A stretch of 64,000 nt of DNA from the NCBI GenBank assembly GCA_965263035.1, contig OZ253580.1, positions 1,984,001 to 2,048,000 on the forward strand, read 5' to 3'. Below, piece after piece: positions 1 through 64,000 of this stretch (position 1 is its first letter; each line of letters opens with the position of its first letter). Made by a program: the position numbers and the translations under genes. The stretch comes from Acidobacteriota bacterium. Its GTDB lineage: Bacteria; Acidobacteriota; UBA6911; RPQK01; JAJDTT01. The notes beneath the pieces are model-generated. The model was given only the letters and a program-made list of their open reading frames with translations, was not told where the DNA came from and searched no databases.

Positions 1-101
1 CCGGCGCCTTGATCGAACCCGATTGACAATGGAACAAAAGAATTCTCGCCCCTCCCAGGGCCGAGACGACGGGTTGAACGACGGAAAGGTGAGGACATGA
101 C

Positions 102-815
102 ATGCGGGTCGTTCTGATTGGCTGCGAGTACGCGGGCACCACCACGCTGGCCGACGGCATCCAGCGCTGGAGCCATGAGGTCATGGGCGAGGGCAACGGC
201 CTGGCGGCCTTCCATGACCACTGGAAGATCCCGCACATCAGCGGGCATCCCGGGCTCGACGACGAGAACCTGTTCACACCCGAAGAGCAGGAGCAGTTCC
301 TGGCCCTGACTCCCAAGACCAAGGAGATGGTCCAGCGCTACAGCATCACCTATCACCTCACCGCCGGCGCCCTGCGCAACCCGGATTACGTTTCGGTCGG
401 CCTCCACATCGAAAACGCCATCTACGGGGCGCTGTACTTCGGCTACTACACCGGAGAGCAGGCCTGGATGCGCCGGGCCATTCTGGACCACTTCGAAGAG
501 AGCATCCTGGAATTCGCGCCCGACATGCCGCTGGTGCTGGTCAAGGCTTCGCCGGAGGCCATCGCCCGGCGGATGAAGGAGGATCCTCATCCCAACGGTG
601 TCCTGCAGGAAACCGATATCGATCGGGTGCTGGAAGAATTCGCGGCCGGGTTCGAACGGTCGTCCATGCGCAACAAGTTCAGCATCGACACGACTCGGAG
701 GACTCCGGAGGAGACGTTGGCCCGGTTCCTGGAAAAGTTCGAGCCCCACCTCAACGAGACCGACAAGCTCCGCATCCTGATTCACCGGGCCCGTCAGCGG
801 AGCGAGTGGATCTGA
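102..815 (+). CDS. P-loop NTPase / nucleoside-monophosphate-kinase-like protein with variant Walker A
   Basis: N-terminal beta strand followed by GCEYAGTTT (Walker A-like, Lys replaced by Thr); later LVLVKASPEAIARRM segment resembles TMK/AK fold; GAGGA RBS-like sequence upstream. Confidence 0.6.
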   Translation: MRVVLIGCEYAGTTTLADGIQRWSHEVMGEGNGLAAFHDHWKIPHISGHPGLDDENLFTPEEQEQFLALTPKTKEMVQRYSITYHLTAGALRNPDYVSVGLHIENAIYGALYFGYYTGEQAWMRRAILDHFEESILEFAPDMPLVLVKASPEAIARRMKEDPHPNGVLQETDIDRVLEEFAAGFERSSMRNKFSIDTTRRTPEETLARFLEKFEPHLNETDKLRILIHRARQRSEWI

Positions 816-842
816 GCGGCGGCCGGGAGCAATGAGCACACC

Positions 843-1889
843 ATGACGGACACCATCCGGGTCGGCATCATCGGAGCCGGCAAGATCGCCCAGAACCGGC
901 ACCTCCCGCTGTTGCAACAGGTTCCGGGGGTCGAGATCACTCACGCCTGGTCCCGCCGCGAGGAAACGGCTCAAACGGCGGCCCAGAGGTTCAATATTCC
1001 CAACTTGGCCGACCGGTGGGAGCGGATCATCGAGAACCGCGACATCGACGCCGTGGTGATCGCCACGCCGCCCAACCTCCACCTGCCGGCCACCGTGGCC
1101 GCCCTGGATGCCGGCAAGCATGTCCTCTGCCAGGCGCGGATGGCGCGCAACCTGAAGGAGGCTCTCCGGATGCTGGACGCCTCCCGGAAAACCGACTTGG
1201 TCACCTCCCTATATGCGGCCGGTTTCGGCCTCAAGGGGGACCGGGTGATGCGGCGGCTGATGGGGCAAGGCTACGTGGGGGACCTCCTGGAAGTGCGGGT
1301 CACGTCGCTGCTTCCGGCCGTTCCCGAGGCGGGCGCCTGGCTGGTGGACCCGGAAGTGGTCGGCGTCAACACCATGATGCTGGGGATCCTGGCCGAGGTC
1401 GTCTACCGCTGGATCGATCCTCCCGTTTCCCTGATCGCCACCACCGGCGAAGACCGGTTGGACGTGCCCCAGTCCCTTTCCATCGGAGCCGAGTTGCAGG
1501 GAGGAGCCACCGCCAGCTTCCATCTTTCGTTCCGGGTACCCCGGGGTCCGGGCAGCTCGGTGGAGATCTACGGGACCCAGGGGGTGCTGGACTACAAGCT
1601 GCTGGTGGAGAAGCCGGGAGGCCTGGTGGAGGACGAGGAGCTGTTCGGCATGACCCGCGGGGACGCGGGCATGCACCGCATCGAGATGCCGCCGGAGGAA
1701 CAGCGGGACCGGACCATGGACGCCGAGTTCATCGAGGCCATCCGCAACGGCACACCGGTGGCTCCGGATTTCGCCGAGGGCGTCCGCTACATGGAGTTCT
1801 GCGAGGCGGTGGCTCAGTCGATCTACGAAGGCAGGAGGATTTCGATGCCACCCGAGCCGAAGATGGACTCCTGGGGCCGGCCGCTGTAA
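843..1889 (+). CDS. Gfo/Idh/MocA family oxidoreductase
   Basis: IRVGIIGAGKIA Rossmann motif; DIDAVVIATPPNLH...AALDAGKHVLCQ (variant of EKP motif). Confidence 0.9.
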   Translation: MTDTIRVGIIGAGKIAQNRHLPLLQQVPGVEITHAWSRREETAQTAAQRFNIPNLADRWERIIENRDIDAVVIATPPNLHLPATVAALDAGKHVLCQARMARNLKEALRMLDASRKTDLVTSLYAAGFGLKGDRVMRRLMGQGYVGDLLEVRVTSLLPAVPEAGAWLVDPEVVGVNTMMLGILAEVVYRWIDPPVSLIATTGEDRLDVPQSLSIGAELQGGATASFHLSFRVPRGPGSSVEIYGTQGVLDYKLLVEKPGGLVEDEELFGMTRGDAGMHRIEMPPEEQRDRTMDAEFIEAIRNGTPVAPDFAEGVRYMEFCEAVAQSIYEGRRISMPPEPKMDSWGRPL

Positions 1890-1934
1890 GTCGTTCACAA
1901 CTCACCCACAGTTTTCCCAGAAGTTTTCCACAAC

Positions 1935-3428
1935 TTGGAACAAGCCAGCTTCGGCACCCTCAACTCCCTGGTTCTGGTGGCCTATCTGCTCGGGGTCACC
2001 GTGCTGGCGCTGTCACTGGCGGGACGCCAGCGGGACACCGAGTCCTATTTTCTGGCCGGACGGAGCATGCCCTGGCTCGCCGTCGCGTTGAGCACCGTCG
2101 CCAGCATGCTGAGCGGTCTCACCTATCTGGGGGCTCCGGCGGCGTCCTACAAGGACAACGCCTCCCTCATGCTGGCGGGACCGGCGGCACTGGTCGCCAC
2201 GCCGCTGATCATCGCCCTCTACTTCCCCATCTACCGGAGGCTCAAGGTCACCACCGTCTACGAGTACGTCAGCGCCCGTTTCGGGAACCGGGCGCGGTAC
2301 GCCGCCTCGGCCCTGGCCATACTCCAGATCCAGGGCTGGATGGGAATCGCCCTCTACGCGCCGGCCCTGGCTCTTTCCACCGTCTCCGGGATCGATCTGA
2401 CCCGCGCCATCCTGCTGATGGGGCTGGTGGCCACGGCGTATACCTGCACCGGAGGCCTGGCGGCCGTGATCTGGACCGACGTGATCCAGTTCCTGATCCT
2501 GACGGCGGGCGCGGTGCTGGTCGCCTTCTCCCTGGTCGAGAGGCTCCCGGGAGGCCTGGATCAATTTTTCGAGATCGTGACCACCGCAGACAAGCTGGGC
2601 CTGGCCGACACCCGCTTCGATTTTGCCGAGGCCACCGGGCTGGCGGTGGTCCTCTGTTACTTCATCGCGGGCTTCGGATACGGAAACAACCAAGTGGTCA
2701 TGCAGCGCCTGTTCGCGGCCAGAAGCCGCCGCGAGATGGCCCGGGCGCTGATCCTGGATCGAGTTCTGGAAATCCTCGTTGTCGCACTCCTCTACCTGAT
2801 CGGTCTCGGGATCTTCGCCTATTTCCAGGTATTTCCCGAGAGTCTGGCTCCGGGAATCGCCGGTGACCGGATCCTTCCGTACTACATCGTCCACGCCCTG
2901 CCGGCCGGCGTCTCGGGCCTGCTCATCGCCGCCATCTTCGCCGCGGCCATGTCCACGGTGGATTCGGGAATCCATTCCGCGGCCACCTTGATCCAGGTTG
3001 ATTTCGTGGCGCCCCTCAGGCAACGGCCTTTGACCCAGCGCCAGAGTCTGGCGCTGGCGCGAGCCATGACGGCGGGTCTGGGCCTGCTGGCGACCGCCGC
3101 CGCCCTGTTTGTGTCGGAAGGCGCCGGCATTCTGGACACCATGAGCAAGGTGGGCAGCCTCACGGCCGCCCCCGTCACGGCTCTCTTTCTGCTGGGAATC
3201 CTGACCCGGAGGGGACATTTCCTGGGTTGGCTGGCCGCCACCCTGGGGATCTCGATACCGCTCAGCATCTACGTGCAGAACTTCGTCGAGATGCACTGGA
3301 TCTTCTACACGCCCATCGCACTGGTGAGCTGCCTGTCCGGGTCCTGGATCTTCAGTCTGCTGCTGAGATCCGGGTCGAGCCAGGATCGCGACGTTACGGG
3401 ATTGACCATCTGGGAACCGCGAGACTGA
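1935..3428 (+). CDS. Sodium:solute symporter (SSS) family transporter
   Basis: YFLAGRSMPW, YEYVSARFG, GGLAAVIWTDVIQ, AAIFAAAMSTVDSGIHS motifs; many hydrophobic helices; TTG start uncertain. Confidence 0.92.
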   Translation: MEQASFGTLNSLVLVAYLLGVTVLALSLAGRQRDTESYFLAGRSMPWLAVALSTVASMLSGLTYLGAPAASYKDNASLMLAGPAALVATPLIIALYFPIYRRLKVTTVYEYVSARFGNRARYAASALAILQIQGWMGIALYAPALALSTVSGIDLTRAILLMGLVATAYTCTGGLAAVIWTDVIQFLILTAGAVLVAFSLVERLPGGLDQFFEIVTTADKLGLADTRFDFAEATGLAVVLCYFIAGFGYGNNQVVMQRLFAARSRREMARALILDRVLEILVVALLYLIGLGIFAYFQVFPESLAPGIAGDRILPYYIVHALPAGVSGLLIAAIFAAAMSTVDSGIHSAATLIQVDFVAPLRQRPLTQRQSLALARAMTAGLGLLATAAALFVSEGAGILDTMSKVGSLTAAPVTALFLLGILTRRGHFLGWLAATLGISIPLSIYVQNFVEMHWIFYTPIALVSCLSGSWIFSLLLRSGSSQDRDVTGLTIWEPRD

Positions 3429-3505
3429 CCCCTGCCTACCGATCGGTTTCTGTCCAACACCGGCAAGTCGACGTCATCAATAGTGGCGGATTGCAAACGT
3501 ACACC

Positions 3506-3590
3506 GTAGGGGCACCCCTTGTGGGTGCCCTCTTCGTTCCAAGCGCTCGGCAACCGACAGGAAGAGGGCGACCATAAGGGTCGCCCCTAC
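3506..3590. repeat. GTAG-type REP doublet (REPIN-like), copy 1
   Basis: GTAGGGGCACCCCTTGTGGGTGCCCT ... AGGGCGACCATAAGGGTCGCCCCTAC: two inverted hairpin REPs; recurs at 6613 and 6748. Confidence 0.85.
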
Positions 3591-3618
3591 GAAAGGGACG
3601 GGGGAAAGTCCAGGATTA

Positions 3619-3645
3619 AACAGCATGACGACATGCTGTTATGAT
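3619..3645 (+). promoter_or_regulatory. Operator palindrome overlapping extended -10 promoter of the TA operon
   Basis: AACAGCATG-ACGA-CATGCTGTT perfect 9-bp inverted repeat (3619-3640) overlapping TGnTATGAT (3637-3645); ATG at 3652 with no RBS, consistent with a leaderless mRNA. Confidence 0.65.
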
Positions 3646-3822
3646 GGCACCATGGTTCGAACTCAGATTCAATTTGAAGAGAGACAATACCAGCAGATCC
3701 GGACTCTGGCTCATCGAAAGAGGATTTCCATTTCCGAAGCGGTTCGCCGCCTCGTCCGCCAGAGTCTCCGGGAAGGTTTAAAGCAAAAACAGACCGGCGT
3801 GGAGGCCCTGTTGAGCATTGCC

Positions 3823-5818
3823 CCCAGATTATTCATGGGACATGTTGATAAGGGCTTCCGACCCGGCGTTTTCGTGCGGTCGCAGCCCGGTTTCTCTTGA
3901 ACCTCTTTCGATTCGACTGAATCGGCTCAAAAACAGGACGATTGAACCAGTCATAAACCATTTACCGGCCAGGGGGACCGTCACCCGCCGAAAGATTGAC
4001 TTTCCGGCCAGAAATCCCCACCGTTTCGGTCCCTTCCACGGGCCCGATTTCTCCTCCGTCCCCTATCCCGGCGCCCAGGACACCCGCGCCAGGCTCTGCC
4101 ACAACCGCTTCCAGTCTGTCGCCCCTTGACTGATGACGAAAATCAATCGCCTCCCCTGACGTAGCGCCCGAGATGCCACTCGCAACACCCGCTCGCGAAA
4201 ACGACGCAGACTCCAGCCCCGACGCGTCGCCTGCTCCATCAGCACCCGACCCAGGTGCAGGATCTCGTACCCCAGCAGATTCAGCAGGAACAAGACTTCG
4301 TTGTGGGGTCGAACCCCGGCCTCCGTCGTCGCTTCCGGCTTCGCTCCCGGCTTCAGCGGTTGGCCCCGATAGTGCGTCTTGGGCCGGCTCGCGGAGGACA
4401 AGGCCGGATCGAGCACGTCCATCAACTCCCCCATGTGGCCTTCCGCCTTCCCCCGCTTTCGATACTGTGCCAGCAACTCCTGAGCCTGGTATCGTTTCCG
4501 GCTCAGGCTCGTCAGCAGCCAGAAATGATCCGGATACAACTCCCCCAGTCGCTCCCGCACCACCAGCACCACCCGGCGCGCCCGATCCCAACTCTCCGCC
4601 TGATAGGTCAGCTCATGGAACCAGAGCCTCGGCGGTGCATCCGGGGATCGCCCCGCCGGTTGGGTCAAGTAGGGCTTCGCCATCCGGTTCAGGACCTCAT
4701 TCTTGCGGATTCGAGCGATATAGGGCACGCTTCTCGACTCCAGCCCCTTCAGCAGCCCCGGCTCCGGGAACCCCGCATCCATCCGCACGATCATCGAGCC
4801 GCACAGGCGCCCGCGACAGCGGTCCACCACCCGTAGCGTCAACTTCAGCGCCTGCTTCCCCAGGTAGCTGGCCCCCGGATAAATCTCCCCGTCGATCAGG
4901 TCCCCCGTCTCGGCACAACTCGCCACCAACCCGTGGTACATCCTTTGGCGATAATATCCGTTCCATTCGCTTCCCGGGGGATGCCCATGGACCTCGACCG
5001 GGAGCCCGTCCACGTCCAGGACCATCGTCTTTTTCCGTCTCTTCTTCCGTGGGGTCTTTTCCCCCCGTTTTCGCCGCCGGCCTTCGATCATCTCGATCCG
5101 ACGGCACGCCAGCTCCGTCACCGCCTGGTGCAGGACCGGAAGGTTCTCCTCCCGGCTGAGCGTGTCCAGCAGTCGGGACAAGGTCGGCTGCGACGCCAGC
5201 CCGTGGCCCTCCTCCAAGGCCGCCGTGCCCCGACGGGTCTGGCTCGCCACCCGCAAGCTCGGATCCTGACGCAGGCGGTCGGCGTCGGACTGGTCGCGCC
5301 AGCCCTGCCCCAGCAGCAGGAGTCGAGTCCGCAGCAGATCCGACAGCGGATAGCGGATCGAACTCGGGTGTCGCGGATCGTGCAACCGCTCGGTCAACCA
5401 ATCGATGAGGCCGCTGCGCTCCATCAGCTCCCGTTGCACCAGGGCTCCCGTGTCCGCACTGAGCAACTCGGGGCGGGTCTCGAGGCGGAGGGATCGGTTG
5501 AATGAGGGCCGGATCTGCGGTATCGTCTCAGGCATGGCGTGCTCCGTTCTTTGTGGTTGTTTCTTAGCACTATAATCATACCACAAATGACGGGCACGCC
5601 GTCTCTTTATGCCGCCCCTGGAAGGGGAGAAAACCTTGGAAATGCATGGGTTTCGGACCCCTCTGAACCCAAAGATTAAGGCGGAGTCGAAAACCACGAT
5701 AGCGTTTCACCCACGGCGGCTCTCGACCTTTTTCTGTGGGTATCCCGTAACCCTCTGATCCGACTCGACATGGCGGGAACGCTTTCCCATTTTATGTTTG
5801 TATGATGAATAATCTGGG
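3823..5818 (-). mobile_element. IS1380-family insertion sequence (1996 bp)
   Basis: Perfect 14-bp TIR CCCAGATTATTCAT / ATGAATAATCTGGG; 5-bp direct repeat TTGCC at 3818-3822 and 5819-5823; contains transposase. Confidence 0.92.
4063..5535 (-). CDS. IS1380-family DDE transposase
   Basis: LSADTG, LASQPTLSR, LDVDG..VHG, VRMDAGF, YRKRGKAE motifs; likely start MPETIPQ at 5535. Confidence 0.92.
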   Translation of the reverse strand: MPETIPQIRPSFNRSLRLETRPELLSADTGALVQRELMERSGLIDWLTERLHDPRHPSSIRYPLSDLLRTRLLLLGQGWRDQSDADRLRQDPSLRVASQTRRGTAALEEGHGLASQPTLSRLLDTLSREENLPVLHQAVTELACRRIEMIEGRRRKRGEKTPRKKRRKKTMVLDVDGLPVEVHGHPPGSEWNGYYRQRMYHGLVASCAETGDLIDGEIYPGASYLGKQALKLTLRVVDRCRGRLCGSMIVRMDAGFPEPGLLKGLESRSVPYIARIRKNEVLNRMAKPYLTQPAGRSPDAPPRLWFHELTYQAESWDRARRVVLVVRERLGELYPDHFWLLTSLSRKRYQAQELLAQYRKRGKAEGHMGELMDVLDPALSSASRPKTHYRGQPLKPGAKPEATTEAGVRPHNEVLFLLNLLGYEILHLGRVLMEQATRRGWSLRRFRERVLRVASRALRQGRRLIFVISQGATDWKRLWQSLARVSWAPG

Positions 5819-5894
5819 TTGCCGGCATTGCGGCCAGTGGCGTGAACGATCTGGGCCGTCGTCACGACGACTACCTGGCGGAAACTTACGACAA

Positions 5895-6464
5895 ATGACG
5901 TCGATCTTCGTCGACACCTCGGCCCTCTTGCCCCTCCTGGATCGAGACGATCAAGACCATGATTACCTTGTGAATGCCGTGGGCACTCTCAGCATCTCTC
6001 AGACGGCCTTGGTCACCTCTTCCTACGTGTTGGTTGAAGCGGGGTCCCTCGTCCGTTCCCGATTGGGGGTATCCGCCTTTCGGCGGTTGGGCGAGATCAT
6101 GGAACGTGGTGTGGAAATCGTCTGGGTCGATGAGGAGTTGCATCGTCGAGCCTGGAAAGAAGCCAGTGCTGGAGGCAAGAGAGCACCCGGTCTTGTCGAC
6201 TGGGAGTCTGCGCCGTAGAAATGATCGTAGCGAGAAAGTGGGGAATCGAGGCCAGATTTTCACGATTTGGAGGTGCATAGTCGTTCTATTCGCCGAGAAA
6301 TCGGGGAAATATGGACCGATTCCCCGCTTTCGCAGTAGATTGATTTCTGCGGCGCAGGCTCCTAGGTCAGTTTTCTTCTGATGGCCGAGTTGGACATAAC
6401 GACTGCCCTCGCCCGGGATCGCCACTTCGTCCAACAGGGTTTCAGAATTCTGCCGAATCCATGA
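5895..6464 (+). pseudogene. vapC: PIN-domain VapC-type toxin interrupted by a MITE
   Basis: IFVDTSAL...TSSYVLVE PIN motifs; removing 6204-6365 restores GLVDW-VSFLLMAELDITTALARDRHFVQQGFRILPNP*. Confidence 0.88.
6204..6361 (+). mobile_element. MITE copy 1 (158 bp, non-autonomous)
   Basis: TIR GAGTCTGCGCCGTAGAAAT / ATTTCTGCGGCGCAGGCTC (17/19); flanks CTGG and CTAG; close copies at 30192 and 43809. Confidence 0.9.
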
Positions 6465-6612
6465 GGACCACTCACGAAGCGTAGCAGCCCCGTGTACGGT
6501 CAACCTGAATCAAACGCAGGGCGGAAAAAATAGACTGTCCCCTTGCAGTCCCCGGGTTTCTGCCCTTGTAATTCCCGCGACTTCCATCACCCCGCACTGA
6601 ATATTGGGGACC

Positions 6613-6832
6613 GTAGGGGCACCCCTTGTGGGTGCTCTCTTCGTTCCAAATGTTCGGCAGCATGCAGGAAGAGGGCGACCACAAGGGTCGCCCCGACGAA
6701 ACCGGCAAGACCACGGCATCATTGGTGGCGGATTCCAAACCGACACCGTAGGGGCACCCCTTGTGGGTGCCCTCTTCCTTCCGAACGCTCGGCAGCCAGC
6801 AGGAAGAAGGCGACCGCAAGGGTCGCCCCTAC
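6613..6832. repeat. GTAG-type REP doublets, copies 2 and 3 in tandem
   Basis: 6613-6697 and 6748-6832 repeat the GTAGGGGCACCCCTTGTGGGTG...GGGCGACC-CAAGGGTCGCCCC(T/G)AC unit. Confidence 0.85.
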
Positions 6833-6895
6833 GAAACAGACGGGGGAAAATCCTGGGTTTAGGGTGAGTTAACGCTGCGCATTTTCCTCTGCCCT

Positions 6896-8521
6896 TCAAC
6901 GCCCGTTTCGGAAGCGGAACGAGAAGAGCTTGGCCTGCTTCAGATGGAATCGCAGTTTCACCGGTTTTCCGGCCAGGCGGCCCACATTGTTCGTGCCCTT
7001 CCAGGTCACGGCATGGCGGATGGCGTCTCCCTGGAAGGCGTCGCAGTCTTCCCTGGCGTAGCCGGGTATCGCCCGTCCCGTCTCGGGATCGAGGATTTCG
7101 GCGGCGACTTCGCCCTGGGGACCGGCCGTATTGGCATTGATCTCCAGCCGGTCTCCATCGAAGACCAGCGGCTTGGTCGTCATCGATCCTTCACCCGCGG
7201 TGAGTGAGACGAAACCGTCCAGCCGCAGCGTGGCCAGCGACACCGAGCTCTCCTGATTTCCGCCCCGCCGGACGGCCCAGTGTCCCCGCTCGAATCCCAC
7301 GTAGTAGATCCAGATCTCGCCCAGATCCTCCCGCACCACCGGCTGCTGGGCCACGAAGATCATGCCGGCGTCGTAGCTCCCCTCGGGTCCGTTGGGGATG
7401 AAGGTGCGCCGGTCCCCCACCCGCTGCCAGTTCCTGCCGTCGCGGCTGAAGGCCAGCTGGATGTCGATACGATCCAGCCAGGGATTGCGGGCGTTGCCCC
7501 GGACCGGCGGGACCTCGGGCTCCATTCCGGGACAGACGTGATAGGGGGTGAGGAAGCCGACGTAGACACCTTCGTACTGGAGGATCTCGAAGGTATAGAA
7601 ACCCGCGGTGCAGGGTCCGTCCTCGGCGTCGGGCGGAACCAGGATGTATTTCCGGTTCACTTCCACCGGGTCGCGCATGTCCTTGGGGGCGTCCCAATGG
7701 ATGAAGTCGGGACTGGTGGCGATTCCGGGAGTCCGGACGTTCCCTTTTCTGTTCTTGAAGTGAAACCTGGGATCGTCGGCGAAGAGGGGAGGCTTGAGCC
7801 GGATGTGGGCGACGTAGCGATTTCGTTCCCCATCCCAGAACACCGCCTGGTGGGTGTCGTTGTTCAGATAGACCGGATTCACTTCGGGATACGGGTAGTC
7901 CTTCCAGCGGATGCCGTCGGCCGAATACGCGGCCCAGACGCCGCTCTTGGGCTGGCGCCGGTTGTAGAGCATCTTGTAGCGCTTCTCCGGGTCGGTTTCG
8001 TGAAGATCCTTGAAGACTCCGGGCGCACCCAACCGGTGGGCGTTGCCAAAGACGAAATTGTGGCCTCGGGCCGCCTCTTTGCGGCAATAGGCCGACTTGT
8101 AGTCGAACTGTCCCACCGCCGGCTTCTCCCAGCGGAGGCCGTCCTCGGAGACGTAGTAGCCGAGCAGGCTGGTGGACCAGTCGTAGTTGACCGCCTGGTT
8201 CCACATCTTGAAGCGGTGGTCCTCGCCGTCGTAGACGAGGTTGGGAGAGTTGGCGAAGTGCATGTCCGCCTCCCAGCACTGGTCCATCTCGATCACCGGA
8301 TTCCCGGCATACTTGAGCGGCTGGTTCAGCAGCTTGAAGACGGTGCCGTCCAGCGACTCGATGACGTAGTCGTCGATGAAGAGCTGCTTGCCGGTGCCGA
8401 TCTCCAGCACCGCGGCGCGAATCGGCGGCGCCGACGAGAGCGCCAGGATCAGGGCCAGACCGAGGGCGCCTGCGGCATGGGTTGCTCCAACCCGTTGATG
8501 GGACGTCTTCCTGCGATCCAT
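6896..8521 (-). CDS. Secreted GH32/GH43-like beta-propeller glycoside hydrolase-like protein (subfamily A)
   Basis: Signal peptide; KQLFIDDY, K..GNPV, SEDGLRWEKP, NNDTHQ, SRDGRNWQR, LRLDGFVSL, C-terminal beta-sandwich ending LFSFRF. Confidence 0.75.
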   Translation of the reverse strand: MDRRKTSHQRVGATHAAGALGLALILALSSAPPIRAAVLEIGTGKQLFIDDYVIESLDGTVFKLLNQPLKYAGNPVIEMDQCWEADMHFANSPNLVYDGEDHRFKMWNQAVNYDWSTSLLGYYVSEDGLRWEKPAVGQFDYKSAYCRKEAARGHNFVFGNAHRLGAPGVFKDLHETDPEKRYKMLYNRRQPKSGVWAAYSADGIRWKDYPYPEVNPVYLNNDTHQAVFWDGERNRYVAHIRLKPPLFADDPRFHFKNRKGNVRTPGIATSPDFIHWDAPKDMRDPVEVNRKYILVPPDAEDGPCTAGFYTFEILQYEGVYVGFLTPYHVCPGMEPEVPPVRGNARNPWLDRIDIQLAFSRDGRNWQRVGDRRTFIPNGPEGSYDAGMIFVAQQPVVREDLGEIWIYYVGFERGHWAVRRGGNQESSVSLATLRLDGFVSLTAGEGSMTTKPLVFDGDRLEINANTAGPQGEVAAEILDPETGRAIPGYAREDCDAFQGDAIRHAVTWKGTNNVGRLAGKPVKLRFHLKQAKLFSFRFRNGR

Positions 8522-8633
8522 GTTGCCTCCGTTTGCTGCTCGGGCGTGGCGAGGGGAACTCAGAGTTGGTACAAGAATAGCTCATTTTGGTTCCAGCCCA
8601 TGATGGGCTGCTCCTCGAAACGGAGGATGACGG

Positions 8634-10109
8634 ATGAAAGCAGGAACGATCGCCGCGTGTTTCGTCTCCGTGGCCCTCGCCGCAGTTGCCGAGCCCTCCC
8701 CCAAGGCACAGCCCGAATCCGTGGCCCTCGGCTCCCGGCTGGAGCTGTTCGTGGACGGCCACCTGATCGAGTCGCTGAAGGGAGCGCGGCTGAAGCTTCA
8801 TCCACCGCGGCCCGCGGAGCGGGTGCTCTTCTTCAACCGGGAGTGGGAAGGGGGAAACAGCGGCTACGTCACCGTATTCCAGGACGGCGGCCGTTACCGC
8901 ATGTACTATCGGGGCGCCAGCTCGACGGGATACGCAGTCCCATCCCTGTCGACAGAAGGAGAAACGGCGGTTCCGGAGCACCCCCAGGTAGCCTGCACCG
9001 CCGAGAGTCCTGACGGGATCACCTGGAGCAGGCCTTCGCTTGGCCTCTTCGAGTTCAACGGCTCAAAGGACAACAACATCGTCTGGACCGGCTCCGGCGG
9101 GCACAACTTCTCCCCCTTCAAGGACACGAATCCCGATGCGACTCCCGAGCAGCGCTACAAGGCCGTGGGGAGTGGCCGGGTCGACGGAAAACCAGTCCTG
9201 CTGGGTTACGTCTCTCCGGATGGCATCCGCTGGAAGAGGCTGCGGGAGGAGCCTATTCTCAGCGACGGGAAGTTCGACTCGCTGAACGTCGCCTTCTGGG
9301 ACTCGGTGCGGAACCGGTACGCCGCCTTTTACCGGGACTTCCGCCACGGCGTGCGGACCATCAAGCACGCCACCTCACCAAACTTCCTGGATTGGACTTC
9401 CGGGCAGTGGGCCGACTTCCGGGATACTCCTCCGGAGCACCTCTACACCAATGGGACCGTCGCCTACTTTCGTGCCCCACACCTCTTCCTGGCGCTGCCC
9501 CGGCGCTTTCTCCCCTGGCGCCGACTTTATTCGGACGCCCCGGTGGCGGGCGCGTCCGACGGGGTCTTCATGAGCAGCCGCGACGGGGTCCACTGGGACC
9601 GGCGCTTCCTGGAGTCGTTCATCCGGCCGGGTCGCGACCCCCGCAACTGGCCTCAGCGGACCAACACGCCGGCGCGGGGCATCGTCGCTACAGCCGAAGA
9701 TGAGATCTCCCTCTACGTCGAACGGCACCGGTCGTCGCCCACCAACCACCTGCAGCGGCTGGTGTTGCGCACCGACGGGTTCGTCTCGGTCCATGCCGGC
9801 TACTCCGGCGGCGAGATGATCACCAGGCCGCTCGTCTTCCAGGGCGCCAACCTGGTGCTCAACTTCTCCACCTCGGCCGCCGGCAGCATCCGGATCGAGA
9901 TTCAGGACGCCCGCGGCCACCCATTACCTGGGTTCTCCCTGGAGGAGTCGCCGCTGATCTGGGGGGACGAGATCGAGCACGTGGTCCGGTGGGAGCGAAC
10001 TCATCCCCAGGCGACCTCGGAAAAGCCTCTGGCCCGTCTCGCCGGGAAGCCGGTGCGGCTGCGCCTCGTGATGAAGGACGCGGATCTTTACTCCCTGAGA
10101 TTCCGATAG
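8634..10109 (+). CDS. Secreted GH32/GH43-like beta-propeller protein (subfamily B)
   Basis: Signal peptide; RLELFVD, YRMYYRG, SPDGITWSRP, FDSLN, LYTN, LRTDGFVS, DADLYSLRF. Confidence 0.75.
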   Translation: MKAGTIAACFVSVALAAVAEPSPKAQPESVALGSRLELFVDGHLIESLKGARLKLHPPRPAERVLFFNREWEGGNSGYVTVFQDGGRYRMYYRGASSTGYAVPSLSTEGETAVPEHPQVACTAESPDGITWSRPSLGLFEFNGSKDNNIVWTGSGGHNFSPFKDTNPDATPEQRYKAVGSGRVDGKPVLLGYVSPDGIRWKRLREEPILSDGKFDSLNVAFWDSVRNRYAAFYRDFRHGVRTIKHATSPNFLDWTSGQWADFRDTPPEHLYTNGTVAYFRAPHLFLALPRRFLPWRRLYSDAPVAGASDGVFMSSRDGVHWDRRFLESFIRPGRDPRNWPQRTNTPARGIVATAEDEISLYVERHRSSPTNHLQRLVLRTDGFVSVHAGYSGGEMITRPLVFQGANLVLNFSTSAAGSIRIEIQDARGHPLPGFSLEESPLIWGDEIEHVVRWERTHPQATSEKPLARLAGKPVRLRLVMKDADLYSLRFR

Positions 10110-10161
10110 CGGGCCGCGCAGCGGCGCTCCGGCCTCCGCCCGGACTGAAAGGTTCACGTTA

Positions 10162-11016
10162 ATGGACATCAACTTCATTCCCCATCCCCTGCAGGGTACG
10201 CCCTACGGCGAAGCGCTCGACCTGGCAATCGTTTTCGCCATCGCCTGCTGGCTCTTGTCGGTCATCACCCGTGAATACTCCTGGGTGGACCGCATCTGGT
10301 CCATCTGTCCCGCCATCTATTGCCTGATCGTGGCCGCCGACTCGGATTTCAGTTCGACGCGGCTCAACGTCATGACCCTCCTGGTGGTGGCGTGGAGCGT
10401 TCGATTGACCTTCAATTTCGCGCGCAGAGGCGGTTACCGGGCCGGCAGTGAAGACTATCGCTGGCAAGTCGTGCAAGAAAGACTCGGCCCGGTCAAGTTT
10501 CAATTCCTCAACATCGCCTTCGTCGCACCCGGACAGATGTTCGTGATTTGGTTATTCACATCTCCCGTGCACCAGGCATGGTCGGGACACAATCAAACAT
10601 TAAATTATGTTGATATTATTGCAATTATTCTATTTGTGGTCTTTTTAGCGGTAGAGACGATAAATGACGAACGGATGTGGACGTTTCAACAAGACAAGAA
10701 GCGTAAACTCAAGGCCGGCGAGCCCGTAACGCAACCTTTTATCACGAGCGGGTTCTTCAAATATTGTCGCCACCCCAGTTATATATGTGAAATGGGCATG
10801 TGGACCGTATTTTATTTATTCGGGATCGCGGCGACGGATCAATGGATCCATTGGTCCGGACTTGGATTTATTTTTTTTATGTTTATAATTTCCGGATCGA
10901 CAAGATTGGGCGAATCCATATCTGCAGATCGATACCCTTCTTATCGAGACTATCAAGCCTCGACACCTCGATTCATTCCATTTACTCGCATAGGATGCAT
11001 TAAACGTGACAACTAG
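10162..11016 (+). CDS. DUF1295 / steroid 5-alpha-reductase-like membrane protein
   Basis: SWVDRIWS, WSVRLTFNFARRG, EDYRW, GFFKYCRHPSY, Y..YQ..TPRFIP motifs. Confidence 0.85.
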   Translation: MDINFIPHPLQGTPYGEALDLAIVFAIACWLLSVITREYSWVDRIWSICPAIYCLIVAADSDFSSTRLNVMTLLVVAWSVRLTFNFARRGGYRAGSEDYRWQVVQERLGPVKFQFLNIAFVAPGQMFVIWLFTSPVHQAWSGHNQTLNYVDIIAIILFVVFLAVETINDERMWTFQQDKKRKLKAGEPVTQPFITSGFFKYCRHPSYICEMGMWTVFYLFGIAATDQWIHWSGLGFIFFMFIISGSTRLGESISADRYPSYRDYQASTPRFIPFTRIGCIKRDN

Positions 11017-12781
11017 CCCGGATATCTCATCAGAAAGATTGATAAAGGCCGAGTTTTCTGCTATAAGTGTTGTGTAATCAATAACTTACAAAGCAGAAGG
11101 GACGCGACCTTATGACCGCAGAGTGTACCAGAACAAAGCTCAGATTTCAGGGCCTGGACGGACGGGACGTCGTGGGCCGGTTCGACGGCGGCGAGATCAC
11201 CTCCGACGCCGGTGGCGTGCTCCTGCGCGAAGTGGAGCAGCGGACCCGGATTCTGGGTCGTCTGAGCGAATGCTTCACCGACTATCGAGACCCGGATCGA
11301 GTCGAACACCCGGTGGAGGCGTTGATCAAACAGCGGGTGCTGGGGCTGTGCCTGGGCTACGAGGACCTCAACGACCACGACGAGTTGTGCCGGGACCGGC
11401 TCCTGGCGCTACTGTGCGACCGGGACGACCTGACGGGGGAGTTCCGGCGCGTGGAGTCGGATCGAGGCAAACCGCTGGCAGGCAAGAGCACCCTGAACCG
11501 ACTGGAGCGGACTCCGTTGGAGGGACCGGAGGGCGCGTACAAGAAGATCGTGGCCGACCCGGCGGGGATGGACGAGCTGCTGCTGGAGGTGTTTGTGGAA
11601 GCGCATCCGGAGCCCCCGGAGGAGGTGATCCTGGATGTAGACGCCACGGACGATCCGCTGCATGGGAAGCAGGAGGGACGGTTCTTCCACGGCTATTACA
11701 AACGCTACTGCTACCTGCCGCTGTACGTCTTCTGTGGGGAACATCTGTTGTGTGCGCGGCTGCGCACGGCGGATCGAGGCGCGGCCCACGGGGTGGTGGC
11801 GGAGTTGGAACCAATCGTGAGGCGGCTGCGTGAAGCGTGGCCCCAGGTCCGGATCCTGGTCCGCGGGGACAGTGGATTCTCCAACGACGAGTTGATGGTC
11901 TGGTGCGAGAAGGAAGGGATCGATTACGTCCTGGGGTTGGCGCAGAACGATCGGCTGAAGCGGAGGATCGCGACCCGGATGGAGACCGTCCGGCAGTTGC
12001 AGCGGGCGATCGGGAAGGCGGTGCGGCAGTTCCAGGAACTACGCTACCAGACGCGGGACACGTGGTCGTGCGAGCGTCGGGTGGTGGCGAAGGTGGAGCA
12101 CCTGCCCCGGGGAAAGAACCCGCGATTCATCGTGACTTCGGTCCCGGTCCAGGAATGCGATGGGCGCAGATTGTACGAGGAGGTCTACTGCGCGCGGGGA
12201 GACATGGAGAATCGGATAAAGGAACAGCAGCTGGGTCTGTTTGCGGACCGCACGTCGACCCGGAAGCTGGCGGGGAATCAACTGCGGTTGTATTTCTCGG
12301 CGTTCGCCTACGTGATGATGGAGACGTTGCGACGGGTGGGACTGGCGGGGACGAAGCTGGCGCGGGCGCAGAGCTGGACCCTGCGGGTGAGATTGCTGAA
12401 GATCGGGGCACAGGTCCGAATCACCAGCCGCAAGGTCTGGTTGTCCTTTTCCGAGAGCTATCCGTATGCGGCGCTGTTGAGGACGGCTCTGACGCAAGTG
12501 CAAGCCCTCCCGCTTCGCTGTTAGCAACGGATGGAAAGAACTCTTTGGACGATGGCGACTTGGGAGTCCCCAGGATGGACTGCGCCCCGGAGTGGGCACC
12601 GGGTCGAGAGTCGTCGCTCAGAAGCGCAGGATGGGCGTCAAAAGGCTCTGGAGAAGCGCTGCATCTGGCCGTTGGTCGGCACGTTCGAGCACGAAAACTG
12701 CCTCTTGAACTCGTATGGATAAAGAATCACCCAGACGACGGTTCAACTTCCGTTTATTGTTCTACTGATGAGAAATGCAGG
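11017..12781 (+). mobile_element. IS1380-family insertion sequence (1765 bp)
   Basis: Imperfect 17-bp TIR CCCGGATATCTCATCAG / CTGATGAGAAATGCAGG; CTAG duplicated at 11013-11016 and 12782-12785. Confidence 0.9.
11112..12524 (+). CDS. IS1380-family DDE transposase
   Basis: FDGGEITSDAG, GYEDLNDHD, LDVDATDDPLHGKQEG, RGDSGF, YCARGDMENRIKEQ. Confidence 0.95.
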   Translation: MTAECTRTKLRFQGLDGRDVVGRFDGGEITSDAGGVLLREVEQRTRILGRLSECFTDYRDPDRVEHPVEALIKQRVLGLCLGYEDLNDHDELCRDRLLALLCDRDDLTGEFRRVESDRGKPLAGKSTLNRLERTPLEGPEGAYKKIVADPAGMDELLLEVFVEAHPEPPEEVILDVDATDDPLHGKQEGRFFHGYYKRYCYLPLYVFCGEHLLCARLRTADRGAAHGVVAELEPIVRRLREAWPQVRILVRGDSGFSNDELMVWCEKEGIDYVLGLAQNDRLKRRIATRMETVRQLQRAIGKAVRQFQELRYQTRDTWSCERRVVAKVEHLPRGKNPRFIVTSVPVQECDGRRLYEEVYCARGDMENRIKEQQLGLFADRTSTRKLAGNQLRLYFSAFAYVMMETLRRVGLAGTKLARAQSWTLRVRLLKIGAQVRITSRKVWLSFSESYPYAALLRTALTQVQALPLRC

Positions 12782-12858
12782 CTAGAGGACGCCGGTGCTG
12801 GGATTGCCGAAGGCTCGATTCCACTTCCCGGCACGATAGCACTTCCATTTCCCACGGA

Positions 12859-14556
12859 ATGACCCGCGCTCGCCGGGCAGTTCGATTCGCCTGGGTAACG
12901 ACCCTGCTGCTGGTCTGTCCGGGAACTCCGGCTTGGAGCGCCGAGCCACCCGTTCTCCTACACGCCTCGCCGCCCAGCAAGGCGGTCGTGACCCTTCCCG
13001 GGGGGGATCTCAGCATCCTCTACATGGTCTCCGGCCAACACTGCGCCTCGATCCGGTCCGGCGACGGGGGAGCGACCTGGAGCAAACCCCGGGTCGAGTT
13101 CGAGTTCAGGAAGCCCGCCGGGGTCCCGGTGGTGCTGGTGGACCAGGAGGGAGAGCTCCATGCCTTCCTGCTGGTGCGGCGGGGCGGCGGCCGGACGCCG
13201 ACCGTGGACTACTTCTACGACATCTGGCACGCCGCGACCCGAGACGGCCGGACGCGATGGTCCCGACCCCAACGGATCTTCGAAGGCTACGTGGGGGCAC
13301 TGAACGGAGTCGTGCAGCTTGAGAACGGGCGGATCGTGCTGCCCCATCAGTTCTGGGTTCCGGGTCTCCGCTCGGAGCCGCCGACAGGCTCCCATGTGGT
13401 CACCACCAGCTACACCGGCGACGGCGGCAGGAACTGGAGGCTCTCGCCTGCGCGGCTCACTTCCCCCTGCCGCAGCGATTACATCGGCAGCAATTACGGG
13501 GCGACCGAGCCGGTGGCGACCCAGCTGCGGGACGGCCGGGTCTGGATGTTGATCCGGACCCAGACCGGATTCCTCTACGAATCGTTCTCCCCGGACGGAA
13601 TCGAGTGGTCCGAGGCCCGACCCACCCGGTTTCGTTCCTCCAACTCTCCGGCCAACCTGCTGCGGCTGCCCGACGGCAGGCTGGTGGTGTTCTGGAACAA
13701 CTGCGAGAATCCGTCCCGGGTGGACGGCGAGCCCGTGTACACCACCCGCGACGCCCTGCACGTGGCCATCTCCGCTGACGAGGGCCACACCTGGGCCGGG
13801 TACCGGGAGGCCTTCCGGGACCCCAACCGCAACCAGTCCCCGCCCCGGCGAGGCGACCGCGGCACCGCCTATCCCTTTTCCACGGCGACCCGGGAGGGCC
13901 AGGTCATTCTGGCCACGGGCCAGGGGCAGGGCCGGATCGCCCTGGTGCGCATCGACCCGGAATGGATCGGGGCCGCCTCCCGGGAGGACGACTTCTCCTC
14001 CGGACTGGAGGGCTGGTCCATCTTCAAACCCTTCGGCCCCGCCGAATACTACTGGCGCGCCCGGGGCCAGGGACCGCGGCTGGTGGATCATCCGACCCGC
14101 TCCGGGGCCAAGGCGCTTCAGGTGCGGCGGCCCGACGACAGGAGCGGTGACGAGGCGGTCTGGAACTTCCCGGCTGCAAGGCGTGGCCAGGTCTCGCTTC
14201 GAATCCTGCTGCCGGAAGGCTCCGAGGGTGGAGTCATCGCTCTCGCTGACCGATTCATGCAGCCGACTGAGCCGGCGGCCGAACGGTTGGAGGTCTTCCG
14301 GCTTAATTTGGACACCGGCGGAAGGATTGAGGGTGGCCCGGTCCTCGCCAAGGGTCGCTGGCATGCCCTCCGCCTCTCCTGGGACCTGGATAACAACCGC
14401 TGTTCGGTCGCGGTTGACGGCAAGCCGGCGCTGGTCTTGCCCAGGCTGAATTACGATAGCGATCTCCTGAGCTACTTGCGGTTGCGCTCAAATGCCCCAT
14501 CACCGGGCCCGGTGGGAATGCTGATTGAGCGGGTCTTTGCGAAGAGAGAGGAGTGA
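12859..14556 (+). CDS. BNR/Asp-box sialidase-like secreted protein with C-terminal lectin-like domain
   Basis: Signal peptide; Asp-boxes SGDGGATW, TGDGGRNW, SPDGIEW, SADEGHTW; EP..QLRDGRVWMLIRT; AYP motif. Confidence 0.8.
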   Translation: MTRARRAVRFAWVTTLLLVCPGTPAWSAEPPVLLHASPPSKAVVTLPGGDLSILYMVSGQHCASIRSGDGGATWSKPRVEFEFRKPAGVPVVLVDQEGELHAFLLVRRGGGRTPTVDYFYDIWHAATRDGRTRWSRPQRIFEGYVGALNGVVQLENGRIVLPHQFWVPGLRSEPPTGSHVVTTSYTGDGGRNWRLSPARLTSPCRSDYIGSNYGATEPVATQLRDGRVWMLIRTQTGFLYESFSPDGIEWSEARPTRFRSSNSPANLLRLPDGRLVVFWNNCENPSRVDGEPVYTTRDALHVAISADEGHTWAGYREAFRDPNRNQSPPRRGDRGTAYPFSTATREGQVILATGQGQGRIALVRIDPEWIGAASREDDFSSGLEGWSIFKPFGPAEYYWRARGQGPRLVDHPTRSGAKALQVRRPDDRSGDEAVWNFPAARRGQVSLRILLPEGSEGGVIALADRFMQPTEPAAERLEVFRLNLDTGGRIEGGPVLAKGRWHALRLSWDLDNNRCSVAVDGKPALVLPRLNYDSDLLSYLRLRSNAPSPGPVGMLIERVFAKREE

Positions 14557-14598
14557 AGTACCGAGAACAAGGAGTTGGCGGGAGGAGCAACAGATTTG

Positions 14599-14676
14599 AT
14601 CGATTCGGGCGTAGGCGACTGCGCCTCTGCACTCTCCCACATCACCGGAGGCACCCTTTTCAATACGCGGCGGTTG
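14599..14676 (-). ncRNA. Degenerate group II intron 3' end remnant (domains V-VI)
   Basis: Ungapped ~80% identity over 78 nt with DV-DVI of the intron at 28283-28360; minus strand reads AACCGCCGCGTATTGAAAAGGGTGCCTCCGGTGATGTGGGAG...TCGAT. Confidence 0.75.
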
Positions 14677-15057
14677 CTCATGGCCGTATGCAGGGCCGAG
14701 TGCCGGGCGATTCACCAGCTTCCCCGACTGCTGTGGGCCACTCGGAGAAACGGGGGACGGGTGTTTCTCTCCGGCTGGTTCTCAAACCGTAACGTGTCAG
14801 GGTCGCCGACTAGGATCGACGATGCCTTGATGGAGTCTTCTGTCGAAAGGCCAAGATGGAGGCAGTCGACTAGAGAGGCTGGTGGACTGGCATCGTGCTA
14901 CGGGTTGAACTGGTTGCTTCCGTCTAGACTTGTCCGAATGTTCCCGGCCTCTTGGTTGATTTTGTTCGGAGGAACAATCTTATGAGCAGTACAGGTCACA
15001 AATGTACGCAATCGGGAATCTACTAAGCGAGCTGCATCCACAGGACACAGATCGCCC

Positions 15058-15624
15058 TTAGCCGGGGAGACACGTTTCCACCATGTCAGCGCGGGAACCA
15101 CGGTGTGTACTGGATTTTGATTCAAGCGACCTACTGAGAGACTGGAATCTTCTCCCGGATTCTGCTTCATCCAAGGCCGCGACCGCATCTGGAGAATAGC
15201 CTAGGAGCAGCCCAATTATTCGGTTTGCGTGGGGCTGGGGAGCGTTGTTCGTTACCCACTCAAACGTCTCCACAACCCAACTCTTGGCTGCGAATCCATA
15301 GTCTGTACAGGTGCCGTCCCGTCGAGGAACAACCACTGGGATCGGCTCCAGACCCTGGGCTCCATTGGTGCTAACAAGCAAGAGTTGGGTGTACAACTTG
15401 GTCAGTTCCAGCAGGTCCACTCCCGGTATTATTCCAATCAGGGCAAATGGCCGGACTCCCTTGGACACTAGATATGCTTGTTCTTGAAGCAGTTCATCCG
15501 ACGGAAGTTTGAAGTCCACAATCTCGCTTTTGAAGGGACATCCCGAGAGAAGACGTTCCTTCTGGTAATCCGTCAGGACTGGCTCCGTCACTATGAAGTT
15601 TCGACAAGGCTCAACGAACACCAA
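15058..15624 (-). CDS. Hypothetical protein (lower-GC island)
   Basis: 188-aa ORF with globular-looking composition (RIIGLLLGYSPD); start uncertain; family not recognised. Confidence 0.5.
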   Translation of the reverse strand: MVFVEPCRNFIVTEPVLTDYQKERLLSGCPFKSEIVDFKLPSDELLQEQAYLVSKGVRPFALIGIIPGVDLLELTKLYTQLLLVSTNGAQGLEPIPVVVPRRDGTCTDYGFAAKSWVVETFEWVTNNAPQPHANRIIGLLLGYSPDAVAALDEAESGRRFQSLSRSLESKSSTHRGSRADMVETCLPG

Positions 15625-15809
15625 AGCCAGAGGGGATTTTGTCCCATAGCCCTAACATCCCGTTTTTTTAAGAAAATGGCAAGGAGACAAACTCATGGAA
15701 GAAGAAAAACTCACTCCCAAAACCCCAGCGTAGCTGAAGGGAGAAATCGTGGGACTCCAGGCGCTGGTCAGCATACTTGTTGGCCGCCTTCAGCGGGGAG
15801 AGACGCTAG

Positions 15810-17580
15810 GAGGCTGTCCGAGAACGGGGCTGTCACCGAAGCTCCTTAAAATCAGGGCATCTGATCATCAGGAGAATGTTGGATGCCCCCGCGATTCAAA
15901 GCCTACCCGAAAGACTACTACCAGAGTCAGCTGTTTCCGGCCAACGTGTTCGACCTCTTGCCGGAGGATCACGAATGTTTCCTCTATCAGGAACTGTTCG
16001 AGCAACTGGACACGTCGGAAGTGGAGGCCCAGTACAGCGACCGGGGCCAGCGCGCCTACGCGCCGCGTCAGATCGTGTCGATCCTGATCTACGCCTACAG
16101 CCGCGGCGTGTTCAGCTCCCGGCAGATCGAGCAGCGCTGCCGGGAGGATCTGGGGTTCATGTACATCGCGGGGAGGAACTGCCCGAACTTCCGGGTGTTG
16201 AGCGATTTCCGGAAGGACCACGGGGAATTCTTCCGGTCCTGCTTCAAGCAGACGGTGCAACTGGCGATGGGGCTGGGGCTGGTGAGTTTGGGCCACGTGA
16301 GCCTGGACGGGTCCAAGTTCAAGGCGAACAGCTCGAAGCACAAGGCGATGAGTTACGGACGGCTGAAGGAGAAGGAGCAGGAATTGTGCGAGGAGATCGA
16401 AGCCTTGACCCGGCAGGCGGACCGCTGCGACGAGGAAGAGGATCGGGTCTACCAGGAGCGGACCGGGTATGAGCTGCCCGATGACCTGCGCGACAAGAAG
16501 CAGCGGTTGAAGAAGGTCCGGGAGATGAAGCAGCTGCTGGAAGCGCGGGAGCAGGAGCTTCGACCGGGTCAGGCGATCGAGGACAAGAAGCAGATCAGCT
16601 TTGCGGACCCCGAGGCGCGGATCATGAAGCAAAAAGGGGACTTCGAGTACGCGTACAACGCACAGATCAGCGTGGACGGCAAGTCGCAGGTGATCGTGGG
16701 TCAGCACGTGAGCCAGCAGGCGAACGATTCCCAGGAAGTGGCTCCAGCCTTGGATGAGGTGGAGGAGACGAGCGGTCGGTTGCCGGAGAAGCTGAGTTTG
16801 GACAACGGGTACTACTCGGGGAAGAACCTGCAGGAGACGTCGGATCGGAAGGTGGAAGCCTACATCGCGACGGACCGGGGAGAGAAGCGGGGGAAGGGGG
16901 ACCTGGACGCGAGCAAGCGTTACTTGGTGAAAGCGGACTTTCGTTACGACGAGGAGCAGGACGGCTTTCATTGTCCCGGTGGCCAACTGCTGAGGTTGAA
17001 GACCACCCGCGGCACGGGACAGCGGGTGTATCAGGGGGACATCGATGAGTGCCGATCCTGTGCCTACTATCGTCGTTGCTGCCGGTCGAAGTCAGGGGCG
17101 GCGCGCACGATCACGAGCGACGGGAAGGAGCCGTTGCGACGGGCGATGAACGAGCGGATGTCGAAACCGGAGAGCCAGGCGATCTACGCGCGTCGCAAGA
17201 CGATCGTGGAGCCGGTGTTCGGGCAGATCAAGAACTCGGGATTTCGGGGATTCGGGCTGCGGGGCAAGGCGAAAGTGGCGGGGGAGTTCTCGCTGGTCTG
17301 CGTGGCACACAATCTCAAAAAGATCATGCTTGCGGCTCTGCGGGGAGAGGTGTGTCCGGAGTTCGGGAAGCGAGCGGCCTGGGCGTAAGAAAGGGGCGGA
17401 TAAGGGCGGATGAAGTCAAAAATCGGCCTCTGTAGCCTCTTTTCGCGTCGGAATTAGAGCAATCCATCGGTTCCCTCGGCTTCGGAGGCCAGGATTCGAG
17501 GGTCTTCGGAGCCTTGGACCATTGCCCCTGAGCATGGTTATGGGTGAAGGTCGCTCAATGCCGAATTCTCGGACAGGCTC
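15810..17580 (+). mobile_element. IS1182-family insertion sequence (1771 bp)
   Basis: TIR GAGGCTGTCCGAGAA / TTCTCGGACAGGCTC (14/15); CTAG duplicated at 15806-15809 and 17581-17584. Confidence 0.92.
15883..17388 (+). CDS. IS1182-family transposase
   Basis: LLPEDH, SSRQIE, PNFRVLSDFRK, LDGSKFKANSS, DPEARIM, YNAQ, DNGY, RRKTIVEPVFGQIK, LRGKAKV...AHNL. Confidence 0.95.
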   Translation: MPPRFKAYPKDYYQSQLFPANVFDLLPEDHECFLYQELFEQLDTSEVEAQYSDRGQRAYAPRQIVSILIYAYSRGVFSSRQIEQRCREDLGFMYIAGRNCPNFRVLSDFRKDHGEFFRSCFKQTVQLAMGLGLVSLGHVSLDGSKFKANSSKHKAMSYGRLKEKEQELCEEIEALTRQADRCDEEEDRVYQERTGYELPDDLRDKKQRLKKVREMKQLLEAREQELRPGQAIEDKKQISFADPEARIMKQKGDFEYAYNAQISVDGKSQVIVGQHVSQQANDSQEVAPALDEVEETSGRLPEKLSLDNGYYSGKNLQETSDRKVEAYIATDRGEKRGKGDLDASKRYLVKADFRYDEEQDGFHCPGGQLLRLKTTRGTGQRVYQGDIDECRSCAYYRRCCRSKSGAARTITSDGKEPLRRAMNERMSKPESQAIYARRKTIVEPVFGQIKNSGFRGFGLRGKAKVAGEFSLVCVAHNLKKIMLAALRGEVCPEFGKRAAWA

Positions 17581-17995
17581 CTAGAAGGAAAAATCCTTGA
17601 GAAACTGAGATCGGACATGTCGACGGTTATCGGGACCCTGGCACTGGTCGTTCAGCCCGGCGCGACAGAAACCGACTTCGCCCAAGGCTTTCACAATTCA
17701 TTCGAGATGGTACTTGAAAAGATGACTCCCTCTGGATGGGGTCAGGAGTAATCAAGAACGGTGGAGATCCCGACCTGCGCCACATGCTAGAATGAATTCC
17801 CCCGGCACGGCTTTGCAAGGCGTAGTATGCCTTGGCTAGGCAAGGTCCGGCACGGAATCTCCTTCCCCTCTCCTCTCTGACTCATGAGACGATCTAAGAG
17901 GGGGGGAGGCTAGGGTCTTCAAGTCAAATATATAATTCCCAAAGATATCATCGGCAATCACAGCAGTGGATTAGCTCTACAAATATGGTGAATCT

Positions 17996-19147
17996 ATGAC
18001 TCAGGACGTAAGCCGGTACATTCGGCCTCCCGTCGAACGCGAATTGTGGGGCCGGGCGGCAGGCCGTTGCGAGTTTTGGGGTTGCAACCGGCTCCTCTAC
18101 AAGTCGCCGGTCACTCAGGAACGGGTCAATCTTGCAGAAAAGGCGCACATCTACTCCTTTTCTGAGCACGGACCGCGCGGCTGGGGCCCGTTTGTTAAGA
18201 ACAAGAAGGGACTGAACGACATCTCAAACTTGATGCTGGTTTGCCACGACTGCCACAAAAAGATCGATCAGGACGTTGACGGTGCCCGCTACAAAGCGAG
18301 CCTCTTGATTGATTGGAAACGCCAGCACGAAGAGCGTGTGCGCATCGTCACCGGGACCAGTCCGAACAGGAAATCCCACGTCATTCTCTATGGCGGAAAG
18401 ATCGGCGAAGAGAATTCGCCGCTACAGTTCGAACGTGCGATTGCCGCCATGTTCCCGGAGTGGTTTCCCGCAGATGAGCGGCCAGTCATCCTCTCGATGA
18501 GTTCAGAGCATGAGGACACGGAAGAACTGTTCTGGCAGAGCGAAACGGCCCATTTGCGTGCCGCGTTCGAGCGCCACGTCGTGCGTCGAATCAACGAAGC
18601 CAACCCCAACCATTTTTCCGTCTTCGCGTTTGCCAATCAGCCGCTTCTCATCCTTCTAGGTGTACTGCTCACTGACAAAGTCCCGGCTGAACTGTATCAG
18701 CTGCACCGGGAACCCGCCGGATGGTGCTGGCAGCCCGACGGGCCTGAGGGGTTCTCCTTCCGCACGGTCAGGCCGCAGCAGCAACATGGGACACCGGCTC
18801 TTGTCATTTCACTCAGCGCCCGCATTGATTCTGACCGCATCACGTCCATTCTTGGGCCGGCGACGGCTATCTGGGAACTGACAGTCGATGAATGCCACAA
18901 CGACTTTCTCAAGTCTCGCGCCCAGCTTGCGGCTTTTCGTGAAGCCGCAAGGAAGCTCATTGTTGAGATTGCGGACGCTCACGGCCAGCGCACACCGCTC
19001 AACATCTTCCCGGCCATGCCCGTTGCCTGTGCTGTCGAGCTGGGACGCATACGCATGCCGAAAGCCGACATGCCCTGGATTGTTTTCGATCAGAACAACA
19101 AGCTTGGGGGATTTATCAAGGCACTGGAGATAGGAGGAACATCGTGA
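17996..19147 (+). CDS. CBASS effector: HNH endonuclease-SAVED (Cap5-like)
   Basis: N-terminal LWGRAAGRCEFWGC...AHI...NLMLVCHDCHKKID (HNH/Zn); C-terminal SAVED FAFANQPLLILLG, YQLHR..W.W, IFPAMPVACAVELGR; overlaps CD-NTase start (GTGA). Confidence 0.88.
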   Translation: MTQDVSRYIRPPVERELWGRAAGRCEFWGCNRLLYKSPVTQERVNLAEKAHIYSFSEHGPRGWGPFVKNKKGLNDISNLMLVCHDCHKKIDQDVDGARYKASLLIDWKRQHEERVRIVTGTSPNRKSHVILYGGKIGEENSPLQFERAIAAMFPEWFPADERPVILSMSSEHEDTEELFWQSETAHLRAAFERHVVRRINEANPNHFSVFAFANQPLLILLGVLLTDKVPAELYQLHREPAGWCWQPDGPEGFSFRTVRPQQQHGTPALVISLSARIDSDRITSILGPATAIWELTVDECHNDFLKSRAQLAAFREAARKLIVEIADAHGQRTPLNIFPAMPVACAVELGRIRMPKADMPWIVFDQNNKLGGFIKALEIGGTS

Positions 19148-20343
19148 GTACTACGACTGGACACGGGATCCTTGAAGAGATTGCTAAGACGATAGAAATA
19201 CCGGATTCCGCCTATGAAACCGCGGAAAGGCGTTATAGAGACCTCGGCAATTGGTTCGCGCAACCTAGTTCGCTTTGCGGCCGCTTCGATCCGCACATCC
19301 ACGCGCAGGGCTCGTTTCGCTTAGGCACCGTCATCCGCCCGCTGGGGGATGCCGAAGCCTATGATCTCGACCTCTCCTGTAAGCTCAGGCAGGGCATCAG
19401 CAAGACCACTCAGACCCAGGAAGATGTCAAAATGCTCGTTGGGGTCGATGTGAAAAGCTACCGTAGGGCTCGCCAAATCGACAAACCTGTGCAGAATAAG
19501 CATCGCTGCTGGCGCCTGGAATATGCCGACGATCTCAGCTTCCATATCGACATCGTTCCGTGCATTCCAGAAGAGTACTCCCGACAGCGCCTGATTGAAG
19601 ACGCCATCATTAAGGCTCAATCATCAGATGAGGCTCTGGCGAAGACCATTGCCGACCTAAGCGTCAACATTACGGACGACCGCCTTCCCGGATACAGGAT
19701 ACTCACCACCGACTGGCTGCTTAGCAATCCGGAAGGTTACGCGCGCTGGTTTGAATCGCGGATGAGTTTGGCCAGGACGATGCTTGAAGCCCTCAAACGT
19801 CAGTACAAGGCTGCCGAGATCGAAGACATCCCTGCATTCAAGTGGAAGACACCGCTCCAGCGCTGTGTACAAATGTTCAAGCGCCATCGCGACATCATGT
19901 TCGCCGACAAGCCGGACGTGAAACCGATCTCGATCATCATCACGACTCTCGCCGGGCGCGCCTATCAAGGGGAAACCGATCTCTGGGAAGCCGCACGCAA
20001 TGTCCTCGACAAGATGGGGGGACTTGTCAATCCGCAAGCGCCGCGCGTTCCGAATCCGGTGAACCCGGCGGAGGATTTTGCCGATAAGTGGAGCACGCAG
20101 GAAGGGCGTGCCAACCGGCTCGAAGAGAACTTCCACGCATGGCTGACCCAGGCCGGATCGGACTTCCAGGCGCTGGCCTCCTCTCGGGATACTGAATTTA
20201 TATCCGAACTGGCCCACCAGAAACTGGACGCCCGCCTCAAAGCCGCTGATTTACGCTCCATAGCCAGCCTTGCGGCACCAATCGGCTTCGCGCCGAAGAC
20301 GCACCACATCGTCGAAAAGCCCGCCCGGCCTTGGATGCGATGA
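19144..20343 (+). CDS. CBASS cGAS/DncV-like nucleotidyltransferase (CD-NTase, probably clade G-like)
   Basis: QGSFRLGTVIRP...YDLD, HIDIVP, SNPEGYARWF, TPLQRCVQMFKRHRD, PISIIITTLA, NPVNPAEDFADKW. Confidence 0.92.
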   Translation: MSTTTGHGILEEIAKTIEIPDSAYETAERRYRDLGNWFAQPSSLCGRFDPHIHAQGSFRLGTVIRPLGDAEAYDLDLSCKLRQGISKTTQTQEDVKMLVGVDVKSYRRARQIDKPVQNKHRCWRLEYADDLSFHIDIVPCIPEEYSRQRLIEDAIIKAQSSDEALAKTIADLSVNITDDRLPGYRILTTDWLLSNPEGYARWFESRMSLARTMLEALKRQYKAAEIEDIPAFKWKTPLQRCVQMFKRHRDIMFADKPDVKPISIIITTLAGRAYQGETDLWEAARNVLDKMGGLVNPQAPRVPNPVNPAEDFADKWSTQEGRANRLEENFHAWLTQAGSDFQALASSRDTEFISELAHQKLDARLKAADLRSIASLAAPIGFAPKTHHIVEKPARPWMR

Positions 20344-20352
20344 GGGGCACGA

Positions 20353-20991
20353 TTGAGGGAAATCTTACCGGGGTTGCGGGCCTTTCTGAAAGACTACCCT
20401 CACATGAGCATCCGACCAGCCTCCTTTCCGGGCCTGGTGATCCGAGGGCCATTTCATTTTACGGCCCGGCATGAAGGTAAACCTGAGATCACCGACAGCT
20501 TCGACCTGCGTATCGCGGTTCCTCCCGCGTTCCCTTGTGATCTACCTAAAGTCACCGAACTAGCAAAGAGGATTCCGCGAAACGGTGACTTCCACGTCAA
20601 CCCCGATACCACCTTGTGTCTGGGTTCTCCTTTGCGCCTGCTCTCTAGGCTTTCCAAGCACCCTTCCTTACCGGGTTTTGCGTCTTATTGCCTAGTTCCT
20701 TACCTGTATGCGGTGACCCATAAACTCCAGTTCGGTGGCGAGTTGCTTTTCAGCGAACTCAAACACGGTACGGAAGGTATCATTGAGGACTATTTGGATC
20801 TGTTCGGTCTGAGCAATCCTGAGCAGGCACGGAGCGTCTTGCGCCTGCTTGGCATGAAAAAGCGCAGCGCCAACAAAGAGCCGTGCCCGTGTGAATGCGG
20901 CAAACGCCTCGGCCGCTGCCGCTTCAACAGAAAGATGAGGGAGTTTCGCCAGCGGGCAAGCCGGTCGTGGTTCAGGACCCACCAGATATAG
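20353..20991 (+). CDS. Stand-alone prokaryotic E2 (ubiquitin-conjugating fold) protein with C-terminal SEC-C-like Zn motif
   Basis: LRIAVPPAFP..LPKV....IP....HVNPDTTLCLG (E2 fold with putative catalytic Cys); C-terminal NKEPCPCECGKRLGRC; directly follows CD-NTase. Confidence 0.75.
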   Translation: MREILPGLRAFLKDYPHMSIRPASFPGLVIRGPFHFTARHEGKPEITDSFDLRIAVPPAFPCDLPKVTELAKRIPRNGDFHVNPDTTLCLGSPLRLLSRLSKHPSLPGFASYCLVPYLYAVTHKLQFGGELLFSELKHGTEGIIEDYLDLFGLSNPEQARSVLRLLGMKKRSANKEPCPCECGKRLGRCRFNRKMREFRQRASRSWFRTHQI

Positions 20992-21119
20992 CCCCGAGCC
21001 GTGGTATCTGACCGGCTACCCTACCGAAATTTGCAGTGGACGACGCTGGCCCGGGCGGGGAAGAGGACGGCAAAGACGGGAGATCTGGAGGTGGATTGGG
21101 TCACCTACACAACGCGCGA

Positions 21120-21240
21120 ATGGATTCGGAAAGCGCCACACCGGTGGATCAAAGAAGTGTTGGCAACTCGTCGGTTCAGCGTCCGCAGACTGGAGAAGGC
21201 GCGAGCCGAGTGGGGTTTGGTGTGTCTGGCACAAATGGTG
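21120..21240 (+). pseudogene. IS1182/IS5-like transposase C-terminal remnant
   Basis: WIKEVLATRRFSVRRLEKARAEWGLVCLA resembles the C-terminus of the intact IS1182 transposase (QIKNSGFRGFGLRGKAKVAGEFSLVCVA). Confidence 0.6.
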
Positions 21241-21554
21241 ATATCGGTACAATCCTTGATGGCTACCTACCAGAGCCCAGGGGAACCCTTCGACAATGTC
21301 ATCAACGGTCGGAACCAGTATTCCCGTCGATTCTGTGGCGCTTCGGCCGCTCCTCCCACCTGCCAACCGGAAGATTCTCTCCGACCCGGGTCTTAACCGC
21401 GAGGATCAATAACCCTACTGGTCGTGCAAGTTTTCTACGGTGCAGCCTCCTAGCCGGCAAACTTCCAGGGGCAAGCAGGGGAGGGGAAGTGGCGACTGCA
21501 ATGTCGCCACTTCAAATGGGATTTTCGACCTTGAAGAGAGGAAGATTCGGAAAA

Positions 21555-23171
21555 ATGAGATTGTCTTCTTTGGTGAAAATCTATTCGCTGCTCGGGTTGT
21601 CGCTGGCTGTCTCCTGCCAATCAGGAGAGCCAACCGAGGATCGCCCCGACGGGGTGACGGTTCTGGTGGGGAGTCGCCCCGTGGTGAAGGAGGCTTCGCT
21701 TTTCCCTTTCGACAACGGCTCGATTCCCTTCACCCAGAACGTCGGGTTGGAGCTGCACCCGCCGCGCAAGTATCCGGGCAATCCGGTCCTGCCCAGAGGC
21801 TCGGAGGGGGAACCGGACGAATTCGGAGTCCAGTTCTACGGCTCAGTGGTCCGACACGAGGGAAAGTTCAAGCTCTGGTACGTGGCCATCGGCAGCGATC
21901 CCTTTACGGTCGTGGAGAAGGACCTGATGTGGACCCCCCGCGTGGACATCGTCCCATTGAAGTGGCGTCCCGCCTACGCCGAGAGCGCCGACGGCATTCA
22001 CTGGACACGGCCCGCACTGAGTCTGGCGGAGTACGACGGCAGCCGGGACAACAACCTGGTGTTGATGGAGCCCGCACCTTTGGGAGCCATCAACCTGAAG
22101 GTGATCCACGATCCGGAAGACCCGGATCCCTCCCGGCAATTCAAGATGTCCATCCACACCTGGTGGCACGAGGAGGGGAAGAAGGGGTTGGGGACTCTGG
22201 CCCCAGCGGTGAGCGGCGACGGCCTGCGCTGGCGGCTGGCCATTCCCGGGACTCCGGAGAACGGCCTGCTGCCCAAGGAGAACACGGTCATCCCGACGGA
22301 CCACTTCGAGGCCGCCGGGGGTCTCTACAAGTGGGGCGGGCTGTTTCACGCCTCGGGCCAGGGAGCCCGGCCGGTCTACGCGGTCGACTCCTGGGGCCGA
22401 TCGGTCGGCACCTACCGCTCCGCCGACTTCGTCCACTGGGAACATACCGGGACCCTCTCCTTCTCCCGGGAGGGGCAGCACCAGAAGGTCCCCAGCGGGC
22501 AGGGTGAAGAGTCTCACGAGGGGATCAGCGTCTGGAACCGGGGCAACGTCCTGCTGGGACTCTATGGAATCTGGCATGGGTCGCCCGACTGGCGGGGGCG
22601 GACCGTGGATCTGGGTTTCGTCGTCAGCAACGACGGCATCCATTTCCGGGAGCCCCTCACCGACTTCGTCTTCATCCGCCGGGGAGAGGACCACGAATGG
22701 GACCAGGGCGGCCTGATCCAGGGTCAGGGCTTCGAAAACGTGGGGGAGGAGACCTACATCTGGTACGGAACCTGGGACCCGGGGTCGCTGGAGCCCCGGG
22801 GCGGCGTGGGTCTGGCCACGCTGGAGCGGGACCGCCTGGGCTCCTTCTCGGTTCGGGACGACTCGATTCCGGCGGCCTTCATGACGGCCGCCATCGAGGC
22901 CCGTGGAGAAGCGAAGTTGTGGATCAACGCCGATGGCGTCTCCGAAGACGCCACGCTTCGTCTGGAGCTCTATGACGCGTTGGAGCGGCCGCTGGCCGGT
23001 TTCTCGGGTAAAGAGGCCGCCGTGTTGAAGGAATCGGGTCTGCGGGTCCCGGTCTCCTGGCCGGGATCGAACGGGATCCCGCGAGTGGAGAAACCTTTCA
23101 AGATCAAGGTGGATTTCGAAGGAGCGGAGGCGGCAGGCATCCGCGTCTACGCCCTGTATATCGGAACCTGA
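21555..23171 (+). CDS. Lipoprotein GH32/GH43-like beta-propeller protein (divergent subfamily)
   Basis: Lipobox LAVSC; KYPGNPVL, FKLWY, ESADGIHWTRP, SNDGIHFREP, GLATLERDR; real start taken as 21555, not the upstream extension. Confidence 0.72.
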   Translation: MRLSSLVKIYSLLGLSLAVSCQSGEPTEDRPDGVTVLVGSRPVVKEASLFPFDNGSIPFTQNVGLELHPPRKYPGNPVLPRGSEGEPDEFGVQFYGSVVRHEGKFKLWYVAIGSDPFTVVEKDLMWTPRVDIVPLKWRPAYAESADGIHWTRPALSLAEYDGSRDNNLVLMEPAPLGAINLKVIHDPEDPDPSRQFKMSIHTWWHEEGKKGLGTLAPAVSGDGLRWRLAIPGTPENGLLPKENTVIPTDHFEAAGGLYKWGGLFHASGQGARPVYAVDSWGRSVGTYRSADFVHWEHTGTLSFSREGQHQKVPSGQGEESHEGISVWNRGNVLLGLYGIWHGSPDWRGRTVDLGFVVSNDGIHFREPLTDFVFIRRGEDHEWDQGGLIQGQGFENVGEETYIWYGTWDPGSLEPRGGVGLATLERDRLGSFSVRDDSIPAAFMTAAIEARGEAKLWINADGVSEDATLRLELYDALERPLAGFSGKEAAVLKESGLRVPVSWPGSNGIPRVEKPFKIKVDFEGAEAAGIRVYALYIGT

Positions 23172-23194
23172 CGCCCTGGCGGGTGGCTCCGGCT

Positions 23195-23929
23195 TCAAAC
23201 CGGTCTCGACGCCGCGAAGGCCGTGATCGGAGGGGAGGCCATGAAGTCGTCCCAGAAGGGATTGCGGTGTTGGGACGGATGCAACGACAGCTCAACCCAT
23301 CGGAAGTCCCGGAATCCGGCTGCGCGGAAGGCTCGCTCGTAGGTGCGCGGTTCGAGGTAGAAGTTTTCGAACTCGAATTGCTGCCCGTCCTCGTTGGTCA
23401 CGGTGTACAGAATGACGTCCCCCTCCTTCGGATCGGGCGGACAGGACTTCTCCAGGCCGTATTTCCTCAAGGACACGGACCCCACGGGCGGATGCCGGAC
23501 ATTGTCGTTCACGCCGGTGAAACGTCCTCCCGGCCGTAGCGCATCGTGACAAACCCGGCAGAATTTGCCGAGTTGCTCCCGAGTACGAGCGTAGTTCAGG
23601 AGGTACATGGCGACAACCAGGTCGACCGGTTCCGCCGGTTCGAAGGCCGCGGCGTCCCCATGCAGATAGGCACAGCCGAGAGGACGTCTCCTCTCTTCCT
23701 GTTCCGCCAATCGAATCATCTCGATGGAGACATCGACACCCGTGACCTGGGAAGCTCCGGCCCGTTTCAGCAGGCGCGTATAGAACCCGTGCCCGCAGGC
23801 CATGTCCAGCACCCTTTGGCCTCGAATGTTTCCCAGGATCTCGAACAGCGTGTGTCGCTCGATCACCGCCCGAAAGGGGAGCTGTTTGGAATCCCGGTAC
23901 GCTTCCGCGATGGAGTCGTATGGTTCCAT
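23195..23929 (-). CDS. Class I SAM-dependent methyltransferase
   Basis: VLDMACGHGFY, VTGVDVSIEMI, DLVVAMYLLNYA, LRPGG motifs. Confidence 0.9.
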   Translation of the reverse strand: MEPYDSIAEAYRDSKQLPFRAVIERHTLFEILGNIRGQRVLDMACGHGFYTRLLKRAGASQVTGVDVSIEMIRLAEQEERRRPLGCAYLHGDAAAFEPAEPVDLVVAMYLLNYARTREQLGKFCRVCHDALRPGGRFTGVNDNVRHPPVGSVSLRKYGLEKSCPPDPKEGDVILYTVTNEDGQQFEFENFYLEPRTYERAFRAAGFRDFRWVELSLHPSQHRNPFWDDFMASPPITAFAASRPV

Positions 23930-23986
23930 TGCGTGTGGTGCGGACGATTGATTTGCGGCGGCAGCTCTCGCCGCCCGCCTTTGGGG

Positions 23987-24788
23987 CTAGTCCGGAACCA
24001 CCATCGTGATAGAGGAGCGGCTGCACGTCCTCCGGAAGGCGCCGGTAGACCGATTCCGGCAGAGGTTGGACTTTGGGATCGGTATGGTCGCCCCCCCCTC
24101 GGTCCTCGATGATCTGTTTGCGGTCGCGGCTGCCGGGGCGCAAGGGTCCCAGGTTGACCCACCACGGAGCGTAGCGTACGAGGACGCCGACCCGCTCCTC
24201 GTCGGTCACGTTGGGCGCGATGCTGTGCCAGGTCCGGGCATCGAAGACGGCCACGTCGCCGGGATTTCCCTCGATCTGGGTCTCCCCCTCGAACACCGAG
24301 TTCGGGTCCAGGTCGGTCCCTTTCCGGGGCGCCCGGTTCCGCATGTGGCTGCCCGGCACCACCATGGTTCCGCCATTGGCCCGGGTGAACCGGGACAGCA
24401 TCCACATGGTCACCAGATTCAACACCACGTCGGGATAGGGGGCCCGGACGCAGGAGAGCTGGTCCTGGTTGTAGGGCCAGTCCGCGTGGACGGTTCCCCG
24501 CTGGAGTCCGGGGCCGTTGATGGTGCCGGTGAGCATGGAGATGCGGGCGTTGTGACCGAAGAGCTCGCCCACGATGGCCATGATCCGAGGATGGTTCAGG
24601 TAGGGGGCGAGGGCCTGGTTCAGACGGAGGAAACCGGTGACGTATCCCTGGGGCAGCGGCAAGCTGGTGTGCTTGCGGACCGTTTCGGCAACGCTTCGCC
24701 GCACCGCGCCCACCAGGTCGGCCTGGATGACCGATCTCAGAATCACATACCCGTCGCGGCGGAGCACCTCCATTGGATCTTCATGCAT
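23987..24788 (-). CDS. Phytanoyl-CoA dioxygenase (PhyH) family 2OG-Fe(II) oxygenase, probable frameshift at extreme C-terminus
   Basis: DGYVIL, HADWP (HxD), NGGTMVVPGSH, GDVAVFDARTWH, N....R; an alternative frame gives YH-MVVPD* at 23987 whereas the current frame runs on to 23292. Confidence 0.8.
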
Positions 24789-24998
24789 GGCTGAACCTCT
24801 CCCGGAAGTCTCACACGTCGGGCCGGTGTTCTCAAGAGGACGGGAAGGCGCCGCCTGCGACCTGCGTGCTGGTTCCCGATCACCCGGTTTCCGGTCCCGG
24901 CATATGACAAGGAGGACCCGACACTGTAGAGTTTCCTCATGTCACGGGGTTGCATTGCCTGCCCCCCCACGCCTGCCGTAACCATGGGAGAAACCAGG

Positions 24999-26591
24999 AT
25001 GTCCATCCGCACCGCCATCCGCCGCCTCCAGTCGCTGACCCTGCTCCTTCCCGTCTTTGCCGCCGGAGCTCTGGCCAACACCGTCGACGTGGGGTCCCAG
25101 AAGCAGCTCTTCTTCGACGACCACGTGATCGAATCCATGCAGGGCGTCTACCGAATCATGAACCAGCCGCTCAAGTATGCCGGGAACCCGGTGATCCGGA
25201 TGGACCGGTGCTGGGAGGCGGACATGCACTTCGGCAACTCTCCCAACCTGGCCTACGATCCGGATCGAGGCGTCTACCAGATGTGGCACCAGGTGGTGAA
25301 CTACAACTGGTCGGAGAACTTCGTCGGCTACTACGAATCCCGTGACGGGATGCACTGGGACAAGCCGCTGGTGGGGCAGTTCGACTATCACTCCTCCTGG
25401 TGCCGGGGAGAACCCTCCCGGAACCACAATTTCGTCTTCGGGAAGGGCGTGGGCGCCCGCGCGCCGGGGGTCGCCCGCGACCCGCACGAGTCCGATCCCC
25501 GGAAGCGCTACAAGATGCTCTACCGCCACAACAGCAAGGACCCGAAAGTGAACGGAGTCTGGGCGGCCCATTCGCCCGACGGCATCCAATGGGAACTCTA
25601 CGACGGCGTCAATCCGGTCTTCTTGAACAACGACACGCATCAGGTCTTCTTCTGGGATCCCCGGCGCCGGCTCTACGTGGCGCATATTCGCCTTTGGCCC
25701 CCCATCTTCAAGGACCATCCGCTGTTTCAGGGGACCCGCCGGGAAGGCCGGGTGAGGACCCCGGGAATCGCCACCAGTCCCGATTTTCTGAGTTGGGACG
25801 CCCCCACGGAGATGAAGGATCCGGTCGAGGTGAACAAGAAGTACATCCTGGTTCCGCCGGACGAGAAGGACGCTCCCTGCACCGGCGGGTTCTATACCTT
25901 CGAGACCCTGCTCTACGAAGGGATCTACATCGGGTTCCTGACCCCCTACCACATCTGTCCGGGGATGGAGCCCATGACGCCTCCCAGCCGGGATCTGGCG
26001 CGAAACCCGTGGCTGGACCGGATCGACATCCAGCTGGCCTTCAGCCGGGACGGAACCACCTGGCAGCGGGTGGGACAGCGGCGGCCCTTCATTCCCAACG
26101 GCTCCGAGGGCAGCTACGACTCGGGGATGATCTTCGTGGCCCAGCCGCCCCTGGTCCGGGAGGATCGGGGTGAGATCTGGCTCTACTACACCGGGTTCAA
26201 AAAGGGGCATTGGGGCGTGAACCGGGGCGAGAACCAGGAGAGTTCCCAGAACCTGGCCGTGCTTCGCCTGGACGGATTCGTCTCGCTGGCGGCGGGGCGG
26301 GGCAACTTCACCACCAAACCCCTGAGATTCTCGGGGAACCGGCTGAAACTGAACGGGTCGACGGCGGGAGACGAGGGGAGCATCCAGGTGGAAATCCTGG
26401 ATCCTGAAACCGGCGAGCCCTTGCCCGGTTACTCGCGGGAGGATTGCCAAGCCTTCCGGGGAGACTCGATCGCACACACGGTGAGTTGGGGGAACCAAGC
26501 CGGCTTGGCGTCCCTGGCCGGCAGCACGGTCCAGCTCAGATTCCACATGCAGCGCAGCAAGATCTTCTCCTTCCAGTTCTCTTCGGAATGA
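24999..26591 (+). CDS. Secreted GH32/GH43-like beta-propeller protein (subfamily A)
   Basis: Close paralog of 6896-8521 (NQPLKYAGNPVI, NNDTHQ, TPGIATSPDF, LRLDGFVSL); signal peptide. Confidence 0.75.
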   Translation: MSIRTAIRRLQSLTLLLPVFAAGALANTVDVGSQKQLFFDDHVIESMQGVYRIMNQPLKYAGNPVIRMDRCWEADMHFGNSPNLAYDPDRGVYQMWHQVVNYNWSENFVGYYESRDGMHWDKPLVGQFDYHSSWCRGEPSRNHNFVFGKGVGARAPGVARDPHESDPRKRYKMLYRHNSKDPKVNGVWAAHSPDGIQWELYDGVNPVFLNNDTHQVFFWDPRRRLYVAHIRLWPPIFKDHPLFQGTRREGRVRTPGIATSPDFLSWDAPTEMKDPVEVNKKYILVPPDEKDAPCTGGFYTFETLLYEGIYIGFLTPYHICPGMEPMTPPSRDLARNPWLDRIDIQLAFSRDGTTWQRVGQRRPFIPNGSEGSYDSGMIFVAQPPLVREDRGEIWLYYTGFKKGHWGVNRGENQESSQNLAVLRLDGFVSLAAGRGNFTTKPLRFSGNRLKLNGSTAGDEGSIQVEILDPETGEPLPGYSREDCQAFRGDSIAHTVSWGNQAGLASLAGSTVQLRFHMQRSKIFSFQFSSE

Positions 26592-26650
26592 GCAACGGTG
26601 GATGCCCCCGCCATGATTTATCCACGGGCTGCTATATTGTCCTCATAAAG

Positions 26651-28264
26651 ATGCTTACCGTTCGAACCTCGGTGGCTGCCGGCTGGATCTTGTTGGCTTC
26701 TGCCTCGACGGCCGCCGTGGGGCCATCCCAGAGCGACCAAGAGCGCCGCGAGCAGATGCTCCAGGAGGAGCAGGAAGACTACTACCGGAAATGGCTCAAG
26801 GAGGACGTGGTCTACATCATCACCCGCGAGGAACGGGAGATCTTCGAGAGTCTGACTGCCGACGACGAGCGGGACGCCTTTATCGAGCAGTTCTGGAGGC
26901 GGAGAGACCCGGACTCCAAAACCTCCTACAACGAGTTCAAGGAGGAGCACTACCGCCGCATCGCCTACGCCAACGAACGCTACGCCTCCGGTGTGGAGGG
27001 CTGGTATACGGACCGGGGCCGCATCTACATCAGCTACGGCCCCCCCAACACCATTGACGATCACATGGGCGGCATCTATCGCCGCCGCCCCGAAGAGGGA
27101 GGCGGCTGGACCAGCACCTACGCCTTCCAGCGCTGGTTCTACAACCACCTTCCGGGCGTGGGATCGGGGATCGAGATCGAGTTCGTGGACGCCAGCAAGA
27201 CGGGGGAATACAAGCTGGCCCTGAGGCCTTCCGAGAAGGACGCCCTCTGGGTGAGCGGAGGAGGACCGACCCGTTGGGAACAGATGGGTCTGGCGACCCG
27301 TGACGGAAGCATGGTCTCCGACCTGGCCATGCGACGCCTGGGTCTGGAAACCGAGCCCATGTTCATGAGAGGAGCCAAGCCCTTCGACCGCCTGCGCCAA
27401 TACTTCGACCTTCGCAGACCTCCCGAGTTCAAGTTCGAAAAGCTGGCGACCGAGGTGGAGACCCGGATTCTGTACAATCCGATCCCTCTGAAGGTGGTGT
27501 CCGCCGTCTACCGGGTGGGGCAGAACGCCTTCCTGATTCCTCTGACGGTCCAGATCCCGGCGACCGAACTGTCGTACGCGCAGTTCGGAGATTCGAACCA
27601 ACGGGCCACGGTGGAGATCTACGGCAGGGTCGAGGACCTGTCCGGGAAGGTCGTCTACGAGTTCGAGGACACGCTGGCGGGAGACAAGGGAGTCGACGAG
27701 ATTCTGAGTACGGAGACCCATTTCCTCTACCAGAAGCAGATTCCGCTCCGGCCGGGACGCTTCAAGTTCAGTCTGGTGGCCAAGGACACGCGCAGCCAGC
27801 GTGTGTCCCAGGCAGCGACCTCGATTCACGTCGGCGAGTCGAAGGCCGGGAATCTGGCGACCAGCAGCCTCATCCTGGCGGACGGGTTCGCCTCCTCCGC
27901 ACGGGAAGAGACGCTCTCCGACCCCTTCAACACACCCAGCGGCCTGAAGGTCTTTCCCAACATCACCCGCCAGTTCCGGAATGGATCGAAGCTGCACGTC
28001 TACACCGAGATCTACGAGCTGCAGGTGGACCAGGCCGCGCTGGCGCCGCTGGTCCAGGCCAAGCTCCGGCTCTTCCACGGCCGGGACGAGATCCTGGTGC
28101 AGGAGCCCAGGATGATCCAACTGGACGATCGGGTCGTACTGATTCAGGAGGTGGAGCTCAAGGATCTGCGGCCCGGCTTATACCGGATCATGCTGCAGGT
28201 GCAGGACCAGGTTTCAGGTCAGTCGCTGGTGGAGCCGGCGAGCTTCGAGATCAGGCCGAGTTGA
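26651..28264 (+). CDS. GWxTD domain-containing protein
   Basis: KWLKEDVVYII, FIEQFWRRRDP, EEHYRRIAYAN, GWYTDRGRIYISYGPP; signal peptide; TGCTATATT -10-like element upstream. Confidence 0.9.
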   Translation: MLTVRTSVAAGWILLASASTAAVGPSQSDQERREQMLQEEQEDYYRKWLKEDVVYIITREEREIFESLTADDERDAFIEQFWRRRDPDSKTSYNEFKEEHYRRIAYANERYASGVEGWYTDRGRIYISYGPPNTIDDHMGGIYRRRPEEGGGWTSTYAFQRWFYNHLPGVGSGIEIEFVDASKTGEYKLALRPSEKDALWVSGGGPTRWEQMGLATRDGSMVSDLAMRRLGLETEPMFMRGAKPFDRLRQYFDLRRPPEFKFEKLATEVETRILYNPIPLKVVSAVYRVGQNAFLIPLTVQIPATELSYAQFGDSNQRATVEIYGRVEDLSGKVVYEFEDTLAGDKGVDEILSTETHFLYQKQIPLRPGRFKFSLVAKDTRSQRVSQAATSIHVGESKAGNLATSSLILADGFASSAREETLSDPFNTPSGLKVFPNITRQFRNGSKLHVYTEIYELQVDQAALAPLVQAKLRLFHGRDEILVQEPRMIQLDDRVVLIQEVELKDLRPGLYRIMLQVQDQVSGQSLVEPASFEIRPS

Positions 28265-28282
28265 TCCGGATCGTTGGCTTGG

Positions 28283-28912
28283 ATCGGGTCGAGTGCAGGG
28301 GATTGCGCCCCTGCACCCTCCCACACCACCGGACGTACCGTTTTCAGTATCCGGCGGTTGGAGTCACTCGAGGCTCTTTCGAGCCTCGTAAAGGGCCTTT
28401 CTTTCCGGTTTTCGCCGCCGCTGGGACTTGATCTCCGCCCTTCCGGCTTGACGGGTTCCACCCTTGGGCCTTCCGTGCCGGGTCCGAGGGGCCTCCCCCC
28501 GCCCCGTTTCCGGAGGTAGTTGCGATCCCGCTGACGAGTCCACCATAGGGCCCGTCCGACTCCTTCGGTCCTTCGCTCCACCGGCATTATCCGGCTTCTT
28601 CGCTACTATGACCTCTGCTGACTTCTCAAAGGCTCTCACCCTTGAGATCTCCCCGAGTAAGGTGCTGCATCTTTCCCCCCGGGCCGCCCGGCTCTACCTG
28701 GTACGTCTGGATGGGGTTCGGGTTTCGCTGTTGCTCGCCAGCTCACCGCCCGCACCCGGCCTCGCTGCCGGTTCGTGTTCCTGCGGTCGTGGGTTTGCCT
28801 TCCGCTTCCTTCAGCTTCACCTCGCGGCTACGCCTTGCGGTTCGGCTAGGGTTGGTCCCATCACCTCCCTTGGGATCTTTCATCCCTTAGATACAGCCCA
28901 TGTCGGGCGCAC
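28283..28912 (-). ncRNA. RT-less group II intron (class IIC-like), 630 nt
   Basis: Minus-strand 5' end GTGCGCCCGACATGGGC; DV AACCGCCGGATACTGAAAACGGTACGTCCGGTGGTGTGGGAGG; DVI hairpin ending ACCCGAT; preceded by hairpin GGCGGCAAGAAAGCCGCC; only a 60-aa non-RT ORF (28364-28546) inside. Confidence 0.88.
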
Positions 28913-29135
28913 GAGCGGCGGCTTTCTTGCCGCCGACCAGGGGGGCAAAGGGGGGACGGAGTCCCCACTTTACACTCTCCGGCCGCCGAACTCCGAGAGC
29001 AACACAGAAGTCCTTCACCGGCCGTCCTCCAGCGCGATCCAACCAGAAAAACCGGGTGGATGGGAGCAACAGCTTTCCAGCCGCCGGGTTCGGGTCGGTG
29101 ATGAAGACGGGGGACAAGACTGTCCCCCCTCCCAG
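28913..29135. repeat. Cluster of REP-like hairpins (stem-CAAGAA-stem-CTCCCA family)
   Basis: 28913-28970 is the reverse complement of ~35860-35916; degenerate copy near 29057-29085; GGGGGACA-AGAC-TGTCCCCC-CTCCCA at 29109-29134. Confidence 0.75.
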
Positions 29136-29136
29136 G

Positions 29137-30060
29137 TCAATTCGCCTTCAGCCGGGTGAAGGCTTCCATTTCCCGCGCCGCATTCTCAATCTGATCCTGC
29201 TCCTGATAGATCTGGGCCAGGATGTAGTGCGGCTCAGCCAGATCGGGGTCGAGCTCCACACACTTCAGGGCCGAAGAGACGGCTTTCTCCAGCCGTCCCA
29301 GCTCCCGGTAGGCCTTGGCCAGGAGCAGGTGCAGATGGCTCGGGGGAAGAGCGGTCAGCGTGACGTAGAGCCGCCGGCTCTTGGCCACCGCCACCGCCCG
29401 GCGATCACGGCTGTAGAACCCGGTCTCGGCGATTTGCAGATGCCCCAACGCTTCCGCCGCCTGTCCCTGCTTCAGCAGCATCTCCGCCAACTCGAGCCGG
29501 GCCACCACGTTCTTGGGATAGAGTCCGATCTCGGCGGCAAGCTCTCGAATGGTGTCTTCCGCGGCCCCGTTGTTTCGATGGACCCGGGCCATATGGTAGT
29601 GCAGCGTGGGAAAGCTGTAATCGGTTGCGGCGATGGAACTGAACTCCTCCAAGGCCTGTCCGAGACGGTTGAGCTCGTGGTAGGTCCGGCCCAGGTAGAA
29701 GCGGGTCATCAGGTTCGTCCCATCCATCTCGACGGCCCGCTGCAACAGGGGCAGGGCTTCTTCCTGCCCCTGTTGCTGGAGCAGGATGACGGCCAGGTCG
29801 AAGTGACGGCCGGGCTGGTCCGGCCCCAGCTCGACGGATCGTCTCAGGCTCGCTTCGGCCTCGGGCAACTGCCGCAACTGGGCGAAGATCAGTCCCTGGA
29901 GATGATGGCCGGCGGCGTTGTCGGGGTCCTCCGCCAGGAGCTCGCGGGTGACGGCCAAGGCTTCAGGGTAGTTCCTCTGCTGAAAGTGGCGGACCGCCTC
30001 GTCGTAGCTCTGACCCCAGAGCGGCAGGAAGCCGAGGCCCCAGACGAGTGTCGCAAGCAT
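29137..30060 (-). CDS. Tetratricopeptide repeat (TPR) protein, secreted
   Basis: Repeated TPR helices (HHLQGLIF..., FYLGRTY..., ELDPDLAEPHYILAQIY); hydrophobic N-terminus from 30060. Confidence 0.85.
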   Translation of the reverse strand: MLATLVWGLGFLPLWGQSYDEAVRHFQQRNYPEALAVTRELLAEDPDNAAGHHLQGLIFAQLRQLPEAEASLRRSVELGPDQPGRHFDLAVILLQQQGQEEALPLLQRAVEMDGTNLMTRFYLGRTYHELNRLGQALEEFSSIAATDYSFPTLHYHMARVHRNNGAAEDTIRELAAEIGLYPKNVVARLELAEMLLKQGQAAEALGHLQIAETGFYSRDRRAVAVAKSRRLYVTLTALPPSHLHLLLAKAYRELGRLEKAVSSALKCVELDPDLAEPHYILAQIYQEQDQIENAAREMEAFTRLKAN

Positions 30061-30191
30061 CCGTTTCGAGTTTTTCTGAAACTGTCGTGCGGGACGCCTG
30101 GGATCTGAAGCTGGCACCAACCGAATGGTACAATCCACGCAAACCTCCAACAAGGCCGGCTCGGAGAGGCCGAACGACCGGGAACCGCTGG

Positions 30192-30350
30192 GAGCCTGCG
30201 CGGCAGAAATTGATCTACTGCGAAAGCGGTAGAATCGGTCCATATTTCCCCGATTTCTCGGCGAATAGAACGACTATGCACCTCAAAATCGAGAAAATCT
30301 GGCCTCGATTCCCCGCTTTCTCGCTACGATCATTCCTGCCGCGCAGACTC
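30192..30350 (-). mobile_element. MITE copy 2 (159 bp, inverted orientation)
   Basis: GAGCCTGCGCGGCAGAAAT...ATTCCTGCCGCGCAGACTC; near-exact reverse complement of 43809-43967; flanks CTGG / CTCG. Confidence 0.9.
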
Positions 30351-30353
30351 CTC

Positions 30354-32129
30354 GTGGGAAAGAAGACGATTCCTCCCGTCAGAATCCGGCTCGGCGCCGT
30401 CCTCTGGCTCGGATGCTGCCTCTGGCCATCCGCCTGGGCCCAGGATCTCCCCTCCTTCAAGACGGCGACGGAACTGGTTCTGGTGGATCTGGTGGCGACC
30501 GACCGGGATGGCAATTTCGTTTGGGATCTGCGTCCCGACGAGCTGGAAGTGCTGGAAGACGGCAGGCGCCAGACAGTGACGTTCTTCAGCCTGCAGAACC
30601 GAGGGGCTCCAGTCCCGGAGAGAGCACCGGAGAAACCTGGGCAACCGGCACCGAGCGCCAGCAGTGTGCCAGTTCAGAGGATCGAAGAGGGATACCACGT
30701 CTTCCTGATGGACCTGCACAGCATGCCCTTCGATGCACTGGGCCGCAGCAAGGAGGCCGTTCGTGGCTTCGTCGAGTCACGCCTGGGTCCAAACGACCAG
30801 GTGATGCTGGCCACCATTCGCCACCGGCTTCGGATCAATCAGACCTTCACCAGGGACATCGACAAGTTCAGCCGGGCGCTGGCCCGGGTGCCCTTCAAAC
30901 CTCGATTGGAGGGCAATTTCAGTCGTTTCATGGAGAAGATGGACGACATCTTCGCCGATATGGGTGCCCTCGGTGTGGCCAACGATCCGAGCCTGGCTCA
31001 GGGAAACGCGGAAGAACTGGCCCCACAGATCGAAGGAGCGATCCAGATCGCCGCGGGAGAATCGCGGCAGTTCCTCTCCCAGATGGAAATCCAGGTGGCG
31101 TTCAGCTGCGCCGCCATCGGGGCCCTGGCCCGCCATCTGCGTTCTCTTCCGGGACGCAAACACCTGCTGCTGATCTCGGCCGGATACCCGCTGAACGCCC
31201 GGACCGTCATGAAGAACATCATCCGGGAGCGTGCCGCAACGTTTGCCCCGAACCAGTACCCACAGGTCCACATGCTCGTGAACAGCAGCATGGCGGGTTC
31301 GGGCCGGCGGAGCAGCTTCGAGTCCCGGTTGCGGTCCGTCATCGACCAGGCGAATCGATCGCAGGTCTCGGTCTACAGCATCGATCCCCGGGGACTGATG
31401 CCCCCGGCCATTTCATATGCCGGGACCAGGCAATCGGGTAGCCATTTGTACGCATCCCACTCGAATCAGGACATCACGGCTCCTCAGGATTTTCTGACCA
31501 CCCTGTCCTCGGGCACCGGAGGACTCTCCTTTCTGAACGACAACGACATGGCGCGAGGCATCGGGAAGGCCTTCGACGACGGGCGCAGCTACTATCTGCT
31601 GGGCTACGCGCCCCGCGCGAAGCGGAAGCCCGGCAAGTTCCACGAGATCCGGGTCAAGCTGGCGCGCAAGGGCGTCAAGCTTCGTTATCGCAGAGGCTAC
31701 GTCGACACGGACCCGGAACAGACCGCGCATGCGGATCTGGCCAACGCTTTCAAGTTTCCCGAACCGTTCCGGGATTTCCCCTTCCGGGTCCAGGTCTCCA
31801 ACCAGACGGGAAAGTTGAAGGTCCGCACCTTGATTCCGACGCGTTCTTTCGCTTTTTCGCGGAATGGCGGGAAGAACCGTTGCGTCATGGAGATGTTCGG
31901 TGCGCTGGTCGACGATTCAGGCAAGTGGGTGGGTGAGGATTTTCTCTTTTTCAAACGTCTGGATCTGGATCTGGACAGGGAGGGTCTGAATCTGTTTCAG
32001 CGCTACCGGAATTTCAGCTCTAGCTCCGAAAAGGATGCCCCGCCGGGGAAGTACGATCTGGTGGTGGTCCTGCGCCAGAGGCTCTCCGGAAGAATGGCCA
32101 CCTCCACCCGCAGCGTGGTCGTGGACTAA
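30354..32129 (+). CDS. Acidobacterial VWA-domain protein
   Basis: FKTATELVLVDLVATDRDG, VLEDGRRQ, FLMDLHSM, LPGRKHLLLIS, VYSIDPRGL, TGG...N, YYLLGY, YRRGY; start uncertain because the MITE abuts it. Confidence 0.85.
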   Translation: MGKKTIPPVRIRLGAVLWLGCCLWPSAWAQDLPSFKTATELVLVDLVATDRDGNFVWDLRPDELEVLEDGRRQTVTFFSLQNRGAPVPERAPEKPGQPAPSASSVPVQRIEEGYHVFLMDLHSMPFDALGRSKEAVRGFVESRLGPNDQVMLATIRHRLRINQTFTRDIDKFSRALARVPFKPRLEGNFSRFMEKMDDIFADMGALGVANDPSLAQGNAEELAPQIEGAIQIAAGESRQFLSQMEIQVAFSCAAIGALARHLRSLPGRKHLLLISAGYPLNARTVMKNIIRERAATFAPNQYPQVHMLVNSSMAGSGRRSSFESRLRSVIDQANRSQVSVYSIDPRGLMPPAISYAGTRQSGSHLYASHSNQDITAPQDFLTTLSSGTGGLSFLNDNDMARGIGKAFDDGRSYYLLGYAPRAKRKPGKFHEIRVKLARKGVKLRYRRGYVDTDPEQTAHADLANAFKFPEPFRDFPFRVQVSNQTGKLKVRTLIPTRSFAFSRNGGKNRCVMEMFGALVDDSGKWVGEDFLFFKRLDLDLDREGLNLFQRYRNFSSSSEKDAPPGKYDLVVVLRQRLSGRMATSTRSVVVD

Positions 32130-32262
32130 GGAAAGAGAAAAGAGCAAAGTGACGGAAGAGAGAAGAAAAGGCCCCATTGACTCACGGATCCATTGTGGCT
32201 ACGATGCTTCCAGGTTTTTAAGTCTGCATTCCCAGGCGGCTTGCAAAGTAAGGAGGTCGCAG

Positions 32263-35200
32263 ATGCGCCAAGCACCTCGCCTGCATTCCGCCATCCTGGC
32301 ACTACCTCTGGCACTCGTCTTTTGCCTTTCCCTGCCGAACGCGTACGGTCAGTTGACCACCTATGGACAGATCGTAGGGCGCGTGATCGACCCGACGGGA
32401 GCCGTGGTCCCAGGTGTCGAGGTCACAGTCACCAACACGGAAACCAACGTCCCACGATCTACGGTCAGCAACGACACGGGGAACTACTTGGTGGACAAGC
32501 TCATCGCCGGCGTCTATGAGGCCAGGGCGGAGCTACCCGGCTTCAAGACCCACTTGGCCGAGGTCCGTTTGAACACCGGACAGGTGGCGCGCCTGGACTT
32601 CCTGCTGAGCCCCGGCGAGATCTCCGAGCAGGTGACCGTCATGGGCCAGACCACGGCGCTGGACACGGACACGGCGGACATCAGCACCACGCTGGACGAG
32701 ACCCAGATTACCGAGCTTCCCATCAACGACCGGAACCTGATCCTGCTGGCGGAGCTCTCCACCGGGTCCGTGAGCGTCCGCTTCTCCACCGACCCCCGCT
32801 TCGTTCGAGATTCGGGCGGTCTTCCTGCCGTCAACGGCCTGCGGCCGGACTCCAGCCAGATCATGCTGGACGGCGCCGGCGCCCAGAGGCTCTACGATCA
32901 GCGGGCCACCGTGAACCCCACGCCGGAAACGATCAAGCAGTTCAAGGTCATCAGCAACACCTTCTCGGCCGAATACGGCCGGGTCGGGGGCGCCGTGGTG
33001 AGCATGACCAGTCACAGCGGCAGCAACGAGTTTCACGGCTTCGCCTGGGAGTATCTGCGGAGCGACAAGTTCGACGCCAACGGCTTTTTCGCCAACCGGA
33101 CCGGACTGGGTAAGCTGCCGCTGAGCCGCCATACCTTCGGCGGCGCCGTGGGTGGGCCCATCATCAAGGACAAGACCTTCTTCTACGCCAGCTACGAGCG
33201 CTTCATGGACGAATCGAACCTGACCGGGTTCATGGACGTTCCGCCGGCCTCCGAGCTGGCGGGGAATTTCGGGCAGGGCGACGGGAAGCAGGGCCTGATT
33301 CCCATCTACGACCCCTTCAACGTCGTCGACGGCCAGCGGGTGCAGTTTCCCAACAACGTCATCCCCTCCAGCAGAATCCACCCCGTTTCCATGGCGGTCC
33401 GGGACAAGGTGCCCTGGCCGGCTCCCAACCAGACGACCTATCCCAACTACGCCTATCCCCACGTGATCGACCAGGTGAAGAACAAGATTTCGATTCGAGG
33501 GGATCACCACTTCGCCGACGATTCGACGCTGTTCGGGCGCTGGACTTGGCAGAACGACCCGCAGATCTCCCACGGCTCCGCTTCGTCCGGATCCTTCGGC
33601 TTCTTCGTGGGCCGTGGAAGGCTGGGTGTCCCCGGGATGAGAAGCAGCGTGTACGAGGTGGAGACGGAGTTGGAGACCGGCTGGCAGACCAGCGGCGGCT
33701 GGGTCAAGCCGGTCGGGACCAACCTGGTGAACGAGATCAACTTCACCGGTTGGAAGTCGGACTTCGGCAACCGGAGCGCCGACACCGTGGACTGGTTCCA
33801 GGAGTTCGGTTACGACTTGGCGGGACAGGACGGGATCTTCGCCCTCGACAACAATGGCCAGCGTGGTCCCGCCGACCTGCCTTCCATCGGCGTCAGCGGC
33901 TACTCCAATATCCAGGGTCAGGGTGAGTTCGACCAGGGCGACTGGGGGTTCAGCATCAAGGAGACGGCCTCCTGGCGCAAGGGCAACCACTACCTGAAAT
34001 TCGGGATCGAGACCGTTCGGAACATGAACGTGCGCCTGGGCTGGGTCAGGCCTGCCGCTTCCATCGGCTTCAACGGCTACCAGACGGGGCAGATCACCTA
34101 CGGTCCCGACGGCAGCATCACAGGTTCCACCTTCGGCCAGCCCTACGCCGACTTCCTGCTCGGTACCGTGGCCAGTGCACAGTCCCGGATCACGGGCGGA
34201 GCCGGATACGGCCTCGGAAACTGGGGCGGCTACAATCAGTCGTCCTACAGTTGGTTCATCAACGACGATTGGAAGGTCATGCCCGATCTCAGCCTCAACC
34301 TGGGATTGAGGCACGAGATCCCGCTTCCGGAGCACTGGCTGGAGAACAAGGGAAACTGCTTCATCGACGTCACCGGAGGGCGGGACAACCCCATCCACAT
34401 GGTGCCCAAGGGCTTCCCCTATGATTCTCCCCTGGTGACGAACGGCCAGCGAGACGCCCTGGTGGTCCCGGTGGTGGAACTGGACAGCCATCGCTGCCGG
34501 CCGGTTCCCTGGCAGGGCTTCGCCCCCAGAGTGGGAATCGCCTGGCGCATGTTCGGCACCAACCGGACGGTTCTCCGCGCCGGAGGCGGCGTGTCTTTCG
34601 ATCAGGAATACGGTGGCTGGAAGGTGGGCGTCGGCTGGGTCGGCCCCTATGTGGGCACGGTCCGCGGCATCCAGCCTCGGGGAGAGGCTCCCCAGTACAT
34701 GCATGGCAGCTTCCTCAATCTGCCCACGACGTCGGCGGCCAGAGTGCACAGCGACGGCTCCTACTCGTACGACGGAAGCGGCTCCCAGACCGGCCAGGTC
34801 TACAGCTACAACCTGTCGATCCAGCACGAGCTGTTCGATGACACCAAGGTGGAGATCGCCTACGTGGGCAATCAGGGCCGGCACATGAGAAATCATCGGG
34901 CCTGGAACGTGTCCCAGATCGCCGGCCAGCCGATCATCCTGAACACCGGAGAAACGATCCGGGCCGAGGGAAACCGGGATCAAAGGCGTCCCTATCCGCT
35001 GATCGCCACCACCCTGCAGATTCGCTTCGACGGATCGCAGAACTACAACTCACTGCAGGCCAAGATCGAGCGGATGCCGAAGGACGGGCTTGGCATTTCG
35101 GCCGGGTGGACCTACGGCCGGGTCTTCGCCACCAACTACGCCGGAACCTATATCGCGGTGGTGCCCAACGAGTTCGACCGCACGGGACTCAACACCCGGA

Positions 35201-35751
35201 CCAAGTGGGACCGGCTCCACAGCTACTACACGGCCCTCACTTGGAGACTGCCCATTTTGGGGAACGCCACCGGCCTCACCAAGACGTTGCTGGCAGGTTG
35301 GGAGGCCACCTCCGTCATTACCGCGGCCACCGGGTCGCCGTTCGGCGTCCGCGTGGGAAGAGACGTGAACGACATCGGTTCCCGGCGCCTGCTGATGCCC
35401 GATCGGCTGAGCCACGGTCAGCTCCCCGAGAGTCAGAGAACGGTGGACCGGTACTACGACGTCGGTGCCTTCGCCATACCGGCCGTGGGACGATTCGGCA
35501 ACTCCCACATGTGGCCGCTGGAAGGAGATGGGATCAGTGTCTTCGACATCGGCCTCCACAAGGGGTTCGCCATCGGAGAGGACAAGGAGCTGGATTTCCG
35601 CGTGGAAATGTTCAACGCCTTCAATCATCCCATCTTCGATACGCCCGGGGGCAAGGGTGGACAGGACGCCATCGAGGGCGGCGGGGCTGGACGGGTTTCT
35701 TCCGCCTCTCAACCGCGCCGGCTCCAGTTCGCGTTCCGCTTTTCGTTCTGA
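32263..35751 (+). CDS. TonB-dependent receptor with carboxypeptidase-regulatory-like N-terminal domain
   Basis: AGGAGG RBS; GRVIDPTGAVVPG, FSAEYGR, SGSNEFHG, FGGAVGGPIIKDKTFF, FAPRVGIAW, C-terminal RRLQFAFRFSF. Confidence 0.92.
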   Translation: MRQAPRLHSAILALPLALVFCLSLPNAYGQLTTYGQIVGRVIDPTGAVVPGVEVTVTNTETNVPRSTVSNDTGNYLVDKLIAGVYEARAELPGFKTHLAEVRLNTGQVARLDFLLSPGEISEQVTVMGQTTALDTDTADISTTLDETQITELPINDRNLILLAELSTGSVSVRFSTDPRFVRDSGGLPAVNGLRPDSSQIMLDGAGAQRLYDQRATVNPTPETIKQFKVISNTFSAEYGRVGGAVVSMTSHSGSNEFHGFAWEYLRSDKFDANGFFANRTGLGKLPLSRHTFGGAVGGPIIKDKTFFYASYERFMDESNLTGFMDVPPASELAGNFGQGDGKQGLIPIYDPFNVVDGQRVQFPNNVIPSSRIHPVSMAVRDKVPWPAPNQTTYPNYAYPHVIDQVKNKISIRGDHHFADDSTLFGRWTWQNDPQISHGSASSGSFGFFVGRGRLGVPGMRSSVYEVETELETGWQTSGGWVKPVGTNLVNEINFTGWKSDFGNRSADTVDWFQEFGYDLAGQDGIFALDNNGQRGPADLPSIGVSGYSNIQGQGEFDQGDWGFSIKETASWRKGNHYLKFGIETVRNMNVRLGWVRPAASIGFNGYQTGQITYGPDGSITGSTFGQPYADFLLGTVASAQSRITGGAGYGLGNWGGYNQSSYSWFINDDWKVMPDLSLNLGLRHEIPLPEHWLENKGNCFIDVTGGRDNPIHMVPKGFPYDSPLVTNGQRDALVVPVVELDSHRCRPVPWQGFAPRVGIAWRMFGTNRTVLRAGGGVSFDQEYGGWKVGVGWVGPYVGTVRGIQPRGEAPQYMHGSFLNLPTTSAARVHSDGSYSYDGSGSQTGQVYSYNLSIQHELFDDTKVEIAYVGNQGRHMRNHRAWNVSQIAGQPIILNTGETIRAEGNRDQRRPYPLIATTLQIRFDGSQNYNSLQAKIERMPKDGLGISAGWTYGRVFATNYAGTYIAVVPNEFDRTGLNTRTKWDRLHSYYTALTWRLPILGNATGLTKTLLAGWEATSVITAATGSPFGVRVGRDVNDIGSRRLLMPDRLSHGQLPESQRTVDRYYDVGAFAIPAVGRFGNSHMWPLEGDGISVFDIGLHKGFAIGEDKELDFRVEMFNAFNHPIFDTPGGKGGQDAIEGGGAGRVSSASQPRRLQFAFRFSF

Positions 35752-35769
35752 CGGAGAGTCGGGGGCAGG

Positions 35770-35946
35770 AGGGGCGACTTCCAGTCGCCCATTGGGACAG
35801 GCGACTTTCTTGTCGCCTGCTCTTCCGTATTGTTATGTGATTCGGCGGAAGAAAAGCGTAAAGTGGGGACTCCGTCCCCCCTGCCCCCCTGATCGGCGGC
35901 AAGAAAGCCGCCGCTCCCATCCGGCGACAAGAAAGTCGCCGCTCCT
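35770..35946. repeat. Cluster of REP-like hairpins between convergent genes
   Basis: GGGCGAC-TTCCA-GTCGCCC, CAGGCGAC-TTTCTT-GTCGCCTG, GGGGAC-TCC-GTCCCC, GGCGGC-AAGAAA-GCCGCC-GCTCCCA, GGCGAC-AAGAAA-GTCGCC-GCTCC. Confidence 0.78.
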
Positions 35947-35969
35947 GTCGTTTTTCTCGCGGGATTTCG

Positions 35970-37256
35970 TTACTCTCCGGGGCTCGATAGAGACTTCATC
36001 CTCTCTTCGTGCTCTCGCGCCTGCTCCATCTTGCCCTGCCTGACGTAGACCGCATGCAGCAGCCGATGATGCTCCGAGAGGGCCACCGTTCCCTCCTTGT
36101 CGGTGGGCATTCGAGCCAGACGCTGCTCCAGGTCCAGGGCCTTCCTGGCCCAGGTTTCCGCCTCCTGGAACTGCTGACGGTGGAGACTGGAGACGGCCAT
36201 CAGAAAAGGCCCGATCGGCGCCAGCGGGTTGATCTGCATGATCTTGCGAGCCCGGTTCGCAGCCTCCCGGATCTGGCCTTCCTCCAGCTCCAAATCGGCC
36301 AGATCGGCCAGGAGGCCGACGCCGACGGCGCATCGACGGACCGCTTTCCGTAATTCGGAGAGTGCCTCCCCCTTCCTTCCGTCTGCCTTGAGACTTCTCC
36401 CCAGAAAAATGAGCAGCCGGCAGTCGTTGGGATGGGATTGGGCGTATTCGCTCAGCCGTCCGGCCGCTTCGGAATATGAGCCTCGGAGCCAGGCCAGACC
36501 GCCCCGATACAGGTTCACTTCGGGGTGGCTGCCTTGCAGCATTTCGGCTTTCTCGATCGCCTCCCGGCCCAGGTCGGGAAGGCCCAACTCCAGGTAGACG
36601 CCCGCCAGTTCCAGATGCACGGAGGCGGATGCCTGCTCCGAGGAGGCCAGGTTCTGCAGGGTTCGCAACTGTTTCTTCAGATGTTCCCGCTTCCGGTGGA
36701 ATCGAAGCACGCCCCGGCCCTCGTCGCGCCGGCCTTGCCGGAGCAGAGCCCGCCCCAGATGGAAGAGGGCCGGCTCGTATTCGGGATCCGCATCCAAAAC
36801 CGCGAGAAAGGTCTCTCCTGCTTCCGGATAACGGCCCTCCTTCAACTCGATGCGTCCACGGTAATACAGGGCGGTGGGGTCGCCGGACCGCTCGTTGAGT
36901 ACACATCGGAACTCCTTTCGAGCCTCCTCGGTCCGGCCTTGGCGGAAGTAGACGATCCCGACTCGCGACCGGATCCTCCATTCCTCCTCGAAACCCGCCG
37001 CTCGCGCTTGCCGGAAACTCTCAAGGGCGTCGCCGTAGCGCCCTAGGACCGTCTCGCAGATCCCCTTCCGGTAGTAGAGGCGGGGATCGGGACCACCGGT
37101 CCTCAAGAGGGTCTCAAGGTCCTCCAAAGCGCCGAGGTAGTTGTCGCCACGCATCTTGGCCAAGACGCTCTCGCGCGAGATCGGTCCACCGTGAAGCGGA
37201 ACTCCCGCGAGGGCCAGAGTCTGGATGAGAAGCAGAAGCGTCGACGCGACCTTCAC
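35970..37256 (-). CDS. TPR protein, secreted
   Basis: Multiple TPRs; GTG start overlaps upstream stop (GTGA); signal-peptide-like N-terminus. Confidence 0.82.
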   Translation of the reverse strand: MKVASTLLLLIQTLALAGVPLHGGPISRESVLAKMRGDNYLGALEDLETLLRTGGPDPRLYYRKGICETVLGRYGDALESFRQARAAGFEEEWRIRSRVGIVYFRQGRTEEARKEFRCVLNERSGDPTALYYRGRIELKEGRYPEAGETFLAVLDADPEYEPALFHLGRALLRQGRRDEGRGVLRFHRKREHLKKQLRTLQNLASSEQASASVHLELAGVYLELGLPDLGREAIEKAEMLQGSHPEVNLYRGGLAWLRGSYSEAAGRLSEYAQSHPNDCRLLIFLGRSLKADGRKGEALSELRKAVRRCAVGVGLLADLADLELEEGQIREAANRARKIMQINPLAPIGPFLMAVSSLHRQQFQEAETWARKALDLEQRLARMPTDKEGTVALSEHHRLLHAVYVRQGKMEQAREHEERMKSLSSPGE

Positions 37257-38914
37257 GGCTCTTGTATGAAAACAGAACGGTTCAGAGATTGTGGCGGCAT
37301 CACTTCCTGCATCTTGCCACACGGCCAGGAGATCCGAATCGAGTCGATCTTCGTCTTATGCCCCAGACCGAAGTGGAGGCGCGGGTCGTTCTGGCTCAGG
37401 TAACTGCTGGCCGACCGAAGCTCTCGAGTCAGTTTCAGGTTGCCGGCTTCAAGAGTCATGCGGGCCCCGACGGCGTCCCGGTTGCAGTGGCTTCCTCTCA
37501 GCCGGAAGCGGACCCAGTTGCCGCTTTCCCGGGTCCGGTTCTCCAGCAGGTCCGCCTTGCCTCCACAGTTGGTCACCAGCAGGTCCAGCTTGCCGTCGTT
37601 GTTGAAATCCCCCACGGCCGAGCCCCGGGAGACGTTCTGCACCGAAAAATAGCCTCCGGGACTGCCGGCCTCGGTGAAGCGTCCCTTCCCGTCGTTCAGG
37701 AACAACTGGTTCGGCTGGCGATACCGGCTGCCCGCATTGGCGCGGGCGGCCTCCTCCAGAACATGCCCGTTGGCCACGAAGAGATCCAGGTCTCCATCGT
37801 TGTCGGCATCGAAGAAGTTGGCGCCGAATCCCAAGGGAACGAAACTGGGCCCCGAGAGCCCCGTATCGATGATCCGGTCGCTGAAAAATTCTCCGCCCTC
37901 ATTCCAGTAGAGGGCGTTGTATTGGAGCGAGTAGTTGGTGACCAGGACATGGAAGCGGCCCCCACCGTCCAGGTCGCCGGCGTCCACTCCCATGCCGGCC
38001 TGGGCCATGCCGGAGCCGCCCAGGGCGGTGCCCGATTCCAGAGAGACGTCCTAGAAGCTGCCGTCGCCCTGGTTCCGAAACAGATAGTTGCCGGTGGTGT
38101 CGTTGGCCACGTACAGATCCTGATCCCCGTCCCGATCCAGATCCAGCCAGAGGACCCCAAGGCTCTTGCTGTACCGGGCGTCCTCCCGCAAGCCGGCGCT
38201 CCGGGTGACGTCGATGAAGGTACGCCCTCCCAGATTCCGGTAGAGGACGTTGTCAACTCCGTCGAAGCCATGGGGATAGCAGTAGATGGGAATCTGCTGG
38301 AAGTAGCAGGGTTCGTGGCCCTGAAAGGAGAACTCCAGATAGTTGGCCAGGTAAAGATCCAACAGCCCGTCCCCGTCGTAGTCGGCGAAAGCGGCGCTGG
38401 TCCCCCAGCGGGAATCGGCGGCCCCAGATCGCCTGCTCACGTCCTGGAAGGCGCCGTTGCCCAGGTTTCGGTAGAGCACATTGGGACCCACGTTGGTGAC
38501 GTAGATGTCCACGTGGCCATCGTTGTCGTAGTCTCCGAAGGTGCACCCCATGCCGTAGGACGGATCCCCGACTCCGGCCTGGTCGGTGACGTCGAAAAAG
38601 GTCCCGTCCCTCCGGTTTCGAAACAGCCGGTTCGAGCCTTGGCCGTTGACGAGATAGACGTCCATCCAGCCGTCGCCATCGTAGTCCAGAAAACCGCCGC
38701 CGGAACCCATGGTCTCGATCAGATACTTGGCCTTTGGGTCGGGTTCGGCGACCTGGTTGCGGTGTACGAATTCCAGCCCCGCCGCTCGGCTGACATCGGC
38801 GAAGCGGGGCGTGGTTTCGTCTTTCGCCGGGAGTTGGGCGTGGAGGACCAGAAGGAGGACCGGTAATACTCCCTTCGCCGGGGGCAACGTTGCCTGGGTC
38901 CGAGGCCGGATCAT
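37253..38914 (-). pseudogene. CRTAC1 / FG-GAP / ASPIC-UnbV family protein with an in-frame TAG at 38051-38053
   Basis: FLDYDGDGWMDVY, DYDNDGHVDIY, SYLSQNDPRLHFGLG; the two ORF halves are in the same frame, separated by GDGSF*DVS. Confidence 0.85.
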
Positions 38915-40590
38915 TCCGTCCAGAGCGCGTAGAGGGAGCCTTTTCGGAGGTGAATCCTCAGGACCACGGTCTGTCCGTTCAAGCGAGTCATGGAATCGGA
39001 GCCATTCCACCGGATCGGGAACCGGGTCCGGTCGCCGCTGAGCGACAGGCTGTCACCGCCGGAGAACCCGGGGACGGGGCGCCCCCCGGCATCCAGGACC
39101 TCGACTCGAATCCGGCCCTCGGGAGCGTCCAGATTGACCCAGAGGCGATCGCCGCTCATCACCAGGGGACGGGTGGTGAGGGTCCCCTCGCGCCGGCCCG
39201 CGTCCAGAGAGACGAACCCGTCCCGGCGCAGCACCGCCACGTGAATGGCGGAATGGGCGTCGTCGATGTAGTCGGCACGCTCCTGCGGGTTCAGGGAATC
39301 GGGGCTGCGCGGGCTCCCGTCCGAGTACCGGTCATAGGGGCAGACCCGCCACTTGAAGCCCGAATAGTAGAACCAAAGTTCTTCTTCCTTCTCCACCGGC
39401 CGGTTGGTGGGCATCAGCTGCATCCGGTCGTAGTTCCCGGCCAAACCCTGGTCGAGGCGCGAGGGACCGATGAAGGGCTCGCGGTTCCCCAGGCGTTCCC
39501 AATGCTTCAGGTCCCGGGTCATGGCCAGTTGGATCAGATGGAAGCCGTCGGTGTTCCGCCGCTCCGGCAAGCGGGCTCCGGTGGGGTAGAAGATCATGGG
39601 CAACCCGATGTACAGGCCCTCGTAAGGGAAGACGCCGATGTTGTAGGACTGGGCGTTCCAAGTTCCCCGGTTTTGGAACTCCACGTCAGGCGGAGACCAT
39701 CCGATGGACGGATCCGGGTCCACGAAGAGAGGCCGCGCCAGACCCGGGTCGGCGATCCGTCTTCGGATCACTTCGAGGGCGTGCTCCTGGTCCTGGTCAT
39801 CGGTGCTGAAGAGGAATCGGGGCTCCGACCAGTGCACGAAGTCCCGGCTCACGGAGAGGTTGTAGGAACGGCCGTACTTGCCGCCGAACTTGAGCAGTCC
39901 CAGGAATTGCCGCCGTTCCCGGTCGTAGGTGAGGGTGCCGGCATCGCCGGAAGGCAGGGTCGGAACTTCGAGGATGGTCCAGTGGACGGCGTCCGGGCTC
40001 ACTACCGGACGGCGTCCGCTGTGGCCCAGGAATCCCTTGTACCGCCGGGCCGGATCGGGATCATCGGGGTCGTGGACCACGTGCCAGAGGCGTTTCTTCT
40101 CGGGAGCCGCGATGAGGTTGTTGGCCCGGGATCCGCGGTATTCCACCGCGCCCAGATCGGGTTTCTCCCAGACCAGGCCGTCCCGGGACGTGGCCAGAGC
40201 CCAACGGAAACCCTCTTCTGCGTAGCGGAGCGGCCGGCCCTCGTAGACCAGCTTGTAGCGCCCCTCCTGTTCGATCCACATGGGTGCCGAAACCGTGGCG
40301 ACGAAGCGTCCGTCCGAGGGCTGGTCCGGCAATAGCACGGCCCCCTGTTTGGTGGGCCGCTGCATGACCCGGTCCAGATTCCGGATCTCGCCGACGATGT
40401 GGTCGTCCAGAAAGAGCTGCTTGCGGCCCGGCTCCAGGCGGACCGGGTCATCCCGGCCTGCGGATCTTCCCTGCCCCGACAGCAGCAGGAACATCAGCGT
40501 CGCGAAAAGACTGCAAAAGCGTGGACTCACGGCAGGTTCTCCGTTGCGCTTCGAGAAAAACCGGCGGCCTTCTTTCTGATTGGCGCTCAT
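38911..40590 (-). CDS. Secreted GH32/GH43-like beta-propeller protein (subfamily C)
   Basis: KQLFLDDH, SRDGLVWEKP, PSGDAG, YEGLYIG, LRRDGFVSL; ATGA overlaps on both sides; start may be GTG 40530. Confidence 0.75.
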   Translation of the reverse strand: MSANQKEGRRFFSKRNGEPAVSPRFCSLFATLMFLLLSGQGRSAGRDDPVRLEPGRKQLFLDDHIVGEIRNLDRVMQRPTKQGAVLLPDQPSDGRFVATVSAPMWIEQEGRYKLVYEGRPLRYAEEGFRWALATSRDGLVWEKPDLGAVEYRGSRANNLIAAPEKKRLWHVVHDPDDPDPARRYKGFLGHSGRRPVVSPDAVHWTILEVPTLPSGDAGTLTYDRERRQFLGLLKFGGKYGRSYNLSVSRDFVHWSEPRFLFSTDDQDQEHALEVIRRRIADPGLARPLFVDPDPSIGWSPPDVEFQNRGTWNAQSYNIGVFPYEGLYIGLPMIFYPTGARLPERRNTDGFHLIQLAMTRDLKHWERLGNREPFIGPSRLDQGLAGNYDRMQLMPTNRPVEKEEELWFYYSGFKWRVCPYDRYSDGSPRSPDSLNPQERADYIDDAHSAIHVAVLRRDGFVSLDAGRREGTLTTRPLVMSGDRLWVNLDAPEGRIRVEVLDAGGRPVPGFSGGDSLSLSGDRTRFPIRWNGSDSMTRLNGQTVVLRIHLRKGSLYALWTE

Positions 40591-42224
40591 TCGGTCCAGA
40601 ACGAATACAAAGAGGCATCCCGAAGATGGATCTTCAGCCTCACCGTCCGGCCCGCCAAGTCGGATAATCCATTCCGCCCCTTCCATCCGACTGGGACACG
40701 GACCTGGTCTCCACCGGCCGCTGCGGAATCATCCAGCCCGAAGCCGGGCACGACGACGCCAGTTTCGTCCAGGATCTCCACCCGGGCTTCTCCCTCCGGC
40801 GCCCGGAGGTTCAGGAACAACCTGTCCCCTGCCATCTTCAGAAGTTTCGTCACCAGGAAACCCCCATTCTCGTCCGCATCCAGGGAAATGAACCCGTCCC
40901 GACGCAGGACCGAGACGTAAACGGCGCTGTGGGTATCCTCGATCCAATCCGCCCGCTCCTCCGCAGACAGGGTAGACGGATCCCGAGGCGCGCCGTTGCG
41001 GTACCGGTCATGCTGGGGGACGCGGCGCTTCATGCCGGTGTAGTAGAACCAGAGCTCGTCTCCCCGGTCCACCGGCTGGTTGGTCACATTGAGTTGCAGA
41101 CGGTCGTAGTTTCCCACCAGGCCCTCATCCAGGCGGGACGTAGTGATGAACGGCTGGCGGTTGCCCAGCCGCTTCCAGGTCTTGAGGTCGCGGGTCATCG
41201 CCAACTGCATCTCGTTGAACCCGTCGGTATTGGTCTTCTCGGGGAGCCGGATGCCGGTGGGATAGAAGAACATGAGCCAGCCCAGGTGCACGCCTTCGTA
41301 CGGGAACACGCCGATGTTGTAGCACTGGACGTTCCACGTCCCCCGGTTCCTGAATTCCCCGGGCGGTTGCTTCCAACCGGTGGCCGGATCGGGATCCACC
41401 ATCAGAGGCTTGGCCAGCCCCGGATCGGCCAGCCTGCGCCGGATGACGTCCAGCGCCATCCTCTGGTCCTCGTCATCGGTGCTGAAGAGGAACCTGGGCT
41501 CCGACCAGTTCACGAAGTCCCTGCTGACGGAGAGGTTGTAGGAGCGTCCGTACTTGCCGGTGAACTTGAGCAGCCCCAGGAATTGCCGGCTCGCCCGGTC
41601 ATAGGTGAGGGTGCCGGCGTCACCCGAAGGGAGCTTCTCCACCTCCAGCAGTTGCCAGTGGATGCAGTCCGGGCTCACCACCGGACGGCGTCCGCTGGCT
41701 CCCAGGAACCCCTTGTAGCGCCGCTCCGGATCCGGGTCATCCGGATCGTGGACCACCTGCCAGAGACGCTGCCTCTCAGGAGAATCGATCAGGTTGTTCT
41801 CTTTGTTGCCGTTGAACTCCAACGCCCCCAGGTTCGGTTTCTCCCAGTTGAGGCCATCCCGGGAGAGGGCCAGCGCCCAGTAGGTCGTGCCCTCCCCTCC
41901 GTTTGGCCGGTGCCTCGCCTCGTAGACGAATTTGTAAATTTTCTCATCGGGGATCCACATCGGAGCGCTGACCGTCTGCACGAAGGTCCCGTCCGAAGGG
42001 ATGTCAGCCTTGAGAACGACCCCCCGCTTGCGGGGCCGGTGAAAGCTCCGGACCAGATTCCCGGTCTTGTCGACGACATGGTCATCCAGAAACAGTTCCC
42101 GTTTCCCCGGCTCCAGAGGGATGGCGTCGACGGCTCTCGCCCACAGGCAGGGAGTCAACGACAGCCCTGCCGCCAACCAGACCAAACACACCCGCGTCCA
42201 TGCCGCCCTTCCCTCAGATCTCAC
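40587..42224 (-). CDS. Secreted GH32/GH43-like beta-propeller protein (subfamily C), tandem paralog
   Basis: Signal peptide; long segments shared with 38911-40590 (KYGRSYNLSVSRDFV.WSEPRFLFSTDD). Confidence 0.75.
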   Translation of the reverse strand: MRSEGRAAWTRVCLVWLAAGLSLTPCLWARAVDAIPLEPGKRELFLDDHVVDKTGNLVRSFHRPRKRGVVLKADIPSDGTFVQTVSAPMWIPDEKIYKFVYEARHRPNGGEGTTYWALALSRDGLNWEKPNLGALEFNGNKENNLIDSPERQRLWQVVHDPDDPDPERRYKGFLGASGRRPVVSPDCIHWQLLEVEKLPSGDAGTLTYDRASRQFLGLLKFTGKYGRSYNLSVSRDFVNWSEPRFLFSTDDEDQRMALDVIRRRLADPGLAKPLMVDPDPATGWKQPPGEFRNRGTWNVQCYNIGVFPYEGVHLGWLMFFYPTGIRLPEKTNTDGFNEMQLAMTRDLKTWKRLGNRQPFITTSRLDEGLVGNYDRLQLNVTNQPVDRGDELWFYYTGMKRRVPQHDRYRNGAPRDPSTLSAEERADWIEDTHSAVYVSVLRRDGFISLDADENGGFLVTKLLKMAGDRLFLNLRAPEGEARVEILDETGVVVPGFGLDDSAAAGGDQVRVPVGWKGRNGLSDLAGRTVRLKIHLRDASLYSFWTE

Positions 42225-42383
42225 TTTTCCCCTCCCATGTCACCAACGCCGATGGAGTCCCGCTCACCGCCAGAGTCCACCGGACACTACTCTTTCGTTT
42301 TTTTTCCTTCCTCTTTTCTCAGATTGTGGATTGCCTCCAATCATGACACCCTCTCTGGAAACATCCAACCGGGGGAACCCCAG

Positions 42384-43808
42384 ATGAATCACTCGAAAGT
42401 ATTGGTCACGAGCCTCCTGGCACTGCTTGCCATGCCCATCCTGCAGTCGGGCCATTCACCGGTCCAGATCGGAAGTGAACGCCAACTGTTCGTGGATCGT
42501 CTGCTGATCGACCGCATGGACGGAGTCCGATTGAAGATGCACTCTCCCGTTCGCAGGGAGGCCGCCCTGCGTATGGAGCATCCGTGGGAAGAACGGGGTG
42601 TTTCCTACATGGTGACGTTCAAGGACGGAGACCGCTTTCGGGCCTGGTACCGCGCCGACGCCGCCACCCATCGGACCGCCTACGCCGAGAGCAGAGACGG
42701 CATCACCTGGGAGAAACCCATGATCGGCCCGATCCCGTTCGGAGACCACAAGCAGACCAACCTGGTCTGGGAAGCCGAGGACAGAGCCGGCAACCTCTCG
42801 GTTCTCAAGGACCCGAATCCGGATGTGCCTCCCGACGAAAGGTACAAGGGGATCGTCCGTGGCCGGGGCCAGATCACGGCGCTGGTCTCGGAGGATGGCA
42901 TTCATTGGCGGCCGTTCCGGGAGAAGCCCCTGATCGACAACCACCCGGTCGACTCCCACAACATCCTGATCTGGGATCCGCATCTGGAGCGGTACGCCAT
43001 CTACTTCCGGGGCATCCGAAAGGTCCCCGGCGTGGCGATCGACAACACCTCCTGGAAGACTCTGGGAGTCCGCTGGGTGCGGCGCTCGTTGTCCCGAGAC
43101 TTTCGGAGCTGGTCGGAGCCGCGGCTCATCGAATCGGGAAGTTCCCCGATCGAACAGTTCTACACCAACGACACCGTCGTCTACGAACGGGCTCCCACCT
43201 GGTTTCTCATGTTCCCTTCCCGCTTCGTGGTGGAGCGGGTACCGGTTCCCGACTGGCCCGCCGGCTCCGGCGTCAACGACATCGTGCTGCTCTCCAGCCG
43301 GGACGGTCTCAACTGGGACCGGACCTTCCTGGAGGCCTTTCTGCGCCCGGGGCCCGATCCCAACACCTGGCACGAACGGGCGCTGTACATGGAACACGGA
43401 ATCCTGCAGACGGGTCCCCGGGAGCTGTCCATGTACGCCATGCACAACTGGAGAACGGACGACACTCACATCCGCCGGCTCAGTCTGCGAGTGGACGGGT
43501 TCGCCTCGGTTCATGGCGACTACGCCGGAGGTGTCCTGATCACCCGCCCGCTGGTCTTCGAGGGGAGTGAACTGGAGATCAACTTTGCCACCTCCGCGGT
43601 GGGCAGCCTCCGTTTCGAAATTCGGGACGGAAGCAACAATCCGCTTCCGGGCTACGGAATGCAGGACTGCGACGAGATCTACGGGGACGAGATCGACCGG
43701 GTCGTGAAGTGGAAGGGCAGCACGGATGTCTCCTCGCTGACGGGAAAGCCGGTCCGCCTCCACATCCGGTTGCGGGACGCCGACCTCTATTCCTTCCGCT
43801 TCCGGTAG
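42384..43808 (+). CDS. Secreted GH32/GH43-like beta-propeller protein (subfamily B)
   Basis: MNHSKVLV signal peptide; RQLFVD, ESRDGITWEKP, DSHN, FYTN, LRVDGFAS, DADLYSFRF. Confidence 0.75.
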   Translation: MNHSKVLVTSLLALLAMPILQSGHSPVQIGSERQLFVDRLLIDRMDGVRLKMHSPVRREAALRMEHPWEERGVSYMVTFKDGDRFRAWYRADAATHRTAYAESRDGITWEKPMIGPIPFGDHKQTNLVWEAEDRAGNLSVLKDPNPDVPPDERYKGIVRGRGQITALVSEDGIHWRPFREKPLIDNHPVDSHNILIWDPHLERYAIYFRGIRKVPGVAIDNTSWKTLGVRWVRRSLSRDFRSWSEPRLIESGSSPIEQFYTNDTVVYERAPTWFLMFPSRFVVERVPVPDWPAGSGVNDIVLLSSRDGLNWDRTFLEAFLRPGPDPNTWHERALYMEHGILQTGPRELSMYAMHNWRTDDTHIRRLSLRVDGFASVHGDYAGGVLITRPLVFEGSELEINFATSAVGSLRFEIRDGSNNPLPGYGMQDCDEIYGDEIDRVVKWKGSTDVSSLTGKPVRLHIRLRDADLYSFRFR

Positions 43809-43967
43809 GAGTCTGCGCGGTAGGAATGATCGTAGCGAGAAAGCGGGGAATCGAGGCCAGATTTTCTCGATTTTGAGGTGCATAGTCGTTCTATTCGCCG
43901 AGAAATCGGGGAAATATGGACCGATTCTACCGCTTTCGCAGTAGATCAATTTCTGCCGCGCAGGCTC
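43809..43967 (+). mobile_element. MITE copy 3 (159 bp)
   Basis: Begins immediately after the TAG stop of the upstream gene; GAGTCTGCGCGGTAGGAAT...ATTTCTGCCGCGCAGGCTC; flanks GTAG / CTGG. Confidence 0.9.
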
Positions 43968-43988
43968 CTGGGCGGGAATCGGACCCGG

Positions 43989-44660
43989 TCAGCGAGGCGC
44001 CTCCGGCCAGACGGCATCGGGGCTCGCAGCTTCCGGTTGATCGGGACCCAGGTTGGCCGGGTCCACGGCAGCCACAACGAAGTTCTCAGGAGGTACCGGA
44101 GATCCGGACAGGCGGCGAAGCATGGCGAGCTGACCGGCATGGGTCATGGCGTCGGCGAACGGTCCCTGCGCCAGCCGTTCTTCGTTCGTGCCGTTCAGTT
44201 CGGTACCCGCCATGAGGTGCCGCGCCAGATCCTCCAATATCGAGTGGAAGCGCGTGACCTCCGCGTCAAGGTCCGGCAACGGTTCCGGCCAGTACCGGCC
44301 TCCCTGAAAGAACGTTCGCGCGTATCCGAGAACACTTGTCATATGCCGTACCAGCTCGGCCGGCGTTCGCACCTGATTGCCGACCCGGAACGTGCCAAAG
44401 GATTCGGGCGCACCCCTGAGCGCCTTCTGCGTCCGGTAGGCGAGCGCGGCGAGAAAATGCCGAAGCATCGCGCGTTTGTCACTCATGACATTACAGAACT
44501 CCATGTAGTCATCGATGGATTCGCGAAAAGCCCGCTCAAGACCGTTGACCGTATCGCTCTGGAACGTGATCACGTCGCGCATTTCCACCACTTCCCCGTG
44601 GAATGCGTTGGCTTCGGCGTCGTACTCGGCGTGGCCAACGTATCCCTTGTACTCCAGCAT
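43989..44660 (-). CDS. In-frame fusion of a HicB antitoxin N-terminal domain and a DinB/YfiT-like protein
   Basis: MLEYKGY...FHGEV....DVITFQ.....LERAFRESIDDYMEFC (HicB) then MSDKRAMLRHFLAALAYR...TPAELVRHM...DAMTHAGQLAMLRR (DinB-like); AGGAGG RBS before 44660. Confidence 0.75.
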   Translation of the reverse strand: MLEYKGYVGHAEYDAEANAFHGEVVEMRDVITFQSDTVNGLERAFRESIDDYMEFCNVMSDKRAMLRHFLAALAYRTQKALRGAPESFGTFRVGNQVRTPAELVRHMTSVLGYARTFFQGGRYWPEPLPDLDAEVTRFHSILEDLARHLMAGTELNGTNEERLAQGPFADAMTHAGQLAMLRRLSGSPVPPENFVVAAVDPANLGPDQPEAASPDAVWPEAPR

Positions 44661-44698
44661 AGTTAATCCTCCTATCCCGCCCACTTTTGCGAATTTCG

Positions 44699-45700
44699 TC
44701 AAAGCCGGAGCTCTCTGTCCAGTTGGACCCTTCGCCCGCCCGCCCGCCGCGAGACGTCGGCTCCGATCATGATACGGCACACGGCCACCGTGTCCTTCAT
44801 CAGCTCGACGGGGCGTTGTCCCGTCCGGACCATGGACACGAAGTCGCCGAGCAGGCTCCGCATCATGAAGAAGGGGTCGTCGGCCGGCAGTACCGAGTGT
44901 CCCTGCGTTCCGTGAAGCGACATCTCCAACGTCTTCGCCATGGGATAGAGGACCTGCAGAAGGGCGCGGCGCCGGTTCGAATAGGTCACCTCCACCGACC
45001 AGTCGCCTCCCTGTACCCGATGACTGTTCCCGGCACCGTCCCGCCAGGGAATGGTCTTGAGGGGTCCCGGCTCTCCCAGAAAGGTGACGTTGACCGGTTC
45101 CCGGCCCCAGAGTTGAACCAGCGTCTCGCCCATGTGCCAGCCGTAACCGAACCAGTCCATGGCCGACAGGCCACGGAAGAGGCGGGCCGTCCCGACCGGG
45201 CTGGGCTCCGACTTCAGTTCCCGGAGCGCCGGATTGTAGCGTAAGTTGGAGCAGCTCATGAGAGGGTACTCCTCTCCGGCCTCGCTCCAGAGTTGTTGTA
45301 AGTCTTCCCAGCGACTGACTAGCGGCCGGTCGACAAAGATCGGGATCCCGCGCTGCAGGAAGGGGCGGGCCAAGGGCAGATGGACATCCCCCTCGTTCTC
45401 GGTAATCAGGACGCCGTCCACCCCGTCCAGGAGCTCCTCCGGCCGATCCGCCACGTGTGGAATCCGCCCGATCCAGGCGGCGTGTTCCGCCTTTCGGCGA
45501 TCCTCAGCCCAGATCGACACCACCCGGGCTCCGGCAAGCCGCCGCTCTTCCGGCGGTTGGGCCTCCAGGTAGCGCACGATGTTGGGGTAGGCTTCTTTCA
45601 ACCCCTGCCGAGCGTAGCCGTTGCAGAAGGCGGACAGGGAATAGGGATGGCCATGGGAGACTCCCAGGATGCCCAGACGCAATTCTGAATTCGCCGACAT
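44699..45700 (-). CDS. Gfo/Idh/MocA family oxidoreductase
   Basis: LRLGILGVSHGH, VDGVLI, PFLQRGIPIFVDRP; likely start MSANSE at 45700. Confidence 0.75.
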   Translation of the reverse strand: MSANSELRLGILGVSHGHPYSLSAFCNGYARQGLKEAYPNIVRYLEAQPPEERRLAGARVVSIWAEDRRKAEHAAWIGRIPHVADRPEELLDGVDGVLITENEGDVHLPLARPFLQRGIPIFVDRPLVSRWEDLQQLWSEAGEEYPLMSCSNLRYNPALRELKSEPSPVGTARLFRGLSAMDWFGYGWHMGETLVQLWGREPVNVTFLGEPGPLKTIPWRDGAGNSHRVQGGDWSVEVTYSNRRRALLQVLYPMAKTLEMSLHGTQGHSVLPADDPFFMMRSLLGDFVSMVRTGQRPVELMKDTVAVCRIMIGADVSRRAGGRRVQLDRELRL

Positions 45701-45711
45701 GCCGCCACCTG

Positions 45712-47382
45712 TTACTGGAATTGAAAGGCAAAGATCTTGGCTCGGCGCAAGTGGAAGCGAAGGCGCACCGGTTCTCCGGCCAGATCCTTCAGGCTCGGCC
45801 CGTTCCTCCAGGTGATTGCTTGCGCCACCGAGTTTCCCTGGAAGGCGTCGCAATCGTCCCGGCCGAATCCGGCCAACGGAACCCCGGTTGAGGCGTCCAG
45901 CACCTCGACCGCGACTCGGCCCTCGTCGCCCGCGGTGCGGGCGTTGATCTCCAGACGCTCACCCTCGAAAACCAGAGGCTTGGTGGTGAAATCCCCGTCC
46001 CCGGCCGTCAACGAGACGAATCCGTCCAGGCGCAACTTGGCCAGGTTGATGCTGCTCTCCTCGTTCTCACCTCGCGGCAGCGCCCAGTGACCCTTGCGGT
46101 AGCCGATGTAATAGAGCCAGATCTCGCCCAGGTCCTTCCGCACCACCGGCAACTGGGCCATGTAGACCATGCCGGCGTCGTAGGTGTCGGCGGGCCCGAC
46201 CGGCAGGAAAGGTCGGCCGTTTCCCAACCGCCGCCACTGCCGGCCGTCCCGGCTGGCGACCAACTGGATGTCCACGGTGTCCAGCCAAGGCGTCCGGGCC
46301 GTTCCTCGGACGGGCGGGATCCCCGGCTCCATCCCGCTGCAGATATGGTAGCGGGTCAGGAAGGCGACGTACTGACTCTCGTAGGGCAGGCACTCCAGGG
46401 TGTAGAAGCCGCCGGTGCACGGCGCGTCCCTCTCGTCGGGCGGGATCAGGAGGTAGGGCCGGTTGACCGCCACCGGGTCCTTCATCCCCTGGGGCGCGTC
46501 CCACTTCAGGAAATCGGGACTGGTGGCGATGCCGGGAGCCCGCACCCGCCCTTCCCGCGCCTGGAATCGGGAATCGCCTTCGAAGAGGGGAGGCCAGAGT
46601 CGTATGTGCGCCACGTACCGGCTGCGGGCTTCGTCCCAGAACACCACCTGGTGAGTGTCGTTGTTCAGGTAGACGGGATTGACCTCGGGGCTGGGATAGT
46701 TGGTCCACCGGATCCCGTCGGGAGAATAAGCGGCCCAGACGCCACCCTGGACGGTCTCGGCGTGAAATCCCGCTTGCCCCGGCTTGAGCGCGGGACGCCG
46801 GTAGAGCATCTTGTAGCGCTTCTCCGGGTCCTTTTCGTGGGGATCCTTGAAGACCCCCGGCGCCCGGACTCCACCCGGTTTGCCGAAGACGAAGTTGTGC
46901 TCCCGGGAGGCCCGTCCGGCGCAGAAGGACGAACGGAAGTCGAACTGCCCCACGGACGGCGCCTCCCAGTCGATCCCGTTGCTGGAGGTGTAGTACCCGA
47001 GAAGGTTCTCCTTCCAGAGATAGTCCACCACCTGGTTCCACATCTTGTAGATCTTCTCGTCCCGATCGTAGATCAGGTTGCTGTGTCCGAAATCCATGTC
47101 GGCGCCCCAGCAACGGTCCATCTGCAGGACGGGGTTCCCGGCGTATTTCAGGGGTTGGTTGACCAGCGAATAGACGCCTCGGCGGGATTCCACGATCTGG
47201 TCATCCAGGAAGAGTTGCTTCTGCCGGCCGACAACAATCGGTTCCGCCCCGGCCTCCATGGAGACCGTGGCGCCGGACAGGAGGACAAAGGCAAGCAAAC
47301 TGAAAGCAAGATACCGAGGCCGGAATTCTGGACTGTGAAGCGGCACTGCGTACGATTTGGAAACGATCATGGTGATCCTCAT
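45712..47382 (-). CDS. Secreted GH32/GH43-like beta-propeller protein (subfamily A)
   Basis: NQPLKYAGNPV, NNDTHQ, PGIATSPDF, LRLDGFVSL; start uncertain. Confidence 0.75.
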   Translation of the reverse strand: MRITMIVSKSYAVPLHSPEFRPRYLAFSLLAFVLLSGATVSMEAGAEPIVVGRQKQLFLDDQIVESRRGVYSLVNQPLKYAGNPVLQMDRCWGADMDFGHSNLIYDRDEKIYKMWNQVVDYLWKENLLGYYTSSNGIDWEAPSVGQFDFRSSFCAGRASREHNFVFGKPGGVRAPGVFKDPHEKDPEKRYKMLYRRPALKPGQAGFHAETVQGGVWAAYSPDGIRWTNYPSPEVNPVYLNNDTHQVVFWDEARSRYVAHIRLWPPLFEGDSRFQAREGRVRAPGIATSPDFLKWDAPQGMKDPVAVNRPYLLIPPDERDAPCTGGFYTLECLPYESQYVAFLTRYHICSGMEPGIPPVRGTARTPWLDTVDIQLVASRDGRQWRRLGNGRPFLPVGPADTYDAGMVYMAQLPVVRKDLGEIWLYYIGYRKGHWALPRGENEESSINLAKLRLDGFVSLTAGDGDFTTKPLVFEGERLEINARTAGDEGRVAVEVLDASTGVPLAGFGRDDCDAFQGNSVAQAITWRNGPSLKDLAGEPVRLRFHLRRAKIFAFQFQ

Positions 47383-47461
47383 TAGGAAATTCGTCCGAGG
47401 CAACGACCCGGAACTGAGCGCATAGCGCCCCGATTTTCTCCCGGCCATCGCCTCTCCACGG

Positions 47462-48244
47462 TTACATGGCCGTGTATCCTCCATCGACGACCAAGTTGGC
47501 TCCGGTCACGTAGCTGGAGGCGTCCGAGGCCAGGAACAGGATGGCGGCGGCCACCTCCCGTGCCTCCGCCATCCGGTTGAGCATGGTGCGGGCGCTGTAG
47601 CGCCGGACGAACTCGGCAGTGGACGGCAAGACCCGGATCCCGCCGGGGCTGACGCAATTGCAGCGCACGCCGGCTGGTCCATAGTAGCTGGCCACGAACC
47701 GCGTGAAATTGATCATCCCCCCCTTGTGAAAGAAGTAATCGGGGACGAAGGGTTGGCGGTCCAGACCCTGGTACAGACTCCGGTCGGGTCCGACCTGACC
47801 TTGAATCGAGGCCACGTTGACGATGGAGCCGCCGCCGGACTCCGCCATCAGGTCTCCAAAGGTCCGCGTCATCATGAACAGGCCGGTGGCGTTGACCCGC
47901 ATGCTCCGGGAAAAGAGAGCAGGATCATCGGTCCAATCCTTCATGCTGCGGCCGACCGCGGCATTGACCAGGACCTGAAGGGCGCCTTCCCGCTCCAGTA
48001 TGGTGGCCCTGAGATCCCGGATCGACTGCTCGTCTCCCTGGTCCAACGGGACCGGAACCACCGGGAGACCCTGCCGCACCAGCTTTTCGGCCACGGTCCG
48101 CATCCGGTCCAGCCGGAGGTCGCCTCCGTAGACCGTCGCCCCGGCTTCGGCCAGGGCCTGGATGAATGTCGGAGCGTGCCGTCCCGCCCCCCCGGTGACC
48201 AGCGCCACCTTGCCCTTCAGGGAGAAGCTGTCGAGTATTCCCAT
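47462..48244 (-). CDS. Short-chain dehydrogenase/reductase (SDR)
   Basis: GKVALVTGGAG, LVNAA, GGSIVNVAS, YFFHKGG (YxxxK), NCVSPGG, SYVTGANLVVDGG. Confidence 0.92.
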   Translation of the reverse strand: MGILDSFSLKGKVALVTGGAGRHAPTFIQALAEAGATVYGGDLRLDRMRTVAEKLVRQGLPVVPVPLDQGDEQSIRDLRATILEREGALQVLVNAAVGRSMKDWTDDPALFSRSMRVNATGLFMMTRTFGDLMAESGGGSIVNVASIQGQVGPDRSLYQGLDRQPFVPDYFFHKGGMINFTRFVASYYGPAGVRCNCVSPGGIRVLPSTAEFVRRYSARTMLNRMAEAREVAAAILFLASDASSYVTGANLVVDGGYTAM

Positions 48245-48247
48245 ACC

Positions 48248-49768
48248 TCAGCGGAAACGAAGGGCGAACAGATCCGCGTCCTGGAGCGCAAAGCGCAGCC
48301 GCACCGGACGACCCGCCAGGGAGGACACGTCGGGCCCTCCCTTCCACCGGACCTCCCGCTCCAGCTCGTCGCCGAAGATCACGGAACAGTCAGCGAGGCC
48401 GAATCCCTCCAGGGGAGTTCCCACCGCATCCTGCAACTCCACCCGGATGCTTCCGGCCGCCGAAGTCGAGAAGTTGAGGGTGAGCCGGCCGCCCTCGAAG
48501 ACGAGGGGACGGGTGACGATCTCGCCTCCCGCCATGGGGGCCGTCGCGGCCACGAAGCCGTCGATCCGGAGCGTATAGCGGCGGATGTTGGTGCTGTTCC
48601 CCCTCCAGTAGCCCTCGTTCACGTAAACGGAGAGTTCATTGGGAGCCCCCTCCAGATGGCTTCGGGTCTCCACGATGCCCCAATTCTGATAGTTGTCCCC
48701 GTAGACCCAGTTGCCCGTCGGCCTCAGCCCCGGACGGACGAAGGCCTCCTGCCAGCGGTGAAAGCTGATCCGGTCCCGGCCGGCCATGAAGATTCCCTCC
48801 GTCAGAGCCGTTCCGTACCGAATATGGACGCCGGCTCTCAGGCGCCGGTGCTCCGGCTCGGAAAGGGCTTTCATGGAGTCGGTCCATCCCCACTCGACGT
48901 AGCGTGTGGGAAAGCCCAACAGGATGTGGGGGGCCCGGTAGTAGGGCAGGATCTGGTTGGTGTAGAGCTCCTCGTCGGGCGCACCGGGGTAGCTGAGCCG
49001 GACCGGATCGGTCCAGTTCAGAAAGTCCTGGGAAACGCCGGTCAGAATGTCGCGGATACCGCGCCTTCCGGCGGGGTCGTCGGAAAGCTTCCTGAAATAC
49101 CGGTGATATTCGCGGTACTCGCGGCGCACCGGATCCCAGAAGGCCAGGTTCTGCGAATCGAACGCGCCCTTGGTGATGACCGGCCGGTCGGCCATGAGAT
49201 CCCAATGGATGCCGTCGGGAGACTTCCAGGCGTAGAGTCCCCGTTCCGAGCTCCCGCTGGACACCGCCTTGTACCGGGCGTCCGGGCCGGCCGCGGGGTT
49301 CGCGTCCTTGAAGGGCACGAAGTTGTGAATCGTGCCTCCCACCGGGAGCCGGTCCAGAATGATGTTGTTGACTTTGGATCCTTCGAACTCCACCAGACCC
49401 AGATTGGGGCGGTACCAGCGGATCCCATCCAGACTCTCGACGTAGCACACCACTTCCCGATGCGCCAATTTCAGGGTCTCGCCGGTGACGAATTGGGAGC
49501 CCCGGTAGTACATGCGATAGCGGCCGTCGTCCTGGAAGACGGTGAAGTAGCCGCACGCATTCCCCTCCCAGCTCCGATCGGTCACCAGGGCGACCTCCCG
49601 GGGAGCGGGCCGGCGTAGTTCGAGCCGGGCCTCACCGCGAGTCTCGTCGATCAGGGCGCCGTCCACGAAAAGCTCGAGGCGAGAACCGATCTCCAGTCCC
49701 GAATGCTGAGCCCATAGGGAAACGCCGCTCCAGAACAGGAGGACGAACAAGATCACTCGTGGGGGCAT
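48248..49768 (-). CDS. Secreted GH32/GH43-like beta-propeller protein (subfamily B), recent tandem duplicate
   Basis: Signal peptide; FDSQN, LYTN, LRIDGF; highly similar to 49804-51324. Confidence 0.78.
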   Translation of the reverse strand: MPPRVILFVLLFWSGVSLWAQHSGLEIGSRLELFVDGALIDETRGEARLELRRPAPREVALVTDRSWEGNACGYFTVFQDDGRYRMYYRGSQFVTGETLKLAHREVVCYVESLDGIRWYRPNLGLVEFEGSKVNNIILDRLPVGGTIHNFVPFKDANPAAGPDARYKAVSSGSSERGLYAWKSPDGIHWDLMADRPVITKGAFDSQNLAFWDPVRREYREYHRYFRKLSDDPAGRRGIRDILTGVSQDFLNWTDPVRLSYPGAPDEELYTNQILPYYRAPHILLGFPTRYVEWGWTDSMKALSEPEHRRLRAGVHIRYGTALTEGIFMAGRDRISFHRWQEAFVRPGLRPTGNWVYGDNYQNWGIVETRSHLEGAPNELSVYVNEGYWRGNSTNIRRYTLRIDGFVAATAPMAGGEIVTRPLVFEGGRLTLNFSTSAAGSIRVELQDAVGTPLEGFGLADCSVIFGDELEREVRWKGGPDVSSLAGRPVRLRFALQDADLFALRFR

Positions 49769-49803
49769 GAGGACTCCCTTGTTTCCGATCATTCAGGTCA
49801 ACG

Positions 49804-51324
49804 TCACCGGAAACGAAGGGCGAACAGATCTGCGTCCTTGAGCACGAAACGCAGGCGGATCGGACGCCCCGCCAGGGCCGACACGTCGGGCCCTCCCTTC
49901 CACCGGACCTCCCGTTCCAGCTCGTCGCCGAAGATCACGGAGCAGTCGTCGAGGCCGAAACCGTCCAGCGGATTGCCCGCCGCATCCTGCACCTCCACCC
50001 GGATGCTCCCGGCGGCGGAAGTCGAGAAGTTGAGGGTGAGCCGGCCGCCCTCGAAGACGAGCGGCCGGGTCACGATCCCGCCTCCGGCCATGGGAGCCGT
50101 CACGGCTACGAAGCCGTCGACGCGGAGCGTATAACGGCGGAGTTTGGTGCCCTTCCCCCTCCAGTAACTCTCGTTGGCGTAAACGGAGAGTTCATTGGGG
50201 GCTCCCTCGATGTGGCTTCGGGTCTCCACGATGCCCCAGTTCTGAAAGTTGTCCGCGTAGACCCAGTTGTCCACCGGCCTCAGGCCCGGACGGATGTAGG
50301 CCTCCTGCCAGCGCCGAAAGCTGATCCGGTCCCGGCCGGCCATGAAGAGGCCCTCCGTCAAAGCTGTGCCGTAGCGAATATGGACTCCGGCTCTCAGACG
50401 CCGGTGCTCCAACTCGGGAAGGGCTCTCATCGAGTCGGACCACCCCAGCTCGATGTAGCGGCTGGGAAAGCCCAACAGGATGTGGGGGGCCCGGTAGTAG
50501 GGCAGGATCTGGTTGGTGTAGAGCTCCTCGTCCGGCGCACCGGGATAGCTGAGCCAGACCGGATCGGTCCAGTTCAGAAAGTCCTGCGAAGCACCGGTCA
50601 GAATGTCGCGGATACCGCGCTTGCCCTCCGGCAACCCTGCGATCTTTCTGAAATCCCGGTGATACCCGCGGTACTCGCGGCGCACCGGATCCCAGAAGGC
50701 CAGATTCTGAGAGTCGAAAGCACCCTTGGTGATGACCGGCCGGTCGGCCATGAGATCCCAGTGGATACCGTCGGGAGACTTCCAGGCGTAGAGCCCCCGT
50801 TCCGGACTCCCTCGTGACACGGCCTTGTAACGAGCGTCCGGAGCCGCCGCCAGGTTCGCATCCTTGAAGGGCACGAAATTGTGAACCGTGCCTCCAATGG
50901 GGAGCCGGTCCAGAATGATATTGTTCGCTTTGGACCCTTCGAAATCCACCAGGCCCAGGTTGGGGCGGTACCAATGGATCCCATCCAGGCTCTCGGCGTA
51001 ACAGATCACCTCCCGGTGAGGGCGCGTCAGGGTCTTGCCGGTGATGAAGTGGGAGCCCCGGTAATACATGCGATAGCGGCCGTCGTCCTGGAAGACGGTG
51101 AAGTGGCCGCACGCGTTCCCTTCCCAACTCCGATCGGTCTCCAGGACGACTTCCCTGGGAGTGGGCCGGCGAAGTTCGAGCCGGGCCTGTCCCCGGACCT
51201 CCTCGATCAGGGCGCCGTCCACAAAGAGTTCCAAGCGAGAACCGATCTCCAGTCCCGAATCCTGGGCTCGAACGTAAGCGTTGCTGCAGAACAGGAGAAC
51301 GAACAAAGTCACTCGTATCCGCAT
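49804..51324 (-). CDS. Secreted GH32/GH43-like beta-propeller protein (subfamily B), recent tandem duplicate
   Basis: Same motifs; shares the upstream AAGGGAGTC RBS context with 49768. Confidence 0.78.
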   Translation of the reverse strand: MRIRVTLFVLLFCSNAYVRAQDSGLEIGSRLELFVDGALIEEVRGQARLELRRPTPREVVLETDRSWEGNACGHFTVFQDDGRYRMYYRGSHFITGKTLTRPHREVICYAESLDGIHWYRPNLGLVDFEGSKANNIILDRLPIGGTVHNFVPFKDANLAAAPDARYKAVSRGSPERGLYAWKSPDGIHWDLMADRPVITKGAFDSQNLAFWDPVRREYRGYHRDFRKIAGLPEGKRGIRDILTGASQDFLNWTDPVWLSYPGAPDEELYTNQILPYYRAPHILLGFPSRYIELGWSDSMRALPELEHRRLRAGVHIRYGTALTEGLFMAGRDRISFRRWQEAYIRPGLRPVDNWVYADNFQNWGIVETRSHIEGAPNELSVYANESYWRGKGTKLRRYTLRVDGFVAVTAPMAGGGIVTRPLVFEGGRLTLNFSTSAAGSIRVEVQDAAGNPLDGFGLDDCSVIFGDELEREVRWKGGPDVSALAGRPIRLRFVLKDADLFALRFR

Positions 51325-51466
51325 GATGACTCCCTTGGTTCCGGTGGAGGGTCGGAGTTGTTGAGAGAAAGCTAACACACCAAGGTTTCAGCGAACAACG
51401 GAGAGGAGGAACGATTGGGGAGATCACACGGGAGTCTGTGGGTCCCTCGTGACTTTCCCCTCTATC

Positions 51467-53848
51467 ATGAAGGGTCGGATGTTTATTCCTCTGCTTCCTA
51501 TTCCTCGCCTATTGGTTGTCGCCGGAATGGCTGCCTTCGGATTGCTTGCGCTCGCGTTCGCTCAGGTCATGGAGGGTCGTCTGACGGTCCGAATCTCGGA
51601 CCCCGGCGGAGGGGCGGTCGCGGCAAGTGTTCGGCTCGTCGGACGGAGCCCGGAATTCGTCGCTGCAGCGACGGCCGATGAAACGGGCCACGCGGTCATC
51701 AAGCGCTTGCCGCCGAGCCTGTATCAGTTGATCGTACGGCATGCCGGCTTCGAAGAATTCTCCATTCAAGTGGAGATCCGCTCCGCCGTCCCCCAGTCCG
51801 TGCAAGTCGTCCTGCAAGTCGGGACGCTCCATGAGGAAGTGACGGTCGAGAACTCGGCGCCTCTCCTCGACCCCTCGCAACCCTCGAACCCCATGCAGGT
51901 GGGCCGGCTGAAACTGAATCGCACACCGGGGACGACTTTGGGCCGGAGCACCATCGACGTCGTGACCACCCTGCCCGGCTGGCTGCTGGAAGCCAACGCC
52001 GTCCTCCATCCGCGCGGTTCGGAATACGACACCCAATACGTCATCGACGGGATGCCACTCTACGACAACCGTTCCATTGCGTTCGCTCCGGGATTCGAAA
52101 ACGACGAGTTCGAAGCGGTGAACGTTCTCACGGCCGGGATCCCGGCCGAATACGGGCGTCGTTTGGGTGGAGTCATCGCGCTCGACACACGCCGGGCCGA
52201 TGGGCGCGGACACCACACGGCTCTGGATCTTCAGGGAGGCGGGCACGGAACCTATTTCGGTTCCATGTCTCATCAGTACGCGGCGGATCGCACCACCGTT
52301 TCGGTCGGTCTGCAAGTCGGACGGACGGACCGTTACCTGGACCCGCCGTCCCTCGAGAACTTCACCAACAAAGCCAGTTCGGGCGGTTTCAATGCCCGTC
52401 TGGCACACGACATCTCCCCTCGCGACCAGTTGACGGTCTATCTCCGATACCACCGGTCCGGGTTTCTCGTGCCCAACGACCTGGAGCAACAGGCGGCGGG
52501 ACAACGGCAGGATCGGCAAATGGGTGAACTCGCGGGACAGGTCCACTACCAGAAGACCATTTCCGGGCGATCCGTGGGCTCTGTCCGGGGAATGGTCCGC
52601 GAGCTTTCCGGCAGGCTCTGGAGCAACCCGCTGGCGACTCCGGTCCATGTCCAACAAGACCGCGGTTTCCGCGAAGCCGCGCTCGTCGGCGACCTCACCG
52701 TCGACCATGGCTGGTACACGGTGAAGTTCGGCGGCGATGTCCGGGTCAACGACATTCGTGAGATGTTTCAACTAGCGCGTCCGGGGAAGCTGACCCATCC
52801 CGTCCTGAGCTTCCACGACCAGCGGCGTAGCACGGAGCTCGGGCTGTTCGTTCAGAATCAGGTTCGCCTCGGAAACTTCGTTACCAACCTCGGAGTCCGA
52901 TTAGACGGTTACAGACTGCTGGTAGACGATACGGCCGTCAGCCCCAGGGTCGCCCTCAGTTACTACGTCCCGAAAGCCGAAATCCAGCTGTTCGCCTCCT
53001 ACGATCGCATCTTCCAACCTCCTCCCATGGAGAATCTGTTGTTGTCGAGCGGGGCGCCGGCACTGGGAATCGACGTCGTGGAGGGCAACCTCGCGGTGCC
53101 CTCGAGCCGAGCCAACTTCTTCGAGGTCGGGCTTCGAAAATCCGTGGGCGACGCTCTGCGCCTGGACCTGAAACACTTCTGGCGTGCCTTCCAAAACTTC
53201 ATCGATGACGACGTTTTTCTGAACACGGGCATCTCGTTCCCCATCACCTTCGACACCGCCCGCATCGAGGGGACCGAAATCCGGCTCGAGCTGCCGCGCT
53301 GGAGACGAGTCTCCTCGTTCGTCAGCTACTCCAACATGCTGGGCCGCGCGACTTCGCCCGTGACGGGAGGATTGTTCATCGAGGGCGGAGAGGCGGAAGA
53401 GTTGCGAAACGTCGTCGTGCGGTTTCCCATCAGTCAGGATCAGCGCAACACGGTCGCGGCCCGGCTTCTATACGAACTCCACCGGCGAGTCTGGATCGGA
53501 TTAGGGGCGCGCTACGGCAGTGGTTTGCCGGTCGAGTTGGCCGATGATGACGACGATTCCGATGAGGACGCCGCCGTGCCGGAACACGACTCTGATGAAG
53601 ACAGCTCCATCCCGCCCGAGATTCTGGGCCGGGTGAATTTTCGGCGCGCCAGAATCCGGCCCAATTTCAGCCTGGACTTCTCCGTCGGCGCCCGGCTCTG
53701 GGAGGTCGACTCACAATCGGTCTCGGTTCAGTTCGACCTGCGCAACGCCACCGACCAGCTCAACGTGATCAACTTCAACGGGCTCTTCTCGGGCACCGCC
53801 CTGGCTCCTGGCCGGCAGGCCATCCTGCGACTGAAGATGCGATTCTGA
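51467..53848 (+). CDS. TonB-dependent receptor
   Basis: Carboxypeptidase-regulatory-like N-domain; HPRGSEYDTQYVIDG, GIPAEYG, SPRVALSY, C-terminal LKMRF; Asp-rich loop. Confidence 0.88.
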   Translation: MKGRMFIPLLPIPRLLVVAGMAAFGLLALAFAQVMEGRLTVRISDPGGGAVAASVRLVGRSPEFVAAATADETGHAVIKRLPPSLYQLIVRHAGFEEFSIQVEIRSAVPQSVQVVLQVGTLHEEVTVENSAPLLDPSQPSNPMQVGRLKLNRTPGTTLGRSTIDVVTTLPGWLLEANAVLHPRGSEYDTQYVIDGMPLYDNRSIAFAPGFENDEFEAVNVLTAGIPAEYGRRLGGVIALDTRRADGRGHHTALDLQGGGHGTYFGSMSHQYAADRTTVSVGLQVGRTDRYLDPPSLENFTNKASSGGFNARLAHDISPRDQLTVYLRYHRSGFLVPNDLEQQAAGQRQDRQMGELAGQVHYQKTISGRSVGSVRGMVRELSGRLWSNPLATPVHVQQDRGFREAALVGDLTVDHGWYTVKFGGDVRVNDIREMFQLARPGKLTHPVLSFHDQRRSTELGLFVQNQVRLGNFVTNLGVRLDGYRLLVDDTAVSPRVALSYYVPKAEIQLFASYDRIFQPPPMENLLLSSGAPALGIDVVEGNLAVPSSRANFFEVGLRKSVGDALRLDLKHFWRAFQNFIDDDVFLNTGISFPITFDTARIEGTEIRLELPRWRRVSSFVSYSNMLGRATSPVTGGLFIEGGEAEELRNVVVRFPISQDQRNTVAARLLYELHRRVWIGLGARYGSGLPVELADDDDDSDEDAAVPEHDSDEDSSIPPEILGRVNFRRARIRPNFSLDFSVGARLWEVDSQSVSVQFDLRNATDQLNVINFNGLFSGTALAPGRQAILRLKMRF

Positions 53849-54004
53849 GGGTGCCCTCTTTCGTCTCTTTGGGAACTCTCCCACCGGCCGCTGGCCGGCG
53901 CAATCCTGGCAGAAAAGGGGATATCTGGAAGCGGCGCCGTTTCAGTCTCCGGTTCCGGGTCGGTGTTGAAGAGGGGGACAAGAATGTCCCTGTACCCTTC
54001 ACGA

Positions 54005-54190
54005 GTACCCTTTAAGGGACTTCACCCACGGTGGGTGAAGAGGGCCACCTGGCCGGGAGCGACCCTAATGTCCCTGTGCCCTCGGAGCACCTGGAGGGGA
54101 TTCGTGCCCCGGCCGGTAGCCGCGATGGAGACCCGGTGGGAAGTTGGCGCCTCTGAGCACCAGTACAGGAACCGATCCGAATCGCGGCGG
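54005..54190 (+). ncRNA. Bridge RNA of the IS110 element
   Basis: 5' hairpin 54020-54040; target loop with AATGTCCC (54067-54074) and GGAGGGG (54093-54099); donor loop with GGGAAGT (54138-54144) and GTACAGG (54163-54169); closing stems present; 5' and 3' ends approximate. Confidence 0.85.
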
Positions 54191-54223
54191 CCCGACGTCC
54201 ATTTAAACACTGGGAGGGTCGGG

Positions 54224-55471
54224 ATGAAACAGAGTCAATGGTTTGTGGGAGTCGATTGGGCGTCCCAGGCGCACCAGGTCTGCGTGCTGGACACGCAAGG
54301 CACCTGTCGGGGACAGCGGAGCTTCCCGCACAGCGGTTCGGGCCTGGCCCAGATGGCCGACTGGATTCTGCAGCAGACGGGAACGAGTGCACAGGCCGTC
54401 TCGGTGGCGATTGAAGTGAACCACGGTCCGGTGGTGGATTTCCTGATGGAGCGGCGTTTTGCCGTCTATGCCATCAATCCGACGCAGCTGGATCGATTCC
54501 GCGACCGCTTCTCGCCGGCCGGAGCCAAGGATGACCGCCGCGATGCCCGGGTGCTGGCCGACGCGCTGAGAACCGACGGCCATCGCTTGCGCCGTCTCAA
54601 ACCCGTCGCTTCTGAGGTGATCCAGCTGCGCGAGTCCTCACGACTGGGTGACCAGTTGACCCGCGAGCGGACCCGGCTTCTCAACCGCCTCCGCGATCAA
54701 CTCTGGCGCTACTATCCGCAGTTCCTGGACCTCAGCGAGAATCTCGCCGAGCCCTGGGTGCTGCAAGTGTGGAAGCTGGCCCCGACGCCGGACGACGCCC
54801 AGAAGCTGCGCCCGAGCCGGGTCGCCAAGGTGTTGAAAGACCATCGGATCCGGCGAATCGACGCCCGCGAAGTCCTGCGTCGCTTGCGGGTTCCGGCCTT
54901 CCCCGTCGCCGCCGGCACCACCGAGGCGGCGGTGGCTCACGTCGCCAGCCTCGCGGAGCGCCTCGCCCTGGTGCAGAGCCAGCTCAAGGACACCGGTCGT
55001 CAGGTCGAGCGTCTGATCCGGGCTTGGGACCAGCGGTGCGAGTCGGCGCCGGGGTCCCCAGGACCGAGGCGGGATGCGGCGATCCTCGCCTCCCTGCCCG
55101 GGGTCGGCCGAATCGTCCTCGCCACTCTGCTCTCGGAAGCCTCCGATCCGTTGCGCCGCAGAGATTACGCCGCCTTGCGTTGTCTGTGCGGGGTCGCCCC
55201 CGTGACCCGGCGCTCCGGCAAACACACCCTTGTCGTCCGCCGCCAAGCCGTTCATCCTCGGCTGCGCGAGGCGACCTACCACTGGGCCCGCGTGGCCGTG
55301 CAACACGACCCGATCAGCCGGGCCAAGTACGATGCCCTGCGCGAGCGGGGTCACGGCCATGCCCGGGCCCTGCGATCCGTTGCGGACCGTCTGCTGGCGG
55401 TGGCCTGCGCCATGTTGCGAGACCAGACCCTGTTCGATCCGAATCATGCGAGACAGCGCCGTGCCGCTTGA
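54224..55471 (+). CDS. IS110-family DEDD recombinase/transposase (415 aa)
   Basis: WFVGVDW, VAIE, INP, AKDDRRDA (DEDD), SLPGVG, GVAPVTRRSG (catalytic Ser loop); GGGAGG RBS. Confidence 0.95.
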   Translation: MKQSQWFVGVDWASQAHQVCVLDTQGTCRGQRSFPHSGSGLAQMADWILQQTGTSAQAVSVAIEVNHGPVVDFLMERRFAVYAINPTQLDRFRDRFSPAGAKDDRRDARVLADALRTDGHRLRRLKPVASEVIQLRESSRLGDQLTRERTRLLNRLRDQLWRYYPQFLDLSENLAEPWVLQVWKLAPTPDDAQKLRPSRVAKVLKDHRIRRIDAREVLRRLRVPAFPVAAGTTEAAVAHVASLAERLALVQSQLKDTGRQVERLIRAWDQRCESAPGSPGPRRDAAILASLPGVGRIVLATLLSEASDPLRRRDYAALRCLCGVAPVTRRSGKHTLVVRRQAVHPRLREATYHWARVAVQHDPISRAKYDALRERGHGHARALRSVADRLLAVACAMLRDQTLFDPNHARQRRAA

Positions 55472-55617
55472 TCCCGATCCGGGCCGAGGTCCACTCCAGG
55501 CTTCGCCCGTGTGCGGCCGCTGCAGGAGCTCGAGGGTGAGGCCCACGGGGCGTCCATCCGGTACCAAATGGGCTCCGTGCCGAGAAGGGTCCAGGAGGTC
55601 TATGGCCAGCGAAAAGG

Positions 55618-55684
55618 CGACCCCCAGCGGGAGGCCCGGCGAAGGGAGCGTAGCGACCAGAGCGGGGCCTCCCGCTGGGGGTCG
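55618..55684. other. Perfect 20-bp hairpin in the IS110 right end
   Basis: CGACCCCCAGCGGGAGGCCC (55618-55637) / GGGCCTCCCGCTGGGGGTCG (55665-55684), 27-nt loop. Confidence 0.8.
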
Positions 55685-55692
55685 ATTCCCCC

Positions 55693-55698
55693 TTGACA
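55693..55698 (+). promoter_or_regulatory. -35 box (TTGACA) of the IS110 circle-junction promoter
   Basis: On circularisation: TTGACA + AAGGGTGGGAAGTCCTG (17 nt) + TACCCT (53993-53998). Confidence 0.75.
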
Positions 55699-55775
55699 AA
55701 GGGTGGGAAGTCCCCTCCCACTTCGATCCCCACGTTGGTCGACAGAACACCTCCCAAATTTAGAAAAATGGATAT

Positions 55776-57062
55776 ATGGAGCGGACAGAGGCCGCAGGAA
55801 GGGTCCGTCCACGGGAGAAGATTCTGCTCACCGGGTCCACCGGATACATCGGCGGCCGCTTGCTTCGCCGGCTCGAAGCCGACTCCTTTCCGGTTCGGTG
55901 CCTGGTCCGGCGTCCGGAAGTGCTCGGACCGCAGGTCGCGGCCACGACCGAGGTGGCCGGAGGAGACCTGCTCAAACCGGAAACGCTGCCGACGGCCATG
56001 CGGGGGATCACCACCGCCTACTATTTGGTTCATTCCATGGCCTCCATCATCATCGGCTCGGGGAGCCTGTCCTTCGAGATGATCCGGTCTCTGGTGGAGA
56101 AGCTGCCCGTCATGCTGACGCCCCGCTGGGTCCACACCATGGCGCAGCCGATCGCCGTGGAAGACGTCATCGAATACCTGCTCGCCGCGCTCGAGGCCCC
56201 TCTCGAAGGAAGCCGGGTCAATGAGATCGGGGGATCCGAACGGGCCTCCTATGCCGATATCATGGCGGAGTACGCCCGCCAGCGAGGCCTGCGTCGAAAG
56301 ATGATTTCCGTTCCCGTTCTCTTGCCCCGCCTGTCCCGCCTGTGGCTGGGTCTGATCACGCCCATCTACGCCCGGGCCGGCCGCCAACTGGTGGAGAGTC
56401 TCCGCAACGAAACCGTAGTCGACAGCGCCGCGGCCTCGGAGATCTTCAGTATCCGGCCTCGCGGTCTGGCCCCGGCGATCCGCCGCGCACTGGTGAACGA
56501 AGATCGCGAGTTCGCGGAGACGCGTTGGTCCGATGCCGTCTCCTCCCTGGGTTCCACGTCCTTGCGATCCGGGGTCCGCTATGGGACCCGCATCGTCGAT
56601 TCGCGGGTTCGTTTCGTTCCGGTCCCGGCCCCACAGGCGTTCTTGCCAATCCGGCGAATCGGCGGGGGATCGGGATGGTACGGATCGAACTGGCTCTGGA
56701 GAGTTCGGGGCGCGCTGGATCTGCTGGCCGGTGGCCCCGGCATGCGGCGTGGACGAAAGGATGCCGAACATCCCGCGATTGGAGAGACCATTGATTTCTG
56801 GAGGGTCGAGGCGTACGAAGAGAACCGGCTGCTCCGCCTCAAGGCGGAGATGCGGCTCCCCGGCCGCGCCTGGCTCCAATTCGAGGTCGAACCTCACGGC
56901 TCGGGATCGTGGGTCCGGCAGACCGCCGAGTTCGGCCCCTTGGGATTCCTGGGTCTGGCCTACTGGTACAGCCTGTACCCAGTGCACCACATCATCTTTG
57001 CACGGTTGCTCCGGGGAATCGCCTTCCTGGCAGTCCGGGAAACATGGGAGCCGAGGGGATGA
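55776..57062 (+). CDS. NAD(P)-dependent epimerase/atypical SDR with C-terminal DUF2867 (YbjT-like), probable internal deletion
   Basis: ILLTGSTGYIGGRL, YYLVHSM, SIIIGSGS.SFEM, QPIA..DV, IGG..GWY, DFWRVE, AEMRLPG.AWL, GLAYWY. Confidence 0.82.
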   Translation: MERTEAAGRVRPREKILLTGSTGYIGGRLLRRLEADSFPVRCLVRRPEVLGPQVAATTEVAGGDLLKPETLPTAMRGITTAYYLVHSMASIIIGSGSLSFEMIRSLVEKLPVMLTPRWVHTMAQPIAVEDVIEYLLAALEAPLEGSRVNEIGGSERASYADIMAEYARQRGLRRKMISVPVLLPRLSRLWLGLITPIYARAGRQLVESLRNETVVDSAAASEIFSIRPRGLAPAIRRALVNEDREFAETRWSDAVSSLGSTSLRSGVRYGTRIVDSRVRFVPVPAPQAFLPIRRIGGGSGWYGSNWLWRVRGALDLLAGGPGMRRGRKDAEHPAIGETIDFWRVEAYEENRLLRLKAEMRLPGRAWLQFEVEPHGSGSWVRQTAEFGPLGFLGLAYWYSLYPVHHIIFARLLRGIAFLAVRETWEPRG

Positions 57063-57168
57063 GAGGACCGGAGGTCACGTATCGCTGGACGTATCTTCCG
57101 ATCTGACCCACCTCAAGGCGTGCTCCAACGTCGGCCCATGCTAGAATCCCGGCGAAAGGGGGCAGCGC

Positions 57169-59058
57169 ATGTTGAACTGGTGGCGTGAGTTCCTGCCGGA
57201 AGTGTCCAATCCCCAAGAACCACGAGAACCGCCGGGTCCTCCTCGACCCATCCGGTTCATCCGGAAACAGATCAGGATCCTGGGCTGGCTCCTGCCGGGA
57301 GCCTGTTTCTGGTTCATGGCCTGTGCGGGAGAGCCGGAACCACCGGACGCGGAAAGCGTGCCCACGGTGACGACGGGACTGGGCAACGCCTTGGGCACCC
57401 GGGCCTTGACCGTCAACGGCTCCATTCATCCTCACGGAGAACCCACCACCTACTACTTCGAGTACGGCACGACGAAGAACTACGGGTTCCGGACGGCCGA
57501 ACGGCCCCTTCCGCCGCGGCTGGCCGCCTATTACCACGAGAGCTGGGACGAGGGGATGGGGGGATGGGACTCCTGGCTGAACCAGACCCTTTTCGCCTCC
57601 GGCGGGCCCTCGGGAGGATACGTGAGGCTGGCCGAGCCCAGCCGGAACGACCACAACCACGACGACGGGATCGGCACCCTGCACCTGACCAAGTACTTGT
57701 GGTGCGGCCGCTGCCTCTCCCCGGACAGGGATCCGGGCCCCTGTCTCGCCGCCGGAGACCCCGACCTGAGGGACGCCAAGGTCTCCGTAAGGGTCAGGGG
57801 AAATGATTGGAAACCCAACGGTTCGGAGTTGCTCTGGTGGAGCCAGGCGTACGTCCACGTCCAGATGGTGGACGATCCCGGCTGGAGGGCGTCCAACTGG
57901 GCCTATACCGGGTTTCTGCTGACCGATTTCCTCATGGACGGGGAATGGCACAAGGTGGATTACCGGCTCTGGAACGACACCTCGTACTGGAGCTTCGGGG
58001 GAAACAATCCCACCCGGCAAGGAGGGGTCGCCCGCCGCTACGACTACGGCTCCATCGACACCATTCAAGGACATCTCAACGACGACTTCTTTCACCTGAC
58101 GGCTTTCATCGACGTCGACAACCCGCCCTCGGGATCCATCGACTTCGACGAGTTCCAACTCGTGTACCGCAACGAGTCGCTGGTCTTCCCCGACAACGGA
58201 GGCCGTCTGGTGACTTGGCCCCAGGACTCGGCGGACGATCCGGCAATGCTGACCGACGGCTGGCGCCACGGCTCCGGCCGCATGTGGAAGAGTTCTCCCG
58301 ATCCGGAGGCGCCCCACGAGTTCGTGTATGCCTTCGATAGGCCTGTGACCATCGACGCGATCCAGGTTCACCAGAACCCGGAATGGCCGGGCAAGGAGGT
58401 GGAAGTCCTGGTCTCGGAAGATGGGGAGACCTACACCTCAATCCTCAAGCAGACCCTGCCCCGGGAGGGAGAACCCAACGCCAACTTCGCCTTCACCCTG
58501 GACCGGGGCCTCGCGGCCCCGGCCGGCCATCTGAAGGTCCGCCTCCTCTCGGGATACGACAACCGTCACTGGGGCTTGGGCGAAATCGAGGTCTTCGGCG
58601 CCGGCGCTCTCATGCGGACCGACGACGATCTCTACAACGTCAACTTGGACATCGAGCATCTCACGCCGGGGACCACGTATCACTACCGGCTGGTGGCCAA
58701 CAACGGAGTGGGCACAACCTATGGCGCAGACCAAACCTACACCTTGCCCGCCGACCATCGCCCCCTGGTGAAGACCGGGGCGGCGAGCCGCATCCAGGCA
58801 GGAGCCGCCAAGGTGGAAGGAAGGCTGAACCCCATGGGAGTGCGGACTCGGTTCTTTTTCCAGTATGGGACCGATACCGGCTACGGGCGCGAGTCTTCCG
58901 CCGGCTATGCCGGGTTGCAGGTGACGCCCAGGCTGGTCTTTTCCAACCTGACGGATCTGGCCCCCGGGACCACCTACCACTATCGCCTGGTGGGAGAAAA
59001 CGAGCGGGGCGTCAGCTACGGGGAGGACGCCACCTTCACCACTGTGCCGGCCAGATGA
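57169..59058 (+). CDS. Secreted/lipoprotein with fibronectin type III repeats and a discoidin (F5/8C)-like domain
   Basis: LTPGTTYHYRLVA.N and LAPGTTYHYRLVGEN FN3 motifs; YYFEYGTT; EVLVSEDG, LGEIEVFG discoidin-like; start uncertain. Confidence 0.7.
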   Translation: MLNWWREFLPEVSNPQEPREPPGPPRPIRFIRKQIRILGWLLPGACFWFMACAGEPEPPDAESVPTVTTGLGNALGTRALTVNGSIHPHGEPTTYYFEYGTTKNYGFRTAERPLPPRLAAYYHESWDEGMGGWDSWLNQTLFASGGPSGGYVRLAEPSRNDHNHDDGIGTLHLTKYLWCGRCLSPDRDPGPCLAAGDPDLRDAKVSVRVRGNDWKPNGSELLWWSQAYVHVQMVDDPGWRASNWAYTGFLLTDFLMDGEWHKVDYRLWNDTSYWSFGGNNPTRQGGVARRYDYGSIDTIQGHLNDDFFHLTAFIDVDNPPSGSIDFDEFQLVYRNESLVFPDNGGRLVTWPQDSADDPAMLTDGWRHGSGRMWKSSPDPEAPHEFVYAFDRPVTIDAIQVHQNPEWPGKEVEVLVSEDGETYTSILKQTLPREGEPNANFAFTLDRGLAAPAGHLKVRLLSGYDNRHWGLGEIEVFGAGALMRTDDDLYNVNLDIEHLTPGTTYHYRLVANNGVGTTYGADQTYTLPADHRPLVKTGAASRIQAGAAKVEGRLNPMGVRTRFFFQYGTDTGYGRESSAGYAGLQVTPRLVFSNLTDLAPGTTYHYRLVGENERGVSYGEDATFTTVPAR

Positions 59059-59090
59059 CGTGCCGTGAGAGTCGAGCGAGGAGGACCGCC

Positions 59091-60221
59091 ATGAACGGAT
59101 CCCACGATTCCACTCGGAGAGGTTTCTTGGGCCAAGTCGGGCTGGCGGCCACGCTGTCAGCCTGCTCACAGCCGACCCCGGAAAACGATGAGACAACGTC
59201 GATCCGGCCTCGAATCCGCATCGGAACCCGCGTCAACGCCAACTGGATGCAGAGCGAGGACGACGCCGACCTTCGGTTCCTGAAACAGATCGGCGTCGAC
59301 TACGTGGACATCGTCCTGAGCATGGTCGAGGGCTACAACGAGACCGGCAGCTTTACCCGGGACGCCTTCCGGAGTCTCAACGATCGGCTCCAACGGGTCG
59401 GCCTTCGCATCGAACGGGCCAACTCGCTGGGACCCCACTACCTGGACGCCCACCTGGGCCGGCCCGGCGGGCAGAAACAGATCGACAATCTGAAGCGGAT
59501 CGGAGAGATCCTGGCCGAGCACGAGATCCCGGTGTACGGCATCCAGGCCTGCCAGGCGGCCCTGCATTTGGAGTACTCGCGGACCGCCTGGACTCGTCCG
59601 CGCGGCCGGGGAGGCTACGAGTACTATTCCTTCGAGCTGGAGAAATCCAAGGCGGCGCCCCCTCCCAAGTACCGCGTCAGCTCGCAACAACTCTGGGACG
59701 GCCTGTTGAACATCTATCGCCAGGTCATCCCCGTCGTCGACGGGAGCCGCACCCGGGTCGCCATGCACGGAAACGATCCCCCGCTGTACGAATATCTGGG
59801 GAATCCGCAGATTCTGTGCCGGTACGAGGACTTCGACCGGCTCTTCTCGGAAGTCCCCAGCCCCAACAACGGGATCACCTTCTGCGTCGGCACCCGTTAC
59901 GAATCCGGAGAGGACGTGTTCGAGGGCATCCGGCATTTCGGAGGCCGGGGCAAGCTGTTTCACGTCCACTTCCGGAACGTTCGCGGGACCCTTCCAGCGA
60001 ACGGGGGGTATGCGGAGGTCGCCGTGGACGAGGGCGACATGGAGATGGAGAAGGTCCTGCGCACCCTGGCGGAGGTGAATTACGACGGCGTCATCGACTA
60101 CGACCACGCCATGGGAATCACCGGAGACAAGCCTCTGCCGAAGCAGTACATCGCCTTCGCGGTCGGCTACATGAGGGGCCTGCTCCATAGCATTCCGGGA
60201 CAACGGCGAACTCCCTCCTGA
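59091..60221 (+). CDS. Mannonate dehydratase (UxuA)-like protein with Tat/lipoprotein signal
   Basis: TRRGFLG...LSACS signal; QIGV, MHGNDPP, SPNNGITFCVGT, HVHFRNVRG, DEGD, DH, IAFAVGYMRGL; GGAGG RBS. Confidence 0.8.
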   Translation: MNGSHDSTRRGFLGQVGLAATLSACSQPTPENDETTSIRPRIRIGTRVNANWMQSEDDADLRFLKQIGVDYVDIVLSMVEGYNETGSFTRDAFRSLNDRLQRVGLRIERANSLGPHYLDAHLGRPGGQKQIDNLKRIGEILAEHEIPVYGIQACQAALHLEYSRTAWTRPRGRGGYEYYSFELEKSKAAPPPKYRVSSQQLWDGLLNIYRQVIPVVDGSRTRVAMHGNDPPLYEYLGNPQILCRYEDFDRLFSEVPSPNNGITFCVGTRYESGEDVFEGIRHFGGRGKLFHVHFRNVRGTLPANGGYAEVAVDEGDMEMEKVLRTLAEVNYDGVIDYDHAMGITGDKPLPKQYIAFAVGYMRGLLHSIPGQRRTPS

Positions 60222-60236
60222 CCCGGAGGCTGTCCC

Positions 60237-61694
60237 ATGATCCAAGGCGCCGGCGCCACCGCACTGCTGGTTCTTCTCTCGGGTGTCCCCTCCCTGGCGG
60301 AACCGGGGCCAACCGCATCTCCCCTGACCGTGGGCCGCCAGAGACAGCTCTTTCTCGACGACCGGGTGATCGAATCCACCAAGAATTTGACCCGGAGGCT
60401 CCATCATCCCCGGCGACATCCTGCCAATCCCATCCTGGAAGGAACACGGCCCTGGGAGAAGTGGCTGCTGGAGGTCAATGGGCGGGCGGTCCTCTACGAT
60501 CCGGCGGCCCGCCGGTTCAGGATGTGGTACGGCGCCCACCTGGTGGATGATTCCGCACCCACGGGCATCCGGTACAAGGTCTGTTACGCCTTCTCGGAGG
60601 ACGGAATCCGCTGGCGCCGGCCCCGGCTGGGCCAAGTGGAGTGGGAAGGGTCCCGCGAGAACAACATCCTGAGGTGGGGAGAGAACTGGATGCGCCGGCC
60701 CAACGTGATTCTGGACCCGGCGGATCCCGATCCCGATCGGCGCTTCAAGATGACCTACGTCGACGTGATGGACGGCCGCACCGCCATCGCCAAGGGATAC
60801 TCCAGGGACGGTCTCGAATGGCGGCTCAACGCCGACGGCAAACCCTGGTTCTACCGTTACCACAGCGCCAATCTGCTGGGTTGGGATCCGCGGATAGGAC
60901 GCTACGTGCTCTATCCCCGCATGCCCGGCGCCCAGAATTCCATCGGCCGCTCCACCAGCCCGGACTTCACGGCCTGGTCCGAACCCCGAACCGTGCTGGT
61001 CCCTGGGGCCGAGGAACCGAACCGTCATTTCAAGGGCTTGGCGGCTTTCCTCTACGAAGGCCTCTACCTGGGTTGGCTCTGGGTCTTCGAGCGGGGAGAG
61101 GCGGGGTGGGCGAGAGCGGACGCGGAGTTGGCCTTCAGCCGGGACGGCATCCGCTGGCGGCGTCTCTCGCCGGGAGCGTACTTTCTTGCTCGGGGGGAAC
61201 GCTCGTCCTGGGACAGCGAGATGGTCCTGCCGGTCGCGCCGGTGATCCACGGCGACAAGGTCTGGATCTACTACAGTGGTTGGAACCTTCCCTATTCCAT
61301 GGATGCCATGCTTCGGGCCCAGGACGGGTGGATCGAGGGTGGACGGAGAATGCAGCGGGCCATTGGCTTGGCCACTCTCCGGCGGGACGGATTCGTCTCC
61401 CTGGAAGCCGCAGCCGGGGGCGGATCCCTGACGACACGGCCCCTTGCCGTCCCAGCGGGAACGCTTCGGGTCAACGCCCAGGTCGAGGGCCAGTTGCGGG
61501 TCGAGGTCCTGGAAGCGGACGGACGGCCGATTCCCGCTTTTTCGAGGGCGGATTGTGACCCCATTCAAGGCGATGATGTCGACCGGCTGGTCCGGTGGAG
61601 AGGAAAGCCGAGTCTACAGACGCTGAGAGGCCGGTCCGTGCGGCTCCGCTTCCACCTTGCGGACGGCAGGCTCTACAGCTTCTGGTTGCAGTAG
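60237..61694 (+). CDS. Secreted GH32/GH43-like beta-propeller protein (divergent subfamily)
   Basis: RQLFLDD, HPANPIL, FRMWY, SEDGIRWRRP, YEGLYLG, LRRDGFVSL, LYSFW. Confidence 0.75.
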   Translation: MIQGAGATALLVLLSGVPSLAEPGPTASPLTVGRQRQLFLDDRVIESTKNLTRRLHHPRRHPANPILEGTRPWEKWLLEVNGRAVLYDPAARRFRMWYGAHLVDDSAPTGIRYKVCYAFSEDGIRWRRPRLGQVEWEGSRENNILRWGENWMRRPNVILDPADPDPDRRFKMTYVDVMDGRTAIAKGYSRDGLEWRLNADGKPWFYRYHSANLLGWDPRIGRYVLYPRMPGAQNSIGRSTSPDFTAWSEPRTVLVPGAEEPNRHFKGLAAFLYEGLYLGWLWVFERGEAGWARADAELAFSRDGIRWRRLSPGAYFLARGERSSWDSEMVLPVAPVIHGDKVWIYYSGWNLPYSMDAMLRAQDGWIEGGRRMQRAIGLATLRRDGFVSLEAAAGGGSLTTRPLAVPAGTLRVNAQVEGQLRVEVLEADGRPIPAFSRADCDPIQGDDVDRLVRWRGKPSLQTLRGRSVRLRFHLADGRLYSFWLQ

Positions 61695-61797
61695 CCTCCG
61701 AACGAGACCGCAATGGCGGGTTCCGGGAGAACCGCCCCCATGCCTCTCGGCTTCGGAGTCGCATGGCGGCGGCCTTCTCCGCCGCGATCGGAGCCGT

Positions 61798-63021
61798 ATG
61801 GAGTCTCGCTGGCTGACTTTCGGGGTACGCCGGAGCTTGGGCCGCTCACTCGCCTTGCTGGTGGCGGCGGGAATCCTCCTGAAGCTCCTGGACCTGGCCT
61901 TCGTGGAATTGAACCGCCGCTCGGTCATCCTGCCCCATTTCGACGTGACGCTGATTCCGTACCACGATCCCAGGGTCACCAGGCGCCACCTCCTCCTGCT
62001 CGACTACGAGCGGGACCCCCGGATCATCTTCACCGGGGACTCCCGGACCAAGAACGGCGTGGTTCCGCAGGTCATGGCCCGGATCCTGGGAGTGGATCCG
62101 GAATCCTTCTTCAACTTCGGAACCGGTTCCCAGGTCGTGCGCTTCGCCCGAGAGGCCTTTCTGCCCCACCTGCTGGAGATGGGGGTGCGGCCCCGGCACC
62201 TGATTTTCTGCGTGAGCCCCGACTGGCCGCTGGCCAAGGAGGTCGGCCGCCGGCTGGTCGAAAGATACCGGATGTCCCTTGCCTACCGCATGTCGCATCC
62301 GGAGCCTGACGAAAAGGATCGGTTGGAGCGGACACTGGACCATTTTCTGGCTCGCAACCTGGCGTTTTTCCGCTATCGATCCGACTTGGTGCACCGCGAG
62401 ATCCTGCCCGACCTTCGTTGCTGGTTCCTGAACGACTGTCATCTTTCGGCGGTCCAGGCCACCCGGCCGCTGCGGTTCAAGGAGGTGGAGTTTCGCGACG
62501 GCTACGTCACTCCCTACGGTTGGAATCCGCAGGCCTGGGACGGCACGACCACCGGTCGGCACGGGGGACGGGTTCGTTTCGATTCCCAGACTCCGTTCGA
62601 TGCGGACAACCTGACCCGCCTCATCGATGAGGTCCGAGCCGCCGGCATCAACCCGATCCTGCTGCTGCTGCCGGTCCATGCCTCGTTCCGGGAGGTGCAC
62701 GGCGAGGCGATGAATCGGAACCTGTCCAGGCTGCGGGAGATCGCAAACCGGCTCGAGGTGGACCTTCTGGCGCCGGCGGGGGAATACTCCGACCCCGGTC
62801 TCTTCACCGACGGCCATCATCTCTCGTTGCGGGGAGCCGTCTATTTCAGCGCGGGACTCGCCCCGAATCTGCGGCCCTACTTGGAAAAGACGAGCGCGGC
62901 GAGGGCCCAGGCTCCGTCCCTGGCGGAAACCGGGGAGCTCACCACCGACGAGCTGGTCGATTGGATCTTCCGCCTGGACCCGGTGATTCGGGACCATTGG
63001 AGGGAAGAGGAGCCAGGGTGA
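61798..63021 (+). CDS. Membrane-anchored SGNH-hydrolase-like protein (DUF1574/DltD-like)
   Basis: N-terminal TM helix; IIFTGDSRT, FNFG, LLLPVH, FTDGHHLS..GA..FS (GDS ... DxxH). Confidence 0.7.
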   Translation: MESRWLTFGVRRSLGRSLALLVAAGILLKLLDLAFVELNRRSVILPHFDVTLIPYHDPRVTRRHLLLLDYERDPRIIFTGDSRTKNGVVPQVMARILGVDPESFFNFGTGSQVVRFAREAFLPHLLEMGVRPRHLIFCVSPDWPLAKEVGRRLVERYRMSLAYRMSHPEPDEKDRLERTLDHFLARNLAFFRYRSDLVHREILPDLRCWFLNDCHLSAVQATRPLRFKEVEFRDGYVTPYGWNPQAWDGTTTGRHGGRVRFDSQTPFDADNLTRLIDEVRAAGINPILLLLPVHASFREVHGEAMNRNLSRLREIANRLEVDLLAPAGEYSDPGLFTDGHHLSLRGAVYFSAGLAPNLRPYLEKTSAARAQAPSLAETGELTTDELVDWIFRLDPVIRDHWREEEPG

Positions 63022-63097
63022 CGCTCCTGACGCCTTCCGCATCCGTCCGGTGAGGAATCACGGACCAGGTGAAAGGGGGCCGCGAACCGGGTGGGGC

Positions 63098-64000
63098 TCA
63101 GGCTTCCTCCAGGATCGTGGCTGCCAGATAGACGTGCCTTCCCTCTTCCTGCCTTCGGTTGAAGTAGTAGGTCAGAAGGACCCGTCCGTCCGGCATCAGA
63201 GCACCCTGGGGGTAACCGAGATCGCGCATGAATCCATCGTCTCGCACCACCAGTTCCTCGGCCTCGTCGATGTGCCTGCATTCCGGATCCAGCAGGCGCG
63301 CCCGGACCCCGAAGGGCTCCTGCCGGTAGCCGTAGGCCAGGAGGATCCGCCCACTGGGCATTGCCATGGCCCAATAGGGGTAACCCCACAGTCGATGGCG
63401 GGCCGGTGGACTCCAGGTCTTTCCGCCGTCTGTCGAGGTCGCCGTCACCAGGCGTCCAGCCGGGTTCACGGGGCCGCCCCAATTCTCCCGCTGGCGTTCG
63501 GTGGCGCCGGCGTGAATTCGGATGAAGGCCACCAGCTTGCCCGAGAGCGTCTCCTGGACGAAGGTTTCGTTGTAGGCGATGGCGCCGTCGACCAGGGCGC
63601 CGGACGGCAGCTCCAATGGATCCGAGGGTCCCGCGATTTCTCCCACGAACGACCAGCTCTTGCCCAGGTCCGGCGATTCCATCAAGGCCGAGCGCCAGGG
63701 ATTGGGATAGGAGTACAGGGGAAGGACGAGCCGTCCGCTCCGGAGTTGGATGACGGGGCTCCGGAGGTTCGCGGGCGAAGGAGCCCCGGGCAACAGGGAG
63801 GGGACGCCGTCGATGGGAGAGACCCAGTAGCGCGGACTCCAGGTTCGGCCCCGATCCAGGGATCGCCTCACGCCGACGCCGGAGATCACGGCATAGGTTC
63901 CCAGTTTCTCGGCGCTGTAGGACAGGCGATAGCGTCCGGCACCGCCCGGGACCCTTTCCTGGGGCAGTGCCCGAACCCGCTCATAGGCGGCCCTGGTGAC
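63098..64000 (-). CDS. BNR/Asp-box sialidase-like protein (5' end beyond window)
   Basis: SLDRGRTWS, SPDLGKSW, STDGGKTWS Asp-boxes; DLGYP; ORF appears to continue to the window edge. Confidence 0.78.
   Translation of the reverse strand, partial: VTRAAYERVRALPQERVPGGAGRYRLSYSAEKLGTYAVISGVGVRRSLDRGRTWSPRYWVSPIDGVPSLLPGAPSPANLRSPVIQLRSGRLVLPLYSYPNPWRSALMESPDLGKSWSFVGEIAGPSDPLELPSGALVDGAIAYNETFVQETLSGKLVAFIRIHAGATERQRENWGGPVNPAGRLVTATSTDGGKTWSPPARHRLWGYPYWAMAMPSGRILLAYGYRQEPFGVRARLLDPECRHIDEAEELVVRDDGFMRDLGYPQGALMPDGRVLLTYYFNRRQEEGRHVYLAATILEEA

Follow-up and report, generated by a model that had tools for sequence, protein, structure and literature searches.

Organisation of the locus

All positions below refer to the window, i.e., the whole stretch of 64,000 nucleotides of an Acidobacteriota genome analysed in this work. 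An IS110-group insertion sequence lies on its forward strand and is built of a 233-nt left end, a gene coding for a 415-aa DEDD/serine recombinase and a 242-nt right end. It is very probably an autonomous element whose left end encodes a bridge RNA. The features of the locus are as follows (LTG and RTG are the guides of the target-binding loop, LDG and RDG those of the donor-binding loop).

53870-53990, + strand: end of a dispersed host repeat of about 110-120 nt (sequence, genome repeat search)
53991-55713, + strand: IS110-group insertion sequence, 1723 bp, same termini in four full copies of its own genome
53993-53998, + strand: TACCCT, weak -10-like hexamer, 17 nt downstream of TTGACA once the element is circular
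54020-54040, + strand: putative 5' stem-loop of the bridge RNA
54049-54116, + strand: predicted target-binding loop, outer stem 54049-54061 with 54105-54116 (helix conservation, guide covariation)
54066-54074, + strand: LTG, TAATGTCCC, 8/9 match to the left flank plus core
54076-54090, + strand: inner hairpin of the target-binding loop
54093-54099, + strand: RTG, GGAGGGG, exact reverse complement of core plus CCTCC
54100-54101, + strand: handshake-like AT after RTG
54119-54188, + strand: predicted donor-binding loop, outer stem 54119-54126 with 54181-54188 (helix conservation)
54135-54144, + strand: LDG, GGTGGGAAGT, identical to 55702-55711
54147-54160, + strand: inner hairpin of the donor-binding loop
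54163-54169, + strand: RDG, GTACAGG, exact reverse complement of CC plus TGTAC (53991-53995)
54170-54171, + strand: handshake-like AA after RDG
54224-55471, + strand: recombinase gene, 415 aa plus stop; the open reading frame without stop is 54224-55468 (Pfam, IS621 alignment, model)
55619-55683, + strand: hairpin with a 20-bp stem in the right end (fold, self-inverted match)
55693-55698, + strand: TTGACA, -35-like box, 15 nt from the end of the element
55702-55713, + strand: left donor, i.e., the right-end terminus GGTGGGAAGT plus core CC, identical in copies A to D
55714-55720, + strand: right target CCTCC, then CA; tail of the REP-like hairpin (junctions of all copies)

The dinucleotide CC is found at 53989-53990 and again at 55712-55713, and each of the four full copies in the genome has it at either junction. 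Since this core belongs to both junctions, the boundaries of the element could equally well be written as 53989-55711, and the exact cleavage positions suggested by the junctions are putative. The element begins with TGTACCC and ends with GGGAAGTCC; by eye, these ends have no inverted match and long terminal inverted repeats are absent, the short core at both junctions standing in place of a target duplication.

The insertion site

The initial annotation proposed that removal of 53991-55713 restores a hairpin. Indeed, joining 53972-53990 to 55714-55720 gives a perfect 9-bp hairpin with an AGAA loop, followed by CCCA. The element therefore interrupts the 3' arm of a REP-like hairpin: the last 19 nt of the host repeat (53972-53990) run from the 5' arm through the loop to the left half of the 3' arm, including the left target GAATGTC (53982-53988) and the core. 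The repeat has 16 matches of at least 90 nt in the same genome, this locus included, and many copies in genomes of the same genus. A genome scan found a perfect 6-bp hairpin in front of 166 of the 2097 CCCCTCC sites, compared with 4 to 62 for four permuted 7-mers. The target is thus a real family of repeated hairpins.

The recombinase

Pfam search has found PF01548 (residues 8-165, 5.5e-36) and PF02371 (residues 286-369, 8.3e-18) in the 415-aa product. A RuvC-like DEDD domain comes first, next an enlarged coiled-coil region and last the serine-bearing Tnp domain. D11, E64, D104, D107 and S331-G332 are the candidate catalytic residues; they are kept in 4/4 copies of this genome and are invariant in 42/42 aligned homologues. 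The catalytic residues of IS621 are named as D11, E60, D102, D105 and S241-G242 (PMC11208158). In the alignment to 8wt6, D11, D104, D107 and S331-G332 stand opposite IS621 D11, D102, D105 and S241-G242. We read E64 as the probable counterpart of E60, taking the glutamate nearest to it because the alignment has no strict residue correspondence there.

A phmmer search against PDB sequences returned only IS621 (8.8e-8) and ISCro4 (1.3e-7). The AlphaFold model (mean pLDDT 86.4) leads to the same proteins: chains of IS621 and ISCro4 take the first ten places among the Foldseek hits (E 2.7e-12 to 1.1e-11, TM 0.55-0.59 on target), with TasR and Nop5 next in the ranking. Domains, catalytic residues and fold thus agree with the initial call of a 415-aa IS110 recombinase. 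At least 7534 related proteins are present in the database at E <= 1e-30. Their hosts are titled Acidobacteriota, Gemmatimonadota-like, Rhodothermales and Alphaproteobacteria, the nearest named relatives being titled Acidobacteriota; no ISfinder name was found for close relatives in the sources consulted.

Predicted structure of the left-end RNA

The left end presumably gives rise to a bridge RNA of about 190 nt (about 54005-54193), transcription being suggested by sequence features. Left to an unconstrained single-sequence fold, the left end gave z = -1.49 with LTG paired to RTG; as such a fold is uninformative alone, the structure was taken from alignments. The four helices of the two loops are 94.7% paired across homologous left ends, against 34-48% after sliding the partners by 1 to 3 columns, and 17 of their 28 pairs show compensatory changes on both sides. 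In the target-binding loop helix 1 is 92.4% paired (7/12 pairs compensatory) and helix 2 96.1%; in the donor-binding loop helix 3 is 96.4% paired (5/8 pairs compensatory) and helix 4 96.9%. A wider alignment of 45 sequences gives 80.7% pairing against 39-45%. Here the 5' stem-loop, numbered helix 2 in this alignment, has 78.2% of its cells paired and changes on both sides in 7/8 pairs.

The stems claimed in the initial annotation are therefore borne out by covariation, both the outer ones (54051-54057 with 54108-54114 and 54119-54126 with 54181-54188) and the hairpin ahead of the guides at 54020-54040. A covariance model of the two-loop RNA matches left ends only. Rfam scanning of 53700-56000 gave 7 matches at E <= 1, none of them in the left end and none at the gathering score. 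The weak, chance-level Rfam matches lie in the reading frame and in the right-end hairpin.

Guides and flanking sequences

All four guides were found where the initial annotation had placed them, with the matches listed above. LDG and RDG match the element termini of the window at 10/10 and 7/7, and the same holds for copies A to D. LDG is followed by TG and not by the core CC, as had been remarked; in the alignment of the whole clade the dinucleotide after LDG is TT, CT, TC or CA. The AT after RTG can pair with donor positions 6-7 (GT), and AC or AT occupies this place in 77/81 loci. The AA after RDG pairs poorly with the target of the window copy, and clade-wide the bases after RDG give a weak signal (45/74 cells paired, against a mean of 39.0 and a maximum of 44 in shuffles).

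The genome contains four intact copies (A to D) and one fragment (E), which carry three different LTGs. Copies A and B have TAATGTCCC and flanks (G/A)AATGTCCC, copies C and D have TAAAGCCGC and the flank GAAAGCCGCC, and fragment E has TAAAGTCGC and the flank GAAAGTCGCC. Every copy has an LTG that fits its own left flank. RTG is GGAGGGG in all copies, and the right flank begins with CCTCC in the four full copies and in fragment E. Free sites fitting the guide of copies A and B are two only in the genome, each with the same single mismatch as the occupied site.

The comparison was extended to 84 loci, 4 from this genome and 80 from relatives, 81 of which yielded the RNA by anchor motifs; loci L020, L026 and L044 were missed by this extraction and are absent from all counts. 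For RTG and the right flank, the 48 unique pairs agree on average at 4.52/5 positions; shuffles average 2.51 and peak at 3.19, and 0/10000 of them reach the observed value. Eleven of 13 distinct RTGs match at 4/5 or better, and the GGAGGGG class matches at 5/5 in all 9 distinct flanks. For LTG, the inner hairpin length varies and a fixed register mis-aligned several loops, so it was replaced by the best of five registers, with the same rule applied to shuffles. This gave a mean of 7.27/9 over 55 unique pairs (31 loops), against a shuffled mean of 5.24 and maximum of 5.87, reached by 0/5000 shuffles; the match is poorer (6-7/9) for targets rich in C runs. Relatives share ancestry, so both shuffle tests overstate independence. 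Guides covary with flanks both among the copies of this genome and over the 81 loci, and the stems covary as well, so the guide matches go beyond chance.

The end of the element was located for 65/81 loci using probes derived from LDG and RDG, which makes donor matching outside this genome partly a matter of construction. The right-end terminus in relatives reads GGTGGG(G/A)AGTCC or GGTAGGGAGTCC. Every relative with both ends found has the core CC, which is again partly by construction because the search accepted only right-end termini with CC.

The right end and a candidate junction promoter

The right end is strongly structured (z = -4.5, none of 200 shuffles being as stable). Its hairpin with the 20-bp stem is also present in copies C and D and in locus L013, and four other relatives (L012, L014, L015 and L017) have a different hairpin upstream of the -35-like box. 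The hairpin of the window copy may serve as a stop or insulator of transcription ahead of a junction promoter.

A hexamer starting with TTG stands at the place of the -35-like box in 26/32 distinct elements, with TTTACA in 3 and a one-base shift in the remaining 3. At the left end, TAYCNT-type hexamers are found in 32 distinct pairs of right and left ends, with T at position 6 in 28. TACCCT of the window copy has a 3/6 match, below the 4/6 criterion of our scan, and scanning of the linear locus for sigma-70-type sites and terminators found none. The placement of the two hexamers suggests that a promoter may be rebuilt across the junction of right and left ends in a circle.

Proposed mechanism

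By analogy with IS621, the element would leave the chromosome as a circle, its right end joined to its left end at GGGAAGT-CC-TGTAC. This junction would put TTGACA 17 nt upstream of TACCCT and thus create a promoter for both the RNA and the recombinase gene. The RNA would fold into the 5' stem-loop and two internal loops, the second of which could hold the circle junction with LDG and RDG. A tetramer of the recombinase would then exchange strands at the CC core, and the element would enter the 3' arm of a REP-like hairpin with no duplication beyond the shared core.

Mobility and alternative explanations

Judging by its sequence, the element is presumably still active. An unlikely alternative is that it has the anatomy of a bridge-RNA element while the window copy is no longer mobile, its guides and flanks recording past insertions only. 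The truncated copy E shows that decay does occur in this genome, the -10-like hexamer is weak, and the guide of copies A and B has two free near-perfect sites only. Parts of the stretch are present in public runs (20 rows from 8 studies in Logan contigs), and in the contigs of the four runs compared out of the 24 listed (X1, X5, X16 and X18) neither a joint of the ends expected for a circle nor the joint of an empty site was found; however, rare variants are lost in contigs, and the lack of a circle junction is therefore uninformative. Two contigs come from RNA libraries, X16 covering 53973-54183 with the flank of copy B and X18 covering 54018-54187 of a variant with a different LTG; since contigs from DNA end at the same points and RNA libraries may contain DNA, this cover tells nothing about transcription, RNA ends or level, and the stretches left uncovered by the RNA runs are equally uninformative. 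Against loss of mobility, all four full copies keep the 415-aa open frame with all catalytic residues, and copies A and B differ at just 10/1723 positions while lying at different loci, which points to recent transposition. The element is also unevenly distributed within the genus: the covariance model found the RNA in 3/8 other same-genus genomes (and in 0/22 genomes outside the genus), and one of the same-genus genomes has an empty orthologous site, its flanks being 5 nt apart with no element between. For the copy in genome G004 the left end and its flank could be read, the right end being absent from the 2-kb piece examined.

Two other explanations would give the left end a different role. 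The motifs could act as DNA, for instance as sub-terminal repeats bound by protein or as remnants of junctions that were nested or duplicated, with no guide RNA involved. In copies A and B, LTG and the bases following it (TAATGTCCCTGTGCCCT) do resemble the left junction (GAATGTCCCTGTACCCT) over 17 nt, and part of the first 9 nt of the left end recurs 13 nt deeper inside the element. A duplicated junction was rejected as the source of this 17-nt likeness, which is absent in C, D and E; beyond LTG it is absent in relatives as well, while the match of LTG to its flank persists. Moreover, rather than repeating their DNA, RTG and RDG read as its reverse complement, compensatory changes in four helices fit a structured transcript and would be unexpected for a purely double-stranded DNA site, and the homologous IS621 and ISCro4 proteins have been solved bound to bridge RNA (PMC11208158), all of which makes a DNA role very improbable. 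The element could also belong to an IS1111-type branch with a seekRNA-like guide RNA in its long, strongly structured right end (242 nt, z = -4.5), as long right ends are described for the IS1111 group (Durrant et al., 2024, PMC11208160). We regard this as extremely improbable. Apart from the terminal 14 nt, no donor 7-mer occurs in the right end on either strand and a single target 7-mer occurs there, on the top strand only; the paired guide layout is missing. The sequence of the right-end hairpin differs among close relatives, and it is the left end that carries all four guides, covarying with flanks, and gives the matches of the two-loop covariance model.

Comparison with known bridge recombinases

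The best reference for the present element is IS621 of Escherichia coli, an IS110-group bridge recombinase with a 177-nt bridge RNA (PMC11208160; PMC11208158). Both combine a RuvC-like DEDD domain with a coiled coil and a Tnp domain whose catalytic serine precedes a glycine. They share the left-end RNA with its 5' stem-loop, target-binding and donor-binding loops, 14-nt recognition around a 2-nt core, a target in a REP element, a right-end -35 box completing a candidate promoter across the circle junction, and handshake-like bases after RTG. It is well supported that the present element is a new example of a bridge-RNA element and not a new kind of system, the mechanism being already known from IS621.

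There are several differences. The two proteins are only about 20% identical, and the one described here has 415 aa against 326 residues in IS621 (PMC11208158); in the model, the helical region separating the RuvC domain from the Tnp domain is enlarged. RTG is an uninterrupted run of 7 bases (5 plus core), compared with a natural RTG-RT pairing of 4 bp in IS621, which was extended to 7 by Durrant et al. (PMC11208160). All four IS621 guides are stated to include the core, in contrast to the LDG of this element. The left end is described as the longer one for the IS110 group in general (Durrant et al., PMC11208160), while here the left and right ends have 233 and 242 nt. Overall, the element is distinguished by its CC core, enlarged coiled-coil region and long right end.

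ISCro4 (IS622) of Citrobacter rodentium (PDB 9t56), the second-best match by both sequence and fold, shares the fold and the logic of a two-loop RNA. This close relative of IS621 has a CT core and was shown to be active in human cells (Perry et al., 10.1101/2025.05.14.653916); the present element is distant from it and is known here from sequence and model. ISPpu10 of Pseudomonas putida also inserts into a REP stem-loop, with the 3' arm as left target, and has a left-end bridge RNA; its junction promoter has a candidate counterpart here (10.64898/2026.03.19.712850). It differs in its host and CT core, and the contribution of the stem-loop was tested by experiment there, while the hairpin is only observed in our case. 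With CC in 4/4 copies of this genome and CT in IS621, ISCro4 and ISPpu10, core identity is a parameter of these elements and not a feature defining the family. The IS1111 group has a DEDD recombinase of the same family and RNA-guided targeting, but its RNA is in the right end and it has long sub-terminal inverted repeats (Durrant et al., 2024, PMC11208160), in contrast to the left-end RNA and the lack of a visible terminal inverted repeat here.

Every coordinate of the initial annotation that was checked proved correct, four full copies share the termini it gave, and its bridge-RNA reading is supported by independent tests of each part. Its novelty was overstated, since predictions of bridge RNAs for thousands of IS110 elements date from 2024, with a far larger catalogue in a 2026 preprint, and targeting of REP stem-loops is on record for both IS621 and ISPpu10 (10.64898/2026.03.19.712850). 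The words "intact" and "potentially reprogrammable" likewise say more than sequence evidence warrants. Our literature search found no paper with both "CC core" and "bridge RNA"; the supplementary core tables of Durrant et al. (2024) and of the 2026 catalogue preprint were outside this search and may list the clade.

Implications

As the mechanism is known, the element leaves the understanding of bridge recombination unchanged and its value lies in the details. We give about even chances to the following broader reading: the element represents a widespread, uncharacterised clade of ~415-aa bridge recombinases (at least 7534 proteins) which natively need a CC core, use an RTG of 7 contiguous nt and have an LDG leaving the core unread, and whose target loop was rewritten at least six times within one genus, following the variants of the host REP hairpin. 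Three target guide types (ATGTC, AAGCC and AAGTC) occur in this one genome, each in the matching hairpin variant, with donor loop and RTG constant, and three further guide variants are found in the same genus; these natural variants lend direct comparative support to the idea that a change of LTG alone retargets such elements. Hairpins followed by CCTCC, some of them ending the ~120-nt repeat, act as insertion sites, echoing the stem-loop "gate" reported for ISPpu10.

If this reading is correct, the clade would provide a bridge system that is orthogonal, adapted to GC and subject to another core rule. Engineered cores have kept T at the second position: CT, AT, GT and TT (Durrant et al., PMC11208160) or CT and GT (Perry et al., 10.1101/2025.05.14.653916), so an enzyme natively using a CC core could widen the range of addressable sites. 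The clade would also preserve a natural record of RNA reprogramming in which the donor loop stays fixed.

Anatomy of the insertion

The initial annotation described an IS110-group insertion sequence at 53991-55713 (copy A) with four guides in its left end: the left and right target guides (LTG and RTG) and the left and right donor guides (LDG and RDG). Direct inspection of 53850-55850 agrees with every coordinate proposed for the guides and the element. Removal of the element joins 53972-53990 to 55714-55720 and does restore the claimed hairpin, a perfect 9-bp stem with an AGAA loop, followed by CCCA. CC is present at both junctions (53989-53990 and 55712-55713), so the inserted segment is 1723 bp, whichever CC is counted. 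The element is intergenic: upstream lies a gene for a TonB-dependent receptor, downstream one for a DUF2867/NAD-binding protein.

Features of copy A (window positions)
53991-55713 (+), insertion sequence
53993-53998, TACCCT, -10-like hexamer of the left end
54066-54074, LTG, matching the left flank plus core at 8/9
54093-54099, RTG, exact reverse complement of CC + CCTCC
54135-54144, LDG, identical to 55702-55711
54163-54169, RDG, exact reverse complement of CC + 53991-53995
54224-55468, recombinase ORF, 415 aa
55619-55683, right-end hairpin with a 20-bp perfect stem, just upstream of the -35-like box
55693-55698, TTGACA, -35-like box, 15 nt from the last base of the right end

Guides follow the flanks of the element

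A DNA search of the element's own genome has found four full copies (A-D) and one fragment (E). Copies A-D have common termini, and each keeps the catalytic residues in a 415-aa frame. Of 1723 positions, 10 differ between A and B.

Copies in the own genome, with left target guides and left flanks
A (window copy, reference for identities) and B (99% identical to A): LTG TAATGTCCC; left flank (G/A)AATGTCCC
C and D (85% and 83% identical to A): LTG TAAAGCCGC; left flank GAAAGCCGCC
E (154-nt left-end match, 162 nt after inspection): LTG TAAAGTCGC; left flank GAAAGTCGCC

CCTCC is the right flank of all copies and RTG is constant, while LTG varies among the copies and tracks its own flank, which we consider the decisive point. 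Covariation of guides with flanking targets in other copies had been proposed as a check on the bridge RNA reading, and LTG does follow the flank in A/B, C/D and E.

Fragment E is a 162-bp mini-copy outside the window (G000:C1:2558570-2558731). It extends from the left end as far as the LDG region, where a direct joint follows, ...CAGTGTCC/CCTCC. The 5' stem-loop and the complete target loop are retained; RDG, the gene and the 3' half of the donor loop are missing. GTCC is common to the deletion end and the true right end; the fragment could have originated by microhomology or in an aberrant recombination event. The own genome also carries, outside the window, 13 more PF01548 genes (IS110-type DEDD) that are shorter and of another type (ORFs of about 280-322 aa).

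For relatives, one genome per species was scanned and the best 80 of 297 related loci were kept. Among these, record titles at 81-82% protein identity name Acidobacteriota, and those at 58-65% name Vicinamibacterales, Bryobacterales, Rhodothermales, Gemmatimonadaceae, Longimicrobiales, Paracoccaceae, Azospirillum and others. Anchor motifs located a two-loop segment of about 145 nt upstream of the gene in 81 of 84 loci (four own plus the best 80); the three loci missed (L020, L026 and L044) were omitted from the counts. The left end was placed via the reverse complement of each locus's own RDG and the right end via its own LDG + CC, yielding left flanks for 80 loci and right flanks for 65. Donor matching in relatives is therefore true by construction, while target guides played no part in finding the flanks.

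RTG agrees with the five right-flank bases next to the element at a mean of 4.52/5 over 48 unique pairs (37 score 5, seven score 4 and four score 2 or less). Shuffled pairings average 2.51 and peak at 3.19, and none of 10000 reaches the observed value. Eleven of the 13 distinct RTGs have some flank matching at least 4/5. For LTG, five registers were tried for every pair, real or shuffled, and the best was scored against the final nine bases of the left flank. The mean is 7.27/9 (55 unique pairs, 31 distinct loops), compared with 5.24 (maximum 5.87) for the shuffles, of which 0/5000 reach the observed mean. Both shuffle tests overstate independence because the relatives share ancestry. The LTG match is weaker for C-run targets (6-7/9), and the right-side match fails in L062, L018 and a few other loci.

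Other LTGs, too, track their flanks in close relatives at 81-82% protein identity (L012-L017): LTG ACAGTCCCC matches the flank at 9/9 in L012, L014 and L015, and LTG AAAGTCCCC at 9/9 in L016 and 8/9 in L017. The LTG of a copy in the same-genus genome G004 does so as well (AAAACCGC, with flank GAAACCGCC). Two other loci, L031 and L075, have TGTAC, the right-donor sequence, after the right-end CC instead of the sequence predicted by RTG, and no second copy follows. These right flanks look like the "half-match" insertions of IS621 as described in the available text of a preprint (10.64898/2026.08.31.748434).

Structure of the predicted bridge RNA

In a 32-sequence alignment of the two-loop segment, the four defined helices are 94.7% paired, compared with 34-48% when partners are slid by 1-3 columns, and 17 of the 28 pairs have changes on both sides. 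Pairing is 92.4% in the outer stem and 96.1% in the inner hairpin of the target loop, and 96.4% and 96.9%, respectively, in the donor loop. Both outer stems are recovered by RNAalifold unaided. A wider alignment of 45 sequences including the 5' stem-loop is 80.7% paired (39-45% when slid), the 5' stem-loop itself being 78.2% paired with 7/8 pairs compensatory.

RTG is followed by AC in 64 and by AT in 13 of 81 loci; either can pair with donor positions 6-7 (GT), as the handshake model requires. For the two bases after RDG, 45 of 74 cells can be paired with target positions 6-7 (shuffled mean 39.0, maximum 44); in the window copy, AA after RDG fits the target poorly.

A covariance model, a check suggested in the initial annotation, was built from the alignment; in the own genome it picks out the five left ends and nothing else. 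It also has matches in three of eight other same-genus genomes and none in 22 genomes outside the genus but within the family and order. This patchy spread of the RNA fits a mobile element. Orthologues of the window copy's left flank are present in all eight same-genus genomes searched. In one of them, G003, matches to the left and right flanks of the window copy lie 5 nt apart with nothing between, and this locus is an empty site, though its hairpin has diverged.

The recombinase

The 415-aa protein matches DEDD_Tnp_IS110 (5.5e-36) and Transposase_20 (8.3e-18) in Pfam, and among all PDB sequences only the recombinases IS621 (8.8e-8) and ISCro4 (1.3e-7). The family is large: at least 7534 of 8000 candidate proteins scored have E <= 1e-30. 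D11, D104, D107 and S331-G332 align with D11, D102, D105 and S241-G242 of IS621, named as its composite active site by Hiraizumi et al. (PMC11208158, in the text available). The alignment lacks strict residue correspondence at IS621 E60, so the nearest glutamate, E64, stands in as its putative counterpart. These candidate catalytic residues are present in 4/4 genomic copies and invariant across 42 aligned homologues.

An AlphaFold model was obtained from the homologue alignment (pLDDT 86.4). Its ten best Foldseek matches are IS621 and ISCro4 chains (E about 3e-12, identity 19-20%, TM 0.55-0.59 on target), and TIGR-TasR and Nop5-family proteins rank after them, in agreement with a link among these families in published accounts. 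Compared with IS621, the protein has about 90 additional residues. These are modelled as small helices (about 165-230) flanked by two long ones (130-163 and 232-274), so that the predicted coiled-coil region is enlarged.

The host hairpin target

The genome contains 2097 CCCCTCC sites, 166 of them directly preceded by a hairpin with a perfect 6-bp stem and a loop of 3-8 nt. Four permuted 7-mers give 4, 6, 58 and 62 such hairpins, the two larger counts probably including shifted readings of the same hairpin family. The target hairpin belongs to a repeat family: the last 110-120 nt or so of the left flank (53870-53990) are a dispersed repeat ending in the hairpin, with 16 matches of at least 90 nt in the genome, the locus itself counted. 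The repeat has a second, upstream palindrome and is common in the genus. Two further hairpin + CCTCC sites are found in the window, at 29126 and 35774.

Most repeat copies have six C, whereas the reconstructed window site has five, so the A/B guide fits few sites: it has no exact free site in the genome and two at one mismatch, the same mismatch as in the occupied site. The C/D guide has 2 free exact sites and 37 at one mismatch; the guide of copy E fits the commonest hairpin variant, with 33 free exact sites. CCTCC, the REP tail, resembles the anti-Shine-Dalgarno sequence, and hence the right target is complementary both to RTG GGAGGGG (54093-54099) and to the ribosome-binding region of the gene, TGGGAGGG (54211-54218).

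A candidate promoter across the circle junction

In the circular form, TTGACA of the right end would lie 17 nt upstream of TACCCT of the left end and could form a promoter across the junction. Among 32 distinct pairs of right and left ends, a TTG-starting hexamer occupies the exact -35 place in 26, TTTACA occurs in three and the hexamer is one base off in three; the left-end hexamer has the form TA...T in 28. A scan of the linear locus found no sigma-70-type site. From this layout we infer a candidate junction promoter with a weak -10, following the logic reported for IS621 and ISPpu10 in the sources available.

The right-end hairpin upstream of the -35-like box has a different sequence in close relatives. 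The first bases of the left end (53991-54012) are partly repeated 13 nt further in (TGTACCCTT ... GTACCCTT), creating a second TACCCT; this duplication is absent from the relatives L016 and L017. Positions 54869-54877 in the recombinase gene (GAAGTCCTG) match, base for base, a 9-nt stretch of the circle junction as predicted: the final five bases of the left donor, then the core, then two bases from the start of the left end. About 0.14 such matches are expected by chance on a rough estimate, and this one may mean nothing.

Comparison with known bridge RNA systems

The anatomy of the element is of the IS621 type, as described by Durrant et al. (PMC11208160) and Hiraizumi et al. (PMC11208158), and target stem-loops in REP elements are known for ISPpu10 (10.64898/2026.03.19.712850), where the stem-loop is reported to contribute to specificity. 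The element differs in having a CC core instead of CT, an RTG of seven contiguous bases, an LDG that is not followed by the core, and a right end that equals the left one in length and carries a 20-bp hairpin. Its protein is about 20% identical to the solved enzymes (IS621 and ISCro4) and is modelled with a larger coiled-coil region.

Published core changes retained T at the second position, according to the accessible parts of Durrant et al. (PMC11208160) and Perry et al. (10.1101/2025.05.14.653916). A literature search, which covered texts outside supplementary tables, found no paper mentioning both a CC core and a bridge RNA, and the clade may already be listed in such tables. A 2026 preprint (10.64898/2026.10.21.760802) grouped 181,180 intergenic sequences adjacent to IS110 into clusters and inferred the cores of each.

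Overall, covariation of guides with flanks, compensatory changes in the RNA helices and the IS110 recombinase support the bridge RNA interpretation. The element is a genuine bridge RNA insertion sequence, intact as judged by its sequence and probably active recently, with a mechanism of a known kind and some distinct parameters.
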